Below are positions 1-64,000 of a stretch of DNA of 64,000 nt, one piece after another. The notes below the pieces were generated by a model, which saw nothing but the letters and a program-made list of their open reading frames with translations, ran no database searches and was not told the DNA's origin. The first letter of the stretch is position 1; the number at the start of each line of letters is the position of its first letter. Source of the DNA: an uncultured bacterium (GTDB lineage: Bacteria > Babelota > Babeliae > Babelales > Babelaceae). Made by a program: the position numbers and the translations under genes. The stretch spans positions 864,001 through 928,000 of the forward strand of contig OY970209.1 in NCBI GenBank assembly GCA_963713855.1, in the 5' to 3' direction.

Positions 1-129
1 CGAGTGTGATACTCTAGAATAGTGCTCATTAATTAAATTTGTTGGCCCATGCTCGGTTAAAGCATTTGTAGTAGACCCCAGAAAACTTATGACCAAAACA
101 ATTATCTCAACCATGGAATTACGCATCAT
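1..129 (-). CDS. 5' part of a secreted hypothetical protein, runs off the window edge
   Basis: Hand translation MMRNSMVEIIVLVISFLGSTTNA-LTEHGP... is open to base 1; signal-peptide-like; AGGG upstream. Confidence 0.55.
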   Translation of the reverse strand, partial: MMRNSMVEIIVLVISFLGSTTNALTEHGPTNLINEHYSRVSHS

Positions 130-387
130 GTACCCTATTTAAAATTGTAAGACTGTAATTCTACTATACCAGGTTTAGCCAGGGGTTCAAGCCAAATACC
201 TATAGCCTTGCTAATACAAGCACATTTTGTTCTTGAATAGATCTAGAATTATAATTTTCTTTTCGTGGCTTCATAAACTATCGGGATTGTTGTATTATGC
301 TCTAAGTTTAGTGCTTCGAGCTCTCATCTATCAAAAGTGGGGCGTTCGAATAAACAAGCGATCAATGTATTAAAAAGGGAGTTTTGT

Positions 388-1614
388 ATGTTGCATGGTC
401 AAATTATTTCTAAAAGTATCTTTTCTATGATCCTGAGCTTTTCCGCGTTGGCACTTGGTCAGATTTTAGACTGTCCAGTACGCTATTCTGAGCCACCTTA
501 TACCTATCCTGGTGGTGCTGCTTATTGGCCGCCTAGTGGCTCGATTCTCGCCACTGCCAATGATATTTTTGCGGCCAGCGTTACTACGTATACTGTTGCT
601 GCTGATGGTTCATTAAGTAACCCTGTCGTTCATAGTGGTCCCTCTGGCGAACAGCAATCCCGCGGTATTGCTTATTCTCCTAATGGATTACTCTTGGCGA
701 CTACAAACTCCGCAACGAGCAGCGTTACCATGTTTAACGTAGATCCAACAAGTGGTGCGTTGAGCAATCCTAGAGCCTATCCGCTGCCTTCTGGGTCTGT
801 ATACCCGAATAGATTAGCATTTTCGCCGGATGGCACTTTATTAGTGACTGCAAATCAAGGTACTAAACCCATTGCGGGCAATATAACCATATTTACTGTC
901 GGTGCACTGGGTAACTTGAATGCCGGTACTTCCTATGGCTTGCCATCTGGAGCTAGTAACCCTGTTTCAATAGCATTTTCAAGTGATGGATTGTTTCTCG
1001 TTACTGTTAATGATCTTACGACGTACAATTTGACGGTATTTAATGTTGGCGCTGGAGGAGTTTTAACTAATCCGATAAACTGGCCAATGCCAACTGGATC
1101 ACTTGAGCCTTATTTTGGTTCATTTTCACCTGATGGTTCATTGTTTGCTGTCGCTAATTATGCAAACTATCAGGGTGGTACTGTTGCACTATTCAATTGG
1201 CATCAAGGCGCTTTGTATAACGGAACACTGTACGATTTGCCAAATAGCTCCACTGACCCAAGCTTCTTAGCTTTTTCACCTGATGGAAAACTTTTAGCTA
1301 CTGCTAATCAGGGCACTAATGATATCTCGATATTTAACGTTAATGGTGGAGCCCTTGATAGTGGAATTTCTTTTAAATTGCCTACTGGTGCTGTCAATCC
1401 TCAAACAGTTGCTTTTTCACCTAATGGAAAAAATATCGCTGTTGCCGACTATCAAACAGATGACGTTGTTATCTTCTCGAGCGTTTGTCCTACAACAACT
1501 ACAACTGCAACAAATTCTGGCGGTGGTACCTCAACGGGCAACGCAAGTGGCCTTTTAGATCACGCTATAGTCAGTAAGTATATAGCTCTTTTGCAAAGCT
1601 ACGTTAAAAAATAA
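388..1614 (+). CDS. Secreted 7-repeat beta-propeller protein (lactonase/YncE-like fold) with Thr-rich tail
   Basis: Seven ~46-aa AFSPxG..LATAN..V repeats; signal peptide; ATG 388 follows AAGGGAG (track start 337 is GTG). Confidence 0.8.
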   Translation: MLHGQIISKSIFSMILSFSALALGQILDCPVRYSEPPYTYPGGAAYWPPSGSILATANDIFAASVTTYTVAADGSLSNPVVHSGPSGEQQSRGIAYSPNGLLLATTNSATSSVTMFNVDPTSGALSNPRAYPLPSGSVYPNRLAFSPDGTLLVTANQGTKPIAGNITIFTVGALGNLNAGTSYGLPSGASNPVSIAFSSDGLFLVTVNDLTTYNLTVFNVGAGGVLTNPINWPMPTGSLEPYFGSFSPDGSLFAVANYANYQGGTVALFNWHQGALYNGTLYDLPNSSTDPSFLAFSPDGKLLATANQGTNDISIFNVNGGALDSGISFKLPTGAVNPQTVAFSPNGKNIAVADYQTDDVVIFSSVCPTTTTTATNSGGGTSTGNASGLLDHAIVSKYIALLQSYVKK

Positions 1615-1721
1615 ATACGCTATAGTTAGCAGTTAATTTTGGCCGCGCCTGTAAAAGTCGCAGCCTTATAAAGCTATAAATGTCGGAAATGCAGTGGGTA
1701 AGCTTTTCCAAGTCCCACCCT

Positions 1722-2607
1722 TCATGTTGACCACAGAGATGTTATTGGCCAAGCAAAAAGATTTCTGCCGAAAGGGATTTTTTCATTGCCGGTATAGAGC
1801 ACAATGCCCTTTAAAAATCTTTCTTTAAATAGTTCTTGCATCTGTTTAAGGCCTTTAAAATCATGAGCTGTGACTGTTTGAGATGCTTTTATCTCCAAAC
1901 CAACAATGGTTCCCGCTTGATCCTCCAAAACGAAGTCAACCTCAGTACCTTCAAGCGTGCGATAGTAATAGAGGTATATTCGTTTTTTTGACCAAGTTGC
2001 TTGTTTTTTGAGTTCCATGAGCACAAAGTTTTCTAAAAGGCTTCCCAGTAAAAATGGGTCGATCGATGGTCTCTCATGGGTGATGCCAAGTAAGTAGCTT
2101 AATAGGCCAGTGTCAATCAGATAAACTTTTGGGGATTTAACTAGGCGCTTTCCCACGTTAATGCTCCAGGGTGGTAGAAAATAAATGATAAACACGGTTT
2201 GCAAGAGAGCAAGATAATGGCGCAATGTTGTATTACTTATCGATACGACGAGAAATATCTGAAACGTTTAAAAGAGTTCAGGTGCGCGTTGCTAAAATCC
2301 TTAAAAGATGAGGATATTCTAGTACGCCTTCGATAGCTGCAAGATTGAGTATTTCCCGTTGCAAGATGGTTGTGATATAATTTTCAAACCACATGGTACG
2401 TTTGTCGCCATCAAGTAGCTGAACATTAGGATACCCGCCGCCAACGTTACCACATTGTCCAGAGTAAACGAGGAATAGCTATAATCTTTTGTTATGCCAG
2501 CCATAAGCGTAGATTTGCCCGTTTGTCGAGCTCCAGTCAGAAGGACAAAGGGGGCTAAATGATAAGGCGTCAAGAAGTTTTTTCTTGATGTGTCTTGAAA
2601 TAATCAT
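1722..2607 (-). pseudogene. AAA+ ATPase / DUF4143 family pseudogene
   Basis: Walker A GARQTGKST, GGYP, KSPKVYLIDTGLL and EVDFVLE motifs; extra C in the C5 tract at 2550-2554, a large internal deletion at about 2435, and further frameshifts/stops. Confidence 0.85.
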
Positions 2608-2682
2608 AAAATTGACCGTTGAATGGTTAAATTTTGACACAAACTACCAAATTAATGCAATGACAAGATGATTGTATCAGCA

Positions 2683-2713
2683 AAAGAGAGCCCCATAAAT
2701 TGGGGCTCTCTTT
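2683..2713. terminator. Intrinsic terminator after the ankyrin gene
   Basis: aaagagagcccca-taaat-tggggctctcttt perfect 13-bp stem with A/T tails. Confidence 0.8.
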
Positions 2714-2737
2714 AATACTTAGATAATAGATATGTGA

Positions 2738-3523
2738 TTAAATTTTTCTCTTGTCCCTTTTTACGTTTTCCTTTGCAGCGGGGGCCCTTTTTTCCACTTT
2801 ATTTTTGAAATATGACCAAACTTTTTCTTTTGTCTTTGGTGAAACGAGATTGTCGTAAGCGAGTTTAGCGGCGATTCCTAGAACACCTACAAGCGTTGCC
2901 CCTTTAGCGCACTTCCACCCGCAACTTGGAGGGTTCTTGTTACCAGTCTTAAGCTCTTTAGGTAGCCCTTTTATCGCAACATCTTTTGCTGCTTGTTCGG
3001 GAGACTCGGCATGTGGCACTGGAATATCTCCGCCTTCTGAGCCTGCCTCTAGAACAACAATACCAGGGGCTTCTTGATTTTCTAATTCTTCTTCACTTTC
3101 TGAATTTTCAACTGCACTTGCGTTCTCAGCTGCTCTTAGATAGGCCAAAACTTTTTCGTAATCGCCAAAACCTCCTACCAGTCCTGACTGAAAAGCTTCG
3201 TGTGCTACATCATAAGCAGTTTGTCCGTTACGATTTCTAGAGTCTACAACTGACCCTGACAAGAGGAGCAGTACAATGGAATGGTTGCCTTTGGATGCGG
3301 CAATATGTAACCCTGTGTTTCCGTTTTCATCTTCTAATTCCTGAAGACTTGGGTCATTACTTAAAAGTTTGATAATAACTGTCAAATCGCACTTATTGGG
3401 CGTTTTTGAAATCTCACTAAACCATTTGTCGTTTAAATCTTTGTCTTCCATGCTCAAGAGGGATTTTCCAGCTGTCAGAGAGAGTATGAGTGCCAAGCAC
3501 ATATACATTTTCATCTTTACCAT
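2738..3523 (-). CDS. Secreted ankyrin-repeat protein with C-terminal hydrophobic helix and basic tail
   Basis: GNTGLHIAASKGNHSIVLLLL and GQTAYDVA repeats; signal peptide ending LLS-MED. Confidence 0.85.
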   Translation of the reverse strand: MVKMKMYMCLALILSLTAGKSLLSMEDKDLNDKWFSEISKTPNKCDLTVIIKLLSNDPSLQELEDENGNTGLHIAASKGNHSIVLLLLSGSVVDSRNRNGQTAYDVAHEAFQSGLVGGFGDYEKVLAYLRAAENASAVENSESEEELENQEAPGIVVLEAGSEGGDIPVPHAESPEQAAKDVAIKGLPKELKTGNKNPPSCGWKCAKGATLVGVLGIAAKLAYDNLVSPKTKEKVWSYFKNKVEKRAPAAKENVKRDKRKI

Positions 3524-3612
3524 ATCTAACTCCCGTAGGTAACGATTAAGGTTTAGAAACTAACTTCTATTTTACAAGGGATTCAGCCAGCGTCAATGAA
3601 AAAATAGAGTGT

Positions 3613-6321
3613 TTATCCTTGTTCCATGACGGTCACGGTGCTTCCGTGAGGGTGCTTGTAAACAAAAAATTGTACGGGAAACATGTCTTTCATACTCGGT
3701 AAGTGTGAAACTATAATGACTTTGTTGAACTCTTCTTGTATCTTATGCAGCACATCGGTGATATGTGCCAGGCCTTCTTCATCCTGCGAACCAAAGCCTT
3801 CATCTATGATGAGCATTTGTAAGGCCGCTCCGGCTCGTCGGGCAAGAAGTTTTGAAATGGCGATTCTTAGTGCAAAATCAATCCGAAAAGCCTCGCCTCC
3901 GGAAAAAAGTTCGTAAGAGCGGATACCTAAAGCATCAGAAATTTTGATATCAAGTGTTTCTTTTGTAGCACCACTCTTAAGATCGCGTACTGACTCAATA
4001 ATAAGGTGTGCAGCGTTATCAGTCAGCTTTGAAAGCAGTATATTGGCCTCATGTTCAATTTCGGGTATAGCCTCTTCTATAAGAAGAGCCTGAATACCGT
4101 CTTTGCTAAAAGCTTGGCTAAGTGCTTGATATTGATGCGTTAAATCGTCAACTTCTTTAATGCGCTTTAGAATTGTTTGAGCCTCTTGTTCTTTCTCTTG
4201 GAGTATCTTCTTGTGTTGCTGGATAGCTCCTTGTTTTTGGAGAAGAGTTTCTTTATGGGCATGACATGTTTTAAGCCTTTGGTCGCGTTCACGTATGCGC
4301 TCTTCCATGTTTGTGAGCGCGATTTCATATGTTTTATATTGTTCAAGTTCTAGTGCTAACTTTTTTTGTTCACTTTTTAAAGCTTTAATACGTATACACA
4401 GCTCATGTATTTCACGCTTCCTTTCTGCTTGAAGAGCCACTTGTATGCGAAGATTTTGCTGTTTTTGGCTTTCTTGAGTAAGGTGCGCAAAGCGAGCATT
4501 CAATTCGTCATACTTATTTTCAAGTGAAGCATTTTCCTTTACGTAAGCCTCGGTTTCTTCTATGCGCTTGAGCGTCGTAAGATACTGAGTATCGGTAGCT
4601 AAAAAGTTTTCAAACGGTGCAACACCATTGGTTTTGCGTACCCGTAGCTCCCGCTCCACGTCTTGTAATCCTCTTTGAGTAGCAAGCTCAAGTCTTGCTT
4701 CCTCTTTTGCATCCGCTTCGTATCTTAGGTGCTGCTTTTTAAGCTCTTCCATTCGTGTACATGCATCAGTATGAGTTTGTAGTTCAAGCTTTAGCGCGTC
4801 GATAGTCTGGTGCTGATTTGCTAATGTGCTCTTAAGCTCATGGAGCACTCTAGCAATACGGTTAATATGATGCTCCACAAGCGAATGCTTGAGCATGAAA
4901 CTAGAATTAAGGTTTGTAGAAAGGGAAGGTGGTAAAGTTTGTGTGCAGAGCGGACATTGAGCTTTTACGGTGCTTACAAGCTCTTTTTTGGTAAAAAGTT
5001 CTTTTGCTTCTTTTTTAAGGAGATTGCCTCTCATTACAAATTTGTGGTAAAAGGTTTTTCTCCGTTCAAAGAGTTTTTCTTCAATTTCCAGTTTTTTGTG
5101 TAGTTCTGGTAAGATTGAGCTTGATTGCTTAATTTTTGCCATTTCTTTTATAAGCATATCTTGCTCAATCGTAATAGCTTTTTGTTTTTCAGACTTCAGC
5201 TTTAATTGCTCTAATAATTGGGCGCGTCGAGCGTCGTACATACTTTGTTGGCGCGTATACTCTTGCATACACTGGCTGTGGTCTTTCAGGAGTTTTTCTT
5301 TACAATCGGCAAGCAGAGCTTTATCTTGAGCTAGTCTTGCAACCACGTTTCTGTAGTTTTTTAGGGTTGTTTGCATTTCTTGTAGCTGTTTTTCAAGAGT
5401 TGCAATTTCTTGCGCCACTGCTTGTGTTTGATGCAGATTTTTTTGCTCTTTTTGAATAGTCCGCCAGGTCGCAACTTTACTTTGAAAAATAGTAAGTGCC
5501 TCTTGTAACGTTTTTGTATGATGTTCATTTGTAACACACAGCTTTGTGTGTGCTTGACGCTGACTTTCAAGACCTCTATTTTCTTGCTCGAGAGTATGTA
5601 ACGCTGCATAGAGTTCTTGCTCTTGTAACTGTAATGCCTGCAATGCTTGTGTCAGCTCTTCAAGCTGTACCTGAATAGACTCGCGAGCCCCTAATTCGAC
5701 GTGTAAAGCTTGTTGTTGTTGCACGCGGTGCTCTTTTTCTTGAGAAAGAGTGCGCACTTTTTCGGTCGCTTTTTTTCGTAACTGCTCATAGCGCTCAAGG
5801 CCAAGTATGCGGGCGAGCACATCTTTTCGCTCACGCGCAGATTTTTTAGAAAATTCGTTTGATTGTCCCTGGCGCAAAAATGCTGAGTTTATAAATGAGT
5901 CATAATCCAAACAAAGAACTTGATTAATTTTTTCCTGAGTACCGCGTATGGTCTTTTCTGTAAGGGGCCTTAACTGTTGCGATTGAGGATCTACGATCCC
6001 AAAATCTAAATGGCTTATAGCCTTACCGCCCACGATAGTATATTCTCGCCTAACGCGATATAAAAGGCCATTATACTGAAAATCAAGAGCAACCATCATA
6101 TGCGTTTGCCCGAGGCGTAAAAGCCCCTCGTCAGCTTTACCAGGATTCGAGTTTTTGCGTGCTTGTCCCCACAAAGCCCACGTCAAAGCATCAAGAAGTG
6201 CGGACTTTCCATGCCCATTTTTGCCAGAAAGACAAATAAGGTGATAGGGTTCAAAGTTAATGGTTTGAACCTGAGGGCCATAACTGATGAAGTTCTTAAG
6301 CTGCAATTTTAAAGGAATCAT
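3613..6321 (-). CDS. sbcC: SbcC/Rad50-family SMC ATPase
   Basis: LKNFISY, Walker A GKNGHGKS, Q-loop LRQGQ, coiled coil, zinc hook CPLC, FSGGE signature, IIDEGFGSQD, VSH; ATG 6321. Confidence 0.9.
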   Translation of the reverse strand: MIPLKLQLKNFISYGPQVQTINFEPYHLICLSGKNGHGKSALLDALTWALWGQARKNSNPGKADEGLLRLGQTHMMVALDFQYNGLLYRVRREYTIVGGKAISHLDFGIVDPQSQQLRPLTEKTIRGTQEKINQVLCLDYDSFINSAFLRQGQSNEFSKKSARERKDVLARILGLERYEQLRKKATEKVRTLSQEKEHRVQQQQALHVELGARESIQVQLEELTQALQALQLQEQELYAALHTLEQENRGLESQRQAHTKLCVTNEHHTKTLQEALTIFQSKVATWRTIQKEQKNLHQTQAVAQEIATLEKQLQEMQTTLKNYRNVVARLAQDKALLADCKEKLLKDHSQCMQEYTRQQSMYDARRAQLLEQLKLKSEKQKAITIEQDMLIKEMAKIKQSSSILPELHKKLEIEEKLFERRKTFYHKFVMRGNLLKKEAKELFTKKELVSTVKAQCPLCTQTLPPSLSTNLNSSFMLKHSLVEHHINRIARVLHELKSTLANQHQTIDALKLELQTHTDACTRMEELKKQHLRYEADAKEEARLELATQRGLQDVERELRVRKTNGVAPFENFLATDTQYLTTLKRIEETEAYVKENASLENKYDELNARFAHLTQESQKQQNLRIQVALQAERKREIHELCIRIKALKSEQKKLALELEQYKTYEIALTNMEERIRERDQRLKTCHAHKETLLQKQGAIQQHKKILQEKEQEAQTILKRIKEVDDLTHQYQALSQAFSKDGIQALLIEEAIPEIEHEANILLSKLTDNAAHLIIESVRDLKSGATKETLDIKISDALGIRSYELFSGGEAFRIDFALRIAISKLLARRAGAALQMLIIDEGFGSQDEEGLAHITDVLHKIQEEFNKVIIVSHLPSMKDMFPVQFFVYKHPHGSTVTVMEQG

Positions 6322-6453
6322 ACTTTTATATCCATGCTTATACGTTAGCAAGTTTATACGTATCTGTGCTTCAAGACAATTTCTTTATCAAAGTAGAGCT
6401 GATGAGCAAAAGAATTTGTTGTTTAACTAACTTGCCGAAATAAGAACACGAAC

Positions 6454-9400
6454 CTATAAGCTTTCTGATGCAATAGCTTCGTTACCACTGAAATTAACAG
6501 CCCCTCCGCGGTGCATGTATTTGTATTTGTAGAACAAATAAGCAGCAGTACCTGCGATGACTGCTAGAAAGGCCAGTGTTAGCGGAACGCCAACGGTGGT
6601 TCCTATTATTGCGCCTAGAGGAAGACTGCTGCCATCTCCTCCATTGCTTTCGAGAAGTGTTCCAACTGTGACATCATTTGAACCAAAATTCGCCGTAGCA
6701 ATCGTTATTTGAGCGTTATTAGTGGCTGGTGAGAAGGTAATGGCAACGCAGCGCGTTGAATTAGCGGGAAGACTATATGAGGTTGCTTGATCAGGAGTTG
6801 CCCCGTTGACGTTAAAAATCGTAAAGCTATTTGAAACACTGTTGGCAGTGGCAAGATAAGCAGCATTGGATGAGGCAGCTATTGATAGAGGGTTGAGGCT
6901 ACCTGGAGGTAGTGGGTACGATGCCGCGCTGCTCAGTGCACCGGACTGGAAATTGAACGCGCTGATATCATTCGAGCCACTATTAGCAGTCACAAGTAAG
7001 GCACTATTAGCGCTTATGGGCAAGAAAACGAGTGACTGGGGTGTGCTAGAGCCTGAAGGTAACGGCGTTAAAGTGCCAGCTCCGAGACTGCCGGCTGTGA
7101 ATGTAAAAAGAGCCACATTGTTTGAGCCCGCGTTAGCAGTAGCAACATGCGAGCCGTCCGCGGTGAAAGCTACTGATGCAGGATTTGTTGCTCCTCCAGG
7201 TAATGGGTAGGCAATTCCATTACCCAGAGTCCCAGCTGTAAAATTAAACACGGCAAGGTCGTTAGAACCTCTGTTTGCTACAACGATGTATGAGTTATCG
7301 GGCGAGAATTGTAATGAAGAAGGCATGCTGGAATTGGTCGGTAATGGATAAGAAACTGCATTTATTAACTGCCCGCTAAGAAGCTTGAATACGGTCACGT
7401 CATTTGTTTTATCGTTGGCAGTGATAACATACGAACTATCAGATGAAAAATCAATTGAAGTTGGAAGCGAAGGGTTGACCAAGTTATAAGGCAACGGATA
7501 TGATTTTGCGGTTCCTAAGGTATTGTTGGAATTAACATTGAAGAGGGTAACATCGCTTGATTCAAAATTTGCCGTCGCAAGGTATGGAGCATTTGGAGAA
7601 TAAGCAATCGCATCCGGCCGACGCGAACCTCTAATGTAGGGTGGCAATGGATACAATGTTCCACCGCTAAGCGCCCCATTTATGACCGTGAATACGCCAA
7701 TATTAGATGAAATCGAATTAGCGGTTATAAGATAAGCACCATTAGGTGAAAACGCGAGTGACTGAGGATCTATTGCAGAATAAGGCAATGAATATGATGT
7801 ACCATTGCTTAGCGCTCCTCCAGCTCCTATGCTAAATACCGACACATTAGCTGAGTCACTGTTTATGGTTGCGAGATGTAAGCTGTCGGGTGAAAATGTA
7901 GCTGATTGTGGAAAGTAAGCACCTGTCGGCAAAGCATAATTTGTTCCTCCACTAAGTGCCCCGCTAGATGACACACTAAATACCACTACAGAATTCGTTG
8001 AAGGAATGGCAAGTGACAGATATAAGCCATTTGAAGAAAATGCTACTGAAAAAGGTCCAGAACTAGAAGGTAAAGTGTAGGATGTACCTGCGCTCAGCAC
8101 ACCGCCTGCTCCTACCGTAAATATAGTGACATCATTCGAACTGAAATTAGCAGTAGCAAGATAATTCCCTGAAGGTGAAAAAGCTACCGCAACAGCACCC
8201 GCAGATCCGGTAGGCAACGTATAGCGAGTACCAGTACTTAAAATGCCAGAGGTTTCTAGTATAAAGAAAGTTATATCGCCAGAACCACTATTGGCGGTGG
8301 CGACATATGATCCATTTGGTGAAAATGCGACTGAGTTTGGTCCCGCAGAACCAGAAGGAAGACCATAAGAAGTTCCACTGTTTAATATTCCGTCCTGTCC
8401 AACGCTAAATAGTGCCACATTGTTGCCTAAAAAATTAGCTGTGGCAAGATATGAATTATCAGGTGAAAATGCCAGCGCGAATGGAGCGACAAAATTAGAA
8501 AGAGCCTCATACGAAGCTGGTCCGCTTAAAGTTCCGCCTGCATTTACATTCCAGACTGTTATATCACTCGAGAACAAATCAGTAGCTGCAAGGTATGAAT
8601 CATTAGGCGAAAAGGTGACCGAAAAAACTGATTGAGTGCCAGAGGTTAGAGAATAAGAAGTTCCGTTACTTAGAACGCCTCCAGCTCCTACGTCAAAGAT
8701 TGTTACATCGTTTGAGACGGTGTTAGAAGTAGCTAAGTATGCGCCAGAATGAGCAAATGTAAGCATTGAAATACCCGAAGAAGCACCCGGGAGCTTGTAA
8801 GACGTACCTGCGTTGAGAGTACCACCCGACAGAGTAAATATGCTAACATCATTTGAGTAGTTTGCGCTAGCCAAATAGAGCCCATCTGGCGAAAATGCAA
8901 CAATACGAGAACTCGATGAGCCAGCAGGTAAGGCATATGATACGCCATTACTTAATACGCCTGCGCTAACACTAAACAAAGCTACATTGTTTCCTTGAGT
9001 ACCAGCAGCAAGATAAGAACCATCGGGTGAAAATGCAACGGAGATGGGATAGCTTATTTCCGATGGCACAGTATATGAAACTGGGCTGCTCAAGCTACCT
9101 CCTGTACTAACCTTAAATACAGTTATATTTTGAGATAGATTAGCTGTAGCGAGATATGAGCCATCCGGCGAAAACGCCAAAAAATAAGAGCTTCTAGAAC
9201 CGGCTGGCAAAGCGTACGAAATAGGATTAGAAAGCACACCTCCCGCATCCACAGCAAAAACTGTAATATCGCTTGAAGGCAAGTTGGCAGTAGCAAGATA
9301 AGAACCATCAGGAGAAAAAGCCAGCATTTGAGGAGCCGATGAACCGGTTGGTAAAGCATAGGAAGAAACGAATGTCAAAGATCCTCCTGATCCTACACTA

Positions 9401-9729
9401 AATATCGACACATCACTTGTATTCCTGTTTGTACAAGCAAGAAAGGTACCATTCGGCGAAAAAACTGCAAAATTTGGACTGGTAGGTCCGGGAGGAAGTA
9501 AAAAAGAGGAACCTCCGTACAAAACACCATTGGCAGCTACATTAAATACAGAAATGTCATTTAAATTGGCAGAAGCGCAATATAAACCATTAGATGAGAA
9601 TGCTAGAGCACGAGGCCATATTGAAGCACCTGGCAAAGAATAGCTTATTTCAGTAATAGCTTCTAGCTTGAAGCAAACAGAATAGAGTAAGCCTATAAGA
9701 ATGAGTATTTTTGTACTCTTTAACAGCAT
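6454..9729 (-). CDS. Large 21-repeat beta-propeller protein with C-terminal TM anchor (paralog 1)
   Basis: 21 AFSP-type repeats counted; signal peptide from ATG 9729 (AGGAG upstream); TM LPLGAIIGTTVGVP...; tail MHRGGAVNF...SESL. Confidence 0.85.
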   Translation of the reverse strand: MLLKSTKILILIGLLYSVCFKLEAITEISYSLPGASIWPRALAFSSNGLYCASANLNDISVFNVAANGVLYGGSSFLLPPGPTSPNFAVFSPNGTFLACTNRNTSDVSIFSVGSGGSLTFVSSYALPTGSSAPQMLAFSPDGSYLATANLPSSDITVFAVDAGGVLSNPISYALPAGSRSSYFLAFSPDGSYLATANLSQNITVFKVSTGGSLSSPVSYTVPSEISYPISVAFSPDGSYLAAGTQGNNVALFSVSAGVLSNGVSYALPAGSSSSRIVAFSPDGLYLASANYSNDVSIFTLSGGTLNAGTSYKLPGASSGISMLTFAHSGAYLATSNTVSNDVTIFDVGAGGVLSNGTSYSLTSGTQSVFSVTFSPNDSYLAATDLFSSDITVWNVNAGGTLSGPASYEALSNFVAPFALAFSPDNSYLATANFLGNNVALFSVGQDGILNSGTSYGLPSGSAGPNSVAFSPNGSYVATANSGSGDITFFILETSGILSTGTRYTLPTGSAGAVAVAFSPSGNYLATANFSSNDVTIFTVGAGGVLSAGTSYTLPSSSGPFSVAFSSNGLYLSLAIPSTNSVVVFSVSSSGALSGGTNYALPTGAYFPQSATFSPDSLHLATINSDSANVSVFSIGAGGALSNGTSYSLPYSAIDPQSLAFSPNGAYLITANSISSNIGVFTVINGALSGGTLYPLPPYIRGSRRPDAIAYSPNAPYLATANFESSDVTLFNVNSNNTLGTAKSYPLPYNLVNPSLPTSIDFSSDSSYVITANDKTNDVTVFKLLSGQLINAVSYPLPTNSSMPSSLQFSPDNSYIVVANRGSNDLAVFNFTAGTLGNGIAYPLPGGATNPASVAFTADGSHVATANAGSNNVALFTFTAGSLGAGTLTPLPSGSSTPQSLVFLPISANSALLVTANSGSNDISAFNFQSGALSSAASYPLPPGSLNPLSIAASSNAAYLATANSVSNSFTIFNVNGATPDQATSYSLPANSTRCVAITFSPATNNAQITIATANFGSNDVTVGTLLESNGGDGSSLPLGAIIGTTVGVPLTLAFLAVIAGTAAYLFYKYKYMHRGGAVNFSGNEAIASESL

Positions 9730-10076
9730 AGATTTCAATCTCCTAAGAATTCCGCCAAACAAATAAGGGCAGTCTCGTTTATATGTTAAAAAGGGATTGT
9801 ATAGTCTTTTCTTGCTCATGGCTTTCGCATATTCTAGCACAGGATCTATCTGTGTCAAAAAATGTTATTTAGCCGGTATGGAGCACAAAGTCATGTGTGT
9901 TTTAGATAGCGAATCAAAAGATACTGCTGCTATAATTTTTCGCCCAGTCTATCTCGCAACGGCAGTCACATGTTAAAACCAAAGATTTTTTGTTGTACCC
10001 ATTCTTTGCTATAGTGTTTTTAGTGATACTCATTTGTATAAAAAAAAATCTGGTACTTAAGGTTAAGGAGTGCGTA

Positions 10077-10688
10077 ATGTTTGTTTTGCCAAAATTACCC
10101 TATGCTTTTGACGCTTTAGAACCTTATATCGATGCTTTAACGATGGAAATTCACTATACAAAGCATCATCAAGGATACGTTAATGCATTGAATGCAGCCC
10201 TTGAAAAACATCCAGAGCTCTTTAAGCGATCTTTAACGGACCTTGTAACGCACCTAAATACAGTGCCCGAAGATATTCGTACTCAAGTAAGAAATCAGGG
10301 TGGTGGAGATTTTAATCATTCTTTCTTCTGGCCACTTATGAGCCCAAAGGGAGTTACCCCGCACGGGACCATTGCTCAAGAGCTTACAAAAAAATTTGGC
10401 AGCATCGACGCATTCAAGGAACAGTTTTCTAAAGCTGCAAAAGAGCGTTTTGGTTCAGGCTGGGCGTGGCTATGCGTTGATAGGACCGGCTCTTTGATAA
10501 TTACTTCAACAGCAAATCAGGATACGCCGCTTGCCGACTATTGCAGCCCTGTGCTCGGTCTTGACGTATGGGAACATGCGTATTACCTCAAATACCATAA
10601 TAAGCGGGTGGATTATATTACTGCTTGGTGGAACGTTGTCAATTGGGAACGCGTAGAGCATAACTATCAGCGTGCACGTTCACGTTAG
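10077..10688 (+). CDS. sodA: Mn-type (Fe/Mn family) superoxide dismutase
   Basis: [45 protein letters not shown] 10077 after AAGGAG. Confidence 0.93.
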
Positions 10689-10997
10689 GGCAGTATTTGA
10701 CCAGCTTGTAACGTTTTCCTGTGATAAGAGCTTGTTAGTATTCAAATCCGGGCCAACCCAATGGATAGCGTCATCATCTTGAGAAAGAAGCTCTATAAAT
10801 TTAGGATTTTGAAACTGCGCTTTTGGTAGCTAAAGTTGTTTGCCCTTGGCTAATCCTTAAGTGTTTGATTATATTGAGTTTCAAGAAGCCCATTAAACCC
10901 GGGTTCTGTATACCAGAAAAAATTTTTACTAGTCAATAATATAATATTCACGATAGACGGATATCAAGAGATCCTTTATTTTTTTAGTGGATTGATT

Positions 10998-11023
10998 GCA
11001 GCTTTTTTCATGGAAAAGGCTGC
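10998..11023. terminator. Stem-loop, possible terminator of a former hsp20 gene
   Basis: gcagcttttttc-atg-gaaaaggctgc hairpin just downstream of the hsp20 3' remnant. Confidence 0.4.
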
Positions 11024-11039
11024 GTGGGGCTCAATTTAG

Positions 11040-11097
11040 CTTTTAGTAACTTGGCTGGGCGCTTTTTTCTTAGGAAGCCTAATGGCAAGCATACCAT
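11040..11097 (-). repeat. Short diverged copy of the hsp20 3' end (direct repeat of 11552-11611)
   Basis: About 80% identical by eye over ~58 bp; encodes GMLAIRLPKKK. Confidence 0.75.
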
Positions 11098-11206
11098 AGT
11101 GTTGAATTGAACTCTTGCTATTTATAATTATATATTTGTAATATATTTACAAGAACTTCATTACTCGAGTAATCGTTATTTTTATGAGTAACAACGAAAG
11201 GAAGCT

Positions 11207-11503
11207 ATGAAAAAATATTATATACCTCCTCTTATAGTGCTTACTCTATTCTCGGTGAGCTTTGCGGCTGTCTCATTTAAGGAAAATGATCAGCATACTT
11301 GTCAAAGCAATCAGGAATGCTCTAATGGTCGCTGTTGTAGCCCATTCGGATATTGTAGCTCAAACCGACATGATTGTCCTATGGGTAAACTTCCTAACGG
11401 TACCAACTGTATTAACAGTAATGACTGCAATGAAGGTAAATGCTGCAGCGAATTCGGATTTTGTGGATACGGCCCTAACTATTGTCCCGGCGTTCAACCT
11501 TAG
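11207..11503 (+). CDS. Secreted protein with two hevein-like chitin-binding type-1 (CBM18) domains
   Basis: Signal peptide; CNEGKCCSEFGFCGYGPNYC fits the PROSITE chitin-binding-1 pattern; first copy CSNGRCCSPFGYCSSNRHDC; AAGGAAG before ATG. Confidence 0.85.
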   Translation: MKKYYIPPLIVLTLFSVSFAAVSFKENDQHTCQSNQECSNGRCCSPFGYCSSNRHDCPMGKLPNGTNCINSNDCNEGKCCSEFGFCGYGPNYCPGVQP

Positions 11504-11696
11504 CAAAGCTTACCGCTCTGAGCTTTGCGAGAAGATTTTTGATAGGTGTGACTTTTAATTTACTTAGCTGAGCGCTTTTTTTCCTAGGAAGCCTAATAAT
11601 AAGCATACCATCCTCATACTCTGCTACCGCTTTGTCCTTTTCAACAACACAGGGCAGCGCTATTGTGCGCATAAAGGTGCCATATTTGATTTCTTG
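11475..11696 (-). pseudogene. Hsp20/alpha-crystallin C-terminal remnant
   Basis: QEIKYGTFMRTIALPCVVEKDKAVAEYEDGMLIIRLPRK is the Hsp20 C-terminal signature; 5' half absent. Confidence 0.8.
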
Positions 11697-12064
11697 TTAC
11701 AGAGTACACTCAGTCCCCTCCAATTTTCTATAGATTTGGCATCACGTCCAACGATAAAAGTCTCACCGTCGGCATTCTGCTCTCGCCAGCTAGAAACGCG
11801 GTATTTAGCAGGTTTCTTGTCATTGATTCTAAGATCATCTATTCGGCAAGCTGTGTAATACCAGTCCTTCGGGAACTCGTATTCTTTTTCGCCGTTTGGG
11901 GCTAAGGCAAAAGTTGGTATTTTAGGACAATATCCCGCACCTAGCAACTCAAGTTCTACAGCTTCATTACTTGTGTTACATAAAGGATACGTATAGGCCT
12001 GTAAACTTTGTAAAGCACTTAGACTGCATATAGCTATAAGCACTGCTATGGTTTTCTTGACCAA
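11660..12064 (-). CDS. Secreted hypothetical protein; last codons read out of frame through the hsp20 remnant
   Basis: Signal peptide ..SLQA-Y; TTG start. Confidence 0.65.
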   Translation of the reverse strand: MVKKTIAVLIAICSLSALQSLQAYTYPLCNTSNEAVELELLGAGYCPKIPTFALAPNGEKEYEFPKDWYYTACRIDDLRINDKKPAKYRVSSWREQNADGETFIVGRDAKSIENWRGLSVLCNKKSNMAPLCAQ

Positions 12065-12127
12065 TAAAAACTATCTATCCCTAAAAGATTCTTGAGTAGC
12101 ATATGATCGGCTTGAATGTTTTCCACT

Positions 12128-12349
12128 CTACGTGCATCCGAACCAAGAGTTTAGCAGTGAGCTAAAAAAAAATTTGTAAATGTTACTGCCAATAAGAACT
12201 GGCAAAATGGCAATCAAAAGCCTGCGCCAAAAAGGATCCCCTTTTCGAATAGTAATCTTGAACACATACGTAAAAATTGCATAGATCAACAATGAGCAAA
12301 CAAGAACACCCACACCAGTGATTGTTGCTTTACACCAATTAAACTTCAT
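12128..12349 (-). CDS. Small two-TM membrane protein
   Basis: Two hydrophobic segments; GAGGT before ATG 12349. Confidence 0.55.
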   Translation of the reverse strand: MKFNWCKATITGVGVLVCSLLIYAIFTYVFKITIRKGDPFWRRLLIAILPVLIGSNIYKFFFSSLLNSWFGCT

Positions 12350-12622
12350 ACAATACCTCTTGTTCTGCAAAATTGTGCATCAAAGTCCAGATTATCTTCA
12401 TAATTAAAGCAGGCGTTTTCTCGTCCATTCTGCTCCAAAGACTCGAGTCTTTTTGACTAATTTCCCGTTTAACTTAGTGGAATGACAACTAAATGGCAAG
12501 AAATTGACTCGATGTATAAAGATACCATTTCTTAGTAGGCTTGAATTAATAAATATGCGATTGTTTGAAAAGCTTAGCTAGAAATGCTCAAGCGTTGCTT
12601 TAGAATGGTATTTGTAGAGGAA

Positions 12623-13039
12623 TTATGGTGTCATTTGAGTCAGCTGGGCCCGATTTTCGCCTATATAACACTTAACTTTATATCTGGTAATCATAGGATC
12701 AGTAGTGATCATGGTTAAGTTTTCAACCATGCATTGAGCTATTAAAATTCTATCAAATGGATCATGATGAATAGTAGGCAAGTGTTCAACTTTTAGGGCA
12801 TGCTCGACTGTTATGGGAAGCGTCTTTAAATCATTCATTTGGAGAGTTTCAACTAAATTGCTTGGTGCTTTAAGTTTACCTAGTGTTTTTTTGATAACGA
12901 TTTCCCAAATACTTCCCGAACTGATATAAATGGCATTGTCAGGATTTTCAATTAGCTCGATCATTTTTTTGGAAAGCATTTTGTCATAAGAAAGCCACCA
13001 CAATAAAATATGGGTATCAATTAAATAAGCGTTCTTCAT
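12623..13039 (-). CDS. vapC: VapC/PIN-domain toxin
   Basis: LIDTHILLW, SIWEIVIK, HHDPFDRILIAQ, TTD motifs. Confidence 0.92.
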   Translation of the reverse strand: MKNAYLIDTHILLWWLSYDKMLSKKMIELIENPDNAIYISSGSIWEIVIKKTLGKLKAPSNLVETLQMNDLKTLPITVEHALKVEHLPTIHHDPFDRILIAQCMVENLTMITTDPMITRYKVKCYIGENRAQLTQMTP

Positions 13040-13263
13040 TTGAAAAACCGCATAAAATCTTCTGGTAATTTGTCAAAGTCTTTTTCAATTTTTACTTTCC
13101 CTTTCCACAACCCAGGTTTTCGTTTTTCTTTCTTTTCTTGAAAGGGAATTAGTTTTGCCACCGGAGTACCAGATTTGCAAATGACTACTTCTTCACCTTG
13201 AATAACATAATCTATTAGCTTGGAAAGATGAGTTTTGGCCTCATGGAGATTCGCTTTTTTCAT
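13036..13263 (-). CDS. Phd/YefM-family antitoxin
   Basis: NLHEAKTHLSKLID..GEEVVI.K.G.PVAKL; 4-nt overlap with the toxin gene. Confidence 0.92.
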   Translation of the reverse strand: MKKANLHEAKTHLSKLIDYVIQGEEVVICKSGTPVAKLIPFQEKKEKRKPGLWKGKVKIEKDFDKLPEDFMRFFK

Positions 13264-13294
13264 TTGATTTACCTTAAGAAGTTGTTTAACAGAT

Positions 13295-13324
13295 AGCTTA
13301 GCTTAGTCGGACTAATTTTGTCAA
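13295..13324 (-). promoter_or_regulatory. TA operon promoter with palindromic operator
   Basis: TTGACA-18-TAAGCT on the minus strand; TTAGTC-G-GACTAA inverted repeat at 13303-13315 in the spacer. Confidence 0.7.
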
Positions 13325-13470
13325 TGATGGCATTTGATAGCTAGATTTCTTCTAGGTTAACATTTGAGACCTTCCAAGAATATTTTATAACAAACATAAA
13401 TATTGCAATTTGGACATAAAATTTGATATTTTAGTTAAAATAGATACAATGGTGTAATTGAAGGAAAAAA

Positions 13471-13962
13471 ATGAAGAAAATAGTAACATTGCTCTTTCTT
13501 GCTTGCGCGATGGTCATAGTTCGTCCTTTAAGGGCTTTAGAGGCTCCTTGCTACGGGCAGACCTGGAACATCACCGCGTGCAAAGCCATTACTACTAAGC
13601 CCGACGGTCAAATAGCAGAAAATACGTTTATTCCACAGGATAAAACGGTGCGCAGCTGTTTTTTATTTGGCTGCGATCCTGTTTATTGCTCTAATTGGAG
13701 AGAAAACATAAGAAGCGCTTGTAAAAGCGAATATGAAGGTGCAATAAGTCGCTATTTTGGAACGAAACCGGAGGGCACGATTCGTTTTGAAGGATGTGCT
13801 CAAAGACCGATGGCTAAGGGTGCTTTGGGGTGGTTTGATTGGGCTATACGGAAAATAGCACCTGACTCTTTCTACAATGTATGTACTACGATCTCGCCTG
13901 AAGATGAAAGCCAGCTTAAAAATTTCCTTAAGAAAGTCTGGAAAAGTATAACTAATCCATAA
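13471..13962 (+). CDS. Secreted Cys-rich hypothetical protein
   Basis: Signal peptide ..PLRA-L; eight Cys in the mature part. Confidence 0.7.
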   Translation: MKKIVTLLFLACAMVIVRPLRALEAPCYGQTWNITACKAITTKPDGQIAENTFIPQDKTVRSCFLFGCDPVYCSNWRENIRSACKSEYEGAISRYFGTKPEGTIRFEGCAQRPMAKGALGWFDWAIRKIAPDSFYNVCTTISPEDESQLKNFLKKVWKSITNP

Positions 13963-14737
13963 GGCGGGCAAGGCCTGCCTCTTTGGTCTTTTTAAAACTA
14001 AAAGTAAAAAGCACAAGAGCCGCAATTAAATAAAGAGTGCTTAGAACGTAGCTCATAGCTACTTGATTGAAGGGATTACGTCCCTCAAGTACTTCCTGGC
14101 GCAGTGCTCTAAAAATGTAGGTCATTGGCAATACAGATCCTATTTTTTGTAACCACGTTGGTAGTACCTCAGTCGGATAAAATACTCCACTTAGCGGGGC
14201 TGTAAGCCATACTGCAAGAAAGACGAACTCAGCCGCTCTCTTACCGCGGTAAACTACAACCTGGAGCGATAAAAGACCGAGTGCGAGGCTTGAAATAAAT
14301 AGGGGTGGGCCATAGAGAATGGTGCAGTGCCATAAAAAACTTGCGGGGATCATATAGAGGAGCTTAATGAGTATAGAGCAATAGAGAAAGATGACGAGAG
14401 CGGTCAATGCGCTATAAAATATTACGCCAATGATCCATTCACAAAGCCGTAAAGGCGTTGAAAAAAGTCCAGTAAGATTTTGCGACCAAAGCTCTTCCAA
14501 GAGACCGAAGCATACAATGATACTTCCTCTATTAACAATCTGCCAAAGAAAGATAGATCCTAAAAGCGCTTGCTGAAAGAGTGAGCCTTGCCCCTGTTGC
14601 ATCCACGTGCCAACATACCCCCAAATAACTATATCTAGAAATGGCCAGAACAAAAATGCGATTTGCATGTTGGTATCATGCAGTAAAAGCTTAATATGCC
14701 TTAAGGTTACTGCCCACGCATGCTCAATACTTATCAC
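13952..14737 (-). CDS. ABC-2 type exporter permease
   Basis: About six TMs, LSGVFYP..LP.WLQ motif, overlaps the ATPase stop. Confidence 0.88.
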   Translation of the reverse strand: MISIEHAWAVTLRHIKLLLHDTNMQIAFLFWPFLDIVIWGYVGTWMQQGQGSLFQQALLGSIFLWQIVNRGSIIVCFGLLEELWSQNLTGLFSTPLRLCEWIIGVIFYSALTALVIFLYCSILIKLLYMIPASFLWHCTILYGPPLFISSLALGLLSLQVVVYRGKRAAEFVFLAVWLTAPLSGVFYPTEVLPTWLQKIGSVLPMTYIFRALRQEVLEGRNPFNQVAMSYVLSTLYLIAALVLFTFSFKKTKEAGLARLMD

Positions 14738-15684
14738 GGTTGTACCTTTTTAACTTTACTTAAAAAATAATCTTCAAGCGTGGGAGTGTCGATTGATACA
14801 GTTACATAGGTAACACCCGCTCGTGCTAGATCAACAAGTACCTGAGCTATACGATCTTCTTGAGCTTCGATTTGTATGCCCTGCTTTTCAAGCAAATAGG
14901 TAAGATGATGTTTTTTGGCGTACCGAATAGCTTCTTCTAGTCCCTCTTGAATGACGAGATGAATATGTGCTTTTTTTATAGAGGCTGCTAAATTAATTGG
15001 CGTATCATCCGCTATGATACGTCCACATTGCATCATAAGCACCCTGTCGCAGACATCGGTAACCTCAGACATATTATGAGAAGTAAAAAGGACGGAAAGA
15101 CCAGTTCTTTCTCGCTCTTTCAAAATAAATGATCGAACCTCATTTGCAACTTCAGGGTCAAGCGATGCGGTTGGCTCGTCAAGTAGGATCAGGCGAGGAT
15201 TTGGCAAGAATGCTTTGACGAGAATAACGCGTGTCATTTGTCCAGCTGACAAGGTTCCTGTTCGTCTTTCAGAAAAGGAATCCATATGAAAAAGTGAAAG
15301 CAGGCTTTTTATGCGTTCATGCCTTTCTTTTACGGGCATGTTGTAGAGCCTGCCATAAATATCTAAATTATCCCAGACGCTCAAATTGGCGGGTAGTTTG
15401 TCATAGCCGCTTGCATGTGTTACAAAACTGAGAGCTTGAGGGCCTTTTTTGAGAAAATCTTGCCCGAAGTACGTGATGTTCCCTTTGCTTGGAGTAAGCG
15501 TGCCTGTAAGCATTTGAATAGTTGTTGTCTTTCCCGCACCGTTAACGCCAAGAAGACCAACAATTTCTCCCTTTTTAATTTGGCACGAGAGATTGTCGAC
15601 TGCCGTAAAGGTATTTTTAGTACCAAAAAAGCCTTTTCGCGTAGTAAATGTTTTAGTCAGGTTTTCTATGTCAAGTGGGATCAT
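14734..15684 (-). CDS. ABC exporter ATP-binding protein (DrrA/NodI-like)
   Basis: GVNGAGKTT, LSAGQ, LLDEPT, FTSHNM H-loop. Confidence 0.92.
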   Translation of the reverse strand: MIPLDIENLTKTFTTRKGFFGTKNTFTAVDNLSCQIKKGEIVGLLGVNGAGKTTTIQMLTGTLTPSKGNITYFGQDFLKKGPQALSFVTHASGYDKLPANLSVWDNLDIYGRLYNMPVKERHERIKSLLSLFHMDSFSERRTGTLSAGQMTRVILVKAFLPNPRLILLDEPTASLDPEVANEVRSFILKERERTGLSVLFTSHNMSEVTDVCDRVLMMQCGRIIADDTPINLAASIKKAHIHLVIQEGLEEAIRYAKKHHLTYLLEKQGIQIEAQEDRIAQVLVDLARAGVTYVTVSIDTPTLEDYFLSKVKKVQP

Positions 15685-15758
15685 TTAAAGAGTGTTTCCT
15701 GGCAATGAAAGTTTTCATGCTAGTATACACTATTGTTCTGCGTTGGCCTAGTAAGAGC

Positions 15759-15780
15759 AAAGGAGCTTTAAAGCTCCTTT
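15759..15780. terminator. Palindromic terminator hairpin
   Basis: Perfect 22-bp palindrome aaaggagctttaaagctccttt right after the stop of 15782..16318. Confidence 0.7.
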
Positions 15781-15781
15781 A

Positions 15782-16318
15782 TTAAGTATTGTAACCTTTA
15801 CCAGTCGTTACGCTTCCAGGTCCCCAACCTATTCCTCCTGAAGTACTTACGCTACCAAACTCGTTTTCGTCATGCGTAAACATAGGGGTTGAAGGTGTGC
15901 TCATAGCACTTAAATCTTGACTCGGAGGTAGAGCCGGACCAGGACCGCCTTCAAAACCCTGCTCGGGGACTCGCGGTACTGCCTGTGGTGGTGGGGTTGG
16001 TGGAGTACTTCTTGTTATAATAGTACTTCCATCAGAACTTGTAGAAGCGGGGCTTACGGTAGCGCTGCTGTCATCGTCCATACCCATATCGCCTTCGTCC
16101 ATGTCTTGCCCATTCATGTCGCCGTCCATAGAATTTTCATCAGGTGAAGGTGCCATTTGCATAGAACCGCCCTCGTCAGTAACTTGCTGAGAAGTGGGTA
16201 CTTCCGGTTGATTTGTTGGACCCTGCTGATTGACTTGCATCGTTCCCGTTTGCGCAAGCAAGAAAGGAGACATTAAAGCACTTACTAACAATGTAAGAGA
16301 TAGATATTTTTTCGTCAT
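15782..16318 (-). CDS. Secreted low-complexity (Met/Asp/Pro/Gln-rich) protein
   Basis: Signal peptide ..FLLA-Q; AAGGAG RBS. Confidence 0.75.
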   Translation of the reverse strand: MTKKYLSLTLLVSALMSPFLLAQTGTMQVNQQGPTNQPEVPTSQQVTDEGGSMQMAPSPDENSMDGDMNGQDMDEGDMGMDDDSSATVSPASTSSDGSTIITRSTPPTPPPQAVPRVPEQGFEGGPGPALPPSQDLSAMSTPSTPMFTHDENEFGSVSTSGGIGWGPGSVTTGKGYNT

Positions 16319-16432
16319 GTCTTTCTCCTTATTTCATCATTTTCTAATATGCATACCCTATCATATAGAGTATATAAAATTTTATAATTGAAACTCAATA
16401 ATTGGAAAGACAGTTTCTAGGATGAAAGAAGA

Positions 16433-16466
16433 CAAGCGAAAACATAAGATCTTACGTTTTCGCTTG
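16433..16466. terminator. Intrinsic terminator
   Basis: caagcgaaaac...gttttcgcttg 11-bp stem plus inner taag/ctta. Confidence 0.7.
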
Positions 16467-16496
16467 GTTTTTTGATTTGAATATGTTTTGCCTTTA

Positions 16497-16697
16497 CTAG
16501 AGGCTTCTCAATAACCGCCGTGGAGAGCCAGCGCCGCCAGGAAGTGGGCAGTCCGGTCCTGCAATACCAGCATTAACCCCCGGTCGCGTTACTCTGTCTA
16601 TAGGACAGCGTTGACCCGCCAAAAGGTTAGGGCTTATACCACTAAGCGAAAACGCAGCTACAAGAAGCATCGTCGCAGCAAAAAGCATGTATTTCAT
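16497..16697 (-). CDS. Small secreted peptide with two Cys
   Basis: Signal-like N-terminus; followed by a terminator. Confidence 0.6.
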   Translation of the reverse strand: MKYMLFAATMLLVAAFSLSGISPNLLAGQRCPIDRVTRPGVNAGIAGPDCPLPGGAGSPRRLLRSL

Positions 16698-16728
16698 AAT
16701 CAGTACTCTTTTTTTATAGTTAAGGATC

Positions 16729-16923
16729 TTAAATCACGTTCCCAATGATTCCGCCGACATCTTCAACCGCCCTACCTGCGTCACTGACTGTTCCGCCTAC
16801 AACGCCCGGAGTGTAATAGTCATAAAGAGACTCGTCATCATAGGTATCGTAAGGTTGAGCATTAAGGCCAACAACTGACCCAAACAAAGAAAGAGCGAAG
16901 AACGCATAGTTTAACAGCTTCAT
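16729..16923 (-). CDS. Small secreted Tyr/Asp/Gly-rich peptide
   Basis: AGGAGG before ATG 16923; signal ..GLNA-Q. Confidence 0.7.
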   Translation of the reverse strand: MKLLNYAFFALSLFGSVVGLNAQPYDTYDDESLYDYYTPGVVGGTVSDAGRAVEDVGGIIGNVI

Positions 16924-17133
16924 AATTCCTCCTTTTAACATAACCTAAACCGTTGGCAAAATAGCTAAAGGCCAGACTCTCGTTTTTCAATGATACTCTA
17001 TATACTATTATTAACATAAAAATATGTATATCTGCAATATTTGATCCAATGAAGGCGGTCATGAAGAGTAGAAAATTTTGTTAGAACGCTATTGGGGAAA
17101 GGAAAGTGGGCGGTTAGATACGAAGTATGCTCT

Positions 17134-17376
17134 TCACATAGCTATTTTTCGGGCACTAAAGGTCATTCCGCCTGTGCCTTCGCTCATTGTCGGTCGTATT
17201 ATACCGCGCAATCCGCCATAGGGAGCGTCAGTGGTATAGTTATGTTGTATTACCGGCCAGTAAGGTAGCTTGTAGCCTCTTTTTTTCCGTAAGCAGCGGC
17301 GAGCGTGGGCATCTGAAGCGATACTTAGAGCAAAAAGCCATACGAGCGCTGCAAAAAACGTGTATCTCTTTTTCAT
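17134..17376 (-). CDS. Small secreted basic peptide
   Basis: Signal ..DAHA-RRCLRKKR; ATGA overlap with the upstream gene; AGGAG RBS. Confidence 0.7.
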   Translation of the reverse strand: MKKRYTFFAALVWLFALSIASDAHARRCLRKKRGYKLPYWPVIQHNYTTDAPYGGLRGIIRPTMSEGTGGMTFSARKIAM

Positions 17377-17678
17377 GCTTTTTGCTCCTTAGTTTTTGCT
17401 GAGGCCGTTTTTGTAAATGTTTGCAACAATTGATTTGCTTGATTGAAGGCGCTTTGTGCATTTTGCGCTTCTTTTTTAGCATCGTTTGCTCTTTTTTCAG
17501 CCATTTGAGCAAAATAGTTAGCTCTTTCTGCAGCATCACGTGCCTTATTAACTTTTAACGTCAATTCTTCTTTCAAATAGTCAGTTGCTTGGTCGACCTG
17601 TGCATAGACCATGAAAGGTGTCATCGCCGTGACTAGTGCACTTTTGTAGAGCATTTTTTTTAAAGATAGTACGTTCAT
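17373..17678 (-). CDS. Small secreted Ala-rich coiled-coil protein
   Basis: Signal ..MVYA-Q; heptad-like ARDAAERA/AKKEAQNA; AGGGGG RBS. Confidence 0.7.
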   Translation of the reverse strand: MNVLSLKKMLYKSALVTAMTPFMVYAQVDQATDYLKEELTLKVNKARDAAERANYFAQMAEKRANDAKKEAQNAQSAFNQANQLLQTFTKTASAKTKEQKA

Positions 17679-17869
17679 CAAAACCCCCCTTGTTTTGTAG
17701 ACGCTAGGAAATAAAATTCTCCTATAGAAAATTTCTATGCTTACGTTACCAAAAGTTTATCAACATTTGCAATACTTATATCTGCGATGGTTAAAAGGCT
17801 GCAATTTTGTGGAACTTTGGTATAGTTAAAACCTACAGACACGACATGTTCTCTCTTAAAAGGGCATCT

Positions 17870-20122
17870 ATGCAAGTTCGCATTTCGCCGGAGATTTTAG
17901 CAAAGTATCCTAATCTCCTTATTGGTATTGTAGCAGCTTATGGGAGCAAGAATCAGGCTTCTTCGCAAGATATAAGCAAGATGGTACGGGGACAAGAGCA
18001 AGCTCTTGCATCCGCTATTGTGGCAGATCAGCTTGGTGAGCATCCACATATAAAAACGTGGCGTCAAGTGTATAAAAGTTTTGGTGCTCGCTATCAAGAA
18101 CATCCTTCTTCTGTTGAACGGCTTGCTTTACGAGTGCTTAAGGAACATCACATACCTTCCATAAATGCTTTTGTTGACCTCTATAATTACATCTCGCTTA
18201 AGTATCTTTTGCCCATCGGTGGCCAAGACATTGATGCTCTTAAGGGAGATATGGTGCTTTCGTGCGCTCAAGCAGGTGAAAAGCCTGTTACTGTATTAGG
18301 CAGCCAATCACTACAAGCTCCTTTAGAGGGTGAAGTGATCTATAAAGATGAGGAGGGCGCTGTTTGTAGGCGGTGGAACTGGAAAGATGTGCAGCGTGTT
18401 CAGCTTACACTTGCCACCCATAATGCACTTTTTTTGGTCGAAGGCGTCGGCGACATTGATCATGCTATTGTTAGATCAGCAACACATGAGCTTGCGGATC
18501 TAATAAAACGCTTTGGTGGAGGGACCGTTACTGTTGATTTTTTGAGTAAAGAGCAGCCCGAAATTACGCTTAAAAAAGGCGGTGCGTTTGTTGGTCTTAA
18601 AGCTCTAGAGCCTTATGGACTACAATTTTCTGTGTATCATCAGAATCTTATGACTCATGCTGAGTCCCTGTCTTCCGAACATTTAGCACGTGTTTCAAAA
18701 GTGGAAGCGCTTTTAAAAAAGGGTATTGACCCGTGGCCGCCTTCAAAACCAGTGAGTGCTACGTGTCACACCGTTATTGAAGAATACGAAGCTACAAATG
18801 AGACCCAAAACTATACTGTTGCTGGCAGAGTGATGGCAATACGCTTACACGGTAAAGCTGCATTTGTGCATATAAAAGACCGAACGGGAAAGCTCCAACT
18901 CTACCTTAAGCAAGATACCTTAGCTGAGACATTTTCTTTCTTTAAAGAGTACATTGACATAGGCGATATCATCTGGTGTTCTGGTTTTTCTTTTCGTACC
19001 AAAACGGGCGAAGTAACGCTTGATGTTCAAGAACTTGTTCTTGCCGCAAAGAGCCTCTATCCTTTGCCTGAAAAATTTCACGGTATTGCCGACATTGAGA
19101 TTAAGTATCGGCAGCGTTATTTGGATCTTATTACAAGTCCTCAAACAAGAGATCGTTTTATAAAAAGAAGTCATATCATACAAAAGATACGTGAGTATTT
19201 AAATAATCATGACTTTCTTGAAGTAGAAACGCCAATGCTTCATCCTCTGGCTGGTGGAGCTGCAGCGCGTCCTTTCGTTACGCATCATAATGCTCTTAAT
19301 TCAGATTTTTATTTAAGAATTGCTCCAGAGCTTTATCTAAAGCGGTTAGTTATAGGTGGTATTGAGCGTGTTTATGAGATTAATAGAAATTTTAGAAATG
19401 AGGGTGTTTCGACAAAGCATAATCCTGAGTTTACGATGCTCGAGTTTTATATGGCATATGAGGAGTATCACTTCATTATGGGCTTTGTTGAAGATCTACT
19501 TCGTCTTCTAGCACGTGAGGTGTGTGGGTCTTTAGAAGTGCCATTTGGTGAGTATACACTTAATTTCGCAGAGCCTTTTTTACGTATGACGATGCGTGAG
19601 GCGCTTATTACCTATGGCAATATGCACGACGAAGACTTGAATACATCTTTAATTGGTAAAACACTCGAAAGATTTAGTATTAAGCATATTCACCCACAAG
19701 CTTCTCACGGTGAGAAAATTTATGCTCTTTTTGAAGCGTGTGCAGAGTCAAAGCTCATACAACCTACATTTATCATCGATTTTCCTGTTGAAGTATCTCC
19801 GCTTTCTAAAAGGGACCCTCAAAACCCGTCTATTGCTGCTCGGTTTGAGCTTTTTATAGCTGGCATGGAGCTTAGTAACGGATTTAATGAGCTTAATGAT
19901 CCTTACGATCAGGCAGAGCGTTTTAAGCAGCAGCTTAAAGCAAGTGAGCGCGGGGATACTGAGGCCCATAACTATGACAAGGAATATATTCATGCTCTTG
20001 AATATGGACTTCCACCTACCGTAGGTGTGGGTATAGGTATCGATCGCTTAGTTATGCTTCTTACGAATACAACTTCTATTAAAGAGGTTATTCTCTTTCC
20101 GACGCTTAAGCGGAAAGAGTAG
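17870..20122 (+). CDS. lysS: Class II lysine--tRNA ligase with N-terminal B3/4 (PheRS-beta editing-like) domain
   Basis: N-terminal PSINAFVDLYNYISL, GEVIYKD, CRRWNW; then OB fold AGRVMAIR.HGK, YRQRYLDL, LRIAPELYLK, FRNEG..HNPEF, GIGIDRL; one open frame. Confidence 0.95.
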   Translation: MQVRISPEILAKYPNLLIGIVAAYGSKNQASSQDISKMVRGQEQALASAIVADQLGEHPHIKTWRQVYKSFGARYQEHPSSVERLALRVLKEHHIPSINAFVDLYNYISLKYLLPIGGQDIDALKGDMVLSCAQAGEKPVTVLGSQSLQAPLEGEVIYKDEEGAVCRRWNWKDVQRVQLTLATHNALFLVEGVGDIDHAIVRSATHELADLIKRFGGGTVTVDFLSKEQPEITLKKGGAFVGLKALEPYGLQFSVYHQNLMTHAESLSSEHLARVSKVEALLKKGIDPWPPSKPVSATCHTVIEEYEATNETQNYTVAGRVMAIRLHGKAAFVHIKDRTGKLQLYLKQDTLAETFSFFKEYIDIGDIIWCSGFSFRTKTGEVTLDVQELVLAAKSLYPLPEKFHGIADIEIKYRQRYLDLITSPQTRDRFIKRSHIIQKIREYLNNHDFLEVETPMLHPLAGGAAARPFVTHHNALNSDFYLRIAPELYLKRLVIGGIERVYEINRNFRNEGVSTKHNPEFTMLEFYMAYEEYHFIMGFVEDLLRLLAREVCGSLEVPFGEYTLNFAEPFLRMTMREALITYGNMHDEDLNTSLIGKTLERFSIKHIHPQASHGEKIYALFEACAESKLIQPTFIIDFPVEVSPLSKRDPQNPSIAARFELFIAGMELSNGFNELNDPYDQAERFKQQLKASERGDTEAHNYDKEYIHALEYGLPPTVGVGIGIDRLVMLLTNTTSIKEVILFPTLKRKE

Positions 20123-20125
20123 CGC

Positions 20126-21841
20126 ATGGTTATCCAAGGGCAAAAGTATCGTTGGCAACTTCCTCAAACTAATCTACCGCTTATGCAGGATTTAGCTTCG
20201 CGCTTAAATGTGTGTTTTCCTGTCGTTCAAACATTGCTCACACGTGGCATGGAAAATGTCGCGGATATTGAGCGGTTTCTTTTTAGTCAGGAAGAGCGTG
20301 ATGTTGGCCATCCTTCGCTGCTTAAAGATGCTCTAAAAGCTGTTGACCGTATCATAGAAGCAATTGAGCGGCGCGAAAATATACTTATATGTGGCGACTA
20401 TGATGTTGATGGTATTACTTCTGCATCACTTTTACTCACCTGCCTTCTTCCTTTAGGAGCGCAGGTTAATTTTTTTCTTCCTAACCGTGTGCGTGATGGC
20501 TATGGCTTATCAGTAAAAACGGTAGAGCGAGCTGCTCGCAATGGGTATAAGGTGCTTATTACGGTTGATAATGGTATTACCGCATTTGATGCAGCCCGTG
20601 CAGCACAAATAGCCGGTATTGATCTAATCATTACAGATCATCACCATCCCCATGCAGAAATACCTGACGCATTTGCAATCGTTAACCCGCATCAAAAAAC
20701 ATGCCCCTATCCCTTTAAATATTTTGCGGGGGTCGGGGTTGGTTTTAAGCTCATGGCATACCTTTATGAAAAGCTTGGCTTAACATTGCCTAAAAAGGTG
20801 TATGAGCTTCTATTACTTGGTACTGTAGCAGACGTTGTTCCATTAAAGGATGAAAATAGGTTTTGGGTCCGTTACGGCCTTAATCAGATACACAAGGAAG
20901 AGAGTTTTGCCTTAAAAGTGCTCAAGAAAAATGGCCGCGTAACTAAAAGTGATCTTACGTCAACTGATATTGGTTTTTTCCTTACCCCTCAAATCAATGC
21001 CCTGGGGCGTCTTGATGATCCACGTGATGGTGTTAAATTTTTGATGAGCAGTGACCCTCTTGAAGTTGAGCGTATTGGCACCATTTTAGCTTCTTTTAAT
21101 GAGGCGCGTAAGCTTGTTGAGCGGTCTATTGTACAAAACATAGAAGCTACATTGGCGCAGAAAGATTTTTCAGAAGAGTGGATTATTGTAGAGTCAAGCC
21201 ATGACTGGCCAGCGGGTGTTATAGGGCTTGCAGCTTCCCGTTTAGTGAGTACTTATTATCGCCCTGCGTTTCTCTTTCATGTTACTCGAGAAGGAATAGC
21301 AAAGGGTTCATGCCGCTCTTTACCATCCTTTAATGTTTTTCATGCCCTGGTTGAAGTAAAAGATCTTCTTTTAACCTTTGGCGGTCACGCTGCAGCTGCT
21401 GGCTTATCGTTGCGGGCAGAAAAATTGCCTATTTTTAAAGAACGCATGGTAGAAATCGTTAAAAGTAAGTTAACACGTGATGATTTGCACCCTGTTCTCA
21501 TGCTTGATGCACAACTTTCACTTCCTGAAGCAAATCAGGCTATTGTGCGAGACTTAAAATTTCTTGAACCATTTGGCTGCGATAATCCGGTTCCTTTCTT
21601 TTATGTACGCGATGCGACGCTTATAAATCCGCCGCAGCTTTTAAAAGACGCACACGTAAAATGTACTATTTTTGCAGATGGTGTTGTAAAGCCTGTAATC
21701 TTTTTCAATAGACCTGAGCTCTTTTCTTTTTTGGCTGCGCATGTTTCAGAGCCAGTCGATCTGGTCGTTCACATTCTTGAAAACAATTGGAATAATGAAG
21801 CGCGTGTTGAATTACAGGGAATCGATATTGCACTGGTATAA
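20126..21841 (+). CDS. recJ: ssDNA exonuclease RecJ
   Basis: GDYDVDG, TVDNG, TDHH, GTVADVV, GGHAAAAG, LEPFG.DNP. Confidence 0.95.
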   Translation: MVIQGQKYRWQLPQTNLPLMQDLASRLNVCFPVVQTLLTRGMENVADIERFLFSQEERDVGHPSLLKDALKAVDRIIEAIERRENILICGDYDVDGITSASLLLTCLLPLGAQVNFFLPNRVRDGYGLSVKTVERAARNGYKVLITVDNGITAFDAARAAQIAGIDLIITDHHHPHAEIPDAFAIVNPHQKTCPYPFKYFAGVGVGFKLMAYLYEKLGLTLPKKVYELLLLGTVADVVPLKDENRFWVRYGLNQIHKEESFALKVLKKNGRVTKSDLTSTDIGFFLTPQINALGRLDDPRDGVKFLMSSDPLEVERIGTILASFNEARKLVERSIVQNIEATLAQKDFSEEWIIVESSHDWPAGVIGLAASRLVSTYYRPAFLFHVTREGIAKGSCRSLPSFNVFHALVEVKDLLLTFGGHAAAAGLSLRAEKLPIFKERMVEIVKSKLTRDDLHPVLMLDAQLSLPEANQAIVRDLKFLEPFGCDNPVPFFYVRDATLINPPQLLKDAHVKCTIFADGVVKPVIFFNRPELFSFLAAHVSEPVDLVVHILENNWNNEARVELQGIDIALV

Positions 21842-21846
21842 AAATT

Positions 21847-22539
21847 ATGATCATCACTCTTGACGGCCCGAGCGCCAGCGGTAAATCTTCGATTGCACGC
21901 ATTTTAGCCACTGATTTACGCTACGTCTACCTCAATACGGGATTACTCTACAGAGCCCTTGGCTATATTCTCATGCAAAGATATGGCTATACTCTCGATA
22001 CGCTCAAGGCTCCCAAAGAAAAAGACATCCAAGAGGCTCTTATAAAAGACTGCTTTGAGTATACCTACGATGTACGTACTGGCAGCCAAATATTTTTCAA
22101 AAAAGAAGATATAACGTCGTATCTCAAGACACCGTGCATAGATCAAGCGTCTTCGATTGTCAGCGCTGACGAATACGTGCGTTTTGCGCTTTTAGGAGTG
22201 CAAAGAGCTCTTGGCGAGCTATCTAATCTCGTGGCGGAAGGCCGAGATTGCGGCTCTGTCGTTTTTCCTGAGGCTGATTATAAATTTTTCATTACTGCTT
22301 CACTTTTAGTACGTGCTCATCGTTGGCAGGAAGATCAAAAGAAAAAGGGAATAGCTATTTTGCTAAAAGGAGCGCTTGAGAGTATTACAGTGCGCGATGA
22401 GCGAGATTCTCATCGCGAGGTTGCCCCCCTTGTAATTCCGCAAGGAGCTTATGTTTTAGATACTTCATCTATAAGCATTAGTCAGAGCATTGAATGTATA
22501 AAAAAAATTATTTCTGATCGTACTAGAAAAGCGAAGTAG
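21847..22539 (+). CDS. cmk: Cytidylate kinase
   Basis: ITLDGPSASGKS, TG.LYRA, EGRD.GSVVFP.A, RDERDS.R..APL. Confidence 0.95.
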   Translation: MIITLDGPSASGKSSIARILATDLRYVYLNTGLLYRALGYILMQRYGYTLDTLKAPKEKDIQEALIKDCFEYTYDVRTGSQIFFKKEDITSYLKTPCIDQASSIVSADEYVRFALLGVQRALGELSNLVAEGRDCGSVVFPEADYKFFITASLLVRAHRWQEDQKKKGIAILLKGALESITVRDERDSHREVAPLVIPQGAYVLDTSSISISQSIECIKKIISDRTRKAK

Positions 22540-22694
22540 AAGTAAGAAGTTTTTTGTATTAATAAACTTACTTATCTTTCAATGTTGCACCATTTAGTAA
22601 AGAACATACTTTGCTTCCCGTTTTGACAAACACACTCTTTAGCGTTACCATACGAACAATCTTATTGGGATCGCCTACAAAAACGAGGTTAAAC

Positions 22695-23696
22695 ATGACT
22701 CTGCGAGCGATGTTAGTCGGTTTTGTTTTTCTCTTGTGCTTTATGCATTCTACCAACGCGATGGATTTTTTCAGGAATTCAAAAAAGAGGGCCAAAAATG
22801 CTCTTGAAAAGGTTATGGGAGCTCCCGAGAAAAGCAAGGAAGATAAGGCATTGGATTTAATTCTAGAAAAAGCGCCCACTAAAAAAAGTTTGGCAAGAGC
22901 TCGCAAACTTATAAGGAATGGTGCTCAGATTTCAAGGCACACTAATAATGATTCAGACAACATTGGTTTAGAATTTCAGAAGTTTCTCACTTTGATGCTT
23001 CTTTTAGATGGGCAGAGGGACGAGTTTCTTGCCCAATCCATACAAGGCCTAATGCGTACAATTGTAGAGTTCACGCCAAGCATTTTGACGGCAGTCGATG
23101 AGTCGGGAAACTCTTTAGTACACCAAGCAATTCTTGGAAGAAACAGCCCTGCGCTTGCGTTTCTTTTAAGCCTACAAGATCAGATTGAAAGCGTGCTCGT
23201 TATTCGTAATGACGATGATTTGACGCCTCTGCAATTAGCACAAAGAAAAGCTGAAGATGGCGGCAAAGAGGAAGGCCTTATTTTTAATCAACTAAATGAA
23301 TTCATAGAAGAACTCGTGCGGCATATGAACTACAAATCCTTTGTAGTGGATTCTGCAAGTTCCTCAATTCGGATTGCAACAAGAGTTTATAGATCCGTTT
23401 TACCAGAAAATGATGAGTCCAAGGAAATTGCTACCGACATAGGCACCCTAAGTACTGTCGGTGAGGGAGATCTTCCACACCTGAGAAGCCCTTATGAACC
23501 TGAACCGCGAAGGCTTCCATTAAACGATCACTCATCTATCAAGTTGGGACATATTATTTCCAATCCTAAAATAAAATGGCTTTTACGTCTGGCAGGCACA
23601 GCAGCTGTTTTCGCGGCATTTTACGGGCTTAAAGAGGCTTACCAATATCTTTTCTCCGACGTGCATGGGGATAGTGGACAGAAAAGAGAGCTCTAA
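22695..23696 (+). CDS. Secreted ankyrin-repeat protein with C-terminal hydrophobic helix
   Basis: GNSLVHQAI and DLTPLQLA; signal ..TNA-MD; GAGGT before ATG 22695. Confidence 0.75.
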   Translation: MTLRAMLVGFVFLLCFMHSTNAMDFFRNSKKRAKNALEKVMGAPEKSKEDKALDLILEKAPTKKSLARARKLIRNGAQISRHTNNDSDNIGLEFQKFLTLMLLLDGQRDEFLAQSIQGLMRTIVEFTPSILTAVDESGNSLVHQAILGRNSPALAFLLSLQDQIESVLVIRNDDDLTPLQLAQRKAEDGGKEEGLIFNQLNEFIEELVRHMNYKSFVVDSASSSIRIATRVYRSVLPENDESKEIATDIGTLSTVGEGDLPHLRSPYEPEPRRLPLNDHSSIKLGHIISNPKIKWLLRLAGTAAVFAAFYGLKEAYQYLFSDVHGDSGQKREL

Positions 23697-23760
23697 AATG
23701 AGGCATAGCTATCATTGCATTCGAAACACATTGAAAATAAAAGAATAAAAAGGGGAGATT

Positions 23761-26700
23761 ATGTTTTTTTACTACCGTATTACAAGGTATTGTTTCCTAC
23801 TTTTTTGGCTTTTTTCAATCGCACCATTAGAGGTCTGTGCAATCAGCGAGGTAAGCTATTCTTTGCCAGGAGCTTCTATATGGCCCACAGCTTTATCATT
23901 TTCACCGAATGGGTCGTATCTTGCTACGGCTAATTTAAATGATATATCTATTTTTAATGTGGGGGTAGGGGGAATTTCTAATCAGGGAAGTTCGTTTTTG
24001 CTACCTCCAGGTCCCACTAATCCTGTCTCCGGAGCTCTTTCAGCAAACGGTTTATACTTTGCAACTGCTAATTTTGATACTAATGATATCACCGTATTCA
24101 GTGTCGGAGCAGATGGATCACTAAGTGGAAATATTTCCTATCCTTTACCTTCTAACTTTATGGCGCCTCAGTCAATAGCCTTCTCCCCCAATAATCTTTA
24201 CCTTGCTATCACTAACGGGAGCGTCCATGGGGTGACCTTATTTAATGTTGAAGCAGCGGGAGCTTTGGGGGCTGGAACATCATATTCTCTACCAACGGGC
24301 TCTTCTTCAGCTAATTCGGCCGTATTTTCCCCCGATAGTAACTATCTTGCTACAGCTAATGTTCTTTCAAACGATATTACCATTTTTACCGTGCAAACGG
24401 GTGGGACGCTAACTAGTGGTATCTCTTATGCCTTACCTTCGGGCTCTTTTATTTCCCCTACGCTAGCATTTTCGCCGGATGGCTCCTTTGTTGCTGTTGT
24501 TACTACCGATGCATCTTCAGCAATTAGCATAACCATATTTAGCGTAGAAGCAGGGGGAGTTTTAAGTAATAGTGGTTCATATCTATTGCCATCCGGCTCT
24601 TTCCCCTCTCCCTCTCCTAACGCCTTAGCATTTTCGCCTAATGGCGCATATCTTGCCACTGCTAATCTAACGAATATTACAGTTTTTCAGGTACAATCTG
24701 GAGGGATGCTTAGTGGCGGAATTTCTTACCCACTGCCATCAGGCTCCTCCGACGCTTGGGCAATAGCATTCTCCCCGGATAGCTCATATCTCGCAACGGC
24801 AAACGCTGCAACGAGCAACGTCGCTGTGTTTGCAGTAGGATCTGGTGGAGCATTGAGTCCAGGTACTTTATACTCCATGCCGTCAGGGTCTCAAATCCCT
24901 CATTCAGTATCTTTTACACCAGACAACTCCTACCTCATTACGGCAAACGCTGTATCGCACGATGTAACAGTATTTAGCCTAGGAGCAGGAGAAATACTGA
25001 GCGCAGGAACTTCATATCAGGTATTATCTAATTCAATACAACCATCGGCACTTTCATTTTCGTCAGATAGTTCGTACCTTGCTATTAGCAGTATTCAGAC
25101 AAGCGAAGTAACCATAATGAATGTGGAATCAGGCGGGTTTTTGAGTGCAGTCGGATCATATTCTTTGCCCTCTCCGTCTTTTCAGCCTAGCTCTGTAGCA
25201 TTCTCGCCGAATGGCTTGTATGTAGCAACCTGTAACTATACAGAAGACGTGACGATATTTAAAGTTGGAGCGGGAGGCGTGCTGAGTAATGGCACATCAT
25301 ATCCACTGCCGTCTCTAAGCAGTTCCGTTCCTATATCAATAGCATTCTCTCCTGATAGCTCGTATATTGCCGTATGCGATGAAGTCACAAATAGTGTTAC
25401 TGTATTGAGCGTAGGTTCGGGAGGTGTTTTAAGCGCAGGTACTTCCTATGCCCTACCGCCTAGTTCTTACGCGCCAAAGTGCGTGGCATTTTCACCGAAT
25501 GGTTCCTATCTCTTTACTGCTAATGGGAATTCTAATAATGTAACCGTATTCCAGGTTGGTGCTGGTGGAGTACTGAGCGCAGGAACTTCATATCCGATTC
25601 CCTCAGGTTCGGTGGGTCCGCGATCAATATCTTTTCCCTCCAACGGCGCTTTTATTGCAACCGCAAATGCTTTTTCGAATGATGTCACCGTATTTAGTGT
25701 TGGAACTGGAGGTACACTTAATGCCGGAACTTCTTATCCTATACCTTCTGCTTCTACAAATCCCCAGCAAGCGGTATTTTTACCGAGCGGCTTAGATCTT
25801 GCTACTGCAAATTATGGCTCGTCTGACATCAGTATATTTCCCGTGACGAACGGGGTGCTGAGTGGGGGGACATCTTACCCTTTACCGCCACTTTTTAGAG
25901 GATCCCGTGCTCCCGTTGCAGTGGCCTTTTCACCAAATCTTTCGTATCTTGTCACCGCAAACTTTGATTCAAGTGACGTAACACTCTTCGATGCAGCGTC
26001 AAGTAATGGTACACTCACGTTGGGAGCAAAAAAATCATATCCATTACCGCGTAATCAACGCGGACCATCGTTTCCCTCTTCAATAGATTTTTCCGTGGAT
26101 AATTTGTATGTCTTAACTGCTAACGATGGATCTAACGATGTAACGGTATTTCAATTGACGGGTGGACAATTATTAAATCCCACCTCGTATCCACTGCCAG
26201 GAAATGCCACAAATCCAACCTCATTACAATTCTCGCCAGATAATCTTTACGTTGCAGTAGCTAACGGCAATTCCAATACTATTGCCATATTTAATTTTGC
26301 GGCAGGTACGTTAACGAATGGGGCAAGCTTTGCTCTACCGAGTGGAGGCTTAGATCCTGAAGCACTTGCTTTTACGCCAGATGGCTCCTATCTTGCAACG
26401 GCAAACCACGGCTCGAACAATATTGCTCTTTTTCCCTTCTCATCGGGCATTCTGCAAAGCGGTACTTTGACTGCCTTACCAACTGGATCTAGCGGACCTC
26501 AAGCGCTTGTGTTCTTCTCGTCATCCAATACCATTTTGCTCCTTTTTACTGCAAATGGTATATCGAATGACATTACCACTTATAGTGTTCAAGCAGGTAC
26601 TTTAAGTAATGGTAAGTCATACTTATTGCCTAATGGAGCTCTTAATCCTCGGTCAATAGCTGTATCACCCAATGGGGTGTATCTTGCAACCGCTAATATT

Positions 26701-27084
26701 GCTTCGAACAGCTTCTCGCTTTTTACTATTAACGGAGGAGCATTGAGTACGGCTACTTCTTATAATTTGCCTGTAAACTCGACGAGCTGTATTGCTATCA
26801 ACTTTGCTCCAAGACCGCAAGCTGGGCAAGTATTTCTTGCAACTGCAAATTTTGATTCGAATGACGTCACCGTAGCCAACTTGCTTGCCGGCAGTAACGG
26901 AGGCGGAGATGGAAGCGTTCCATTAGGGGTTATTGTTGGAGTTTCAGTAGGCGTTCCGGTAGGCCTTGCTCTTCTTGTGGGTGCTGTGACTACTGCGAGT
27001 TTTCTTCTATACAAATATTTGCACCGCCATCCAGGTGGCAGCGTTAATTTTAATGGAAGTGAAGTGGCTCATGAAGTACTTTGA
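23761..27084 (+). CDS. 21-repeat beta-propeller membrane protein (paralog 2)
   Basis: 21 repeats, signal peptide, TM VPLGVIVGVSVGVP, tail LHRHPGGSVNF...HEVL. Confidence 0.85.
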   Translation: MFFYYRITRYCFLLFWLFSIAPLEVCAISEVSYSLPGASIWPTALSFSPNGSYLATANLNDISIFNVGVGGISNQGSSFLLPPGPTNPVSGALSANGLYFATANFDTNDITVFSVGADGSLSGNISYPLPSNFMAPQSIAFSPNNLYLAITNGSVHGVTLFNVEAAGALGAGTSYSLPTGSSSANSAVFSPDSNYLATANVLSNDITIFTVQTGGTLTSGISYALPSGSFISPTLAFSPDGSFVAVVTTDASSAISITIFSVEAGGVLSNSGSYLLPSGSFPSPSPNALAFSPNGAYLATANLTNITVFQVQSGGMLSGGISYPLPSGSSDAWAIAFSPDSSYLATANAATSNVAVFAVGSGGALSPGTLYSMPSGSQIPHSVSFTPDNSYLITANAVSHDVTVFSLGAGEILSAGTSYQVLSNSIQPSALSFSSDSSYLAISSIQTSEVTIMNVESGGFLSAVGSYSLPSPSFQPSSVAFSPNGLYVATCNYTEDVTIFKVGAGGVLSNGTSYPLPSLSSSVPISIAFSPDSSYIAVCDEVTNSVTVLSVGSGGVLSAGTSYALPPSSYAPKCVAFSPNGSYLFTANGNSNNVTVFQVGAGGVLSAGTSYPIPSGSVGPRSISFPSNGAFIATANAFSNDVTVFSVGTGGTLNAGTSYPIPSASTNPQQAVFLPSGLDLATANYGSSDISIFPVTNGVLSGGTSYPLPPLFRGSRAPVAVAFSPNLSYLVTANFDSSDVTLFDAASSNGTLTLGAKKSYPLPRNQRGPSFPSSIDFSVDNLYVLTANDGSNDVTVFQLTGGQLLNPTSYPLPGNATNPTSLQFSPDNLYVAVANGNSNTIAIFNFAAGTLTNGASFALPSGGLDPEALAFTPDGSYLATANHGSNNIALFPFSSGILQSGTLTALPTGSSGPQALVFFSSSNTILLLFTANGISNDITTYSVQAGTLSNGKSYLLPNGALNPRSIAVSPNGVYLATANIASNSFSLFTINGGALSTATSYNLPVNSTSCIAINFAPRPQAGQVFLATANFDSNDVTVANLLAGSNGGGDGSVPLGVIVGVSVGVPVGLALLVGAVTTASFLLYKYLHRHPGGSVNFNGSEVAHEVL

Positions 27085-27257
27085 ACTATTAAGATGAATT
27101 TTGCTCAAATTAGCAGTAATGGCACTCAGAGAAAGATCACCTTTTCTGAGCTCGACTCCATCATGGGTTCTTTTACGGGAGAAAAGTATTCATACTTTTG
27201 CAGTTGCGTCAGAACCGTTGTAGAAATGTTAATGACATATCGTGTGAGGTTCATGCG

Positions 27258-27402
27258 TTGACAAAAGCTGAAGAGGTGTTAAGATGCGACTCAATGAGTT
27301 AGGCCTTTTTCTCTGGGCCCTACGCCGCCTTTTAGTAGTTTTGAAAGACTATTAGGAAAGCTGATGAAATCTGGTTTTAGGTTATAAGACTGGAGTAAAG
27401 CT
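27258..27402 (+). promoter_or_regulatory. Sigma70-like promoter and structured 5' leader
   Basis: TTGACA-16-TAAGAT with extended TG; three hairpins before the GGAG RBS. Confidence 0.5.
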
Positions 27403-28548
27403 GTGAACAGAATATATATTCTTGTGCTCGTGTTTTCTTTTCTATTAGCCAATGACGTTCAAACCATGGAAGATAGAAATTCTAGAAACTCTTTTCTTAG
27501 TCGTGCTCGCAGTGCTTTCCATCAGGCCGCGAGTGCTGATCAACGCATTGAGAAGATACTTCAAGAAAATGGCAATAATGTTAACGCGGTCATTGAGATT
27601 GGCAATGAACCTTACACTCTCCTTGCCTATGCGGTTCAAAGCGGAAGCTTGCCCATGGTTAAGCGGTTACTGGGTGAAGGATCTGAAATCAGAATGAGTC
27701 CCACTAGGCAGACTGGCATTCTTTCATTAGCCCTGGCAAGGGGAGATACAGGGATAATTGATGAATTGCTCTCAAGAAATCTTCCGACTAGCGAAATAGA
27801 AGATGTAAACAGCTACGCGCTTGTCCTGCAGGCTGGCATAGATTTGATACGTAACTATCGGCCACGATCACCAGCAAGACATCGGCCGACGGCCCAAAGA
27901 GTTGATTCAGCTTTACTTGATAGGCTTGCATTAAATCCTGGCTCCGGCTTAGAAGCCCAAGCTATTAACGCAGGCGATGCCGGAGATACCTGGTCACTTT
28001 TAACCTTACTTGATAAGATGGATGTTACGGCCATACAAAGGATTTTTGACTATCATCGATTTGAATGGCCTATTGAAACTTTGGAATTACTGACCAGCAG
28101 AGGTGCTCGTGCAAACCTTCACTTTGCTTCATGGGCCAATCTTGAAGATGAGAGATTGTTATTTTTCTTGTGCAACGGTGGACGAGATTCGATAAATACA
28201 GAATCAGCGTTCGGAACGCCCTTGTTTAGCGCCATCGTAAATGACGCCAAGCTAGATCATATACTCATTCTTCTTGAAAAAGGCGCAGTGCCTAATATCA
28301 AATATTCAGATTCAAAAATGACGCCTAAAGAATGGGCATTGAGAAGAATTGATACACTTTATAAGAAGATCGCATCCGGAAATGATAGTAAAAGCGCGAG
28401 TGAAGAAATTGATAAGCTTAAAAAGATCGTCGAACTCTTAAGCTCTGAAGAAGTGCACGTCGATCTTTATTCGTCATGGCGACATTCAGCGCCATTGAGA
28501 GGTGATACCTCGCCTATTAATCAACGGTTTATGGGCGGTACTTTGTAA
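27403..28548 (+). CDS. Secreted ankyrin-repeat protein
   Basis: TLLAYAVQSGSLPMVKRLLGEG and GTPLFSAI..ILLEKGA; signal ..VQT-MED. Confidence 0.8.
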   Translation: MNRIYILVLVFSFLLANDVQTMEDRNSRNSFLSRARSAFHQAASADQRIEKILQENGNNVNAVIEIGNEPYTLLAYAVQSGSLPMVKRLLGEGSEIRMSPTRQTGILSLALARGDTGIIDELLSRNLPTSEIEDVNSYALVLQAGIDLIRNYRPRSPARHRPTAQRVDSALLDRLALNPGSGLEAQAINAGDAGDTWSLLTLLDKMDVTAIQRIFDYHRFEWPIETLELLTSRGARANLHFASWANLEDERLLFFLCNGGRDSINTESAFGTPLFSAIVNDAKLDHILILLEKGAVPNIKYSDSKMTPKEWALRRIDTLYKKIASGNDSKSASEEIDKLKKIVELLSSEEVHVDLYSSWRHSAPLRGDTSPINQRFMGGTL

Positions 28549-28633
28549 TTTCGTTTCGCTATACTATCAAAGCATGGTTGCTGGGTCTGTTTTCTTCAGC
28601 AGCAGTCTTTTTGAAACTGGGTTTTTGCAAAGC

Positions 28634-31600
28634 TTACAATTCGCTACCGAGTAATTCGTAAGGCACAGCTTTTGCATCAAAATTGACGACTTTAGCTCCC
28701 CGATGCATGAATTTATATTTATAGAATAAGAAAGCACCGACTGCGCCTGTTGCGGCTATAACTGATAATAGAGCAGGAACTCCGATCACTATTCCTATTA
28801 TTGCACCGGTTGATAGGTCATCACTGGGGCTATCATTAGTTGAATAACTTGATCCATCTCCATCACCACCATCCCCAAAAATCGTAACAATCGATACGTC
28901 ATTTGAATCACTATTAGCTGTTGCAAGAATAACGTTTCCCTGGCTCGTGATAATTGGAGAAAAAGCTACGGCTGCGTCATTACTTGAATTGACAGGAAGG
29001 CTATATGAATTTCCTTTTTCTAACGTGTTATTAACAACGGTAAACAGGGTAAAAGTATTTGATATACCGTTAGCTGTTGCTAGATAGGTACTATTGGGAG
29101 AAACAGCAACAAAGACAGGGCCGATAGATCCTGTAGGTAGCTTATATGATGTTCCTTCTTTTATAATTCCCTCCTCCAAAGGAAAAAGACTTACATCGTG
29201 TGAATTGCTATTTGCCGTAGCTACAAATAACCCGCCGTTAAATGCCGTTAAAAATGTTAGTGAAAGTGGGGTGCTTGATTTATAAGGCAATGTTTGAGAA
29301 GATATGGCCTTTAGTAATCCATTTGTTGCGTTAAAGACTGTTACATCGTTAGATTCAGCGTTAGCAGTAGCAAGATATAAGCCATCTGGTGAGAACGCTA
29401 TGCCTATCGGATAGGATGCATTTGAAGGTAGTGCATAGGAAAGACCATCAATCAGTTTTCCTGATACTACTTTGAATAAAGTGACATCATTTGATCGGCT
29501 GTTAGCAACAGCTACATAGTTATCGTTAGGAGAGAAGCTTATAGAGGAAGGGAAGGTCGAATTGCCCGGCAGTGTGTACGATACTCCCTGCGTCAATGTG
29601 CCATTAGCTACGTTAAATAATGTTATATCGTTCGTTTTGCTATTGGCAATTGCTAAATATGATGAATTGTAAGAAAAAGCAATGCTTATGGGAAGCAATG
29701 AACTCGACGGAAGAGAAAAGGAGGTTGCATTACTAAGAACGCCGTGCGGACTTGCTTGAAAAAGCGTAACGTCGCTTGTATTGTAATTTCCCGTTGCTAA
29801 ATAGAGTGCATTTTTTGAAAACGCTAGCGAGCGGGGCTCGCGCGAGTGGATAGGCAAAGGATACGATCTTCCTTTCGATAGAGGACAATTAATCTCAAAT
29901 AACGCCACATTATTTGAGCTCGTATGAGCAGTTGCCACATAATCGCTTGATGGCGAAATTGCAACTGCTACCGGTCCTATAGAGCCTGTAGGTAAGGCGT
30001 ATGAAACCGCCCCGCTTAAGACTCCTGGCTCCCAGGAAAAGAACGTTACATTATTTGAACTATTATTAGCGACAACGAGGTAATTACCCGACGGCGCAAA
30101 GGCCACTGAGTACGGTGCTGTGGAATTTGATGGTAGAGCATACGATACTCCGGTACTTAAGCTGGTTGGACCAACTTCAAAAATGCTTACGTTATTTGAG
30201 CCAGCATTGGCAGTTGCAAGATATTCACCCTCAGGCGAGAACGCTACTGAGCGCGGACTAGTCGAACCGGGAGGTAAAGTATACGATACTCCTCCGCTTA
30301 AGGCTCCCTGTGCACTTATGGAAAATACAGTTACGTTATTTGAACTATTAGCAGTGGCAAGGTAATTGCCTAAAGGAGAAAACGCTAGTGAAAGAGGTCC
30401 TGATGATCCCGCGGGTAAAGGGTATGATGTAGGACTACTCAAAATTCCTCCTGATTCTACTACAAATAGGGTCACATTGTTTGAACTGGTATTAGCAGTT
30501 GCAACATAGTTGCCGCTAGGCGAAAATGCTATCGAGCAGGGCTCGGAAGAACCGGCAGGCAAAGCGTAGGAGTTACCTTCATTAAGCACCCCAGACCTTA
30601 GGGTAAAAAGCGTTACATTGTTTGAGCTTTGATTGGCAGTAGCTACGAAGTTGCCCAACGGTGAACAGGCCACTGATGCCGGACGCAAAGAACCCGAAGG
30701 CAGAGCATAGGTCATACTGCTCAAGTCTCCTTCCTGTTCTAAAGCAAAGACTGTTACACTATTTGTATTGTTGGCGGTTAAAAGATAATTCCCAGATGGC
30801 GAAAATGCTATTGATTCGGGAGTTGTCGAACCGAGATTTAGAGCATATGATGTTGCACCAGTTAATGATCCAGTAAACGCACCAGCAAATATCGTTACAT
30901 TATTCGACTCATTGTTGGCCGTTATAAGATAATTACTTGTAGGTGAAATTACGACCGAATAAGGCCCCAGCGAACCTGAAGGTAAGCTATAAGTTGTACC
31001 ACCAAATAGAATTCCTTGCATTGGTACTACATCAAAGATCGTAACGCTATTGCTTTCATAATTAGCGACTGCTAGGTAATTTCCCGCCGGCGAAAAAGTT
31101 GCAGCGTAGGGGGTTGACGAGCTTGCTAGAGGTGTGGATGATCCACCGGATAATGCGCCGCCTGATCCTACCGCGAACATCGTTACATCATTTGAGCCAG
31201 CATTTGCTGTAACCAAATAGTTTGCTGAAGACATGAAGGCGACTGAGAAAGGATTTGTGGAACCAAATGGCAGGGGATAGGACGCGATTCCACCAATAAT
31301 TTGTCCAAGAGTTAGCGAAAAGACTGTTACATCATTTGACCCATAATTGGCTGTTGCAAAATAGTTGCCTGATGGCGAAAATGCTAGTGATCGTGGGCCG
31401 GTAGAACCGAAAGGAAGTGCGGCTCTTTGTCCAATAAGCAAGCTGCCATCTGCCTCGAAGAAGAACGTAGTTACATCGTTCGAACCAAAATTGGCAGTAA
31501 CTAAAAAGTTTCCTGGCGATGAAAATGCGAGTGAGTAAGGTGCAGTAGAACCAGATGGTAAGGCGTAAGATATGCCACTGCTTAGTATACCTGCAGAATT

Positions 31601-31948
31601 GACAGCAAATACAGTTACATCATTAGAATTTGCATTAGCTGTAACAAGATAATTACCTGACGGTGAAAATGCTACAGCAACAGGAAAAGATGAGCCGAGG
31701 GGTAATGCATACGAGACTTGGTTGCTTAATGTTCCTTCAGCTCCTACGGAAAATATTGATACGCTATTTCCTGCGCCACCGGGTATAGCAAGATAATTGC
31801 CTGACGGTGAAAATGCCATAGAATAAGGATTTATTGAACCAATAGGCAAGCTGTAGGCATTAACTGATTCTAACAAACAAGTGTTATTCGGTCTGATACT
31901 TAAACTCGTTAGGAGCAAGACCATACTTAAAGCTACTGTTATCTTCAT
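28634..31948 (-). CDS. 21-repeat beta-propeller membrane protein (paralog 3)
   Basis: 21 repeats; TM LSTGAIIGIVIGVP; tail FMHRGAKVVNF...GSEL. Confidence 0.85.
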   Translation of the reverse strand: MKITVALSMVLLLTSLSIRPNNTCLLESVNAYSLPIGSINPYSMAFSPSGNYLAIPGGAGNSVSIFSVGAEGTLSNQVSYALPLGSSFPVAVAFSPSGNYLVTANANSNDVTVFAVNSAGILSSGISYALPSGSTAPYSLAFSSPGNFLVTANFGSNDVTTFFFEADGSLLIGQRAALPFGSTGPRSLAFSPSGNYFATANYGSNDVTVFSLTLGQIIGGIASYPLPFGSTNPFSVAFMSSANYLVTANAGSNDVTMFAVGSGGALSGGSSTPLASSSTPYAATFSPAGNYLAVANYESNSVTIFDVVPMQGILFGGTTYSLPSGSLGPYSVVISPTSNYLITANNESNNVTIFAGAFTGSLTGATSYALNLGSTTPESIAFSPSGNYLLTANNTNSVTVFALEQEGDLSSMTYALPSGSLRPASVACSPLGNFVATANQSSNNVTLFTLRSGVLNEGNSYALPAGSSEPCSIAFSPSGNYVATANTSSNNVTLFVVESGGILSSPTSYPLPAGSSGPLSLAFSPLGNYLATANSSNNVTVFSISAQGALSGGVSYTLPPGSTSPRSVAFSPEGEYLATANAGSNNVSIFEVGPTSLSTGVSYALPSNSTAPYSVAFAPSGNYLVVANNSSNNVTFFSWEPGVLSGAVSYALPTGSIGPVAVAISPSSDYVATAHTSSNNVALFEINCPLSKGRSYPLPIHSREPRSLAFSKNALYLATGNYNTSDVTLFQASPHGVLSNATSFSLPSSSLLPISIAFSYNSSYLAIANSKTNDITLFNVANGTLTQGVSYTLPGNSTFPSSISFSPNDNYVAVANSRSNDVTLFKVVSGKLIDGLSYALPSNASYPIGIAFSPDGLYLATANAESNDVTVFNATNGLLKAISSQTLPYKSSTPLSLTFLTAFNGGLFVATANSNSHDVSLFPLEEGIIKEGTSYKLPTGSIGPVFVAVSPNSTYLATANGISNTFTLFTVVNNTLEKGNSYSLPVNSSNDAAVAFSPIITSQGNVILATANSDSNDVSIVTIFGDGGDGDGSSYSTNDSPSDDLSTGAIIGIVIGVPALLSVIAATGAVGAFLFYKYKFMHRGAKVVNFDAKAVPYELLGSEL

Positions 31949-32152
31949 AAACAAACTCTCATTTTAAACTCCTTAAAACATTATCAAACTTGAGGGTAAT
32001 GTAAATGTAACTATAGTTGCACAAGTTGTTACTTTGTCGATAATGGATAAGATTTTCATTAAAGAGCGCTTTTGCCATGAGTATGTTGTTTAAAAAGAGC
32101 GTAGATAGGTCGAGGTATTTTTTTCTACGAAGAAGCCAATAGTCAGTCAAAC

Positions 32153-32371
32153 GATGTTACCGATTTTATTGTCCAAGCTGGCTTTGTGTGCTGCTAAATC
32201 GTACCCTTTACCAAGTGGCTCTTTAAATCCTCGATCGATAGCAGTGTCTCCAATTAGCTTCTACCTTGCAACTTCAGATAGTGTTTCAAATACGTTTCAG
32301 AACTTTATGAGACTGTGCGCTGGAAGAGTTGGTCAAGTGCTCAATATTACATCACTGGCAATGATACGGGC
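32153..32371 (+). pseudogene. Chimeric remnant: propeller-gene fragment joined to a DUF4143 ATPase fragment
   Basis: 32153-32297 closely matches 35289-35435; then FQNFMRLCAGRVGQVLNITSL(A)NDTG, typical of DUF4143 ATPases. Confidence 0.75.
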
Positions 32372-32471
32372 ATGGGCGTGCATGCTATCACGAAGCGATG
32401 CAAATGTAACGTTGGTTGCACAAGTCTTGACTTTGTGCAAGAATGGGTGAAATTTTTACGAAAGAACACTC

Positions 32472-35400
32472 GTGATGACTATACTATTTAAAAATTGCGT
32501 AGATAGGGCGAAGTATTTTATTTTACGAAGAACGATTTTAGTATTAAGCTCACTCACTATTTTCACTTTTAGTTTGCTGATTCAAGCTATAAACGAAGCA
32601 AGTTACCCACTACCGGGAGCTTCTCTATGGCCTTTTTCCCTAGCATATTCACCTAACGGCTCATATCTTGCCACTGCTAACCTAAATGATATTTCACTAT
32701 TTAACGTTGGCGCAGGAGGAACGTTAACGAGTGGCGATTCGTCATCTCTTCCGGCAGGTCCGACTATGCCTCGTTCCGGAACACTCTCACCCAATGGCTT
32801 ATATCTTGCCACCGCTAACGAGTCAACCAATGATGTAACCATATTTACAGTTGGAACGGGAGGAGTAATAACAGGACAGGTTTCCCATCCTCTTCCTTCA
32901 GGTTCTTTATTGCCTTTATCAATAGCATTTTCGCCTTCAGGCAATTACCTTGTTACTGCTAATTTTGGTTCTAACGATGTAACTCTATTCAATGTGGGCG
33001 CCAACGGAATACTAGATAGCGGCACTTCATACCCGATACCCGTTCATTCTCTCGCTCCAAATTGTGTTGCGTTTTCGCCTAACGGTTTTTATCTCGCTGT
33101 TGCTAATTACAATTCAAATAATGTAACGCTCTTTAACGTAGGAGCGGGAGGGCTTTTGACGAACGCTATTTCTTATCCAGTTGGCTCTTCCCCTTGCTTG
33201 GCTGTAACATTTTCACCAGATAGTTCATACCTTATTGTTACCAATAACGGTGTTAATGTGTTCAGTGTTGGGGCAGGAGGAGTGCTAAGCTCAGGAAGCT
33301 TGTATGCGTTGCCTGCCGGTTCAGCTGGTCCTGTCTCAGTTGTATTTTCATCCAGTGGTTCATTTCTTGTTACAGCAAACTCATTATCTAACGACGTAAC
33401 CGTGTTTCAGGTGGGGTCCTCAGGCATATTGAGCGGGGCGGTTTCGTATCCATTGCCTGCTGGTTCTATAGGTCCCCAGACTGTCGTCTTCTCTTCAAGC
33501 GGATTGTATCTTGCTACAGCTAACTATAGCTCTTCAGACGTTACTGTGTTTCAGGTTGGCTCGGGCGGAGCGCTCAGTGGAGAGGTTTCATATGCATTAC
33601 CTATCCCCCTGTCTTTTCCAGCTTCATTAGCATTTTTAGCAAATGATTCTTATCTTGTCACAATCAATTATGTATTGCAGGATAACATAACTAAATTTAA
33701 TGTAGGAACAGGAGGAACGTTAAGCGGAGCTGTTTCATATCAGGTCTTATCTAATTCAATACAGTCTGTTGCAATAGCTTTCTCGCCAAATAGCTTATAT
33801 CTTGCAACAGCTGACCTTGTTGCAAACGAAGTGTCACTGTTTACGCTAGGAGCGGGAGGAACACTAAATGGCGGTACATCTTACCCATTGCCCCCTACAT
33901 CATACGGTCCCAACGCCATAGCTTTTTCACCAAGTGGATCTTATCTAGTTACCGCTAATAACTCGCTCGATGTGACAGTATTCACTGTGCAAGCGGGCGT
34001 GCTTAGTGTGGGCACATCCTACCCATTACCGGCAGGTGCTTCTCCGCCAGGATCGGTGGCGTTTTCACCCAATGGCTTGTACTTGGCTACCGCCAATCGC
34101 GGGCCGGTTAATGAAGTGACTATATTCACAGTCGGAGCCGGAGGAATCCTCAATGGAGGTACCTTGTATTCTCTGCCAGCAGGTTCTAACTACCCGTCTT
34201 CAATAGCATTTTCTCCAAATAACTCCTACCTTGCTACAGCTAATACAAACTCTGATAATGTCACTGTATTTACCGTAGGATCAGGAGGAGTTTTAAGTGG
34301 AGCAACTTCCTATCCAATGCCCCCCGGTTCCTTTGAGCCACAATCAATAACTTTTTCCCCAGATGGCCTGTATCTTCTAACCGCTAATGTGGGCTCAAAC
34401 GATGTAACGGTGTTTAATGTGGGAACGGGAGGTACTCTAAGCTCTCCAGCTTCTTACCCTTTGCCTTCTGGATGCACAAATCCTCAACAGGCAATATTTT
34501 CGCCAAATGGCTTAGATGTTGCTACAGCCAATTTTGGCTCATCAAATCTCAGCGTATTTACCGTAACAAACGGAATACTTAGTGCTGCTCAAACGTATCC
34601 TTTGCCCCCGCTATTTAAGGGATCTCGTGCACCGACGGCAATTGCTTTTTCGCCAGACAATGCCTATGTAGCTACAGCAAATCTTGATACGAGCGACATA
34701 ACACTTTTTAACGTGGAAGCACTTAACAATACATTTACTTTAGGAGCAAAAAAATCTTATCCGCTACCATACAATCGCGTTAACCCATCGCTTCCTGTTG
34801 CGATAGCTTTTTCTTTAGACAATTCATATGTATTGACTGCGAATGATGGGTCTAACGATGTAACTGTATTTAACTTAGTAGGCGGAGAACTCGTACGTGC
34901 TATTTCTTACCCATTGCCAGCAAATGGTACAAATCCAACGTCATTGCAGGTATCACCCGATGATCGCTATGTTGCGACTGCCAATAGCGACTCCAACACC
35001 ATTGTTGTTTTCAATTTCGCTGGAGGAATTTTAACTAATCCAACAAGTTGGGCATTGCCCAGTGGCGCTTTAAATCCTCAGGCATTAGCTTTCTCGCCCG
35101 ATGGTTCGTATCTTGCGACCGCAAACTATGGTTCGAGCAACGTTGCTCTTTTCGCCGTCTCGTCGGGTGCGTTACAAAGCGGAACTTTAGCAGCTCTCCC
35201 TCAGGGATCTGCGGGACCCCAAGCGCTCACGTTCGTTTCTCCATCAACCAATCTTTTGCTTTTGGTTACTGCTAATAGTCAGTCAAATGATATTACCGCG
35301 TTTACGGTGCAAGCGGGGGTTTTGGGTGCTGCTAAATCTTACTCTTTGCCAAGTGGCTCTTTAAATCCTCGATCGATAGCAGTGTCTCCAAATAACTTCT

Positions 35401-35822
35401 ACCTTGCAACTTCAGATAGTGCTTCAAACACGTTTACGCTATATACCATCGATGGAGGAGCATTTAGCTCGGCTACTTCCTACAATTTACCTATTAACTC
35501 GACGCGCTGCGTAGGGGTAACCTTTGGACCAAACACTACCAGCAATGGAGATGTGTACCTGGCTACAGCAAACTTCGCTTCAAATGATGTGACCGTGGCC
35601 GGATTATTGGGAGGCGGTAGCGGAAACGGAGCTACTGGAGATGGTAGCAGTTTACCAATAGGAGTTATTGTTGGAGTCAGCGTAGGAGTTCCGGTCGCGT
35701 TCGCTCTTGTTGCGGGAGTCGCTGCTCTAACAGCTTTTTTGGCCTATAAATATTTGCATAGACATCCGGCCGGCAGTGTGAATTTTGGAGGAAATGAATC
35801 AGCAGAGCTTTCCAGCTTATAA
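32472..35822 (+). CDS. 21-repeat beta-propeller membrane protein (paralog 4)
   Basis: 21 repeats; TM LPIGVIVGVSVGVP; tail LHRHPAGSVNF...LSSL. Confidence 0.85.
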   Translation: MMTILFKNCVDRAKYFILRRTILVLSSLTIFTFSLLIQAINEASYPLPGASLWPFSLAYSPNGSYLATANLNDISLFNVGAGGTLTSGDSSSLPAGPTMPRSGTLSPNGLYLATANESTNDVTIFTVGTGGVITGQVSHPLPSGSLLPLSIAFSPSGNYLVTANFGSNDVTLFNVGANGILDSGTSYPIPVHSLAPNCVAFSPNGFYLAVANYNSNNVTLFNVGAGGLLTNAISYPVGSSPCLAVTFSPDSSYLIVTNNGVNVFSVGAGGVLSSGSLYALPAGSAGPVSVVFSSSGSFLVTANSLSNDVTVFQVGSSGILSGAVSYPLPAGSIGPQTVVFSSSGLYLATANYSSSDVTVFQVGSGGALSGEVSYALPIPLSFPASLAFLANDSYLVTINYVLQDNITKFNVGTGGTLSGAVSYQVLSNSIQSVAIAFSPNSLYLATADLVANEVSLFTLGAGGTLNGGTSYPLPPTSYGPNAIAFSPSGSYLVTANNSLDVTVFTVQAGVLSVGTSYPLPAGASPPGSVAFSPNGLYLATANRGPVNEVTIFTVGAGGILNGGTLYSLPAGSNYPSSIAFSPNNSYLATANTNSDNVTVFTVGSGGVLSGATSYPMPPGSFEPQSITFSPDGLYLLTANVGSNDVTVFNVGTGGTLSSPASYPLPSGCTNPQQAIFSPNGLDVATANFGSSNLSVFTVTNGILSAAQTYPLPPLFKGSRAPTAIAFSPDNAYVATANLDTSDITLFNVEALNNTFTLGAKKSYPLPYNRVNPSLPVAIAFSLDNSYVLTANDGSNDVTVFNLVGGELVRAISYPLPANGTNPTSLQVSPDDRYVATANSDSNTIVVFNFAGGILTNPTSWALPSGALNPQALAFSPDGSYLATANYGSSNVALFAVSSGALQSGTLAALPQGSAGPQALTFVSPSTNLLLLVTANSQSNDITAFTVQAGVLGAAKSYSLPSGSLNPRSIAVSPNNFYLATSDSASNTFTLYTIDGGAFSSATSYNLPINSTRCVGVTFGPNTTSNGDVYLATANFASNDVTVAGLLGGGSGNGATGDGSSLPIGVIVGVSVGVPVAFALVAGVAALTAFLAYKYLHRHPAGSVNFGGNESAELSSL

Positions 35823-35956
35823 ACTGCGAATAATAGAACACATTGGGGAGTTCGGCGCGGGATATCAGCGACTCGTAACATGAAAGAGCCTAACTTTATC
35901 TCTAGCAGCTTGCTACAATTCACCGGGCTAATTTGTAAAGCTTTCGGGCAAGGCAT

Positions 35957-36074
35957 ACCCAAACTACCTTGCTGCGATATTGAAAAGATAGTTGCGTTTA
36001 AGGTACTTAAGTTGGCATCAGCTGTCTGAAGGTTCGGAGCCAACTGGGTAAAGCGTACAATGTTCCAGACTAAG
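35957..36074 (-). pseudogene. Degraded single beta-propeller repeat
   Basis: SGTLYALPS / GSEP / TADANLSTLNATIFSISQQGSLG across frameshifts. Confidence 0.55.
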
Positions 36075-36084
36075 GTGATGCATT

Positions 36085-37527
36085 ATGATCGGTTATATGC
36101 CTAAAAAACTACTTATTTTTCTTGCGATGGCCCCCTGCATTTTATATGGCATGGAAGTGGGTGAAGAAGAACCTACAAAAGTGGATTCTGAAGCTACGCG
36201 TATCGATCGGCAAAACATACTTACCGTTCTTGAAGATGCTTATAATAGTCAGCTTCAAAAAGATCTTCAATTTCTTTGTGAGCACGCTCTTGAAGATTGC
36301 TTTCTCTTTACTATTGTTTTGAAGTTTTTTGAAGGCAAGAACACGAACAGAATTATTAAAACAATTATTCAAAAAGGCGCTGCCCAGCTTACAGTTTATC
36401 GTAATGCTTGTTTTGAAGCTTTAACTTATAATGATATTAAGCTACTTAATTGGCTCCAGGATCGCGGATTTGATGTTATTGGCTGCAAATATGCGTTTGG
36501 AGAGAGTGGTGCTCATATAGCTGCTTCTTGGGATAACGTTATCGTATTAGAGTGGCTCTACTTACATGGCGCTGATTTTAATGCGCGAGACAGTGAAGGG
36601 GTTAAACCCTTTGATAGAGCGGCTAGGCGAGGCGCTACTAATGCGATGGAATGGTTTTTTAGGCACACGACACAAAGAGCAATCAGTCATGATTCATTAG
36701 ATAACATATTAAGCGGGCTTGAGAACGGAATTTATGTTTGTCTATGGAAAAAAGGTACGCAACTGCACTCGCCACTTATACCCCTCTTGTGGTTGTTCGA
36801 GCATGCTGCTCTCTTGACCGACCGACAAGACCTAAATGCACGTCTTGGCAGCATCTTACAAAGATGGCCCTTTTCTGGGGTGTTATTTCATGATTCTGCG
36901 ACACTTTTAGGACTCGTACGAAACCTCAAGCCTGATAAAGATACCCAATGTTTTAATCATATTTTCTTGTTTTTGGCCGGTCGAGGAGAAAATTTTGTTG
37001 AAATTGTGTTGGAAAAAAAAATAGTGATCAGCATTCAACTTTTAAGATTTGCCTTAGAAACCGCTCTGGCACGCGGTAAAAGGCAAGTATTTGAAGTACT
37101 TTTTACTCATCTGCGCTCACGTTTACTACCCTCTAATGAAATGGTGGGCGAGAGCGATGATAGCGAACAATGTAAGTTTCTTACCAGAGAACTTTTATAT
37201 TTATCTGTAATAAGAGATAGCCCAGAAATTATGGATTATTTGTTGAGCTTTACGCCGCATTTACGAGAAAACATAGAATGCGTATTGGATCGCCTTAATT
37301 ACCTCGTCGCCACTTTTCAGCACGAACCGGCTGTAATTGAGCGTCTGATTGGTGTTCGTGGTAGGCTCATTGATATCCTTGTGAGCAGCTTAGATAACGA
37401 GCTAGATGAAGAGCAGAAAGTTAAAAAGGGGATTTTCAGAGTTTTATTTCCTAACGCTACTGAAGATGTTCGTGATCTTCCCAGCGAATTGTGGCGAATA
37501 ATGATGCATAAAGCATACAGTTTATAA
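36085..37527 (+). CDS. Secreted ankyrin-repeat protein with C-terminal F-box/PRANC-like motif
   Basis: GESGAHIAA..LEWLYLHGADFNARDSEGVKPFDRAA; signal ..LYG-ME; ends DLPSELWRIMM. Confidence 0.8.
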   Translation: MIGYMPKKLLIFLAMAPCILYGMEVGEEEPTKVDSEATRIDRQNILTVLEDAYNSQLQKDLQFLCEHALEDCFLFTIVLKFFEGKNTNRIIKTIIQKGAAQLTVYRNACFEALTYNDIKLLNWLQDRGFDVIGCKYAFGESGAHIAASWDNVIVLEWLYLHGADFNARDSEGVKPFDRAARRGATNAMEWFFRHTTQRAISHDSLDNILSGLENGIYVCLWKKGTQLHSPLIPLLWLFEHAALLTDRQDLNARLGSILQRWPFSGVLFHDSATLLGLVRNLKPDKDTQCFNHIFLFLAGRGENFVEIVLEKKIVISIQLLRFALETALARGKRQVFEVLFTHLRSRLLPSNEMVGESDDSEQCKFLTRELLYLSVIRDSPEIMDYLLSFTPHLRENIECVLDRLNYLVATFQHEPAVIERLIGVRGRLIDILVSSLDNELDEEQKVKKGIFRVLFPNATEDVRDLPSELWRIMMHKAYSL

Positions 37528-37806
37528 CGACAGAGAGAAAATTTCGTCTACCATAATGTCTCATTATATCGGGAGCACGCGATGTCCATTTCAAATTGAC
37601 GATGGCGACTACCTTTTAAACGTGACGGACAAATTTACTTTCGAAGATTAAATTTGTCCAAGCTTTTAGCTCGAACTAGGACGAATTTAGTTCAATACCT
37701 CGATTTACGGGGCGAGCTTAATCACAGGGAAGGTAGCCCAAGCCGGCGATCATCTGGGACCTCTTAGGCTCGTGAACATCTCAGCGAAGTATTACGATAA
37801 AAGTTA

Positions 37807-37836
37807 TTGACAAGAAGTTTTGTCTAATGGTATTAT
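37807..37836 (+). promoter_or_regulatory. Sigma70-like promoter of the leader and ABC operon
   Basis: TTGACA (37807-37812), 18 nt, TATTAT (37831-37836) with extended -10 TG. Confidence 0.75.
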
Positions 37837-37880
37837 TACGATTGTTAGTGTTGTACTATACCTTTTAGAAGGAGCTTGCC

Positions 37881-38021
37881 ATGTTTTTAGTTGAGAGAAG
37901 CTTCTTTTCAAGAAGCCTTGATCTCTCGAAGAATATAAGTGGTATTTTTGATGCCACCTATCCATGCTATTGCTTTTCTCATCTCTATTTCTTTTCTCAC
38001 CGCACCCATCATCATTGCTAG
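37881..38021 (+). CDS. His-rich leader peptide (46 aa), not in the ORF track
   Basis: AAGGAG then ATG 37881; MFLVERSFFSRSLDLSKNISGIFDATYPCYCFSHLYFFSHRTHHHC*. Confidence 0.7.
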   Translation: MFLVERSFFSRSLDLSKNISGIFDATYPCYCFSHLYFFSHRTHHHC

Positions 38022-38110
38022 TTTTTTTGTTTTATTAGAGCAGTTTGGCTCTTATAGTAGCGTAACGTTTAAACCGCGTTAATGATCTTTTTTAAATAAC
38101 TTTATGGGTG
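38003..38110 (+). promoter_or_regulatory. Putative translational attenuator (His codons pair with the RBS)
   Basis: CACCCAT 38003-38009 is complementary to ATGGGTG 38104-38110; nested ATCATT/AATGAT, GCTA/TAGC, AGAGC/GCTCT and AACG/CGTT helices. Confidence 0.6.
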
Positions 38111-38114
38111 ACGT

Positions 38115-38900
38115 ATGTCAAAAAAAGTTTTAGTGGCATCTCTATGCCTGATAGCATTTTTCAGTAATTATTTTATGAGTAACGAGGAAAAAAGACCGGT
38201 AAAAACATTGACTGTGGGGATGATGAGCGGCTGGGCACCATTCATGTCGGTTAATGATAGCGGGAATTATGAAGGCTTCGACGTTGATGTAGCAAAAGCA
38301 CTTTCTGAGCGCTTGGGCGCACAATTGGTTATTAAGGACCTGGGATCACTTGCTTCCTGTTTTATTGCACTTCAACAAAATAGCGTTGATCTGGTTTTGT
38401 CTGGGCTTGATATAACCCAGAAACGTCTTGAAACTATGAACATGGTACCTTATCTTGGTAAGGGCTTTAAGGAATACTATTTGGTTTTTTGGAACGAAAT
38501 TCCCGCTGGAGTTTTAAAACTTGAAGACCTTAAGAATATACAAAATCCCGTCGTCTGTGTTGAGCCTGGTAATTCACCAGAAAAGTTTCTTGATCGTTAT
38601 GATTACATAACCAAAAAACAACTGAGCTCATTATCAGATATTGTACTTGATCTGGGGTACGGTAAATCGTTAGCGGCATTTCTTGAACCTCAAGTGGTAA
38701 AAAGATTGAGCCAAATACGACCAGAGATCGTTTCTTTGGCAGTGCCGTTGCCTGAGGAATTTCAGGTATTTGGATACGGAATTGCGTTACAAAAAAAGAA
38801 TACCGTTCTTACAAACGCTATCACAAGCATAATACAACAGCTAAGAACAGAAGGGCTTTTGCAGCAACTTGAAACAAAATGGAAAGTGGATGGGGTATAA
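38115..38900 (+). CDS. Polar amino-acid ABC transporter substrate-binding protein (possibly histidine)
   Basis: WAPF...GNYEGFDVDVAKAL, VDLVLSGLDITQKR, GYGIAL.K; no His in 261 aa. Confidence 0.9.
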   Translation: MSKKVLVASLCLIAFFSNYFMSNEEKRPVKTLTVGMMSGWAPFMSVNDSGNYEGFDVDVAKALSERLGAQLVIKDLGSLASCFIALQQNSVDLVLSGLDITQKRLETMNMVPYLGKGFKEYYLVFWNEIPAGVLKLEDLKNIQNPVVCVEPGNSPEKFLDRYDYITKKQLSSLSDIVLDLGYGKSLAAFLEPQVVKRLSQIRPEIVSLAVPLPEEFQVFGYGIALQKKNTVLTNAITSIIQQLRTEGLLQQLETKWKVDGV

Positions 38901-38902
38901 TC

Positions 38903-39565
38903 ATGGTGCTTTCATTTTTAAAAACAAGTGGCCCTCTTCTTGCTCAAGGAGCTTTCATGACGCTTTTTGTGTGGTTGGTAAGCAGCGTTATGGCGTTGGT
39001 CTTAGGTACTTTTTGGGGCGTCTTACGAAGTTACCACATGCGTATCAGGTATGTATCTTGCTTTCTTGACTTAGCATCATTCATATTGAGAGGAATTCCC
39101 TACTACGTACAACTTCTTATAGCCTATTTTGTCATTCCTCACATCGTCGGTATTAACGTATCAGCGCTCACCGCTGCAATCATTTCACTTGGCTTATGTT
39201 CTTCAGCGTACATAAGCCAAGTAGTATACGGTACCATGAATGCGTTGCCTTCCGGGCTATGGGAAGCGTGCTTTGTACTTGGATACTCATCATATCAAGC
39301 ACTCATACGAGTTATTTTGCCTCTGACAGTGCGTAATGCGTTACCAGTATTTATCAATGAACTAGATCAGCTTCTTAAGACAACGGCGATCCTTTCAACG
39401 ATTGGTATTCTCGAATTGACGCGTGCGGGCATGAATATTATTGCACGTGAAATGAACCCGATACCTGTCTATCTAACACTTGCTCTTATATACCTAGCAG
39501 CCTCAACCGTACTTACTCTTGTCTCCCGCGTTGTCGAAAAAAGGATGTCTTATGTTGTCAGGTAA
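38903..39565 (+). CDS. Polar amino-acid ABC transporter permease (HisM/GlnP family)
   Basis: RGIP..VQLL, SSAYISQ, EAA-like LWEACFVLG, LLKTTA. Confidence 0.9.
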   Translation: MVLSFLKTSGPLLAQGAFMTLFVWLVSSVMALVLGTFWGVLRSYHMRIRYVSCFLDLASFILRGIPYYVQLLIAYFVIPHIVGINVSALTAAIISLGLCSSAYISQVVYGTMNALPSGLWEACFVLGYSSYQALIRVILPLTVRNALPVFINELDQLLKTTAILSTIGILELTRAGMNIIAREMNPIPVYLTLALIYLAASTVLTLVSRVVEKRMSYVVR

Positions 39566-40268
39566 TATAAAACGATTGTCATATAATAAGGCGCCGATTC
39601 TTACAGATATTTCATGTACTATTGAGTACGGACGAATCACGAGCTTTATTGGAAAAAGCGGATCGGGAAAAACGACCCTATTGCGGTGTCTTGCTGGACT
39701 TGAAAAAACCTATGAAGGCTTGGTTACGCTTGATGGAAATGATATTGGTACATTTGAGGCGCAGCAACGTGCTGAGGCTCTCGGTTTTGTTGCTCAAAAT
39801 GTATATCTTTTTCCACAGCTTACTGCAATCCAAAATTGTGTACAACCCTTGCGTGTTGTAAAAAATGTGCCAAAGGATGTGGCTGTGGACAAGGCTTTTA
39901 CCGTTTTGAAGAGCCTTGGTATGGAAACATTTGCTGATAACTATCCTGGACAGCTTTCCGGCGGTCAGCAGCAACGAGTTGCTCTTGCGCGAGCATTGTG
40001 CTTAGAGCCGAAGATACTGTTGCTTGATGAGCCAACGTCCGCGCTTGATCCCGAAAATACGGCTATAGTTGCCCAGCTACTAAAGCGGCTAACAGAACAA
40101 GGTATTGGTATTGGTGTTTCAAGTCAGGATACGGGTTTTATACGCAGCATCATGGACAGAGTTTACTTAATCGAGGCAGGCTCTATCACTGCTCAATTAG
40201 ATAAAAAAGTATGCAATCAAATGAATGAAAATATTCCAATTTCAGTCTTTTTAAAAAATGTTACATAA
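39552..40268 (+). CDS. Polar amino-acid ABC transporter ATPase (HisP/GlnQ family), H-loop His replaced by Gln
   Basis: GKSGSGKTT, YPGQLSGGQQQRVALARAL, LLDEPTSALDPE, VSSQD; no His in 238 aa. Confidence 0.9.
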   Translation: MLSGNIKRLSYNKAPILTDISCTIEYGRITSFIGKSGSGKTTLLRCLAGLEKTYEGLVTLDGNDIGTFEAQQRAEALGFVAQNVYLFPQLTAIQNCVQPLRVVKNVPKDVAVDKAFTVLKSLGMETFADNYPGQLSGGQQQRVALARALCLEPKILLLDEPTSALDPENTAIVAQLLKRLTEQGIGIGVSSQDTGFIRSIMDRVYLIEAGSITAQLDKKVCNQMNENIPISVFLKNVT

Positions 40269-40355
40269 AACGATATGATCATTAGGCTTTTGTCTTTATT
40301 TAAATCGTAAATATCGTATAATGAAACTATTATGATAGTTACAAAGTGAGACTTT

Positions 40356-41281
40356 ATGAAAAAATATCTATTGTTTTTTACGTGCATTTACTTATTTAGT
40401 GGTGCATCTGTGTCGCAATCGATGCATCAAAATAGTTCCTCAGAGGATCAGGTGCAAGGGGCCGATAATAACGATCATTTTATGCTGGGAGTTTTTCTAG
40501 GAGCGGTTCTTTTAAGCGATCTTGAAACGATTGATATTGCGATGGATACTCTCATGGACCAAGATACGATTTCGCCAAAGTGGCTCGAAGCGATAAAAGA
40601 CGCCCTTGAGAGAGCTGATTGGGAACAAGATCAAGAAACAGCAGACCACGTACGAATGCGGCTTAGGCTCATTGAACAAAGCCAGGCCGAAAGGGCGCGA
40701 GGTACTGGTTCCCGCGATGAGAAACCGACGCCTAGACAAGGTCCTAGATTGCCAATTTGGGTTGAGATAATCCGCGGCATAGATGCTTCTGAATCCCCTA
40801 TTATTGAAGAAGAAGAAGGATTCTGGTACAGAGTTGTTCCGCAGAGAGAGAATTGTTGACGTGGCTGAAGCTTAATGCGCCAGAAAGAGCGCGAGAAAGA
40901 GAAGAGCGATTAAGTAAAAGACGTCGGGAAGCTAGGTTAAGGGAAATAGAGCGAAGAAATGCCCAGCTAGGCCAACCGGAAAGAGAGCAACAAAAGGAAT
41001 CACGTTTCATGATTACAAGACCTCAAGACGTTACTCCACGTGGAGATTCTTATTACGGAGAAGTAACGAATAATCCTGACCTTTTATTTCCTCACGTATT
41101 TAACGCCGCATTTAGCCAGTCTGCTCATCGAGAACAAATGAGGCAACTTTTGGGTCAGCTCCCGGGTAATTCGCTGAGAGAGCAATTTCAAAATTGTGTT
41201 TACAACCTGCAAGTATTCTTTGCGATAGTAATGCTTGTTATCAGGCAAGGCGGACTGCAACGTTATGCGCAGTCTTTTTAA
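40356..41281 (+). pseudogene. Secreted protein split by a 2-bp shift in an (AG)4 tract (ORFs 40356..40859 and 40853..41281)
   Basis: Removing one AG at 40843-40851 fuses ..VVPQR-ELLTWLKL..; signal peptide only on the first ORF, hydrophobic helix only at the end of the second. Confidence 0.55.
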
Positions 41282-41410
41282 AAAGATTGAAAGACTTTCA
41301 AGGCTAATAATGTGCAAGTAATATGCTCGGTTATTTTTGTAAAATGAGCCATTTTGGGGTAGATTTTTAGCCATGGCACGGATAAATTCGATTTTTAGTG
41401 CGAGGATTGT

Positions 41411-42043
41411 ATGAAGAAGTTTGCATTTTTAGCTTGTCTTTTAGTTACTTATCTTGTTAAAGGCGAAGGATTTATTGCTGGAACGCTTGTAAAAACTGTG
41501 GATGGTTATCGACCGATAGAGGAAATAAAAGTAGGAGCTTCGGTTACCAGTCTTAATTTCGAGGGTTCTTGCGGTAAGTTTAGCTTTTTTCAATCAGATA
41601 TTGAAGGCGAAGTGACCAATGTGTACGCGAGAGAGGTCGATAGACTTATTAAAATCACTGTCGATAATCAAACGATAGTTGTGGCGGCAGATCAGAAATT
41701 TTTTCTTCCCCTAAATCTGCATAAGCCCTGGATAGAAGCAAGTGAGTTGCGTCCAGGCCACATGGTCTTGAAAAACTGCACAGACTTAGCTCCTGTTACT
41801 AGCATAGAAATAAGTGAAGCTAAAAGTACTGTCTACAGTATTTCAGTAAAAAATTATCCTAATTTCAGCGTATCCTTACTCGATATACAAGTGCACAATC
41901 ATGATCAAGAGATGTCTGACTACGATGTAGAGTATGATTCATCCGATGATAGTCGCTCTTTGTTTAGCTTTCTAGCTGCTATGGTGCTTTCATTCATTGT
42001 GGTACGTTTAATGGCTGAGGAAGAACGAGTTTGCCAGTGGTAA
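41411..42043 (+). CDS. Secreted Hint (BIL/PT-HINT-like) domain protein with short C-terminal peptide
   Basis: Signal peptide; EGFIAGTLVKTVDGYRPIEEIKVG, WIEASELRPG, VYSISV...NFSV....IQVHN. Confidence 0.85.
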   Translation: MKKFAFLACLLVTYLVKGEGFIAGTLVKTVDGYRPIEEIKVGASVTSLNFEGSCGKFSFFQSDIEGEVTNVYAREVDRLIKITVDNQTIVVAADQKFFLPLNLHKPWIEASELRPGHMVLKNCTDLAPVTSIEISEAKSTVYSISVKNYPNFSVSLLDIQVHNHDQEMSDYDVEYDSSDDSRSLFSFLAAMVLSFIVVRLMAEEERVCQW

Positions 42044-42368
42044 TGTGCAGCTTAAAAGTGTAAAGCAGGTTGCCAATTTGGGTAAAGATTGGTCGCTTTT
42101 ATAATGTCGCCATTCGTATAAAGTTAACGCTTAACGTTATCCAGCTTAAAATAAATAAACAGTTCTCTTTTTCAAAGATGAAAAATAGAAATACCGGCTC
42201 TCAAGCAATGCTTGTCAATATTCTCGCTTTACCACACATTCTAAGATCGAATCGGTCAATCGTGCTTCTCTGACCGATCATTACCGGATGAGGCATATTG
42301 ACATATATAAATTATATTTTATATACTGATAAATAATATTTTCAGTTTTGATAATTTGAGGTGCTCGG

Positions 42369-43124
42369 ATGTCGATAGTTGTATGGTTATTTCTGATGAC
42401 GAGTTTTTGTTCCATTTTTTCAATAAGCGGGAAAGTACTTGAGCGCATGTCGCCCGAGTGGGTTGCCGAAGAATGCCGTCAAATTGCGCACTTAGATACG
42501 AAAGAGAAATATGACTATAGTTTTCCTGTAGCTGAATGCCGTTCATATTTGACTCCGGAGCTTTTGCCAAGTGTTTATGGATCTGAAAAACCTGAAGAAA
42601 TAATGCAGTGGGCCCTAACTGCATTGTCTGTTAGCAATTATGACAGGTCCGAGAAACACCTTGAAGAACTGGTTAATTTAAACTATACGCGAGCTTTCTT
42701 CTATTTAGCCTGGTTATATCAAAAAAAGGACCAGCTAGATGCTGCTAAATTTTTATATCGGAAGGCTATTGAGAGAGCGCAAAGTGGTTATGCCTATAAT
42801 AATCTTGGCACTCTCTATGCCATTGAGGGTGACTATGAAAAAGCTAAATCTTATTGGAAAGAAGCATCAAAGATGGGCATTCGAGAAGCTTCTAGAAATC
42901 TACAATTACTAGAGCTCACAATGCGTGATATCCTGGCTAACAAAATAGTTACTGTCGTGCTGCAGTTTTTACCAATTGTACCGATAATTATCGTGGGTTT
43001 TGCCGCGTATCTGTCAAACAAGCGCGTTTTGCCTCGATCTCAGCGACTTCTCAACGCTTTCATTCTATTCTCTGCTCTATATACCTTACGAAGTTTTATG
43101 ACATCGGAGTCTCACACGGAATAA
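42369..43124 (+). CDS. Sel1/TPR-repeat protein with signal peptide and two C-terminal TMs (copy 1)
   Basis: AFFYLAWLY, AYNNLGTLY..EGDYEKA..YWKEA. Confidence 0.85.
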   Translation: MSIVVWLFLMTSFCSIFSISGKVLERMSPEWVAEECRQIAHLDTKEKYDYSFPVAECRSYLTPELLPSVYGSEKPEEIMQWALTALSVSNYDRSEKHLEELVNLNYTRAFFYLAWLYQKKDQLDAAKFLYRKAIERAQSGYAYNNLGTLYAIEGDYEKAKSYWKEASKMGIREASRNLQLLELTMRDILANKIVTVVLQFLPIVPIIIVGFAAYLSNKRVLPRSQRLLNAFILFSALYTLRSFMTSESHTE

Positions 43125-43127
43125 TTA

Positions 43128-43288
43128 GGTGTTTTAGAGGCTTTTTTTAGTTCTTCTCGTTTGTCACTCTATAACTTTTTGACAAAGTGAGTTGTGTGCT
43201 CTGAAAGAAAGCAGAAAATATAGAGTGCAATTTCAATTGCTGAGATGTTCACATTATCTCCGTTTATAATGGGCCTATGACTGTTCAT
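43128..43288 (-). repeat. Diverged 3'-end remnant of the 45066..47456 gene
   Basis: 43128-43155 resembles 45046-45074 and 43161-43288 resembles 45204-45335. Confidence 0.8.
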
Positions 43289-43364
43289 AGCGTATCTATT
43301 GACGCCATTAATACTAATCAATATAATTGATAATATTACAGATATTAATATTAAAGGGAATTTG

Positions 43365-44111
43365 ATGCGATCAAAGTGGTTATTCGTCGTGGTTATGGGT
43401 GTTTACGGTACACTTCTCATAAGCCAAGAAAGTGATATTGAGCGTACTGTAAAAGACTGCCATCAGGTTTTAGTTCCAAATCCGAACGAAGAAAAAGGAA
43501 TTAGATACTTGAAGGATTATTCTATCAAAATGAATGCAGAGGGTTTTGTTCAGGAAGAATCAACATATACAGAAAATGATTTTTTGTGCCAAGAAAAAAC
43601 AACTTACAAACCGGATCAAAAATTGGAATGTGCCTTGCGATTGATGGGTCAAAGCGACCTTACGTCTGCAGAAATTATACTACAGAAATTAGTAGACTTA
43701 GAATATGAGCCTGCTTATTTTCATCTTGGTTTTCTTTATCACAAAAAAAACGAAATCGAAAAAGCAGTTAAATATTATCAATTGGCGGCAGAAAAGAATA
43801 ACGCAAACGCTTATCTTCAACTCGGCGGAATATATATTGCCGAGTACAAATTTCTAGAAGCTAGAGACAATTGGCAGCTGGCCGCCAATTTGGGGAGTGT
43901 AGAAGCGCAAGAAAGATTAAGCGCCCTTACATTGTTTGCAGTTTTAGTAGCTTCAGCGGCAGGTGATACGATAATGCTGGTTTACCTTTTGATGAAAGAA
44001 TTGAACGAGTTTTGGCGCTTAACTGATTTGGCTGGCATATTAATATTTGTCACCACCGTGTGTGCCTTAAAAGGCATGAGGACTTTAGCTCCCAACATGA
44101 CTGACAGTTAA
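43365..44111 (+). CDS. Sel1/TPR-repeat protein (copy 2)
   Basis: AYFHLGFLY..EKAVKYYQLAAEKNNANAYLQLG; ATG 43365 after AAGGGA. Confidence 0.85.
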   Translation: MRSKWLFVVVMGVYGTLLISQESDIERTVKDCHQVLVPNPNEEKGIRYLKDYSIKMNAEGFVQEESTYTENDFLCQEKTTYKPDQKLECALRLMGQSDLTSAEIILQKLVDLEYEPAYFHLGFLYHKKNEIEKAVKYYQLAAEKNNANAYLQLGGIYIAEYKFLEARDNWQLAANLGSVEAQERLSALTLFAVLVASAAGDTIMLVYLLMKELNEFWRLTDLAGILIFVTTVCALKGMRTLAPNMTDS

Positions 44112-44128
44112 CTATTTTTTGGTGTTAC

Positions 44129-44218
44129 TTTTTTTAGCGTTTGTGAGCATGAGTGCATAACGCTTTTCTTACATCACGAGCCCGTTGACTCACTTCTGAT
44201 GAGCTTGCATGCTGCTTG
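44129..44218 (-). repeat. Second diverged 3'-end remnant of the 45066..47456 gene
   Basis: Encodes SQRARDVRKALCTHAHKR* versus intact SQGARDVRKSLYTHAHKN*. Confidence 0.8.
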
Positions 44219-44340
44219 CGCTAGTCTATCGGGCCATCGTTCGAATATATCGCGATCTGAGTCTATTGTTGACTCTTTAAAATTTAAAATTATATAATAA
44301 AAATAATATTGTCAGATTTAGCTTGATTTAAGGAAAGAAT

Positions 44341-45057
44341 ATGCGTAGCTTTGTTTGGACTTTCTTTTTAATCTCAATGTGTAATACAGTCACAGTGCAG
44401 TCTGATGAGCAGCAGGCAAAAGCTCAAGAGACGTATATGGATAGTTTTCCAGAAGCTGAGTATCGTTACTATCTTAATCTTCCTTTACAAAGTGCTGATG
44501 CGTACGAAAGCCCAGAAGATTTAATGCATCGGGCTGCGATTATGATGTTGATTGATAAATATGCCACCGCAGAAATGTATCTTGAAGCTCTGATCAAAAT
44601 AAATTTTAAACCAGCTTTCTTTTATTTAGCTTACTTATACCACATGATGAACCAGCTAGAAAAAGCAAAATTTTTTTATTTGAAGGCTATAGAAAGAGCA
44701 AAAAGCGCTGATGCGTACAATAATCTTGGCTATATATATGCTCTTGAAGGGGATTTTAAAAAAAGTCATGAGTATTTGCAAGAAGCGGCAAAGAGTGGAA
44801 TTCAAAAAGCAATGCATAATCTAGAGCTCCTTGATAAAATTACAAAACAAAGAGAAAGTGATGAGCGCTATCGAATTTTGCAAATCTTACCAGTAATCGC
44901 ATTTGCAGCAGCTACGTTGGGACTTTTCAGATTTATGCCAGTCCCTCCTGGCCAAGTAAGCATTCCTCCCCTGCTTTTGCTTTTGACGCTTGCGACTTTA
45001 ACTTATGCCTTAAAAATGTATGCCAATTTCGAGGGATTTGAACGCGGTGTATTTTAG
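44341..45057 (+). CDS. Sel1/TPR-repeat protein (copy 3)
   Basis: Clear paralog of copy 1: AFFYLAYLY, KAIERA.S..AYNNLG. Confidence 0.85.
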   Translation: MRSFVWTFFLISMCNTVTVQSDEQQAKAQETYMDSFPEAEYRYYLNLPLQSADAYESPEDLMHRAAIMMLIDKYATAEMYLEALIKINFKPAFFYLAYLYHMMNQLEKAKFFYLKAIERAKSADAYNNLGYIYALEGDFKKSHEYLQEAAKSGIQKAMHNLELLDKITKQRESDERYRILQILPVIAFAAATLGLFRFMPVPPGQVSIPPLLLLLTLATLTYALKMYANFEGFERGVF

Positions 45058-45065
45058 GGCGTTTT

Positions 45066-47456
45066 TTAATTCTTATGAGCATGCGTGTATAGCGATTTTC
45101 TTACATCACGCGCACCTTGGCTCAGCCTTTGATGAGCTTCCACATGTGCTTGAAAGTGTTTCATTGGATGAGTTTCTTTTGAAGGGTAGCAGTAGCCTTT
45201 TGATTGCCAGTCTACAACTTCTTGATAAAGGTCAGTTGTGTGTTCTGAAAGAAATCCCAAAATATAGAGTGCAATTTCGATTGCTGAAATGTTTTCGTTA
45301 TCTCCGCTTATAATAAGAGGCCTATGAGTATTCATTCCTGAAGCCATGAATGAAGCAGCTGTAAGCAGAGCGTGCGTGCCTCTTTGACGCCATAGGTTTT
45401 CTAAAGCATACAGAATTGTTTTTTGCTCCAAAGAACGCGTTATCTGCATCAGTAGTCCTGTAGTCGCATCAGATGAAGAGGTTAAGTATAATGAGGTGGC
45501 ATTGTTTGCGAGCGCTGCCTGTGCTTCAGGTAGTGCAAGTTTCTGAGCTATCAAAGCGCCCAGCTTGGTTGTAGCAAGTTTTTGTAGCTCATTTAAACCT
45601 AGGGTAAAATAACGCGCTGTTTTTTGGATAGATTCCTGATACATAGGCGAATTGACCGCATTTTTATAAAGGTCAGGAACGAGAAAGACGTGCCCAATTT
45701 TGACGTCAGTGTTATCTTCTAATATTCCAAGCTGCGTGTATAGTCCCATGAGGTATATATCTAAATCATCGTGATTTTCAATAATGAGCCCTTTTTGGTT
45801 TTTCCCTTTAATCTCAAAAAATCCGGCAGTGTGGAGCTCTTCTTTTGTTTTACCTGCTATGAAGGAAAGAGCCGATTTGAGCTGCAAAGCACGCGCACTA
45901 TCCCATATCAATTTTTCTTCCAAAGGAGTCGGAAGATTTGCTTTAAGCGTCTCGAGAATGTGAAGATACTCAGTCTCCTTTTTTACCTCTTTCAGCCAGC
46001 GAAGATCAAAATGAGTTTTAGTGGTTCCAAGAAGATTTTTGAGAGCCTTGTAATAATAATGAGCTTTTTCTTTATCGCTAAGCGTTTCAATTTTGTCTAA
46101 GAGGTATAAAATACGTTCGGTAAACGTTTTGTCATACGTATCCATCGCGATTTGTTTTTCCCAGAGGATCATCATGCTTGGGCTATAGAAAGCTCTTCTG
46201 ACATCTTTAGCACCGGGTAACAGCTTTACTTGGGTGTAATTAAGGCTATGAATCGTTTCAATGGGAAGACAACGAGCCAGTTGCTCCCATTCTCTTAGCT
46301 TAGCGGATAAATCGGGTATGTGTTCTGCCAAAAAACCTAGTCCGTAAAGTGCTCGTTCTGTATCGGAAGGATGTGGGTCATATTCTACTGCAATGGTGTA
46401 CGTCAAAGCAGGGTCGTTCCAGAGCGCCTCTAAGGTATCGACTGTTTTTCTTAGAAGATGTAAAGCGTAATGCTGAATATAACGAAATGCTGTACTCAGC
46501 TCCCCATTTTCTAATAACGTCTTCAAGCAAAAAAGATCGGCAAGTTCCTCCAGCTTTCTTGAATAGACAATTTGCGTAGCGTCCTCATCATCGGTGAAAG
46601 ATTCCCAAAGCCTGCCCTTTTCTTTAAGCGCTTTTTGACACTTATCTAGAGCGAGTTCTTGCGATAGAGCATCACCGATATGCGTTTTTTTAAGGCTGGG
46701 TAATAAACTCATCCCTCTTTGCAAATACTTATGCATAAGTGCCTTATGAACATCGTCTGCGTTAGGCGAAGCGAGTTCGTAGTTGATACCATTTTTGCCA
46801 TTGTATAAGCCAAGCGAATACGCTTTAAGAAGATCGTTATTTTTAAAATGACCAAGCTCGTGGTAGACGATTGCTTGCCAGAGCTCTTTGTCAGGATCTG
46901 AAGAAAAAATGAGTGCAGGCCTCACCGTCATGCTTCCCGGCGTGTTGTGAATCATGACCTCGGATTCGCGAAAATCCTCTTGCCCGCGCCGGGCACTATC
47001 GCTTGCGGCTATTAAAAGAGGCATATCAAGACCCACCGTGTTCATTGAGTCTTGAAGTAGGCTTATTTGAGTAGGTGAAGGTATTTTGTAAGACCCGCCA
47101 TCAATCCATTCAAAAAGCGCAGCCTCGTCATAAACTTCTTGCAGCCATGCGTGATCAATATCTTTAGAACATGATGCAGGTGTACGTCCAAGTAGTTCGC
47201 GTGCGTGGTTATAAAAATATAAAGCAGGAATCGAATCAGACTGTTTTTGATTAAAGTCGTAAGCTTTTGAAGAACAATAGGCGACCGCATACATAAATCG
47301 CGAGGTCAAATGCTCCTTAAGCTCTTTATCGAGTACAGCTATTTCTTTTCTTCCCTTTAGTTGGCTAAAATCCCTAGCGGCTAAGTCGGACAGATTAATT
47401 TCTGCTTGTATCGTGCTTTTAAGGAGTGTAAGGAAGAGAACACAGCCAACTTTCAT
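45066..47456 (-). CDS. Secreted M48-like zinc metalloprotease with a duplicated, degenerate second domain
   Basis: HELGH, EELAD and HPSDTER in M48 order; signal from ATG 47456 (..TIQA-E); start uncertain. Confidence 0.7.
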   Translation of the reverse strand: MKVGCVLFLTLLKSTIQAEINLSDLAARDFSQLKGRKEIAVLDKELKEHLTSRFMYAVAYCSSKAYDFNQKQSDSIPALYFYNHARELLGRTPASCSKDIDHAWLQEVYDEAALFEWIDGGSYKIPSPTQISLLQDSMNTVGLDMPLLIAASDSARRGQEDFRESEVMIHNTPGSMTVRPALIFSSDPDKELWQAIVYHELGHFKNNDLLKAYSLGLYNGKNGINYELASPNADDVHKALMHKYLQRGMSLLPSLKKTHIGDALSQELALDKCQKALKEKGRLWESFTDDEDATQIVYSRKLEELADLFCLKTLLENGELSTAFRYIQHYALHLLRKTVDTLEALWNDPALTYTIAVEYDPHPSDTERALYGLGFLAEHIPDLSAKLREWEQLARCLPIETIHSLNYTQVKLLPGAKDVRRAFYSPSMMILWEKQIAMDTYDKTFTERILYLLDKIETLSDKEKAHYYYKALKNLLGTTKTHFDLRWLKEVKKETEYLHILETLKANLPTPLEEKLIWDSARALQLKSALSFIAGKTKEELHTAGFFEIKGKNQKGLIIENHDDLDIYLMGLYTQLGILEDNTDVKIGHVFLVPDLYKNAVNSPMYQESIQKTARYFTLGLNELQKLATTKLGALIAQKLALPEAQAALANNATSLYLTSSSDATTGLLMQITRSLEQKTILYALENLWRQRGTHALLTAASFMASGMNTHRPLIISGDNENISAIEIALYILGFLSEHTTDLYQEVVDWQSKGYCYPSKETHPMKHFQAHVEAHQRLSQGARDVRKSLYTHAHKN

Positions 47457-47596
47457 GTGAAAAACACGCGCTATTTTCGACATTATTAAACTTTCACACC
47501 ATTCTTTATTTTCATACTTTGAATCATATAGCAATGTATATAATAGTCAATTTTTAGAAATATTTTGAGCGCATAAAGCATTTGGGTAGTTGAGCT

Positions 47597-48520
47597 TTAG
47601 CTCGTGGTAGAAGTTCTTAAGAGTTGCTGCTTTTTGAAAGCTTCGTACAAATCCTTATAAAAATAGATGCTTAGTCCGCTTAAGACAATCACTGCGGCTA
47701 TTACCGCATTTATCGTAGGTGTTTCGTTGAGTAAAACCCAGCTGTAGCCTGCTGCAAAAAAAGGAGATAAGAAGCTTGTCAGAGTCATAGCAGTCGGGGT
47801 ATACCTCTTTAATAAGAATGCTTGCAAATTTGCACATACTACATTACTTAAAAGAATATTGAGGACTAAAAGTCCGGCGAAAAACACAAAATCGCCTTTA
47901 AGCCAAACAGGTTCAGCGACAACGGCCGCGTTGCACGTAAAAACGCCACCGATAAACATACTTAATCCATTGGCAAGTACTGGGCAACAGTTTGTGTAAC
48001 GTACCAATTTTTGCATAATAAGGAGACTATAACTAAAAGAAGCAACAGCAACAAGCATCACAAAGTCATGTATGCTAAAGTGCGTCAATAAGCTGCTTAT
48101 GCTGCCTCCGTCTTTAGCCAAAAAGAGCGGTAATAGTCCGGTAAATCCTATTATTAGTCCGAAAATCTGCATGTAACTTAAGCGCTCGCGAACAAGAAAA
48201 TAGGCAAAAAGTGCCGAAAAGAACGGGCTAAAGTTAAAAAGAAGCGCAGCCTTGACCGTTGGTAAGTGCTGTAAAGCTACAGCCCTTGCTACATGTGTGC
48301 CAACAACGCCAAAGAGGGCAAACTGTCCAATCAAAATCCAATCTTGAAGGCCAAGTTTTTGTGCACGTGATCCTTGTACGTGAGCGTACGTCCAAATGCC
48401 GATACCAGCAAGAAGCATACGTGTTCCTACAAGAAAGACGGGCGAGGCGTACGTAAGCATTATTTTGCTTAGCGTGATGGTAAACCCTAAGATCGCATAG
48501 AGTACAATGAGCAACATCAT
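47597..48520 (-). CDS. EamA/DMT family transporter
   Basis: About ten TMs in two repeats; SPFFSALFAYFLVRE and SPFFAAGYSWVLLNE. Confidence 0.9.
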   Translation of the reverse strand: MMLLIVLYAILGFTITLSKIMLTYASPVFLVGTRMLLAGIGIWTYAHVQGSRAQKLGLQDWILIGQFALFGVVGTHVARAVALQHLPTVKAALLFNFSPFFSALFAYFLVRERLSYMQIFGLIIGFTGLLPLFLAKDGGSISSLLTHFSIHDFVMLVAVASFSYSLLIMQKLVRYTNCCPVLANGLSMFIGGVFTCNAAVVAEPVWLKGDFVFFAGLLVLNILLSNVVCANLQAFLLKRYTPTAMTLTSFLSPFFAAGYSWVLLNETPTINAVIAAVIVLSGLSIYFYKDLYEAFKKQQLLRTSTTS

Positions 48521-48560
48521 AAGGTATTTGTCTCTCTCATAGCTTTTCCCTGTTTTTTAG

Positions 48561-50993
48561 TCAACTTCGTCGTCTAGCATTTTTTGTGTTGTTCTTCGTT
48601 CTGCCAGATTTTGCTTTATTGCCATTCTTTTCTTTAACCGGTTCTTGTATAAAAGGATTTTTTACGAATGCATAAGACATCACTTCATCCATAGTGCCAA
48701 CGTAAATGGTCGTAATATCAAGCCCAATTTCCTTCTTGATTTCTTCTACGTCATCTTTATTTTCTAGCGGAATAAGCACCGTTGTAAAGCCGTGCTGCTT
48801 TGCAGCTAAGATCTTTTCTTTAAGGCCGCCTACACCGAGAACACGCCCTCTTAAAGTAATTTCTCCTGTCATTGCAACCGACGCCTTTGTCGGGTTTCTT
48901 GTCAGGGCCGAAATAAGAGCTACGCACATAGTAATACCGGCAGAAGGTCCGTCTTTAGGTATAGCCCCTTCCGGAATATGTACGTGTATGTCCGTTGATG
49001 CATAGAAATTTTCTTTAAGTCCTAATTCCGGAGCCCGCCCTCTAATATAACTTAAAGCTGCGTGTGCCGATTCTTGCATCACTTCGCCTAATTGCCCTGT
49101 CAACGTAAGGCCACCTTTTCCGGGAACAATGGTTACTTCTATTTCTAAAACATCTCCACCAACTTCAGTCCAGGCAAGTCCTGTAGCAAGCCCAACTCTG
49201 TTTTGATCCCCAGAGACAGAGCTTCTTTTGTATTTAGGATTTCCAAGCCATTCCTTGATGACTGCGTCATCAATGGTTACTGATTTGATCGCTTTATCTT
49301 TTAAAAGCTGCTGTATTGTTTTACGCATAAGCTTTGCTATGAGGCGATCGAGCTGACGCACTCCCGCTTCTCTCGTATACGAGCTAATAATTTTTGCTAG
49401 AATATCGCTTGAAAGCTTAAATTGCGTCTTTTTAAGGCTATATTCGGCCAAGTTATGGGGAATAAGAAACTGCTCAGCTATGTCGAGCTTTTCGCTTTCC
49501 GTGTATCCCGACAGAGAAATAACCTCCATCCTGTCATACAACGGGTATGGAATGCCGTCAACATGGTTGGCCGTTGCAATAAACATGACCTTAGATAGAT
49601 CGTACTCTACCTCAAGAAAATGATCGACAAAGTGCTTATTTTGCTCAGGATCAAGCACCTCCAACAGAGCTGCGGCAGGGTCACCGTGTATATCGCTTGA
49701 CATCTTATCTATCTCATCAAGCAGAATGACAGGGTTTGTGCTTGTCGCTTTGCGCATGACTTGAATAATGCGACCTGGAAGAGCGCCTATGTAGGTACGC
49801 CTATGCCCCCTGATCTCTGCTTCATCACGAATACCGCCTAAGGAAATGCGAGCAAAGTCTCTTCCAAGGCTTTCGGAAATGGAGCGTGCTAAGGAAGTTT
49901 TTCCGACGCCGGGTGGGCCGACTAAGCAAAGAATCGGGGATCGTTCGAGCTTTGAAGAAAATTTTTTAGCTGCCAAAAACTCGATAATACGTTCTTTGAC
50001 CTTTTTAAGGCCAGCGTGATTCTTGTCGAGAATCTTTTCAGCGGCATCCAAGCTAAGAGTATCTTTTGTTGTCTTGTTCCAAGGCAACGCAAGCATCCAA
50101 TCAAGGTAGTGCCTACTTATAACCGCTTCTGAAGACAAAGGAGGCATCTGCTCTAGTCTTCTAAGCTCACGATCAACCTTATCCATAGCTTCAGCAGGCA
50201 GAGACAACGTTTTTAACTTTTGTTTGATCTGGCTGATCTCATTTGACTGGTCATCGCGGCCGAGCTCCTTTTGAATGGCCTTCATCTGCTCGCTCAGGTA
50301 GTACTCTTTTTGGCTTCGCTCAACCTGGCTCTGTACGCGGCCCCTAATGCGTTCTTCAGTTTCTAAGATCTCGATCTCTTTCTGCAAGTAGGTACAAAGC
50401 TTTAAAAGGCGATTTTTAAGGTCGGCAGCCTCCAAAAGCTGCTGACGCTCATCAAAAGTAAGATTTATGTGAACGGAGAGAGTATCAGCGATGTAGTCCA
50501 TGTCCTCGCCAGTCTTCGCTGACAAAAGGAGATCTGCAGGTGCCTTGCTGTTTAGTTGGCTATAGCTTGTATAAAGTGCCTGCAGGTGGCGCCAGAGGGC
50601 GAATAGCTCGGTAGAGTCTTCCATCCCCGCCGTTGGAATATCCTCCACGCGAACAATCATAAAATCTGGGTTTGGCTCTGATTGAACCATACGTGCCCTA
50701 CTCATGCCCTCTACTAAAATCTTGAGGGCCCCCTTTGGCATGCGCATAATTTGTAAAATAGTGGAACGCGTGCCGTAGGTGAAGATGTCTTCAACGGTGG
50801 GATTTTCAATATCTGGATGCTTCTGGGCGGTGATAAAAATTGACTTGTCGCTCTTTAAAGCGAACTCTACAGCACTGATCGAGGAAGGTCTACCGACAAT
50901 AACGGGTATAATGCTACGCGGCAGGAGTACCACGTTCTTGAGGGGCAGTAGCGGCAAAAATGATGCAGAATCAAATATTTCGTTTTCAGTCAT
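48561..50993 (-). CDS. lon: ATP-dependent Lon protease
   Basis: LPLLPL, GPPGVGKTS, IRGHRRTYIGA, LLDEIDK, PKDGPSAG, GGLKEK. Confidence 0.97.
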   Translation of the reverse strand: MTENEIFDSASFLPLLPLKNVVLLPRSIIPVIVGRPSSISAVEFALKSDKSIFITAQKHPDIENPTVEDIFTYGTRSTILQIMRMPKGALKILVEGMSRARMVQSEPNPDFMIVRVEDIPTAGMEDSTELFALWRHLQALYTSYSQLNSKAPADLLLSAKTGEDMDYIADTLSVHINLTFDERQQLLEAADLKNRLLKLCTYLQKEIEILETEERIRGRVQSQVERSQKEYYLSEQMKAIQKELGRDDQSNEISQIKQKLKTLSLPAEAMDKVDRELRRLEQMPPLSSEAVISRHYLDWMLALPWNKTTKDTLSLDAAEKILDKNHAGLKKVKERIIEFLAAKKFSSKLERSPILCLVGPPGVGKTSLARSISESLGRDFARISLGGIRDEAEIRGHRRTYIGALPGRIIQVMRKATSTNPVILLDEIDKMSSDIHGDPAAALLEVLDPEQNKHFVDHFLEVEYDLSKVMFIATANHVDGIPYPLYDRMEVISLSGYTESEKLDIAEQFLIPHNLAEYSLKKTQFKLSSDILAKIISSYTREAGVRQLDRLIAKLMRKTIQQLLKDKAIKSVTIDDAVIKEWLGNPKYKRSSVSGDQNRVGLATGLAWTEVGGDVLEIEVTIVPGKGGLTLTGQLGEVMQESAHAALSYIRGRAPELGLKENFYASTDIHVHIPEGAIPKDGPSAGITMCVALISALTRNPTKASVAMTGEITLRGRVLGVGGLKEKILAAKQHGFTTVLIPLENKDDVEEIKKEIGLDITTIYVGTMDEVMSYAFVKNPFIQEPVKEKNGNKAKSGRTKNNTKNARRRS

Positions 50994-51341
50994 AGACTAT
51001 CCCGTAAGTTTCAGCTACTATTTTTATTCTATAGCTATTTCCTATTAAAATTTTAGTGTATCATACTCAGATTTTTCGGCAAATTGGGTTCGCTCTTTTG
51101 AACCCAAAGTCTTTGTGAAAGAGTATACGTCCTTAACGAGAATTTATACAAAAAAGGGGCTTTATGGTAGACTTTCTTTAGAGGTTCTTTATAAAAAGAG
51201 TATAAAAACAGACATTTTCACAAATTCAATAATTTTTAGTATAGTAATTTTTAAAAGGTTGGTTGTATCAGCAAAATTTAGGTAGTCGCGGTAGCGCTAT
51301 CTGTAGAACTCCAAAGAACTAGTAAGTATAAAGGATACTGT

Positions 51342-52742
51342 ATGGCGATTATCTCGTTATTCCAGAAGTTATCAAAACCGATTTTCGGAAACTTTGAGCG
51401 GGAGGAATTCAAAAAATTCTTAAGAATGGGTCTCATATTTGCTTTTGTTCTTGGCTCATATTGGACGTTGCGCGCTCTTAAGGACTCTGTGTTAATCGAC
51501 CTTATTAGTAAAACTGCTCAGCCAGTTGCAAAGACTATTTCGCTTCTTTGCCTTTTTCCTATCTTAATGTTCTACACAAGGCTTTTTGATCGATACCCTC
51601 GAGAAAAAGTTTTTTACATGCTTGCCACTACCTACACAGTCCTGACGATAGTTTTTGGCTTACTTATTTTGTCCCCCATAGGTCAAGCTCCTGCTGACGT
51701 TATTGCTTCACGAACGGGGCTTCTTTATTATGGTACTAAGATACTTGGGTATGCCTGGTACGTGTTTGTTGAAAGCTATGGCTCATTAGTGGTGTCCCTT
51801 TTTTGGTCACTTGCAAGTGATACGACTGGCCCTGAGTCAGCAAAGCGAGGTTTTCCTCTCGTTGTAGCAATTGGTCAAATTGGTGGTATTATAGGGCCTA
51901 AGTATGTTACTCGCTTGCCTAAGCTTTTTGGTTTTATGACAAGCTCGATATCAATTTTAGTTGGCGCTTTTTTAATATTTAGCCTTGTCTACCTGATGAA
52001 ATATTTCTTGCGTTCTACTCCTAAAGAACTTCTCGTGTCTTTCCATGGCAAGAATGAGGAAAAGATTGAAGAAGAGCAAGAACCAGGGTTTCTTGAAGGC
52101 GTTCGTCTCATTTGGAAACACAAGTATTTGCTTGGTATTTTTACCGTAGTCTCTTTTTATGAGATCATTGTTACTATTTTCGACTTCCACTTTAAGTATA
52201 TGGCAGGCTCTGTTTATGCAGGTCCAGAACTAGGTGCCTATTTGGGCCAGTACGGTTCTTATGTCAATACGGTTGCGCTCGTTTGCTTGCTTCTTGGTGT
52301 GAGCAATATTACTCGATACCTTGGCGTGGGCGTAGCATTGGCACTTATGCCGCTCATTGTAGCTGGTGCGCTTTTTGGGTTTCTGTCGGTTAATAGCCTA
52401 CAATTCTTGTTCTGGCTTATGGTCGGTTCAAAAGCAATTAATTATGCTCTTAACGGCCCTGCTATGAAGCAGCTTTACATCCCAACGACCCCTGATGTTC
52501 GTTTTAAGGCTCAAGCATGGATTGAAACATTTGGGTCACGCGGCTCTAAAGGCTTAGGATCTGGCTTTAACATGCTTCTTGAACCACTTAAGAAAAATAT
52601 GGGTGAGATTGCTGGTAGAATGCGCCATATCTGGTTAAGTGCCTATTTAGGATTTGCTCTAGTTGCCATTTGGTTCTTTATAGCATTGTTCCTTGGACGG
52701 ACGTATAAACAAGCTGTTGATCAGAAAAAAGTTGTTTGTTAA
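51342..52742 (+). CDS. NTT/TLC family nucleotide (ATP/ADP) translocase 1
   Basis: LRALKDS, ESYGSLVVSLFW, KAINYALN.P...LYIP, KAQAWIETFGSR.SK; multi-TM. Confidence 0.85.
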   Translation: MAIISLFQKLSKPIFGNFEREEFKKFLRMGLIFAFVLGSYWTLRALKDSVLIDLISKTAQPVAKTISLLCLFPILMFYTRLFDRYPREKVFYMLATTYTVLTIVFGLLILSPIGQAPADVIASRTGLLYYGTKILGYAWYVFVESYGSLVVSLFWSLASDTTGPESAKRGFPLVVAIGQIGGIIGPKYVTRLPKLFGFMTSSISILVGAFLIFSLVYLMKYFLRSTPKELLVSFHGKNEEKIEEEQEPGFLEGVRLIWKHKYLLGIFTVVSFYEIIVTIFDFHFKYMAGSVYAGPELGAYLGQYGSYVNTVALVCLLLGVSNITRYLGVGVALALMPLIVAGALFGFLSVNSLQFLFWLMVGSKAINYALNGPAMKQLYIPTTPDVRFKAQAWIETFGSRGSKGLGSGFNMLLEPLKKNMGEIAGRMRHIWLSAYLGFALVAIWFFIALFLGRTYKQAVDQKKVVC

Positions 52743-52776
52743 TGATACGTTGACAAACCCAATGATGATGAGTTTT

Positions 52777-52816
52777 GCAAGCCTTCTTTGTCTAGTAACA
52801 GTCAAAGAAGGCTTGC
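52777..52816. promoter_or_regulatory. Intercistronic 14-bp stem-loop without U tail
   Basis: gcaagccttctttg ... caaagaaggcttgc. Confidence 0.65.
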
Positions 52817-52837
52817 GCTGTTTAGAGGTGATGCTCT

Positions 52838-54217
52838 ATGAGTAAACGTTTAGAAGCGCTTACACAACTTTGGCAAATAAAGCCTCACGAAGAAGCAGTT
52901 AAAGTTGCTTTTCTTACCCTTGCATTTCTTCTTATTATTTCTGCTTACACGCTTGCGCACGAGCTTAAAGATGCGCTTTTTGTAACAATTGTCGGTAGGC
53001 ACTACGTCCCGATCGCAAAGATTTACGCGATATTCGTTTTGATTCCCCCCATTCTACTTTTTTCTCGATTTGTTGATCTTATGCGCAAACATCAACTTCT
53101 CTATCTTTATACAATAGTGTATGGTGTTGTCGGCCTCATAATAACGTACTTTTTAGCGCATCCAACCATTGGCCTTGCAAATACCAATGCGAGTAAATAT
53201 CGTGCATTTGGTTGGTTTATATACTTTTTTATGGAGGGGTATGTTCCCTTCGTTGTGAGTCTTTTTTGGGCGTTTGTAAACTCGGTCACTATTCCGAATA
53301 AAGCAAAAAATAATTATCCTCTCATGATTGCCGGTTCTAAAATTGGAGGCATAAGTGCGACCGTTTTTGCCGTGCTTCTTTTAAAAAATAGCCAAAGGGG
53401 AGATATATTTAATCATCAAGTCTTGCTGGGACTCTCCTCTGTGCTTCTCTTGGCGGTTCCCATTGTTATTTATTTTCTTATGAAGAAGGTTCCAAAGCAC
53501 TTTCTTGTAAGCTATGAAACCACAGCACATGAAGCTCGGCATGAACCAGAGACACATGAGCGGCAGGGCGTTGGAGGTATTTTTTCAGGGCTCATTTTGC
53601 TGCTTCGTTATCCATATGTTTTGGGTGTTTTTGCAATGACTTGTTTTTGGGAGATAATAAACGTCGTTTTTGCCTATGAGCGGTTGGGGGTAGGTCAAGC
53701 ATTTGCGACTACGGTTTCGGATTATTCACGTTTTCTTTTTACGGTAGTTATGTTTACCCACATTGTCGGTCTTTTAATAGCCCTTTTGGGAACTCGCTTT
53801 ATTATTAATTGGTTAGGTGAAAAGCGAAGCTTGACGCTTGTCCCTGCAAGTGCCGGGCTTTTGTTGCTCTATTATTTTACTAATCGATCTCCGATGGCGC
53901 TTGTTTCGGTAGTCGTTATGTTGCGTGCTCTCAATTACGGCTTTACACAGCCGTTGCGTGAAAGCTTATACGTTCCTACAGCCCGTGATATTCGTTTTAA
54001 GTCTAAGTCATGGATTGACGGGACAGGTTCGAAAGCGGCTAAAGCTGCGGGATCTCTGTATAACAGGGTGATCGAGGGGTTAGCCCCTGCTGTTGTGCAA
54101 GGTGTTAATGGAATATTTTTCTCTTTTGTTATTGGTAGTTGGCTTATGACTGCTTACTTTTTAGGTAAGCGTTTTGAACGCGCAGTGCGCCGTAAAGAAG
54201 TGATAGGTGTTGGATAA
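52838..54217 (+). CDS. NTT/TLC family translocase 2
   Basis: ELKDALF, SLFWAFVN, RALNYG...P.RESLYVPT, KSKSWID. Confidence 0.85.
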   Translation: MSKRLEALTQLWQIKPHEEAVKVAFLTLAFLLIISAYTLAHELKDALFVTIVGRHYVPIAKIYAIFVLIPPILLFSRFVDLMRKHQLLYLYTIVYGVVGLIITYFLAHPTIGLANTNASKYRAFGWFIYFFMEGYVPFVVSLFWAFVNSVTIPNKAKNNYPLMIAGSKIGGISATVFAVLLLKNSQRGDIFNHQVLLGLSSVLLLAVPIVIYFLMKKVPKHFLVSYETTAHEARHEPETHERQGVGGIFSGLILLLRYPYVLGVFAMTCFWEIINVVFAYERLGVGQAFATTVSDYSRFLFTVVMFTHIVGLLIALLGTRFIINWLGEKRSLTLVPASAGLLLLYYFTNRSPMALVSVVVMLRALNYGFTQPLRESLYVPTARDIRFKSKSWIDGTGSKAAKAAGSLYNRVIEGLAPAVVQGVNGIFFSFVIGSWLMTAYFLGKRFERAVRRKEVIGVG

Positions 54218-54220
54218 GGT

Positions 54221-55561
54221 ATGATTACGTATGTCATTAGGCGTACAGCAGCATTTTTTTATGGTGAAGAGGTAAAGGTTCTTATTTTAACGTTCTCGTA
54301 TTTTTGTATAATTGCTAGTTATACACTCGTACGAGAGCTTCGCGATGTTATATTCATTCAGACTGTTGGGCAAGAGCATTTCCATCTTGCCCAAATTTTT
54401 TCTGTTATTGGTTTAATTCCGGCCCTTTTGTTTTATGCGTATCTAGTGGACCATCTTAAAAAGCAGCAACTTCTTTACTGCTACACGTTGGCTTACGCAT
54501 TTGGTACCTTACTTATGGCACTTGGTATTCAAACCTTAACGGGCCCACAAGCTTTTATTGGCAGCACGATATTTGGTTGGGCACAATATCTTTTTGTTGA
54601 AGGGTATAGCGCATTTGTTATTAGCTCATTTTGGGCTTTTGTAAATTCTATAACACCTGTTACAGGTGCGTCGAGATCTTATAGCTTTTTAGTTGCGGGG
54701 TCTAAGCTAGGGGGTATGCTTACGGCTGCGTCCGCCTGGTGCATAGCGTATTATAGTTGGTTTTCGGATACGCGCTTACTTCAATGTTTTTTGATAGCGG
54801 CTGCTTCTTTTATAATGGTCGTGCCTTTTCTCATCTCCTATTTGATTAAGCATTCTCAGCCGGTATCTTTAGAAGGGTATCAGGCGTATGCACGTGATGA
54901 TGACTTTATTAAAAGCGAATCCACGACTAATCGCCTATTTGCTGGGCTGCGGCTGATGATTTCATATCCGTATGTGGGGGGTATTTTCGGGCTCGTGTTT
55001 GCTTGGGAAGCAATGAACGTAGTTTTAAATTACCAACGGCTCGGTTTATGTGTTGCTGCTTGCCCGACACTGCATTGCTTGAGCACAACACTATTCCAGC
55101 ACATATTTTTAGTACACGCTTTTAGTTTTCTTATAGCCTGCTTTGCAAACCATGCGTCTTTCAGGTCTTTGAGTGAGCGCCAAGTGCTTGTGGGTGTTCC
55201 TATTTTAACGGGCCTTTTATCGATTGTTTTTTTTATGTGCACGACACCTGCCGTTGCGTTTGCGTGTTCTATAGCTATTCGAGCACTCAATTATTCCCTT
55301 GCACTTTCAGCTAGGGAGATGCTCTATATACCTACAACAAGAGACACTCGTTTTAAATCAAAGTCATGGATCGACGCCTTTGGAGCAAAGTGTGCTCGCG
55401 GGTTTGGCGCTTTATATAGCGTCGGCGCCCAGGCATCTTTAAGTAAGAGCATGCTCTATCTGGTGCTTTGTATCTGTATTACCGCAGGTTGGATTGCCAT
55501 CGCATATTATTTATCTAAACGGTTTGAACGGGCTATTAAGCATAACGAAGTGATTGGGTAA
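54221..55561 (+). CDS. NTT/TLC family translocase 3
   Basis: ELRDVIF, SSFWAFVN, RALNYSL....REMLYIPT, KSKSWIDAFG. Confidence 0.82.
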   Translation: MITYVIRRTAAFFYGEEVKVLILTFSYFCIIASYTLVRELRDVIFIQTVGQEHFHLAQIFSVIGLIPALLFYAYLVDHLKKQQLLYCYTLAYAFGTLLMALGIQTLTGPQAFIGSTIFGWAQYLFVEGYSAFVISSFWAFVNSITPVTGASRSYSFLVAGSKLGGMLTAASAWCIAYYSWFSDTRLLQCFLIAAASFIMVVPFLISYLIKHSQPVSLEGYQAYARDDDFIKSESTTNRLFAGLRLMISYPYVGGIFGLVFAWEAMNVVLNYQRLGLCVAACPTLHCLSTTLFQHIFLVHAFSFLIACFANHASFRSLSERQVLVGVPILTGLLSIVFFMCTTPAVAFACSIAIRALNYSLALSAREMLYIPTTRDTRFKSKSWIDAFGAKCARGFGALYSVGAQASLSKSMLYLVLCICITAGWIAIAYYLSKRFERAIKHNEVIG

Positions 55562-55616
55562 TTTGCAGTTTTTAAAAGCACAGATATACTTATAAAGGTA
55601 GTTACTTGTGCTCTCC

Positions 55617-55680
55617 CTTCGCTTTCAACCGGGTGGTTACTAGCTTATACAAGCTATACCGAAAGCAAGAAGAATAACCC
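55617..55680 (+). ncRNA. rpsB 5' leader (t44-like S2 autoregulatory element)
   Basis: Stem cttc-gctttc/gaaagc-gaag, internal GGGT, apical tagctt/aagcta hairpin, then ATAACC before the RBS. Confidence 0.6.
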
Positions 55681-55692
55681 TTGAGGAATATC

Positions 55693-56613
55693 ATGATTGA
55701 CTTGAAGAAGCTTATTGAAGCAGGAGTACACTTTGGCCATCAGACATGGCGCTGGTCTCCTAAAATGCAGCCCTATATCTGGGGTGAAAAAAACTCTATA
55801 CATCTTATTGACGTTTCAAAAACGGCAGCTCTTCTAGAAAAAGCAGCAGCGTTTTTGGAATCCCTTGCTAGCCAGGGAAAACCAATTTTGTGGATTGGTA
55901 CTAAAAAGGCGGCCCAGGCAGTTATAGCAGATATTGCTTGTAAGCTTAAAAATCCTTATGTCAACCATCGCTGGATCGGTGGAACACTTACCAATTTCCC
56001 TCAGGTAAAAAAATCGGTTACGAAGCTTTTGCATTACGAAGACATTCTTTCTAAAGCTGAAGAGCACACGTACACCAAAAAAGAGCGTGTACATTTACAG
56101 AAAATGGCCGATAGGCACCGTAAAAATGTGGGTGGTATTTGTACCTTGTCCTGGCCGATTGGTGCGCTCGTTGTTGTAGACGTTAAAAAAGAGTACACGG
56201 CTATACGTGAAGCCGCAGCTATGGGAATACCTGTCATTGGTATTGTTGATACAAATAGCGATCCTTCAATCGATTACCCAATACCTGCAAACGACGATAT
56301 TACACGCGCCATTAGCTTGCTTACCCATTACCTAGCAGAGGCTGTAGCCCGCGGCTATGCCGTTGCTGCAACTCGTCCTTCTGAAGAAGCTAAATCTGAA
56401 GATATGGTTGAAGCCATGCTTAAGAAAGTTTTGGGTGAAGAGGAAGAAGAAAAGGGCGCACGTGGACAGCGTCGTGGACGCCCGACTCCTCAAGCAAATC
56501 GAGGTAGACGCCCAGGTAATCGCGCTCCTAGCAGACCAGCTTCCGGACCCCATAAAGCTGAAAAACCTCAAACTACCGAGAGCCCAAAAACAGATCAACC
56601 TGCAACAGAATAG
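55693..56613 (+). CDS. rpsB: 30S ribosomal protein S2 with long charged C-terminal extension
   Basis: LIEAGVHFGHQT..W.PKM, RWIGGTLTN, IVDTNSDP, IPANDD. Confidence 0.97.
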   Translation: MIDLKKLIEAGVHFGHQTWRWSPKMQPYIWGEKNSIHLIDVSKTAALLEKAAAFLESLASQGKPILWIGTKKAAQAVIADIACKLKNPYVNHRWIGGTLTNFPQVKKSVTKLLHYEDILSKAEEHTYTKKERVHLQKMADRHRKNVGGICTLSWPIGALVVVDVKKEYTAIREAAAMGIPVIGIVDTNSDPSIDYPIPANDDITRAISLLTHYLAEAVARGYAVAATRPSEEAKSEDMVEAMLKKVLGEEEEEKGARGQRRGRPTPQANRGRRPGNRAPSRPASGPHKAEKPQTTESPKTDQPATE

Positions 56614-56622
56614 AACAATTTT

Positions 56623-56714
56623 GGAGAGGTGTCTGAGTGGTCGAAAGAGCACGATTGGAAATCGTGTATACCTTTAACCGGGTATCGAGGGTTCGAATCC
56701 CTCTCTCTCCACCA
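56623..56714 (+). tRNA. tRNA-Ser(GGA)
   Basis: GGAGAGG/TCTCTCC acceptor, cacga-ttGGAaa-tcgtg anticodon arm, long variable arm, GTTCGAATCC, encoded CCA. Confidence 0.96.
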
Positions 56715-56718
56715 AGAT

Positions 56719-56802
56719 GGAAGCTCATAAAAAGCGACTGCTTACCGTGTCAGGTCCGAAAGGAAGCAGCACAAAGCATCACCGTTTTTGTATGAGCTTC
56801 CC
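56719..56802 (+). ncRNA. ffs: Signal recognition particle RNA (small 4.5S type)
   Basis: Helix-8 motif TCAGGTCC-GAAA-GGAAGCAGC in a long hairpin closed by ggaagctcata/tatgagcttcc, then T8. Confidence 0.95.
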
Positions 56803-56812
56803 TTTTTTTTGC

Positions 56813-59800
56813 TTATCTTGCTTTGCAACGCTTTACCTTGATTTTGTTTGAGGTTGCCGAGTCGTGATGGCCATCAGTTACTGTGACAGTAAGCGAAGTG
56901 GTTTTTCTTGCACAAAACTCGCGCCTAATTTTTCTTGAGTGAATTTTGAAGGTTTTTCCATCAGACCAAGAAAGTCTAAAAGGTGGAGTTCCTGCTTTGA
57001 TGGTTCCAAAGATCGTCACACACTCATCAGGGCAAGGACACTTTTTAACGGGGTCAAGGTGCACGGCGATAGGCTTTACGGTGATAGTGACTGGGTTAGA
57101 GGTAGATTTACAACCGTCCGCATTTTCGTCAGTAACTGTAAAAGTGGTAGTTACTTTAGGTCTTACCTTGTGCTTGAAAGGAGATGTGACGTTTTCATTA
57201 ACTGTTCCATCAGACCAAAAGAGAGTTCTTGTACCTTCAAAAAAAGCTGTCAGCGTGGCAGATTGGCCGACAATAATAGTATTTTTATTGGTGACCAGCT
57301 CAATAGGTCCAACATGGGAGACGGTGACGGTGATAGGTGTGGATGTAAGAGTACACCCTGATGCATCGGTAACAGTAGCACGATAGTTAGCGGTGAAATT
57401 TGGAGTTACAGTTAGCGTCACAGGCGAAGTTGAGCTTGTTACGGTACCTACGGGTGTCATGTTTTCCGTAAATACAACGGTAAACGGACCATTTCCTGTA
57501 ACAGCGGCGCTGAGCGTCACCGACTGACCATCACATATGAGTGAATGGTTTGCGGAAAGTATCACACTGAGCTGATCCGGAGCGATAATCACTGAGCCGG
57601 GAGGATTTGTAAGCACGCAGCCTGTAATAGTGTCCGTAACACTCGAAACGCTATATGTCATACCACCAACGGGAGGGGTAACAGTAAACGCAATTGGCGA
57701 AGGAGAGGTTTGAGTTTGTCCGTTTGATAACATCACGGTGTAGGGACCGGTTCCGCCGGTTACTGTGACTGTAACAGTTGAAGTTGTATTAGGAGGGCAA
57801 ATAGTGGTCGGATTTGCGCTTATGGTTGATGCAAGAGTTATAGTGTTGACGGTAACTGGATTAGATGGAAAAAATATTGAGCACGCTGGACTGGCTGAAT
57901 CTGATAAAGAGTTGACCTGATAATTCTGAGGGCTCATCGTTGGAGTGACGATAAAAGTTAAAGGAGAATTGCCGCTTGAGGGCGTACCATCGTTTAAGAT
58001 AGCTGTATAAGGAGGCATCCCTCCGCTGACGGTGGCCATTAGATCTGCCTTCATGCCCATACAAACAGATTGGGTCAACGGCGCAAGTGTGACAGTTATT
58101 TCAGGAACAACAGACACTGAGGCCATACCAGTACAAAACGTCATTCCGTCGGTTACAGTTACGGTATAATCACCAAGAACTGATACTGATCGAGTCAAAG
58201 GGGAGCCGCCACTTTCCATTACACCATCCGGCGTCCACAGCAAATTAAACGTTGAGCCAATTCCATTTGAAATCGTTGTCGTAAGAGTCTTAGGTTGCGC
58301 GGGACACAAGGTTTGTGGCGAGGGCGAAATGGATATCATAAGATCCTCAGAAGAAGACACAGCGAAATTGTCACTAAATTCTGAGGTGTCTCCAATAGTG
58401 CCGCCAGCTCCATTCATATTTGTCGCTGTTGCACTGATAAAAGTGCCAAGAAATGATCCTGGGATCTTTAAGTTTTGTGTAGCTCCCGAAGCTACGCCAT
58501 TCGCAGCACCAATAGGGGTTTGACCTTCTGTAATCGGGTTTCTGTTAAACTCGTTATCAAATACCTCAAGCCTGAATGTGGACGCTGCTGGTGTCGTTGG
58601 GGCCGAAAGCATCAAGTAAAGATTATTATCACTCAGACATTGTAGAGTTGAAGTTATGGACGGAGTTGCTTGATTATCATTTCCGTTATTAGTCAGAACG
58701 ATTCCGCTTCCCGTGTTATCAAAATCGGGATTTGCCAAAATAGAATTAAGTGTAGCACCGTTTACTGTTACCCCATTTCCGCCGTTAAATGCTATGAAAT
58801 TCGGTCCGAGGACCCCGATTCGTACGTTGGTAGCGGCTGCTGGTGAAGCGTTTAATTGTATGCCATCAGAAAGATTACCTAAACCTAACGTATTGGTTCT
58901 ATCGGTTCCTATGTGATTTCGTTGTATGAAGACGCCAGTTGGCCCAGCGCCAGAAGCGTTTAGGACTATACCCTGAGCCGTGTTACCGGAAATGACGTTG
59001 TCTTGAATACTGAGATTGGTCAAAGATCCAGAGGTGTCGACGCCTATAGAGATTCCAATTCCGTTAGGTAATACGTTGGTATCTGACTTATTTACGCCAA
59101 TAAGGTTATTTTGTATAAGGGTGTCTGATAGGGTCAGGCCAGCTTGTACGTTAATCGCTGCTCCAGTATTGCCTGAGATCAGGTTATTTATTATTGTCGT
59201 TTGGCTTATTGGTGTTAGTCCAAATGTGAACTGTATGCCCTCGGCATTGGGAAAAGCTAGGCTGCCGGTTATATCGGTCCCAATGAGATTATTTTGTACA
59301 AGTGTATTACTGATAGCTTGATTTACAGGTAGGAGAGTTATTCCGGGGTTTGCGAGAGATCCTGAAATGATGTTATTCTGTATTGTGTTTCCGCTTCCGA
59401 ATACAATACCAACACCTCCATTGGACAATACTTGTACTGTGCCTGTCGGATCAGTACCCATAAAGCAATTTTCTATTATGTTGTTGCTGGATTGAATCTC
59501 AACTGCTACGCTTGCGCCACCGTTGATAGCTAATCCTGTGATGGTAGAGCCACCGCCAGTGATCAAGAATGAGGCAAATGTGCCGCTTATTTGAATAAGT
59601 GGGGTTCCGCTATAGCCGGGCTGCGTCGTACCATCAATAACGAGGCTACTAGTTAGGCTTGGAAGAGTGGAAACTGGTGTGATGGTTCGAACGCCGGTCC
59701 CCGGGATGTCAAAAGTAATAGTTCCTCCACCGGCAGTATTTGCTGCGTTTATCTGGAATCTGAGAGAGTTTGCAGGCGGCGATGCCGCATCAAGGGTATT

Positions 59801-59878
59801 AGTAACCACAAAAGTGGCAGAATTCAAAATTGAGGGCATAAGGCACAGAAACAGAGCGATAGCAAAAAACTTCTTCAT
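56813..59878 (-). CDS. Secreted adhesin-like protein: right-handed beta-helix plus Ig-like repeats (paralog A)
   Basis: Signal; TFVVTNTLD..SLR..INAAN; IQNNLIG/NVISGN repeats; GGTGPYT/VTVTD Ig-like repeats with paired Cys. Confidence 0.8.
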   Translation of the reverse strand: MKKFFAIALFLCLMPSILNSATFVVTNTLDAASPPANSLRFQINAANTAGGGTITFDIPGTGVRTITPVSTLPSLTSSLVIDGTTQPGYSGTPLIQISGTFASFLITGGGSTITGLAINGGASVAVEIQSSNNIIENCFMGTDPTGTVQVLSNGGVGIVFGSGNTIQNNIISGSLANPGITLLPVNQAISNTLVQNNLIGTDITGSLAFPNAEGIQFTFGLTPISQTTIINNLISGNTGAAINVQAGLTLSDTLIQNNLIGVNKSDTNVLPNGIGISIGVDTSGSLTNLSIQDNVISGNTAQGIVLNASGAGPTGVFIQRNHIGTDRTNTLGLGNLSDGIQLNASPAAATNVRIGVLGPNFIAFNGGNGVTVNGATLNSILANPDFDNTGSGIVLTNNGNDNQATPSITSTLQCLSDNNLYLMLSAPTTPAASTFRLEVFDNEFNRNPITEGQTPIGAANGVASGATQNLKIPGSFLGTFISATATNMNGAGGTIGDTSEFSDNFAVSSSEDLMISISPSPQTLCPAQPKTLTTTISNGIGSTFNLLWTPDGVMESGGSPLTRSVSVLGDYTVTVTDGMTFCTGMASVSVVPEITVTLAPLTQSVCMGMKADLMATVSGGMPPYTAILNDGTPSSGNSPLTFIVTPTMSPQNYQVNSLSDSASPACSIFFPSNPVTVNTITLASTISANPTTICPPNTTSTVTVTVTGGTGPYTVMLSNGQTQTSPSPIAFTVTPPVGGMTYSVSSVTDTITGCVLTNPPGSVIIAPDQLSVILSANHSLICDGQSVTLSAAVTGNGPFTVVFTENMTPVGTVTSSTSPVTLTVTPNFTANYRATVTDASGCTLTSTPITVTVSHVGPIELVTNKNTIIVGQSATLTAFFEGTRTLFWSDGTVNENVTSPFKHKVRPKVTTTFTVTDENADGCKSTSNPVTITVKPIAVHLDPVKKCPCPDECVTIFGTIKAGTPPFRLSWSDGKTFKIHSRKIRREFCARKTTSLTVTVTDGHHDSATSNKIKVKRCKAR
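56818..57337. repeat. Near-identical 520-bp 3' segment shared with 59970-60489
   Basis: Offset 3152 bp; four mismatches counted over 56922-57337. Confidence 0.95.
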
Positions 59879-59961
59879 ATACTTCCTATTTCAAAACAGT
59901 TTAGATAGGGCTTAGAGCGTGTTTACAAAAAAATTTAAACACGAGCAACTCGTGTGAGTTA

Positions 59962-62601
59962 TCACGTTTTTGCTTTGCAACGCTTTACCTTGATTTTGTT
60001 TGAGGTTGCTGAGTTATGGTGGCTATCAGTTACTGTGACAGTAAGTGAAGTAGTTTTTGCCGTGCAAAATTGCCGCCTAATTTTTCTTGAGTGAATTTTG
60101 AAGGTTTTTCCATCAGACCAAGAAAGTCTAAAAGGTGGAGTTCCTGCTTTGATGGTTCCAAAGATCGTCACACACTCATCAGGGCAAGGACACTTTTTAA
60201 CGGGGTCAAGGTGCACGGCGATAGGCTTTACGGTGATAGTGACTGGGTTAGAAGTAGATTTACAACCGTCGGCATTTTCGTCAGTAACTGTAAAAGTGGT
60301 AGTTACTTTAGGTCTTACCTTGTGCTTGAAAGGAGATGTGACGTTTTCATTAACTGTTCCATCAGACCAAAAGAGAGTTCTTGTACCTTCAAAAAAAGCT
60401 GTCAGCGTGGCAGATTGACCAACAATAATAGTATTTTTATTGGTGACCAGCTCAATAGGTCCAACATGGGAGACGGTGACGGTGATAGGATCGGATGTAA
60501 TTGTACATCCAGATGCATCAGTCAGTATTGCAAGATAATTTGCTGTAAAATCTGGAGTTACTGTTAACGTTATTGGCGAAGTAGCGCTTGTGACTGTTCC
60601 TATGGTTGTCAGATCTTGCTTAAATACCACCGTAAAGGGAGCATCTCCTGTAACAGCAGCACTCAACGTTACTGATTGACCAGCGCAAATAAGCGGGTGA
60701 TTGGCAGAAAGCGTTATACTTGGTGTGTCAACCGTTACAGTCACTTGATTTGACGGTGTAAATATTGAACAGGTGGGACTGGATGAATCAACCAACGAAG
60801 TAACTTGAAAGTTAGCGCTTGTAGTTGGTGTGACCATAAATGTTAATGGAGAATTACCAGTAGCAACCGTACCATCGTTTAGGGTAGCTGTATAAGGAGG
60901 TGTTCCTCCGTTGACAGTGGCAATTAGTGTTGCTGGCTTGCCTGTACAAATAGTTTGAGTGAGGGGAGCAAGTGTAACGGTTATTTCAGGGACAACCTGG
61001 ACTGTGGAACTACCAGTACAATGTGTCGTTAAATCCTCTGCAGTTGCGGTATACGTTCCGGGAACTGATACTGACCGTGTAGACGTAGATCCAACAGGAT
61101 TCTGGGTCAGATCTGGCCACGTCAATTTAAACGTTGTGCCAATACCGCCTGAAATAGTCGTCGTGAGTATCTTTGGTTGTCCCGGACACAAGGTTTCGGG
61201 AGATGGTGTGATGGATACTATGAGATCCTCAGATGAAACCTTGAAGTTTGGACTAAATGTGGAGGTGTCGCCAAGAGTTCCGCCTGCACCATTCGTATTT
61301 GTTGCCGTTCCACTTACAAATGTACCGAGAAATGATCCTGGAATGACAAGTTCTGTCGAAGATCCTGAACTTATACCATTTGTGGCTGCGATAAAGAATT
61401 GTCCTTCAGTGATTGGGGTTCTATCGGCCAAATTATCAAATACCTCAAGCCTGAATGTGCTCGCGACAGGTACTGCCGGAGCTGTGATATCTAAAAAGAG
61501 GTTATTATCACTTATACACTGAAGGGCAGAGGTTATAGTAGGAAACCCTTGACCATGATTGCCACCGTTCTGAAAGGTGATACCATTTGATCCATTGTCA
61601 AAATCAGGATTTGTCAAAATGGAATTAAGTTCAGCGCCGTTTACGGTAACTCCGCTTCCACCATTAAATGCTATGAAATTCGCTTGCCCTGAACTTGTTC
61701 CTCCGATCAACATATTAGTTGCTTGACCGGAAGGCGTGGCATTTACCTGTATCCCGTCAGAGCCATTTCCTAAAACTAAAGTATTAGTGGCATCACTTCC
61801 AATATGGTTTCCTTGTATCACAATGCCAGTTGGTGACGTGTTCGTAACAGTGAACAGAATGCCTTGAGTAGTATTAGCTGAAATAACGTTGTTGAGAATC
61901 GACAAATTCGACACAATGCTGGTAGTGGATATTACAACAGCAATGCCAACATTATTAGGTATCGCCGCGTTGTCTGCAGCATTTACCCCAATGAGATTGT
62001 TTTGTATTACGGTGTTGGTTATTGGTGAGAGGAATAAATCATTAATCCCTATAGCGTCGGTTGTAGCTCCTGAAAGTAGATTATTTTCTATTATAGCGCC
62101 GCTTCCGCCTGCGATCAAAATGCAACTGTTTACAGGTGAAGCTGCTGTACCAGTCGCATTTGTACCAATAAAACAGTTTTTTATCGTATTATTACTACCT
62201 AAGCCGACGATTGTTATACCAGGAGATGAAGGAATATTGTTGAAAGTTAGTGCATTAATGGTATTGCCAGACCCATCCATAGTTATTGCCGCATTGGCAC
62301 CTGTTACTTCAATAAGCGGCATTCCCGCATAACCGGGCTGTGAAGTACCATCAATAATAACGTTATCTTGCAAACCTTCAAAGGGATCTAATTGAGGCGT
62401 AATTGTTTGAACACCGGTTCCTGGGATATTAAATTTGATTGTTCCGCCTGCTACGTTTGCTGATGTTATAGCTGATCGCAGAGATCCTGCTATGGGAACG
62501 AAAGGTCCTGAATCAAGTGTATTAGTAACTACAAAAGTTTGAGGCGTTACAAAAGATGGAACCATACTTATTGATAAAACCAGACCTAAAAGCTTTTTCA
62601 T
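59962..62601 (-). CDS. Secreted adhesin-like protein (paralog B, shorter)
   Basis: Same architecture with one fewer Ig-like repeat and a shorter beta-helix; GGAG RBS. Confidence 0.8.
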   Translation of the reverse strand: MKKLLGLVLSISMVPSFVTPQTFVVTNTLDSGPFVPIAGSLRSAITSANVAGGTIKFNIPGTGVQTITPQLDPFEGLQDNVIIDGTSQPGYAGMPLIEVTGANAAITMDGSGNTINALTFNNIPSSPGITIVGLGSNNTIKNCFIGTNATGTAASPVNSCILIAGGSGAIIENNLLSGATTDAIGINDLFLSPITNTVIQNNLIGVNAADNAAIPNNVGIAVVISTTSIVSNLSILNNVISANTTQGILFTVTNTSPTGIVIQGNHIGSDATNTLVLGNGSDGIQVNATPSGQATNMLIGGTSSGQANFIAFNGGSGVTVNGAELNSILTNPDFDNGSNGITFQNGGNHGQGFPTITSALQCISDNNLFLDITAPAVPVASTFRLEVFDNLADRTPITEGQFFIAATNGISSGSSTELVIPGSFLGTFVSGTATNTNGAGGTLGDTSTFSPNFKVSSEDLIVSITPSPETLCPGQPKILTTTISGGIGTTFKLTWPDLTQNPVGSTSTRSVSVPGTYTATAEDLTTHCTGSSTVQVVPEITVTLAPLTQTICTGKPATLIATVNGGTPPYTATLNDGTVATGNSPLTFMVTPTTSANFQVTSLVDSSSPTCSIFTPSNQVTVTVDTPSITLSANHPLICAGQSVTLSAAVTGDAPFTVVFKQDLTTIGTVTSATSPITLTVTPDFTANYLAILTDASGCTITSDPITVTVSHVGPIELVTNKNTIIVGQSATLTAFFEGTRTLFWSDGTVNENVTSPFKHKVRPKVTTTFTVTDENADGCKSTSNPVTITVKPIAVHLDPVKKCPCPDECVTIFGTIKAGTPPFRLSWSDGKTFKIHSRKIRRQFCTAKTTSLTVTVTDSHHNSATSNKIKVKRCKAKT
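59970..60489. repeat. Second copy of the 520-bp 3' segment
   Basis: Matches 56818-57337. Confidence 0.95.
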
Positions 62602-62823
62602 CTACTCTCCAATTAAGTAACGCGATAAAGCTGTTAGAAGTTAGCCAAAATATGGGCAGAACGAAAAGATTATTTGGCGAAGCTTTACCTCATTAGGCAA
62701 TTTTCTTAGAATTCAGAAGGTATAAAAGATTCAAGCATGCACCTATCAAGAAGTCAAGATTCTAAGAAAAACTTTTCGCGTGTCACTTTCATGAGAGGGC
62801 TTTGTTCCATGTGATTCCGAAAG

Positions 62824-63003
62824 CTAGTTTTTGGATACACTCTTAGTCTTTTGAATCTGCCCGTACATCGATTTTATGTACTTTTCTTGAGATTTTAAAA
62901 GAGCCTCTTGTTTTATAAGCATCCTTTTAAGATCCCTCAAAACAAAACTCGTTATTGAAAATAATAGAAGAACGGTTGCTCCAAAAATTCTTTCTTGATT
63001 CAT
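62824..63003 (-). CDS. Small single-TM protein
   Basis: AAGGA before ATG 63003; one hydrophobic helix. Confidence 0.5.
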   Translation of the reverse strand: MNQERIFGATVLLLFSITSFVLRDLKRMLIKQEALLKSQEKYIKSMYGQIQKTKSVSKN

Positions 63004-63230
63004 AGTATTCCTTACTAAAGATGCAGGCGGAAAATAGCATACCATAAGTCCCGTTTATCGTGTATTTTCATTTAAGAGGCTTACTTGATACAAAGTCTGT
63101 TTTGGAGAAATTTTTCCGCGATCTTCTATGTTGCGTTGCCATACACAATAAGTATTGATTCTACGAGTAGATTTATGATATATTATTTTGTATATAAGTT
63201 ACTAATATAAATAAATAAAGAGGAAAAAGT

Positions 63231-63518
63231 ATGTATACACTAAAAGCTCTAACGTTACTCTTATTTTTGCTAGGCGCATTACCCATCGCCGCTGACGCTG
63301 CCAACAGGGTGTACAAACATGAGGGTAAAGAAAGAGGCTCTTCCTGGATATCGTATACCAAAGAGATGGACAACAATGACTTTGTTGAATGTAGATCGAG
63401 CCAAACAGAAGGCATTTCTTGCGCAACCTATCACCCAGAAGGGAGTCAAACTCCTGAGGATGTAAGCCTTTATACTGCTTTGCAGAATGAATATGAAAAG
63501 CAATCGAAGGGTCTCTAA
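63231..63518 (+). CDS. Small secreted protein
   Basis: Signal ..IAADA-A; GAGGA RBS; two Cys. Confidence 0.7.
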   Translation: MYTLKALTLLLFLLGALPIAADAANRVYKHEGKERGSSWISYTKEMDNNDFVECRSSQTEGISCATYHPEGSQTPEDVSLYTALQNEYEKQSKGL

Positions 63519-63683
63519 GTTAAAAACTCGTCCCACTTTAAACAAGTTCCGCTTGACTAAAGAACGAAAAAAGTGCGCAAATTTAGCTATTTTCGTTCTT
63601 TTTTTGTGAACTTGTTGACTTTGGCAATAAGCTCTTGTTAAAAAAGGTAAGTCTTTGAATTTTGACTTTGAGCACTACCGTCG

Positions 63684-63746
63684 ACACCTGTACTGGGAAA
63701 TGCTGTAGCACGCCAAAAAAATGCTTCCCAGTACTGCGTGTTTTTT
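63684..63746 (+). other. Long intergenic hairpin followed by a T run (terminator or sRNA)
   Basis: acac..gtactgggaa / ttcccagtac..gtgt, then ttttt. Confidence 0.45.
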
Positions 63747-64000
63747 CCTTTCTATTCGATCTAAATACTGTATACTATCTATATAAGCCTTATACAAAAG
63801 CTAAAAACAGCGACTACTATTATGATATCCTGTCATGTACCAGCAATACTTGGCTTTCTTACAAACTTTAGTTTGTGTACGCTAAGTCTTTCTGTTTTTT
63901 TCTTCCACTGCTTTCTTGTAAGTCAGTTAAGAAAAACCGGCAAGCTTTTATCTTCGTTTACCCTTGTAGGCATATTTTCAAGCACTCTTGTCGTCGCGCG

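Follow-up and report, generated by a model that had tools for sequence, protein, structure and literature searches.

The leader ORF and the importer operon

The window, a stretch of 64,000 nucleotides from an uncultured member of the Babelaceae (contig OY970209.1, positions 864,001 to 928,000), carries a short open reading frame directly upstream of an amino-acid ABC operon, preceded by a promoter-like sequence and a ribosome-binding site (Table 1). The C-terminus of the encoded peptide is SHLYFFSHRTHHHC, directly followed by the stop codon; His is found at codons 34, 40 and 43-45, and 93 nt separate the end of the frame from the ATG of the binding-protein gene. The predicted promoter matches 11 of 12 consensus positions and is the best of six sites in 37000-39000, against 4.9 sites of at least 9/12 in shuffled sequence. 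Sites of at least 9/12 were also counted upstream of 31 of the 46 related leaders described below, a consensus count made without a shuffle control. An earlier note, written from the letters alone, had described the promoter, the AAGGAG, the 46-codon His-tailed frame and the 93-nt gap, and all of these were recovered at the same positions.

The leader ORF has no Pfam or NCBIfam match, and the leader region had no Rfam match at the gathering thresholds, the His leader family included. Of the 1,415 SD-led ORFs of 10-70 codons in the 1.52-Mb genome, no other has four or more His among its last 12 codons, and this one ranked first in a search for similar leaders among the 91 intergenic SD-led small ORFs.

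Table 1. Positions of the features at the leader and importer locus (numbering of the window)
Feature	Position	Strand	Basis or remark
Sigma-70-type promoter, TTGACA-18-TGnTATTAT	37807..37836	+	Predicted, consensus match; TTGACA 37807-37812, 18 nt spacing, TG-n-TATTAT 37828-37836
Leader RBS, AAGGAG	37869..37874	+	Read in sequence
His leader ORF, 46 codons, stop TAG	37881..38021	+	ORF reading, orthologous leaders
C/U-rich, G-poor coding tract, candidate intragenic rut site	37959..38018	+	C20, T26, A10, G4; 14 YC dimers; putative function
CACCCAT, complement of the binding-protein RBS region	38003..38009	+	Real here, not conserved
U-rich tail after the stop	38022..38051	+	17 T of 30
Two weak hairpins, candidate pause sites, not intrinsic terminators	38032-38057, 38063-38081	+	Second, -2.9 kcal/mol
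ATGGGTG, RBS region of the binding-protein gene	38104..38110	+	Read in sequence
Family-3 substrate-binding protein	38115..38900	+	Related to Chlamydia ArtJ, pocket signature different; substrate predicted
Polar amino-acid ABC permease	38879..39565	+	TIGR01726 above cut-off
ABC ATPase (GlnQ/ArtP/HisP-like)	39519..40268	+	Profile search

Conservation and distribution of the leaders

Orthologues of the binding protein were sought with an alignment profile, which had matches in 85 of the 261 genomes of the phylum, and the counts given here are based on the 109 distinct orthologous binding proteins that scored at least 200 bits. The best relatives by protein came from records titled TM6, Dependentiae or Babeliales, and further ones were Chlamydiota and Verrucomicrobiota MAGs. 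A genome of the same genus gave no orthologue match (best E 1e-4), and no close relative suited to covariation analysis of the local helix was found, the best being 51% identical. His-rich uORFs, which the earlier note had suggested looking for in orthologous operons, were present before 45 of the 109 binding-protein genes, and yerC, a repressor gene discussed below, stood before 33: the loci comprised 44 with the leader only, 32 with yerC only, one with both, 27 with neither and five with too little upstream DNA, counts which overstate the independence of the cases because the genomes are kin. His-tailed frames were also found at two further distinct metagenome loci. The leader set analyzed below consists of 46 distinct sequences, from which duplicates had been merged and L134 dropped (it lies inside a yerC region and has no ATG), while L057 was retained with its three His; L162, whose leader lies 590 nt upstream, and L282-L284 stand outside the set.

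The leaders are 17-64 codons long (median about 39), end with TAA in 41 of 46 cases and are separated from the importer gene by spacers of 56-354 nt. Between four and nine His are found among the last 15 codons of 45 leaders, and the last His lies at most two codons from the stop in 43. An SD-led ATG was found in the His frame of 44 of the 46, compared with none and one in the other two frames. What the 46 share is the tail and a Ser/Phe-rich stretch; residues farther upstream could not be aligned, and outside the tail no conserved peptide arrest motif was found. As controls, SD-led small ORFs were inspected at 68 distant family-3 loci within the phylum, where none was His-rich, and at 57 distant loci of other phyla, where one His-rich leader (L067) was found. 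His leaders before other genes were also searched for with the pattern CAYCAYCAYNNNCAYTAA, which matched in 75 of the 261 genomes; among the 30 loci listed, four were the binding-protein leaders themselves, and no SD-led His ORF was present at the remaining 26.

The leader ORF exceeds what chance would give, since it is the sole His-tailed case among the 1,415 ORFs of its genome and is conserved in relatives. The earlier view of an unannotated His-codon leader before an amino-acid importer is therefore upheld, and judging by the orthologous leaders and their SD-led start codons the frame is very probably translated. That it is a His-sensing leader which controls the importer is, on these comparisons, a reading in which we place high confidence.

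Three loci are unusual in their arrangement or label. At L011 yerC is followed by a leader and then by a GC-rich spacer of 272 nt, and at L162 an ORF of 147 codons separates the leader from the binding-protein gene. The record of L053 carries the title Chlamydia trachomatis; this label looks doubtful, since both the binding protein and the leader of the locus fall among those of Parachlamydiaceae.

Substrate of the importer and alternative regulation

The binding protein scores below all NCBIfam cut-offs, and the solved structures nearest to it are named arginine binders, which we counted against a histidine reading. Its pocket residues, as those of its orthologues, track the leader type. At position 150, E is present in 45 of the 46 proteins with a His leader and in all 32 YerC-linked proteins, Q in all six proteins with an Arg leader, as in ArtJ, and L in all five proteins of the Lys type; the six Arg-leader proteins also share FD at positions 79-80 with Chlamydia ArtJ. 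The linked regulators and the pocket signature indicate that the protein is probably histidine binding. The hisD gene was found in none of the 261 genomes of the phylum by a search that detected it in 14 of 14 controls, and its absence means that histidine must be imported. Leader types provide a predicted substrate (His versus Arg versus Lys-like) for the clades of ArtJ-like importers. A second family-3 importer of this genome (L281), at 470400-474700 of the contig, belongs to a polar amino-acid ABC operon that begins with an ArgR gene, which we counted in favour of histidine at the locus studied here.

At the alternative loci, yerC encodes a YerC/HisR-type repressor (67 bits to TIGR02531, cut-off 42), a member of the TrpR family. 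The gene occurs in 36 of the 261 genomes, in 33 of them beside the importer operon, and it had no match in the genome studied here. HisR of the YerC family has been described as a repressor of hisXYZ* importers (PMC9413887). A palindrome like TGTGCTATCATGATAGCACA was seen by eye to overlap the -10 box at many yerC loci, and it is a candidate operator for HisR; it resembles the motif of TrpR and proteobacterial HisR more than that of Firmicutes. This likeness to both the TrpR and the proteobacterial HisR motifs and the TrpR-family membership of YerC were counted against specificity for histidine. Upstream of yerC at L008, L015, L017, L120, L127 and other loci the palindrome reads TGT(G/T)CTATCATGATAG(C/A)ACA and covers an extended -10 box. 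When the two types of regulator were mapped as labels onto a quick tree of the binding proteins, the leader label changed 15 times (at least seven changes forced by starred branches) and the yerC label seven times (at least two forced).

Nucleotide composition of the tract and the spacer

The end of the leader ORF is unusual in its nucleotides as well as in its codons. Among 60-nt segments of the genome, the C-G excess of the tract is reached by 0.17% and its pyrimidine content by 0.06%. Across the 46 leaders, the last 60 coding nt have a C fraction of 0.32 and a G fraction of 0.087, compared with 0.19 and 0.21 in the binding-protein genes, a raw difference that is inflated by the His codons, which are themselves C-rich and G-free, and that is addressed by a test on the non-His codons: these are 73% pyrimidine in the last 20 codons versus 63% under synonymous redraw, and none of 2000 redraws was as high. 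YC dimers number 13.9 versus 5.2 per 60 nt, and the MFE is -5.2 versus -12.3. Serine is written as TCN or AGY at a ratio of 163:10 in the last 20 codons of the leaders versus 385:252 in the binding-protein genes, and across the leaders Cys is TGC 28 times and TGT three times, a bias which points to selection on nucleotides. The 5' codons of the leaders show no pyrimidine excess, and their G is slightly low. Past the stop, the first 30 nt are 51% T in the 46 leaders. From codon choice and predicted folding we conclude that selection at the nucleotide level keeps the last 60-90 nt of the leader rich in C/U, poor in G and free of structure, and that a U-rich spacer with weak hairpins follows.

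It has also been proposed, in the earlier note, that the leader might sense more than one amino acid, as it is rich in Phe, Tyr and Cys. The last 15 codons contain Tyr in six, Cys in 22 and Phe in 28 of the 46 leaders. Since Tyr is this sparse, Cys is almost always TGC, and the use of Phe and Ser, like that of Cys, reflects nucleotide choice, the co-sensing of Phe, Tyr and Cys is not supported and was rejected.

The absence of a strong terminator, which had been remarked on before, was borne out: the locus has no terminator-like site, and no strong one is conserved in the family. Terminator-like elements of -10 kcal/mol or better occur in two of the 46 spacers and have poor tails. Weak hairpins with a T-rich tail are found in 23 of 46 at -4 kcal/mol (4.6 in shuffles) and in 8 of 46 at -7 (1.0 in shuffles), and these counts indicate that weak hairpins have been selected and strong terminators have not. 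For comparison, 67 of the 437 free gene ends of this genome have a hairpin with T at -4, and 35 of the 437 have a strong intrinsic terminator. When a ribosome was moved from the first His codon to the stop, fewer than five base pairs switched in 30 of the 46 leaders and at least five in 16, this leader included, and no competing antiterminator pattern is shared among these 16. Classical terminator/antiterminator attenuation was rejected on the lack of sites at this locus, the two strong elements in 46 and the 30 leaders that barely refold. By eye, a small hairpin of the TGCCA...TGGCA type was seen across or just before the stop at L004, L011, L014, L003, L007, L016 and L140, with a U-rich run about 10 nt later; it may be a pause hairpin, and may be the reason for the penultimate Cys.

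Arg- and Lys-type leaders

The 27 loci with neither a His leader nor yerC include six with Arg-tailed leaders, five with Lys-rich leaders and one with a His leader farther upstream. The Arg-tailed leaders (L018, L165, L169, L170, L176 and L190) lie 119-488 nt before the binding-protein gene, end for example in ...SFFSSSRRRARRI and the stop, and use CGN for 25 of 26 Arg codons. They have the same TCT-rich tract and a T-rich, G-free tail, with Ser as TCN or AGY at 28:3, so the C/U tract is a property of the mechanism, whichever amino acid is sensed.

The Lys-rich leaders (L048, L179, L180, L181 and L182) lie 158-379 nt before the binding-protein gene in one well-supported clade of binding proteins and have a common peptide motif, VIPxS(I/V)HFxxxDAKT(F/Y)P. 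The conservation of this motif would fit an arrest peptide better than a simple run of codons.

Proposed mechanism and alternatives

We lean, if by a little, towards the view that a histidine auxotroph controls its histidine ABC importer by a leader that senses the charging of tRNA(His), with Rho as the most likely means; once a His-sensing leader is granted, Rho is, from the composition of the tract, a fairly likely output. According to this model, when histidine is plentiful the ribosome would complete the leader and be released at the stop, Rho would load on the exposed Ser, Phe and His codons and catch a polymerase paused in the spacer, and transcription would end before the binding-protein gene. 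When histidine is short, the ribosome would stall on the His codons, cover the tract and block the path of Rho, which would allow read-through and transcription of the importer operon. The switch would need no refolding of the RNA. Rho loading sites have been described as unstructured tracts with more C than G and with YC dimers (PMC12360218; PMC9426467), and cruR offers a precedent for an intragenic rut site under a stalled ribosome (PMC9426467). Rho scored above its cut-off in 57 of 61 genomes, the misses being three genomes that are 55-82% complete and one partial match, and NusG is encoded in the genome studied here, few of whose gene ends (35 of 437) have a strong intrinsic terminator. 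Several points were counted against Rho: a C-rich, G-poor tract alone is no proof of its use; the enriched weak hairpins with T tails also fit weak intrinsic termination; and 16 of the 46 leaders switch at least five pairs, while the anti-RBS helix at this locus is the strongest of the 46. Mycobacterial poly-Cys leaders call for caution: they were first guessed to be Rho dependent (PMC1262725), and SD pairing was then demonstrated as the mode of action of one of them (10.1101/834739).

Alternatively, the leader might do without Rho if hairpin-plus-U elements in the spacer bring about weak intrinsic termination or make the polymerase pause. Such elements exceed the shuffles severalfold (23 versus 4.6 of 46) and are commoner than at ordinary gene ends (67 of 437), the U-rich tail begins directly after the stop, and the TGCCA/TGGCA-type hairpin was seen by eye over the stop at several loci. 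We nevertheless consider this explanation unlikely, as only two of 46 spacers reach -10 kcal/mol, with poor tails, stalling rather than reaching the stop switches fewer than five pairs in 30 of 46, and the C-rich coding tract is left unexplained.

It has also been proposed that the His-codon region sequesters the RBS of the binding-protein gene, so that a stalled ribosome would open it by translational attenuation, a hypothesis put forward in the earlier note and with a precedent in mycobacterial poly-Cys leaders (10.1101/834739). CACCCAT and ATGGGTG are indeed exact 7-nt complements and are paired in the MFE structure. Of the parts said to nest inside this helix, GCTA/TAGC and the two hairpins do, but ATCATT/AATGAT is unpaired in both MFE structures. 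CACCCAT was placed in the His run; it includes His43 but also Thr42 and the last base of Arg41, and thus does not consist of His codons only. The duplex of this genome (-13.0 kcal/mol) is the strongest of the 46 and lies in the top 2-4% of swaps, and the RBS opening energy falls from 9.0 to 5.5 kcal/mol once the His codons are covered. The helix thus opens as predicted when the His region is masked, but a ribosome at the stop opens it equally (5.6 kcal/mol). The local MFE was not better than that of shuffled sequences (z -1.09, 25 of 200 as good; z -0.46 for the second fold). Across the 46 leaders, the His region pairs with its own start region at a mean of -5.99 kcal/mol and with swapped start regions at -6.01 (permutation p=0.51). 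Blocking the His codons lowers the opening energy by at least 2 kcal/mol in four leaders, this one included, and blocking the entire leader does so in five, with a median of 0.1. The helix is therefore not the mechanism of the family: conserved pairing of the sensing codons with the downstream RBS is absent from the 46, and this genome is an outlier of a kind expected once or twice per 46 by chance. Spacers of up to 354 nt also speak against it. As the mode of control, RBS sequestration seems to us quite unlikely, and the helix seen here may be a local add-on or chance.

Control through mRNA decay, in which the stalled ribosome would shield single-stranded U-rich RNA from an endonuclease, fits the unstructured U-rich tract and tail and has the same direction of control. 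Selection in the tract favours C and disfavours G, the pattern of described rut sites, rather than favouring A/U, and this makes decay very unlikely. That the His/Cys tail is a metal-binding or metal-sensing arrest peptide like CruR, and not a tRNA sensor, is suggested by the HHHCH endings, by the Cys that 22 of the 46 leaders have among their last 15 codons and by the cruR precedent (PMC9426467), but becomes highly improbable in view of the Arg tails at the same place in paralogues, the HisR-type repressor as a replacement at orthologous loci, the nucleotide selection visible in TGC over TGT (28:3) and the lack of a conserved peptide motif outside the tail. A chance ORF without regulatory role, to which the missing Pfam and NCBIfam matches and the unalignable upstream residues might point, is hardly credible and largely refuted by the conservation at orthologous loci, the controls at distant loci, the SD-led ATG in the His frame and the uniqueness of the frame in its genome.

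Coming back to the Rho-gated leader, we extend it to a family of modular attenuators in Babeliota and in environmental Chlamydiota that do without RNA structure. The Ser/Phe codons would form the Rho loading site, a swappable end codon run (His, Arg, perhaps Lys) would pick the sensed tRNA, and ribosome dwell alone would gate Rho without a terminator, an antiterminator, an RBS helix or an arrest peptide. The HisR repressor and the His leader would have repeatedly traded places at the importer operon. The family and the exchange, taken jointly, strike us as evenly balanced between true and false. The presence of one or the other regulator at orthologous loci indicates that these auxotrophs follow their histidine supply in two interchangeable ways. 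If Rho is the output, a simple codon-run sensor would be coupled to an intragenic rut site, and leaders of this kind would be invisible to terminator-based attenuator screens. The bacteria concerned are uncultured and host dependent, and their gene regulation is almost undescribed.

Relation to known systems

The classical his attenuator (hisL) of E. coli and Salmonella, with Firmicute cases (PMC9413887), likewise has a short uORF upstream of a histidine-related operon, with tandem His codons close to the end of the uORF, and stalling turns the operon on. The leaders described here, however, have no terminator/antiterminator pair or Rfam match, are longer, have a His run that abuts the stop, and control an importer in an auxotroph. 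According to a 2025 review, hisL may combine intrinsic termination and Rho (PMC12360218).

The cruR-bfrG system of Bordetella (PMC9426467) is similar in having an importer operon, an unstructured tract with more C than G in the uORF and shielding by a stalled ribosome, with ligand excess turning it off. CruR differs in being a conserved protein that senses copper and carries CXXC and RAPP arrest motifs, whereas the sensor proposed here is a codon run without a conserved peptide, with Rho as its presumed partner. In tnaC and speFL (uORF-mediated Rho attenuation, PMC12360218), a ribosome near the uORF stop also blocks Rho, but there the ribosome is stalled by free ligand in the exit tunnel and catabolic genes are induced, and the sign with respect to the ligand is opposite; the tnaC rut site, unlike the one proposed here, lies after the stop (PMC12360218). 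A codon-run sensor combined with an intragenic rut site is not among the uORF rows of the table in that review (PMC12360218). The mycobacterial poly-Cys leaders (PMC1262725; 10.1101/834739) share a run of sensing codons adjoining the stop and the lack of a terminator, but the tested case has a very stable SD-sequestering duplex (10.1101/834739), a pairing not conserved here.

The HisR (YerC) regulon with hisXYZ* importers (PMC9413887) has the same repressor family beside a polar amino-acid ABC operon in auxotrophs and a palindromic operator over the promoter; HisR control is the alternative at 33 orthologous loci and not at this one. In the accessible part of that study, Babeliota and Chlamydiota are not named (PMC9413887). 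Neither His leaders beyond the Proteobacteria nor attenuated ABC operons are new (PMC2965389; PMC9413887), and a leader-gene catalogue covers Chlamydiae in external tables (PMC4833913). No title or abstract opening found in the literature describes the present leaders, and an earlier mention of chlamydial members is possible.

Other features

The runner-up among the 91 intergenic small ORFs of the genome, at 834451 of the contig, has 44 codons, is SD-led and has no codon run; it has a C/U-rich tail and a T-rich 3' side, with a small gene 123 nt downstream. Elsewhere in the window, judging by the look of their motifs, we take 32472-35822 to encode a beta-propeller-like repeat protein of 1116 aa, 36085-37527 an ankyrin-like protein, 41411-42043 a Hint-domain-like protein and 42369-45057 three tandem TPR/Sel1-like paralogues. 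At 56623-56807, a tRNA is directly followed by the small SRP RNA.

Follow-up and report, generated by a model that had tools for sequence, protein, structure and literature searches.

A histidine-poor amino-acid ABC importer operon of Dependentiae with a candidate histidine-codon leader and glutamine at the H-loop

Introduction

An operon within the 64,000-nucleotide stretch of bacterial DNA analysed here (the window) encodes an ABC importer nearly devoid of histidine, and even the switch His of its ATPase H-loop is replaced by Gln. The H-loop His matters for hydrolysis in model ABC proteins. The locus therefore poses the question of whether the scarcity of His reflects selection on a transporter that imports His under His-specific control, and whether the Gln in the H-loop belongs to the same adaptation. 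The original prediction, made from the window's sequence, answered both parts in the affirmative, proposing a His-scavenging importer that remains translatable during His starvation and is coupled to a His leader.

Results

By their sequence, the three genes are a polar amino-acid ABC importer composed of a binding protein, a permease and an ATPase (Table 1). The permease is GlnP-like and matches the three-TM N-terminal domain model TIGR01726 (His/Glu/Gln/Arg/opine) with 67.1 bits against a cut-off of 42.2 bits. The ATPase scores below the NCBIfam equivalog cut-offs for GlnQ, its best family (174 vs 379 bits), ArtP (152 vs 369 bits) and HisP (131 vs 466 bits), so that no named equivalog applies. 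Reading along the operon, a promoter-like site is followed by a Shine-Dalgarno motif, a 46-codon ORF, a 93-nt spacer and the three genes; the promoter-like site matches the consensus at 11 of 12 positions and is the top-scoring one in 37400-40500. Elsewhere in the same genome, a paralogous polar-amino-acid importer (C1:471567-473817) has 5, 3 and 9 His and a canonical H-loop.

Table 1 Features of the importer operon and its upstream region (window coordinates)
Feature	Position	Strand	Details
Promoter-like site	37807..37836	+	TTGACA, 18-nt spacer, TATTAT, with TG preceding the -10 hexamer; consensus match
Shine-Dalgarno motif	37869..37874	+	AAGGAG, 6 nt upstream of the leader ATG
Leader ORF (candidate)	37881..38021	+	46 codons plus TAG; ends ...CFSHLYFFSHRTHHHC, then stop; peptide end HRTHHHC, then stop
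Seven-T run	38022..38028	+	immediately 3' of the leader stop codon
Weak terminator-like hairpin	38063..38093	+	TAACGTTTAAACCGCGTTA (38063-38081), ATGATC, then TTTTTT (38088-38093)
Substrate-binding protein	38115..38900	+	261 aa; PF00497, 82 bits vs 26.4-bit cut-off
Permease	38903..39565	+	220 aa from ATG 38903; alternative ATG 38879; PF00528, 58.6 bits
ATPase	39552..40268	+	238 aa from ATG 39552; 249 aa from alternative TTG 39519; PF00005, 124.7 bits
Gln codon at LFPH His position	39816..39818	+	CAG (LFPQ); His in most relatives
Gln codon at H-loop (switch) position	40125..40127	+	CAG (SSQD); replaces the switch His

The His counts reported at the outset were reproduced: none in the binding protein, none in the ATPase with either start codon and two in the permease. 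Against a crude background drawn from the 1.52-Mb genome (1218 ORFs, each 100 aa or longer), in which His makes up 2.23% of residues, the probability of finding no His is 0.0028 in 261 aa and 0.0047 in 238 aa, and that of finding two or fewer in the 719 aa of the whole operon is 1.4e-5. The operon ranks first for low His among the genome's 1216 runs of three consecutive ORFs, and just 11 of its 895 ORFs of 200 aa or longer lack His altogether. Distant SBP_bac_3 relatives (n = 41) contain 1.98 His on average (0.75%), and five of them contain none; because binding proteins of this family are generally His-poor, a lone His-free member is unremarkable by itself, and the weight of the case for depletion is carried by the pattern conserved across relatives. 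Other His-free ORFs occur in this genome, for example at 511606-512829 beside ORFs with prepilin-like N-termini; we take the His-free ORFs of that neighbourhood to resemble secretion or pilus genes.

The binding-protein orthologue was located at 103 places in the phylum sample, of which 91 were analysed and 87, from 76 genomes, were usable; the named homologues in the sample belong to Dependentiae/TM6. Sorted by upstream element, the 87 loci comprise 36 with a His-codon leader, 31 with a gene for a HisR-type repressor and 20 with neither. Seven close metagenome loci among the 80 matches kept divide in a similar manner (four with a leader, two with a HisR-like gene and one with neither), a leader is also present on a further contig (L023), and a scan of genome contigs with the single binding protein as query yielded two relevant loci only. 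The phylum is auxotrophic for His by its gene content, in that hisD was found in none of the phylum's 261 genomes (0/261), with 14 of 14 controls positive. The window's genome lacks hisF and has hisS. The operon is missing in 171 of the 261 His-auxotrophic genomes, including one of the same genus (G001), so other routes of His uptake must exist.

The leader, postulated from a single sequence, proved to be conserved. A small ORF with a His-rich tail precedes 36 of the 87 orthologous operons (41%), whereas the same scan matched 28 of 1218 control upstream regions from the window's genome (2.3%). The leader ORFs are 28-64 codons long and have 4-9 His within the last 14 codons, and a Shine-Dalgarno-like motif with an ATG in the His frame is present in 33 of 36 leader loci compared with 5 of 72 control frames. 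In the window, His codons lie at 37980-82 and 37998-38000, followed by CAT CAT CAT at 38007-38015; the leader of a sister locus (L011) ends in ...SVHSFHHLHHHCH and a stop codon. The N-terminal parts of the peptides are not conserved. At the other end, the peptides close with SH in 11 loci, CH in six and TH in three, Cys being mostly replaced by Ser or Thr; in loci that do have the Cys codon, it supplies the 5' arm of a UGCCA...UGGCA hairpin in the RNA. A second type of small ORF (...CHHHARC...), found at three HisR loci, was rejected as a leader; judging from its position, it is probably the conserved helix-turn-helix region of the HisR-like gene read out of frame.

The RNA around the leaders has a distinctive composition and some recurrent structure. 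Across the 36 loci, C and G make up 0.29-0.39 and 0.06-0.09 of the last 45 nt of the leaders, respectively, and the 30 nt that follow the stop codon have a T fraction of 0.47-0.52. Terminator-like sites lie 3' of the leader in 20 of 36 loci, compared with 8.0 +/- 2.1 in shuffled sequences, and a hairpin at the leader stop codon with z below -1.5 is found in 21 of 36. The window's own leader is among the weakest of the set, with five His in its tail, no stop-codon hairpin (z = 0.05) and a terminator-like stem of six pairs, two of them G-C, whose T-run begins 6 nt past the stem; the fold of its whole leader RNA region is not significant (z = -0.96). A permissive Rfam cmscan of 37400-38300 returned no RF00514 His_leader, T-box or other plausible family, only chance-level matches of snoRNA type. 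We also considered a classical terminator/antiterminator switch. In a ribosome-position model using constrained partition-function folding of 17 loci, the modelled terminator probability was 0.77 when the ribosome stood at the stop codon and 0.75 when it was stalled on the His codons (p = 0.80), a result that gives no support to such a switch. Rho is present in the window's genome.

Where the leader is absent, another candidate regulator commonly takes its position. A TrpR-family gene lies directly upstream of the importer on the same strand at 32 loci, 31 of which lack a leader. The gene product matches TIGR02531 (YerC/YecD) with 76.7 bits against a 42.2-bit cut-off and PF01371 with 80.5 bits, and its PDB matches 3FRW, 3KOR and 3G1C have E = 1e-13 to 1e-16 (3G1C, 3e-13), compared with approximately 1e-5 for classical TrpR. 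YerC is HisR, a repressor that requires L-His for DNA binding and controls his operons and hisXYZ importers, as described in PMC9413887. The HisR-type gene occurs in 36 of 261 phylum genomes, in 34 of these at most 0.5 kb upstream of the importer, and in only 1 of 36 leader genomes; no HisR gene was found in the window's genome, which has the leader ORF instead. A de novo search ahead of the HisR-type genes identified a 20-bp palindrome close to TGTGCTATCATGATAGCACA that overlaps the -10 box, and the 7-mer TAGCACA is present in 17 of 30 of their upstream regions, against a shuffle maximum of 12. The published operator consensus of Firmicutes HisR was not convincing in these regions (mean best score 8.87 vs 8.61 in shuffles). 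From position and conservation, we infer that the operon is under a His-specific regulatory element, which would be either the leader or the product of the HisR-family gene.

The orthologues are His-poor too, as had been anticipated: no His occurs in 86 of the 120 closest binding-protein homologues (45-65% identity). Depletion, moreover, follows the type of regulator: mean His content rises from leader to HisR to neither. For binding protein, permease and ATPase, the means are 0.50, 0.72 and 2.39 in leader loci (n = 36), 1.74, 1.37 and 3.25 in HisR loci (n = 31) and 4.90, 3.29 and 7.35 in loci with neither (n = 20); His-free binding proteins number 28 of 36 in the first group and 0 of 20 in the last. 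Some genomes pair a regulated paralogue with an unregulated one, and in 10 of 10 such cases the binding protein under regulation is the poorer in His. The association between the leader and a His-free binding protein largely follows clades. Only seven well-supported independent pairs could be formed, of which on average 4.0 went in the expected direction, 0.3 in the opposite direction and 2.7 were equal; the sign test on these pairs (median p 0.125) is underpowered and not significant, with the direction as expected.

In the ATPase, both CAG codons lie exactly where they had been described (Table 1), and the protein has Walker A (GKSGSGKTT), the Q-loop Gln, LSGGQ, Walker B (LLLDEPT) and the D-loop (SALD). 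The window's other ABC ATPase (14734-15684, minus strand) retains LFTSH, also as noted originally. Among the 120 nearest ATPase homologues, the LFPH column holds H in 77, N in 17, Q in 14, F in nine, T in two and S in one, and the H-loop column holds Q in 91, H in 28 and R in one, with the H-loop residue alternating between His and Gln along the tree. The Chlamydiota ATPase homologues P0036, P0072 and P0086 also have Gln at the H-loop. The expectation that the Gln switch would co-occur with His leaders failed: Gln and His are found in 18 and 12 leader loci, respectively, and in 26 and two HisR loci. Sparing of His as the cause of the switch survives only in reduced form, as at most a contributing cause, because the Gln switch is old, widespread and not tied to the leader, and some of its carriers hold up to 12 His elsewhere in the protein. 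The phylum sample includes 46 Gln-type ATPases; all 46 retain the Q-loop Gln and the signature motif, at least 40 have Walker B DEP[TS], and Walker A is intact in most. With the catalytic motifs maintained, decay of the ATPase was not seen.

Discussion

We think it likely that the operon encodes an ABC importer whose critical cargo is His, possibly along with other basic amino acids, in a His-auxotrophic host, that it is controlled by a His-codon leader, and that selection has purged His from its proteins. Much of the original prediction of a His-scavenging, starvation-translatable importer coupled to a leader thus stands, namely the leader, the His-poor orthologues and the link to the regulator, whereas the co-occurrence of Gln with the leader does not. 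In the proposed mechanism, scarcity of charged tRNA-His would stall the ribosome on the final codons of the leader, allowing transcription or expression to proceed into the operon; with plentiful His, the leader would be read to its stop codon and expression cut short. The pump would be needed exactly when His codons are hard to translate, and we propose that for this reason selection stripped nearly all His codons from the three genes. With the His run placed right at the stop codon and no recognisable antiterminator, a different read-out of ribosome stalling is likely. A stalled ribosome may occlude the stop-proximal hairpin or terminator; alternatively, it may keep Rho from loading on the leader RNA, which is rich in C and poor in G. 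Related genomes would have this operon under an autoregulated HisR-type (YerC/TrpR-family) repressor instead, and their His depletion is milder. As for the H-loop, Gln is probably a functional, clade-wide substitute for the switch His that originated within the His-regulated lineage, with His and Gln interchanging; it fits the depletion trend, and depletion by itself does not explain it. Because the operon has one ATPase gene only, Gln would occupy both sites of the presumed homodimer, an arrangement suggested by the architecture of the family. A more ambitious reading joins these elements into a phylum-wide, starvation-proof His importer, in which a leader lacking a classical antiterminator senses tRNA-His charging, the switch His has been purged to Gln in a functional homodimer, and the extent of purging depends on whether the sensor is translation or a repressor. 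We offer this full combination tentatively, with more doubt than confidence.

The cargo is the point on which relatives of known structure might seem to disagree with a His importer. The nearest solved binding proteins are the chlamydial ArtJ structures 3DEL, 3N26 and 3QAX (E = 1e-29 to 1e-31; best match 3DEL, E = 8e-31, residues 32-259), which bind Arg, compared with only 7e-10 for HisJ. Among NCBIfam models, the Lys/Arg/Orn subfamily TIGR01096 fits best, albeit with 86.6 bits where the cut-off is 256, and the acidic Glu150 of the regulated clade would suit any basic side chain. The importer could on these grounds carry mainly Arg or Lys, with His at most a side substrate and the His regulators serving some other purpose. 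We regard this as unlikely, since one and the same operon has, at different loci, either of two unrelated His-specific devices (the His-codon leader or the HisR-family repressor), and the depleted residue is His, which was also the residue counted. In addition, a single residue, at position 150, tells regulated and unregulated paralogues apart (Glu vs Gln or Leu); the Gln of the unregulated paralogues matches CtArtJ in the alignment, which makes it likelier that an Arg importer is to be sought among them. According to the preprint 10.1101/350942, the ligands of GsArtJ-type proteins can be Arg, Lys and His, so the resemblance to ArtJ is compatible with His as cargo. Another possibility is that the small ORF encodes a His/Cys-rich metal-binding or metal-sensing arrest peptide and that the operon answers to metal rather than His. 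Leader tails such as HHHCH do look like metal-binding motifs, but the genes downstream form a polar-amino-acid importer and no metal system, the alternative regulator is of the HisR family, the peptide N-termini are not conserved, and Cys is swapped for Ser or Thr in most leader loci and belongs, where its codon is present, to the UGCCA...UGGCA hairpin. This makes a metal response highly improbable.

A non-adaptive origin of the His poverty, in which proteins of inherently low His content drifted and the upstream His-rich ORFs regulate nothing, would agree with the low His content of distant SBP_bac_3 proteins, with the non-significant independent-pairs test and with the non-significant fold of the window's leader RNA. 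It sits poorly with the many His-free binding proteins at 45-65% identity, the three-step gradient by regulator type, the consistent comparison within genomes, the first rank of the operon for low His, the translation signals in 33 of 36 leader ORFs and the large excess of leader matches over control upstream regions; we consider drift very improbable as the explanation. Less credible still is the suggestion that the H-loop Gln marks an inactive or decaying ATPase and a transporter that does not function here. The importance of the H-loop His for hydrolysis in model ABC proteins (PMC7756269) speaks in its favour. Against it, Gln predominates among the nearest homologues (91 of 120), the Gln-type ATPases keep the Q-loop Gln and signature and mostly Walker A and B, catalytic Glu included, and none of the 87 usable loci has a broken gene, although 2 of the 12 places left out contain in-frame stops. 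In MRP1 NBD2, moreover, His-to-Gln and His-to-Asn mutants of the H-loop are described as retaining wild-type-like transport (PMC7756269).

Returning to the preferred reading of a His importer under His-specific control, its closest known counterparts are the hisXYZ importers of Firmicutes, Actinobacteria and others, which are described as three-gene ABC importers under HisR or a His T-box (PMC9413887). The hisR-hisXYZ operons occur in His auxotrophs (PMC9413887), as do the HisR loci of this phylum. At 32 loci of the phylum a TIGR02531 gene directly precedes the importer, again as a His-specific regulator gene, with a putative palindromic operator over the -10 box. A difference is that the published Firmicutes consensus is not enriched here; the window's genome differs further in having a leader ORF and no HisR. 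The accessible text of PMC9413887 is silent on His depletion and on Gln at the H-loop. In the enterobacterial his leader RF00514, too, consecutive His codons sit in a brief translated ORF ahead of a His-related operon, and His-leader attenuators have been proposed in the Bacillus cereus group, Peptostreptococcaceae and Erysipelotrichales (PMC9413887; PMC2965389). The present leaders, followed by terminator-like hairpins in 20 of 36 loci, have no alternative antiterminator in the modelling, and that of the window has no RF00514 match; their His run stands at the extreme end of the ORF, typically ...HHH[SCT]H and then stop, and they precede an importer, whereas known his leaders control biosynthesis or hisS. 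Chlamydial ArtJ, the closest solved relative of the binding protein, likewise comes from an intracellular bacterium; it is reported to bind Arg, has Gln where the regulated clade has Glu150 and, unlike the window's His-free protein, has several His in the aligned part of 3DEL.

The depletion follows the principle of cognate amino-acid bias, by which proteins that relieve starvation for an amino acid are poor in it (PMC4209129). That paper concerns biosynthetic pathways, and the term 'transporter' occurs 0 times in its accessible text, whereas here the bias affects the importer of an auxotroph, leaves two of its three proteins with no His at all and varies in degree with regulator type. Natural precedents also exist for a replaced switch His, in the non-canonical H-loops of ABCB2/B3 (TAP), the ABCA subfamily, CFTR and Pdr5 NBS1 (PMC7756269). 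These are cases of one degenerate site in asymmetric exporters; the present importer, in contrast, would have Gln in both sites of a presumed homodimer, with all other motifs canonical.

A literature search on leader peptides in Dependentiae found nothing relevant; the phylum is new for leader peptides, and leader-peptide control would be extended both to it and to an uptake system. The HisR family in Dependentiae appears dedicated to the importer operon. With the same operon under a translational sensor, under a repressor or unregulated, these genomes offer an unusually clean natural experiment on cognate amino-acid depletion, in which His content climbs in that order, even between paralogues of one genome. 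The locus links three subjects that are usually separate, namely leader-peptide control, cognate amino-acid depletion and the role of the switch His. On the last of these, there is a large natural clade of importer ATPases with Gln for the switch His and the other motifs intact, and its wild-type members could serve to test directly the long-debated catalytic role of that residue; on the more ambitious reading given above, the window's transporter would supply a natural example of a homodimeric ABC importer that is fully functional with Gln in each H-loop. A likely role can now be given to a Dependentiae importer otherwise annotated anonymously as 'amino acid ABC transporter'.

Histidine poverty of the importer operon

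The original prediction described an importer almost devoid of histidine, and its counts were exact: the binding protein contains none, the ATPase none from either start, and the permease two. The two ATPase codons that it named as glutamine are both CAG, and the other ABC ATPase of the window retains LFTSH. All three importer genes have domain-level matches, and no NCBIfam equivalog was reached (GlnQ, 174 versus a cut-off of 379 bits; ArtP, 152 versus 369; HisP, 131 versus 466).

Table. Features of the importer operon, its upstream region and its neighbors (window positions)
Feature	Position	Strand	Evidence or remark
Promoter-like site	37807-37836	+	11/12 matches
AAGGAG	37869-37874	+	Upstream of leader ATG
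Leader ORF, 46 codons, ending ...SHLYFFSHRTHHHC	ATG 37881; TAG 38019-38021	+	Sequence
Seven T	Directly after leader TAG	+	Sequence
Spacer, 93 nt	Ahead of binding-protein ATG	+	Sequence
Terminator-like site	38063-38093		Weak
Importer operon	38115-40268	+	Three co-directional, tightly packed genes
Family-3 solute-binding protein, 261 aa	First gene	+	PF00497, 82 bits
Permease, 220 aa	Middle gene	+	PF00528 and TIGR01726 3-TM domain, above cut-off
ABC ATPase	Third gene	+	PF00005, 124.7 bits
Other ABC ATPase	14734-15684	-	LFTSH
Ankyrin-repeat protein	36085-37527		Ank_2/Ank_4; neighbor of importer
ORFs between importer and HINT protein	40356-40859; 40853-41281		No family match
HINT/pretoxin-HINT domain protein, 210 aa	41411-42043		Secreted-looking; on the importer's other flank

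The genome that holds the window (G000) is a single contig of 1.52 Mb with 41.4% G+C, and histidine makes up 2.23% of the residues in a crude set of 1218 of its ORFs. Of 895 ORFs with 200 aa or more, only 11 lack histidine, and the operon ranks lowest in histidine among 1216 runs of three consecutive ORFs. At a frequency of 2.23%, two or fewer histidines in 719 residues have p = 1.4e-5; the fair baseline, however, lies below the proteome mean: 41 distant SBP_bac_3 proteins average 1.98 histidines (0.75%), with 5 of them histidine-free. G000 yielded just one further SBP_bac_3 importer (C1:471567-473817, outside the window); with 5, 3 and 9 histidines and a canonical H-loop, VATHD, it provides a within-genome contrast to the operon. 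A separate run of histidine-poor ORFs outside the window (C1:511606-516208) includes a histidine-free ORF of 407 aa, the longest such ORF in G000; the ORFs adjoining it have prepilin-like starts (...GFTLVEV...), so that the run probably serves secretion or pilus formation and is not histidine-linked. What is surprising is not the single histidine-free protein but a pattern conserved across relatives. Among the best 120 binding-protein homologs in a large protein collection, which are 44-65% identical to the window protein, 86 have no histidine and 26 have one.

A histidine-codon leader conserved in relatives

Taken alone, the leader in the window is weak evidence, and its weight comes from conservation. 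A search of all 261 genomes of the phylum located an ortholog of the binding protein in 90 genomes, at 103 places. We analyzed 91 of these, the 12 omitted being the weakest, partial or stop-containing, and dropped four more, two with fused binding-protein-permease genes (L019 and L103) and two whose upstream sequence is truncated (L057 and L085), leaving 87 loci. A small same-strand ORF at most 700 nt upstream with 4-9 histidines among its final 14 residues was present at 36 of the 87, which bears out the predicted histidine leader; the same scan returned 28 of 1218 control upstream regions of G000, nearly all with just 4 histidines. A Shine-Dalgarno-like motif with an ATG in the histidine frame was found at 33 of the 36 leader loci; in the two remaining frames the count was 5 of 72.

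The leader ORFs have 28-64 codons (median 39). Examples of their tails are ...NAHHHHHHHSN, ...SLSHHHHHHTH, ...ISHHHHTHHLHHTH and ...LHHPHHHCH, each directly before the stop. The N-terminal parts are not conserved, but the end usually is: the final residues are [S/C/T]-H in 20 of the 36 and the stop is TAA in 32. The histidine codons are CAT (191) far more often than CAC (32). Seven close metagenome loci comprise four with a leader, two with a repressor gene and one with neither, and the nearest named homologs all belong to Dependentiae, TM6 or Babeliales. A 13-kb contig labeled as a Verrucomicrobiota MAG (L023), that is, binned outside the phylum, has the full design, with a leader ending in ...PCHHHHI, a histidine-free binding protein and glutamine in the H-loop (AIASQDMA); this reflects either a binning error or spread beyond Dependentiae. 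Another genome carries two paralogous binding-protein genes about 2 kb apart (L049 and L104, G244:C1:206785-213873); the leader-bearing copy is unusually histidine-rich for its class (5, 2 and 7), and the histidine run of its leader is not at the end (...HPHHRHTHKRLCA).

Two read-outs of the leader are plausible. A stalled ribosome could cover a stop-proximal hairpin or a terminator, or it could keep Rho off the C-rich, G-poor leader RNA. A terminator-like hairpin with a T-run lies between the leader and the binding-protein gene at 20 of the 36 loci (8.0 +/- 2.1 in 100 shuffles, maximum 14), and a hairpin at or around the leader stop has z < -1.5 at 21 of 36 (mean z -1.41; Wilcoxon p = 2e-4). 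Where the leader ends in ...HHHCH, the Cys-His codons form the 5' arm of this hairpin (UGCCA) and the 3' arm (UGGCA) lies past the stop; arms at other loci include GCUCA/UGAGC and AUUGCA/UGCAAU. The window's own leader lacks the stop-codon hairpin (z = 0.05). Constrained folding of 17 loci gave a terminator probability of 0.75 with the ribosome on the histidine run versus 0.77 with it at the stop (p = 0.80); with no effect of ribosome position, the textbook attenuation model is therefore without support. About half of the first 30 nt past the stop are T. As to Rho, which is encoded in G000 (640 bits), the leader RNA is strongly G-poor over about 135 nt (6-13% G from -90 to +45 around the stop) and C-rich just before the stop, with C at 0.29-0.39 and G at 0.06-0.09 in the last 45 nt of the leader. 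Such a composition is as would be expected for a Rho loading site.

A HisR-type repressor as the probable alternative regulator

The importer is immediately preceded, in the same orientation, by a gene of about 100 codons at 32 loci; a leader is missing from 31 of them. The gene matches Pfam Trp_repressor (80.5 bits) and NCBIfam TIGR02531 (YerC/YecD; 76.7 versus a cut-off of 42.2 bits), and among solved structures it matches 3FRW, 3KOR and 3G1C best (E = 1e-13 to 1e-16), with classical TrpR behind them at about 1e-5. According to excerpts of PMC9413887, YerC was identified as HisR, a repressor that requires L-His to bind DNA; it controls the hisXYZ importer as well as his operons, in auxotrophs frequently from within a joint hisR-hisXYZ operon, and 3G1C is the HisR of Eubacterium eligens. 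The HisR-type gene occurs in 36 of the 261 genomes, never in more than one copy, and in 34 of these 36 it lies within 0.5 kb upstream of the importer. One of the 36 leader genomes has it (locus L067), and none was found in G000.

We found hisD in none of the 261 genomes (positive controls, 14 of 14); in G000, hisF was not found and hisS is present. With hisD absent across the phylum, no biosynthetic operon is left for a histidine regulator to act on, and its neighbor is the importer. In the promoters of the HisR-type genes (30 loci), a conserved 20-bp palindrome close to TGTGCTATCATGATAGCACA overlies a TATCAT -10 box that follows TTGACA by 17 bp; L016:3213-3524 with its 150 nt upstream is an example. 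Of the 30 upstream regions, 17 contain the 7-mer TAGCACA, and across 100 shuffles no non-AT 7-mer exceeded 12. The published Firmicutes HisR operator consensus was not enriched upstream of these genes. The overlap with the -10 box suggests that the palindrome is an autoregulated operator, unlike the published Firmicutes motif.

Histidine content by type of regulator

Table. Mean number of histidines per protein by regulator
Loci	n	Binding protein	Permease	ATPase	Histidine-free binding proteins
Leader	36	0.50	0.72	2.39	28/36
HisR	31	1.74	1.37	3.25	6/31
Neither	20	4.90	3.29	7.35	0/20

In all ten genomes with one regulated and one unregulated paralog, the regulated binding protein is the lower in histidine (0 versus 8, 0 versus 10, 0 versus 3, 0 versus 4, 5 versus 7, 3 versus 7, 2 versus 4, 1 versus 3, 1 versus 3 and 1 versus 8). 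The comparisons of regulator with histidine content are not independent, however, and the raw Fisher test for histidine-free binding proteins (28 of 36 leader loci versus 6 of 51 others, p = 3.5e-10) overstates the evidence. In a tree of 83 loci, two clades contain most of the unregulated copies, HisR loci are interspersed with leader loci, and the leader label changes at least 8 times on well-supported branches. The independent pairs that differ in leader state and are well supported number only 7; for histidine-free status, on average 4.0 of these point in the same direction, 0.3 in the opposite one and 2.7 show no difference (median sign-test p = 0.125). The two loci with binding protein and permease fused in one ORF of about 485 aa have 7-8 histidines and lack both kinds of regulator.

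A reason for this gradient may lie in the timing of induction. A leader would induce the operon only after stalling at His codons has set in, and each His codon that the induced genes contain would then be a liability. A repressor reading free histidine could act earlier.

Glutamine at the H-loop

Among the best 120 ATPase homologs, the H-loop residue is glutamine in 91, histidine in 28 and arginine in one, and the glutamine carriers include proteins named Dependentiae/TM6 and Chlamydiota. Glutamine-type proteins average 2.69 histidines (maximum 12; 16 of 91 histidine-free), and histidine-type proteins average 5.89, with none histidine-free. The expected association of the glutamine switch with leaders did not hold: glutamine occurs at 18 leader and 26 HisR loci and histidine at 12 and 2, respectively. 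At unregulated loci the counts are 2 glutamine and 14 histidine, and on the tree glutamine is nearly confined to regulated lineages, with several reversions to histidine. It is thus neither a private adaptation of G000 nor a marker of leader loci.

A change from CAY to CAR takes one substitution at the third codon position. The Q-loop glutamine and [L/I]SGGQ are kept in 46 of 46 glutamine-type ATPases of the phylum sample, and most of them, among the variants listed, also keep Walker A and the Walker B DEP[T/S] that includes the catalytic glutamate. We read glutamine as a probable working substitute that arose in the histidine-regulated lineage, where it is roughly neutral against histidine, with histidine sparing as a possible push. 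In NBD2 of MRP1, as partial text of PMC7756269 has it, glutamine or asparagine at the H-loop gives wild-type-like transport and other replacements abolish it.

Likely ligand of the importer

The ligand is the weakest link in reading the operon as a putative histidine importer. Among solved structures, the binding protein is closest to the arginine-binding ArtJ proteins of Chlamydia (3DEL, 8e-31; also 3N26 and 3QAX), and HisJ matches at 7e-10. The only position that cleanly separates regulated from unregulated paralogs is Glu150 in VCVEPG, which is glutamate in 98% of regulated copies and glutamine or leucine in unregulated ones; CtArtJ has glutamine at the aligned position. This position probably corresponds to a side-chain-contacting residue of HisJ/LAO. 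The likeness to ArtJ is compatible with histidine as cargo because Geobacillus ArtJ, in the accessible portion of a preprint, binds Arg, Lys and His (10.1101/350942).

Relation to known systems

Several elements of this system have precedents, as far as the available sections of the cited papers go: (i) histidine-specific control of histidine importers, by HisR or T-box (PMC9413887); (ii) histidine-leader attenuators for his operons and hisS or hisZ (PMC9413887; PMC2965389); (iii) cognate-amino-acid bias in biosynthetic enzymes (PMC4209129); and (iv) non-canonical H-loops where an asymmetric exporter has a degenerate site (PMC7756269). In literature mostly outside subscription journals, we found no published case of a histidine leader ahead of an importer in Dependentiae, of histidine purging in an importer graded by regulator type, or of a natural importer clade with glutamine at the H-loop. 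The core of the original prediction, a histidine importer selected to stay translatable during histidine starvation and coupled to a histidine leader, is supported, and its account of the glutamine switch needs correction. Overall, it is rather probable that the operon encodes an importer with histidine as its critical cargo, placed in G000 under a His-codon leader, and that selection has purged its genes of nearly all His codons.
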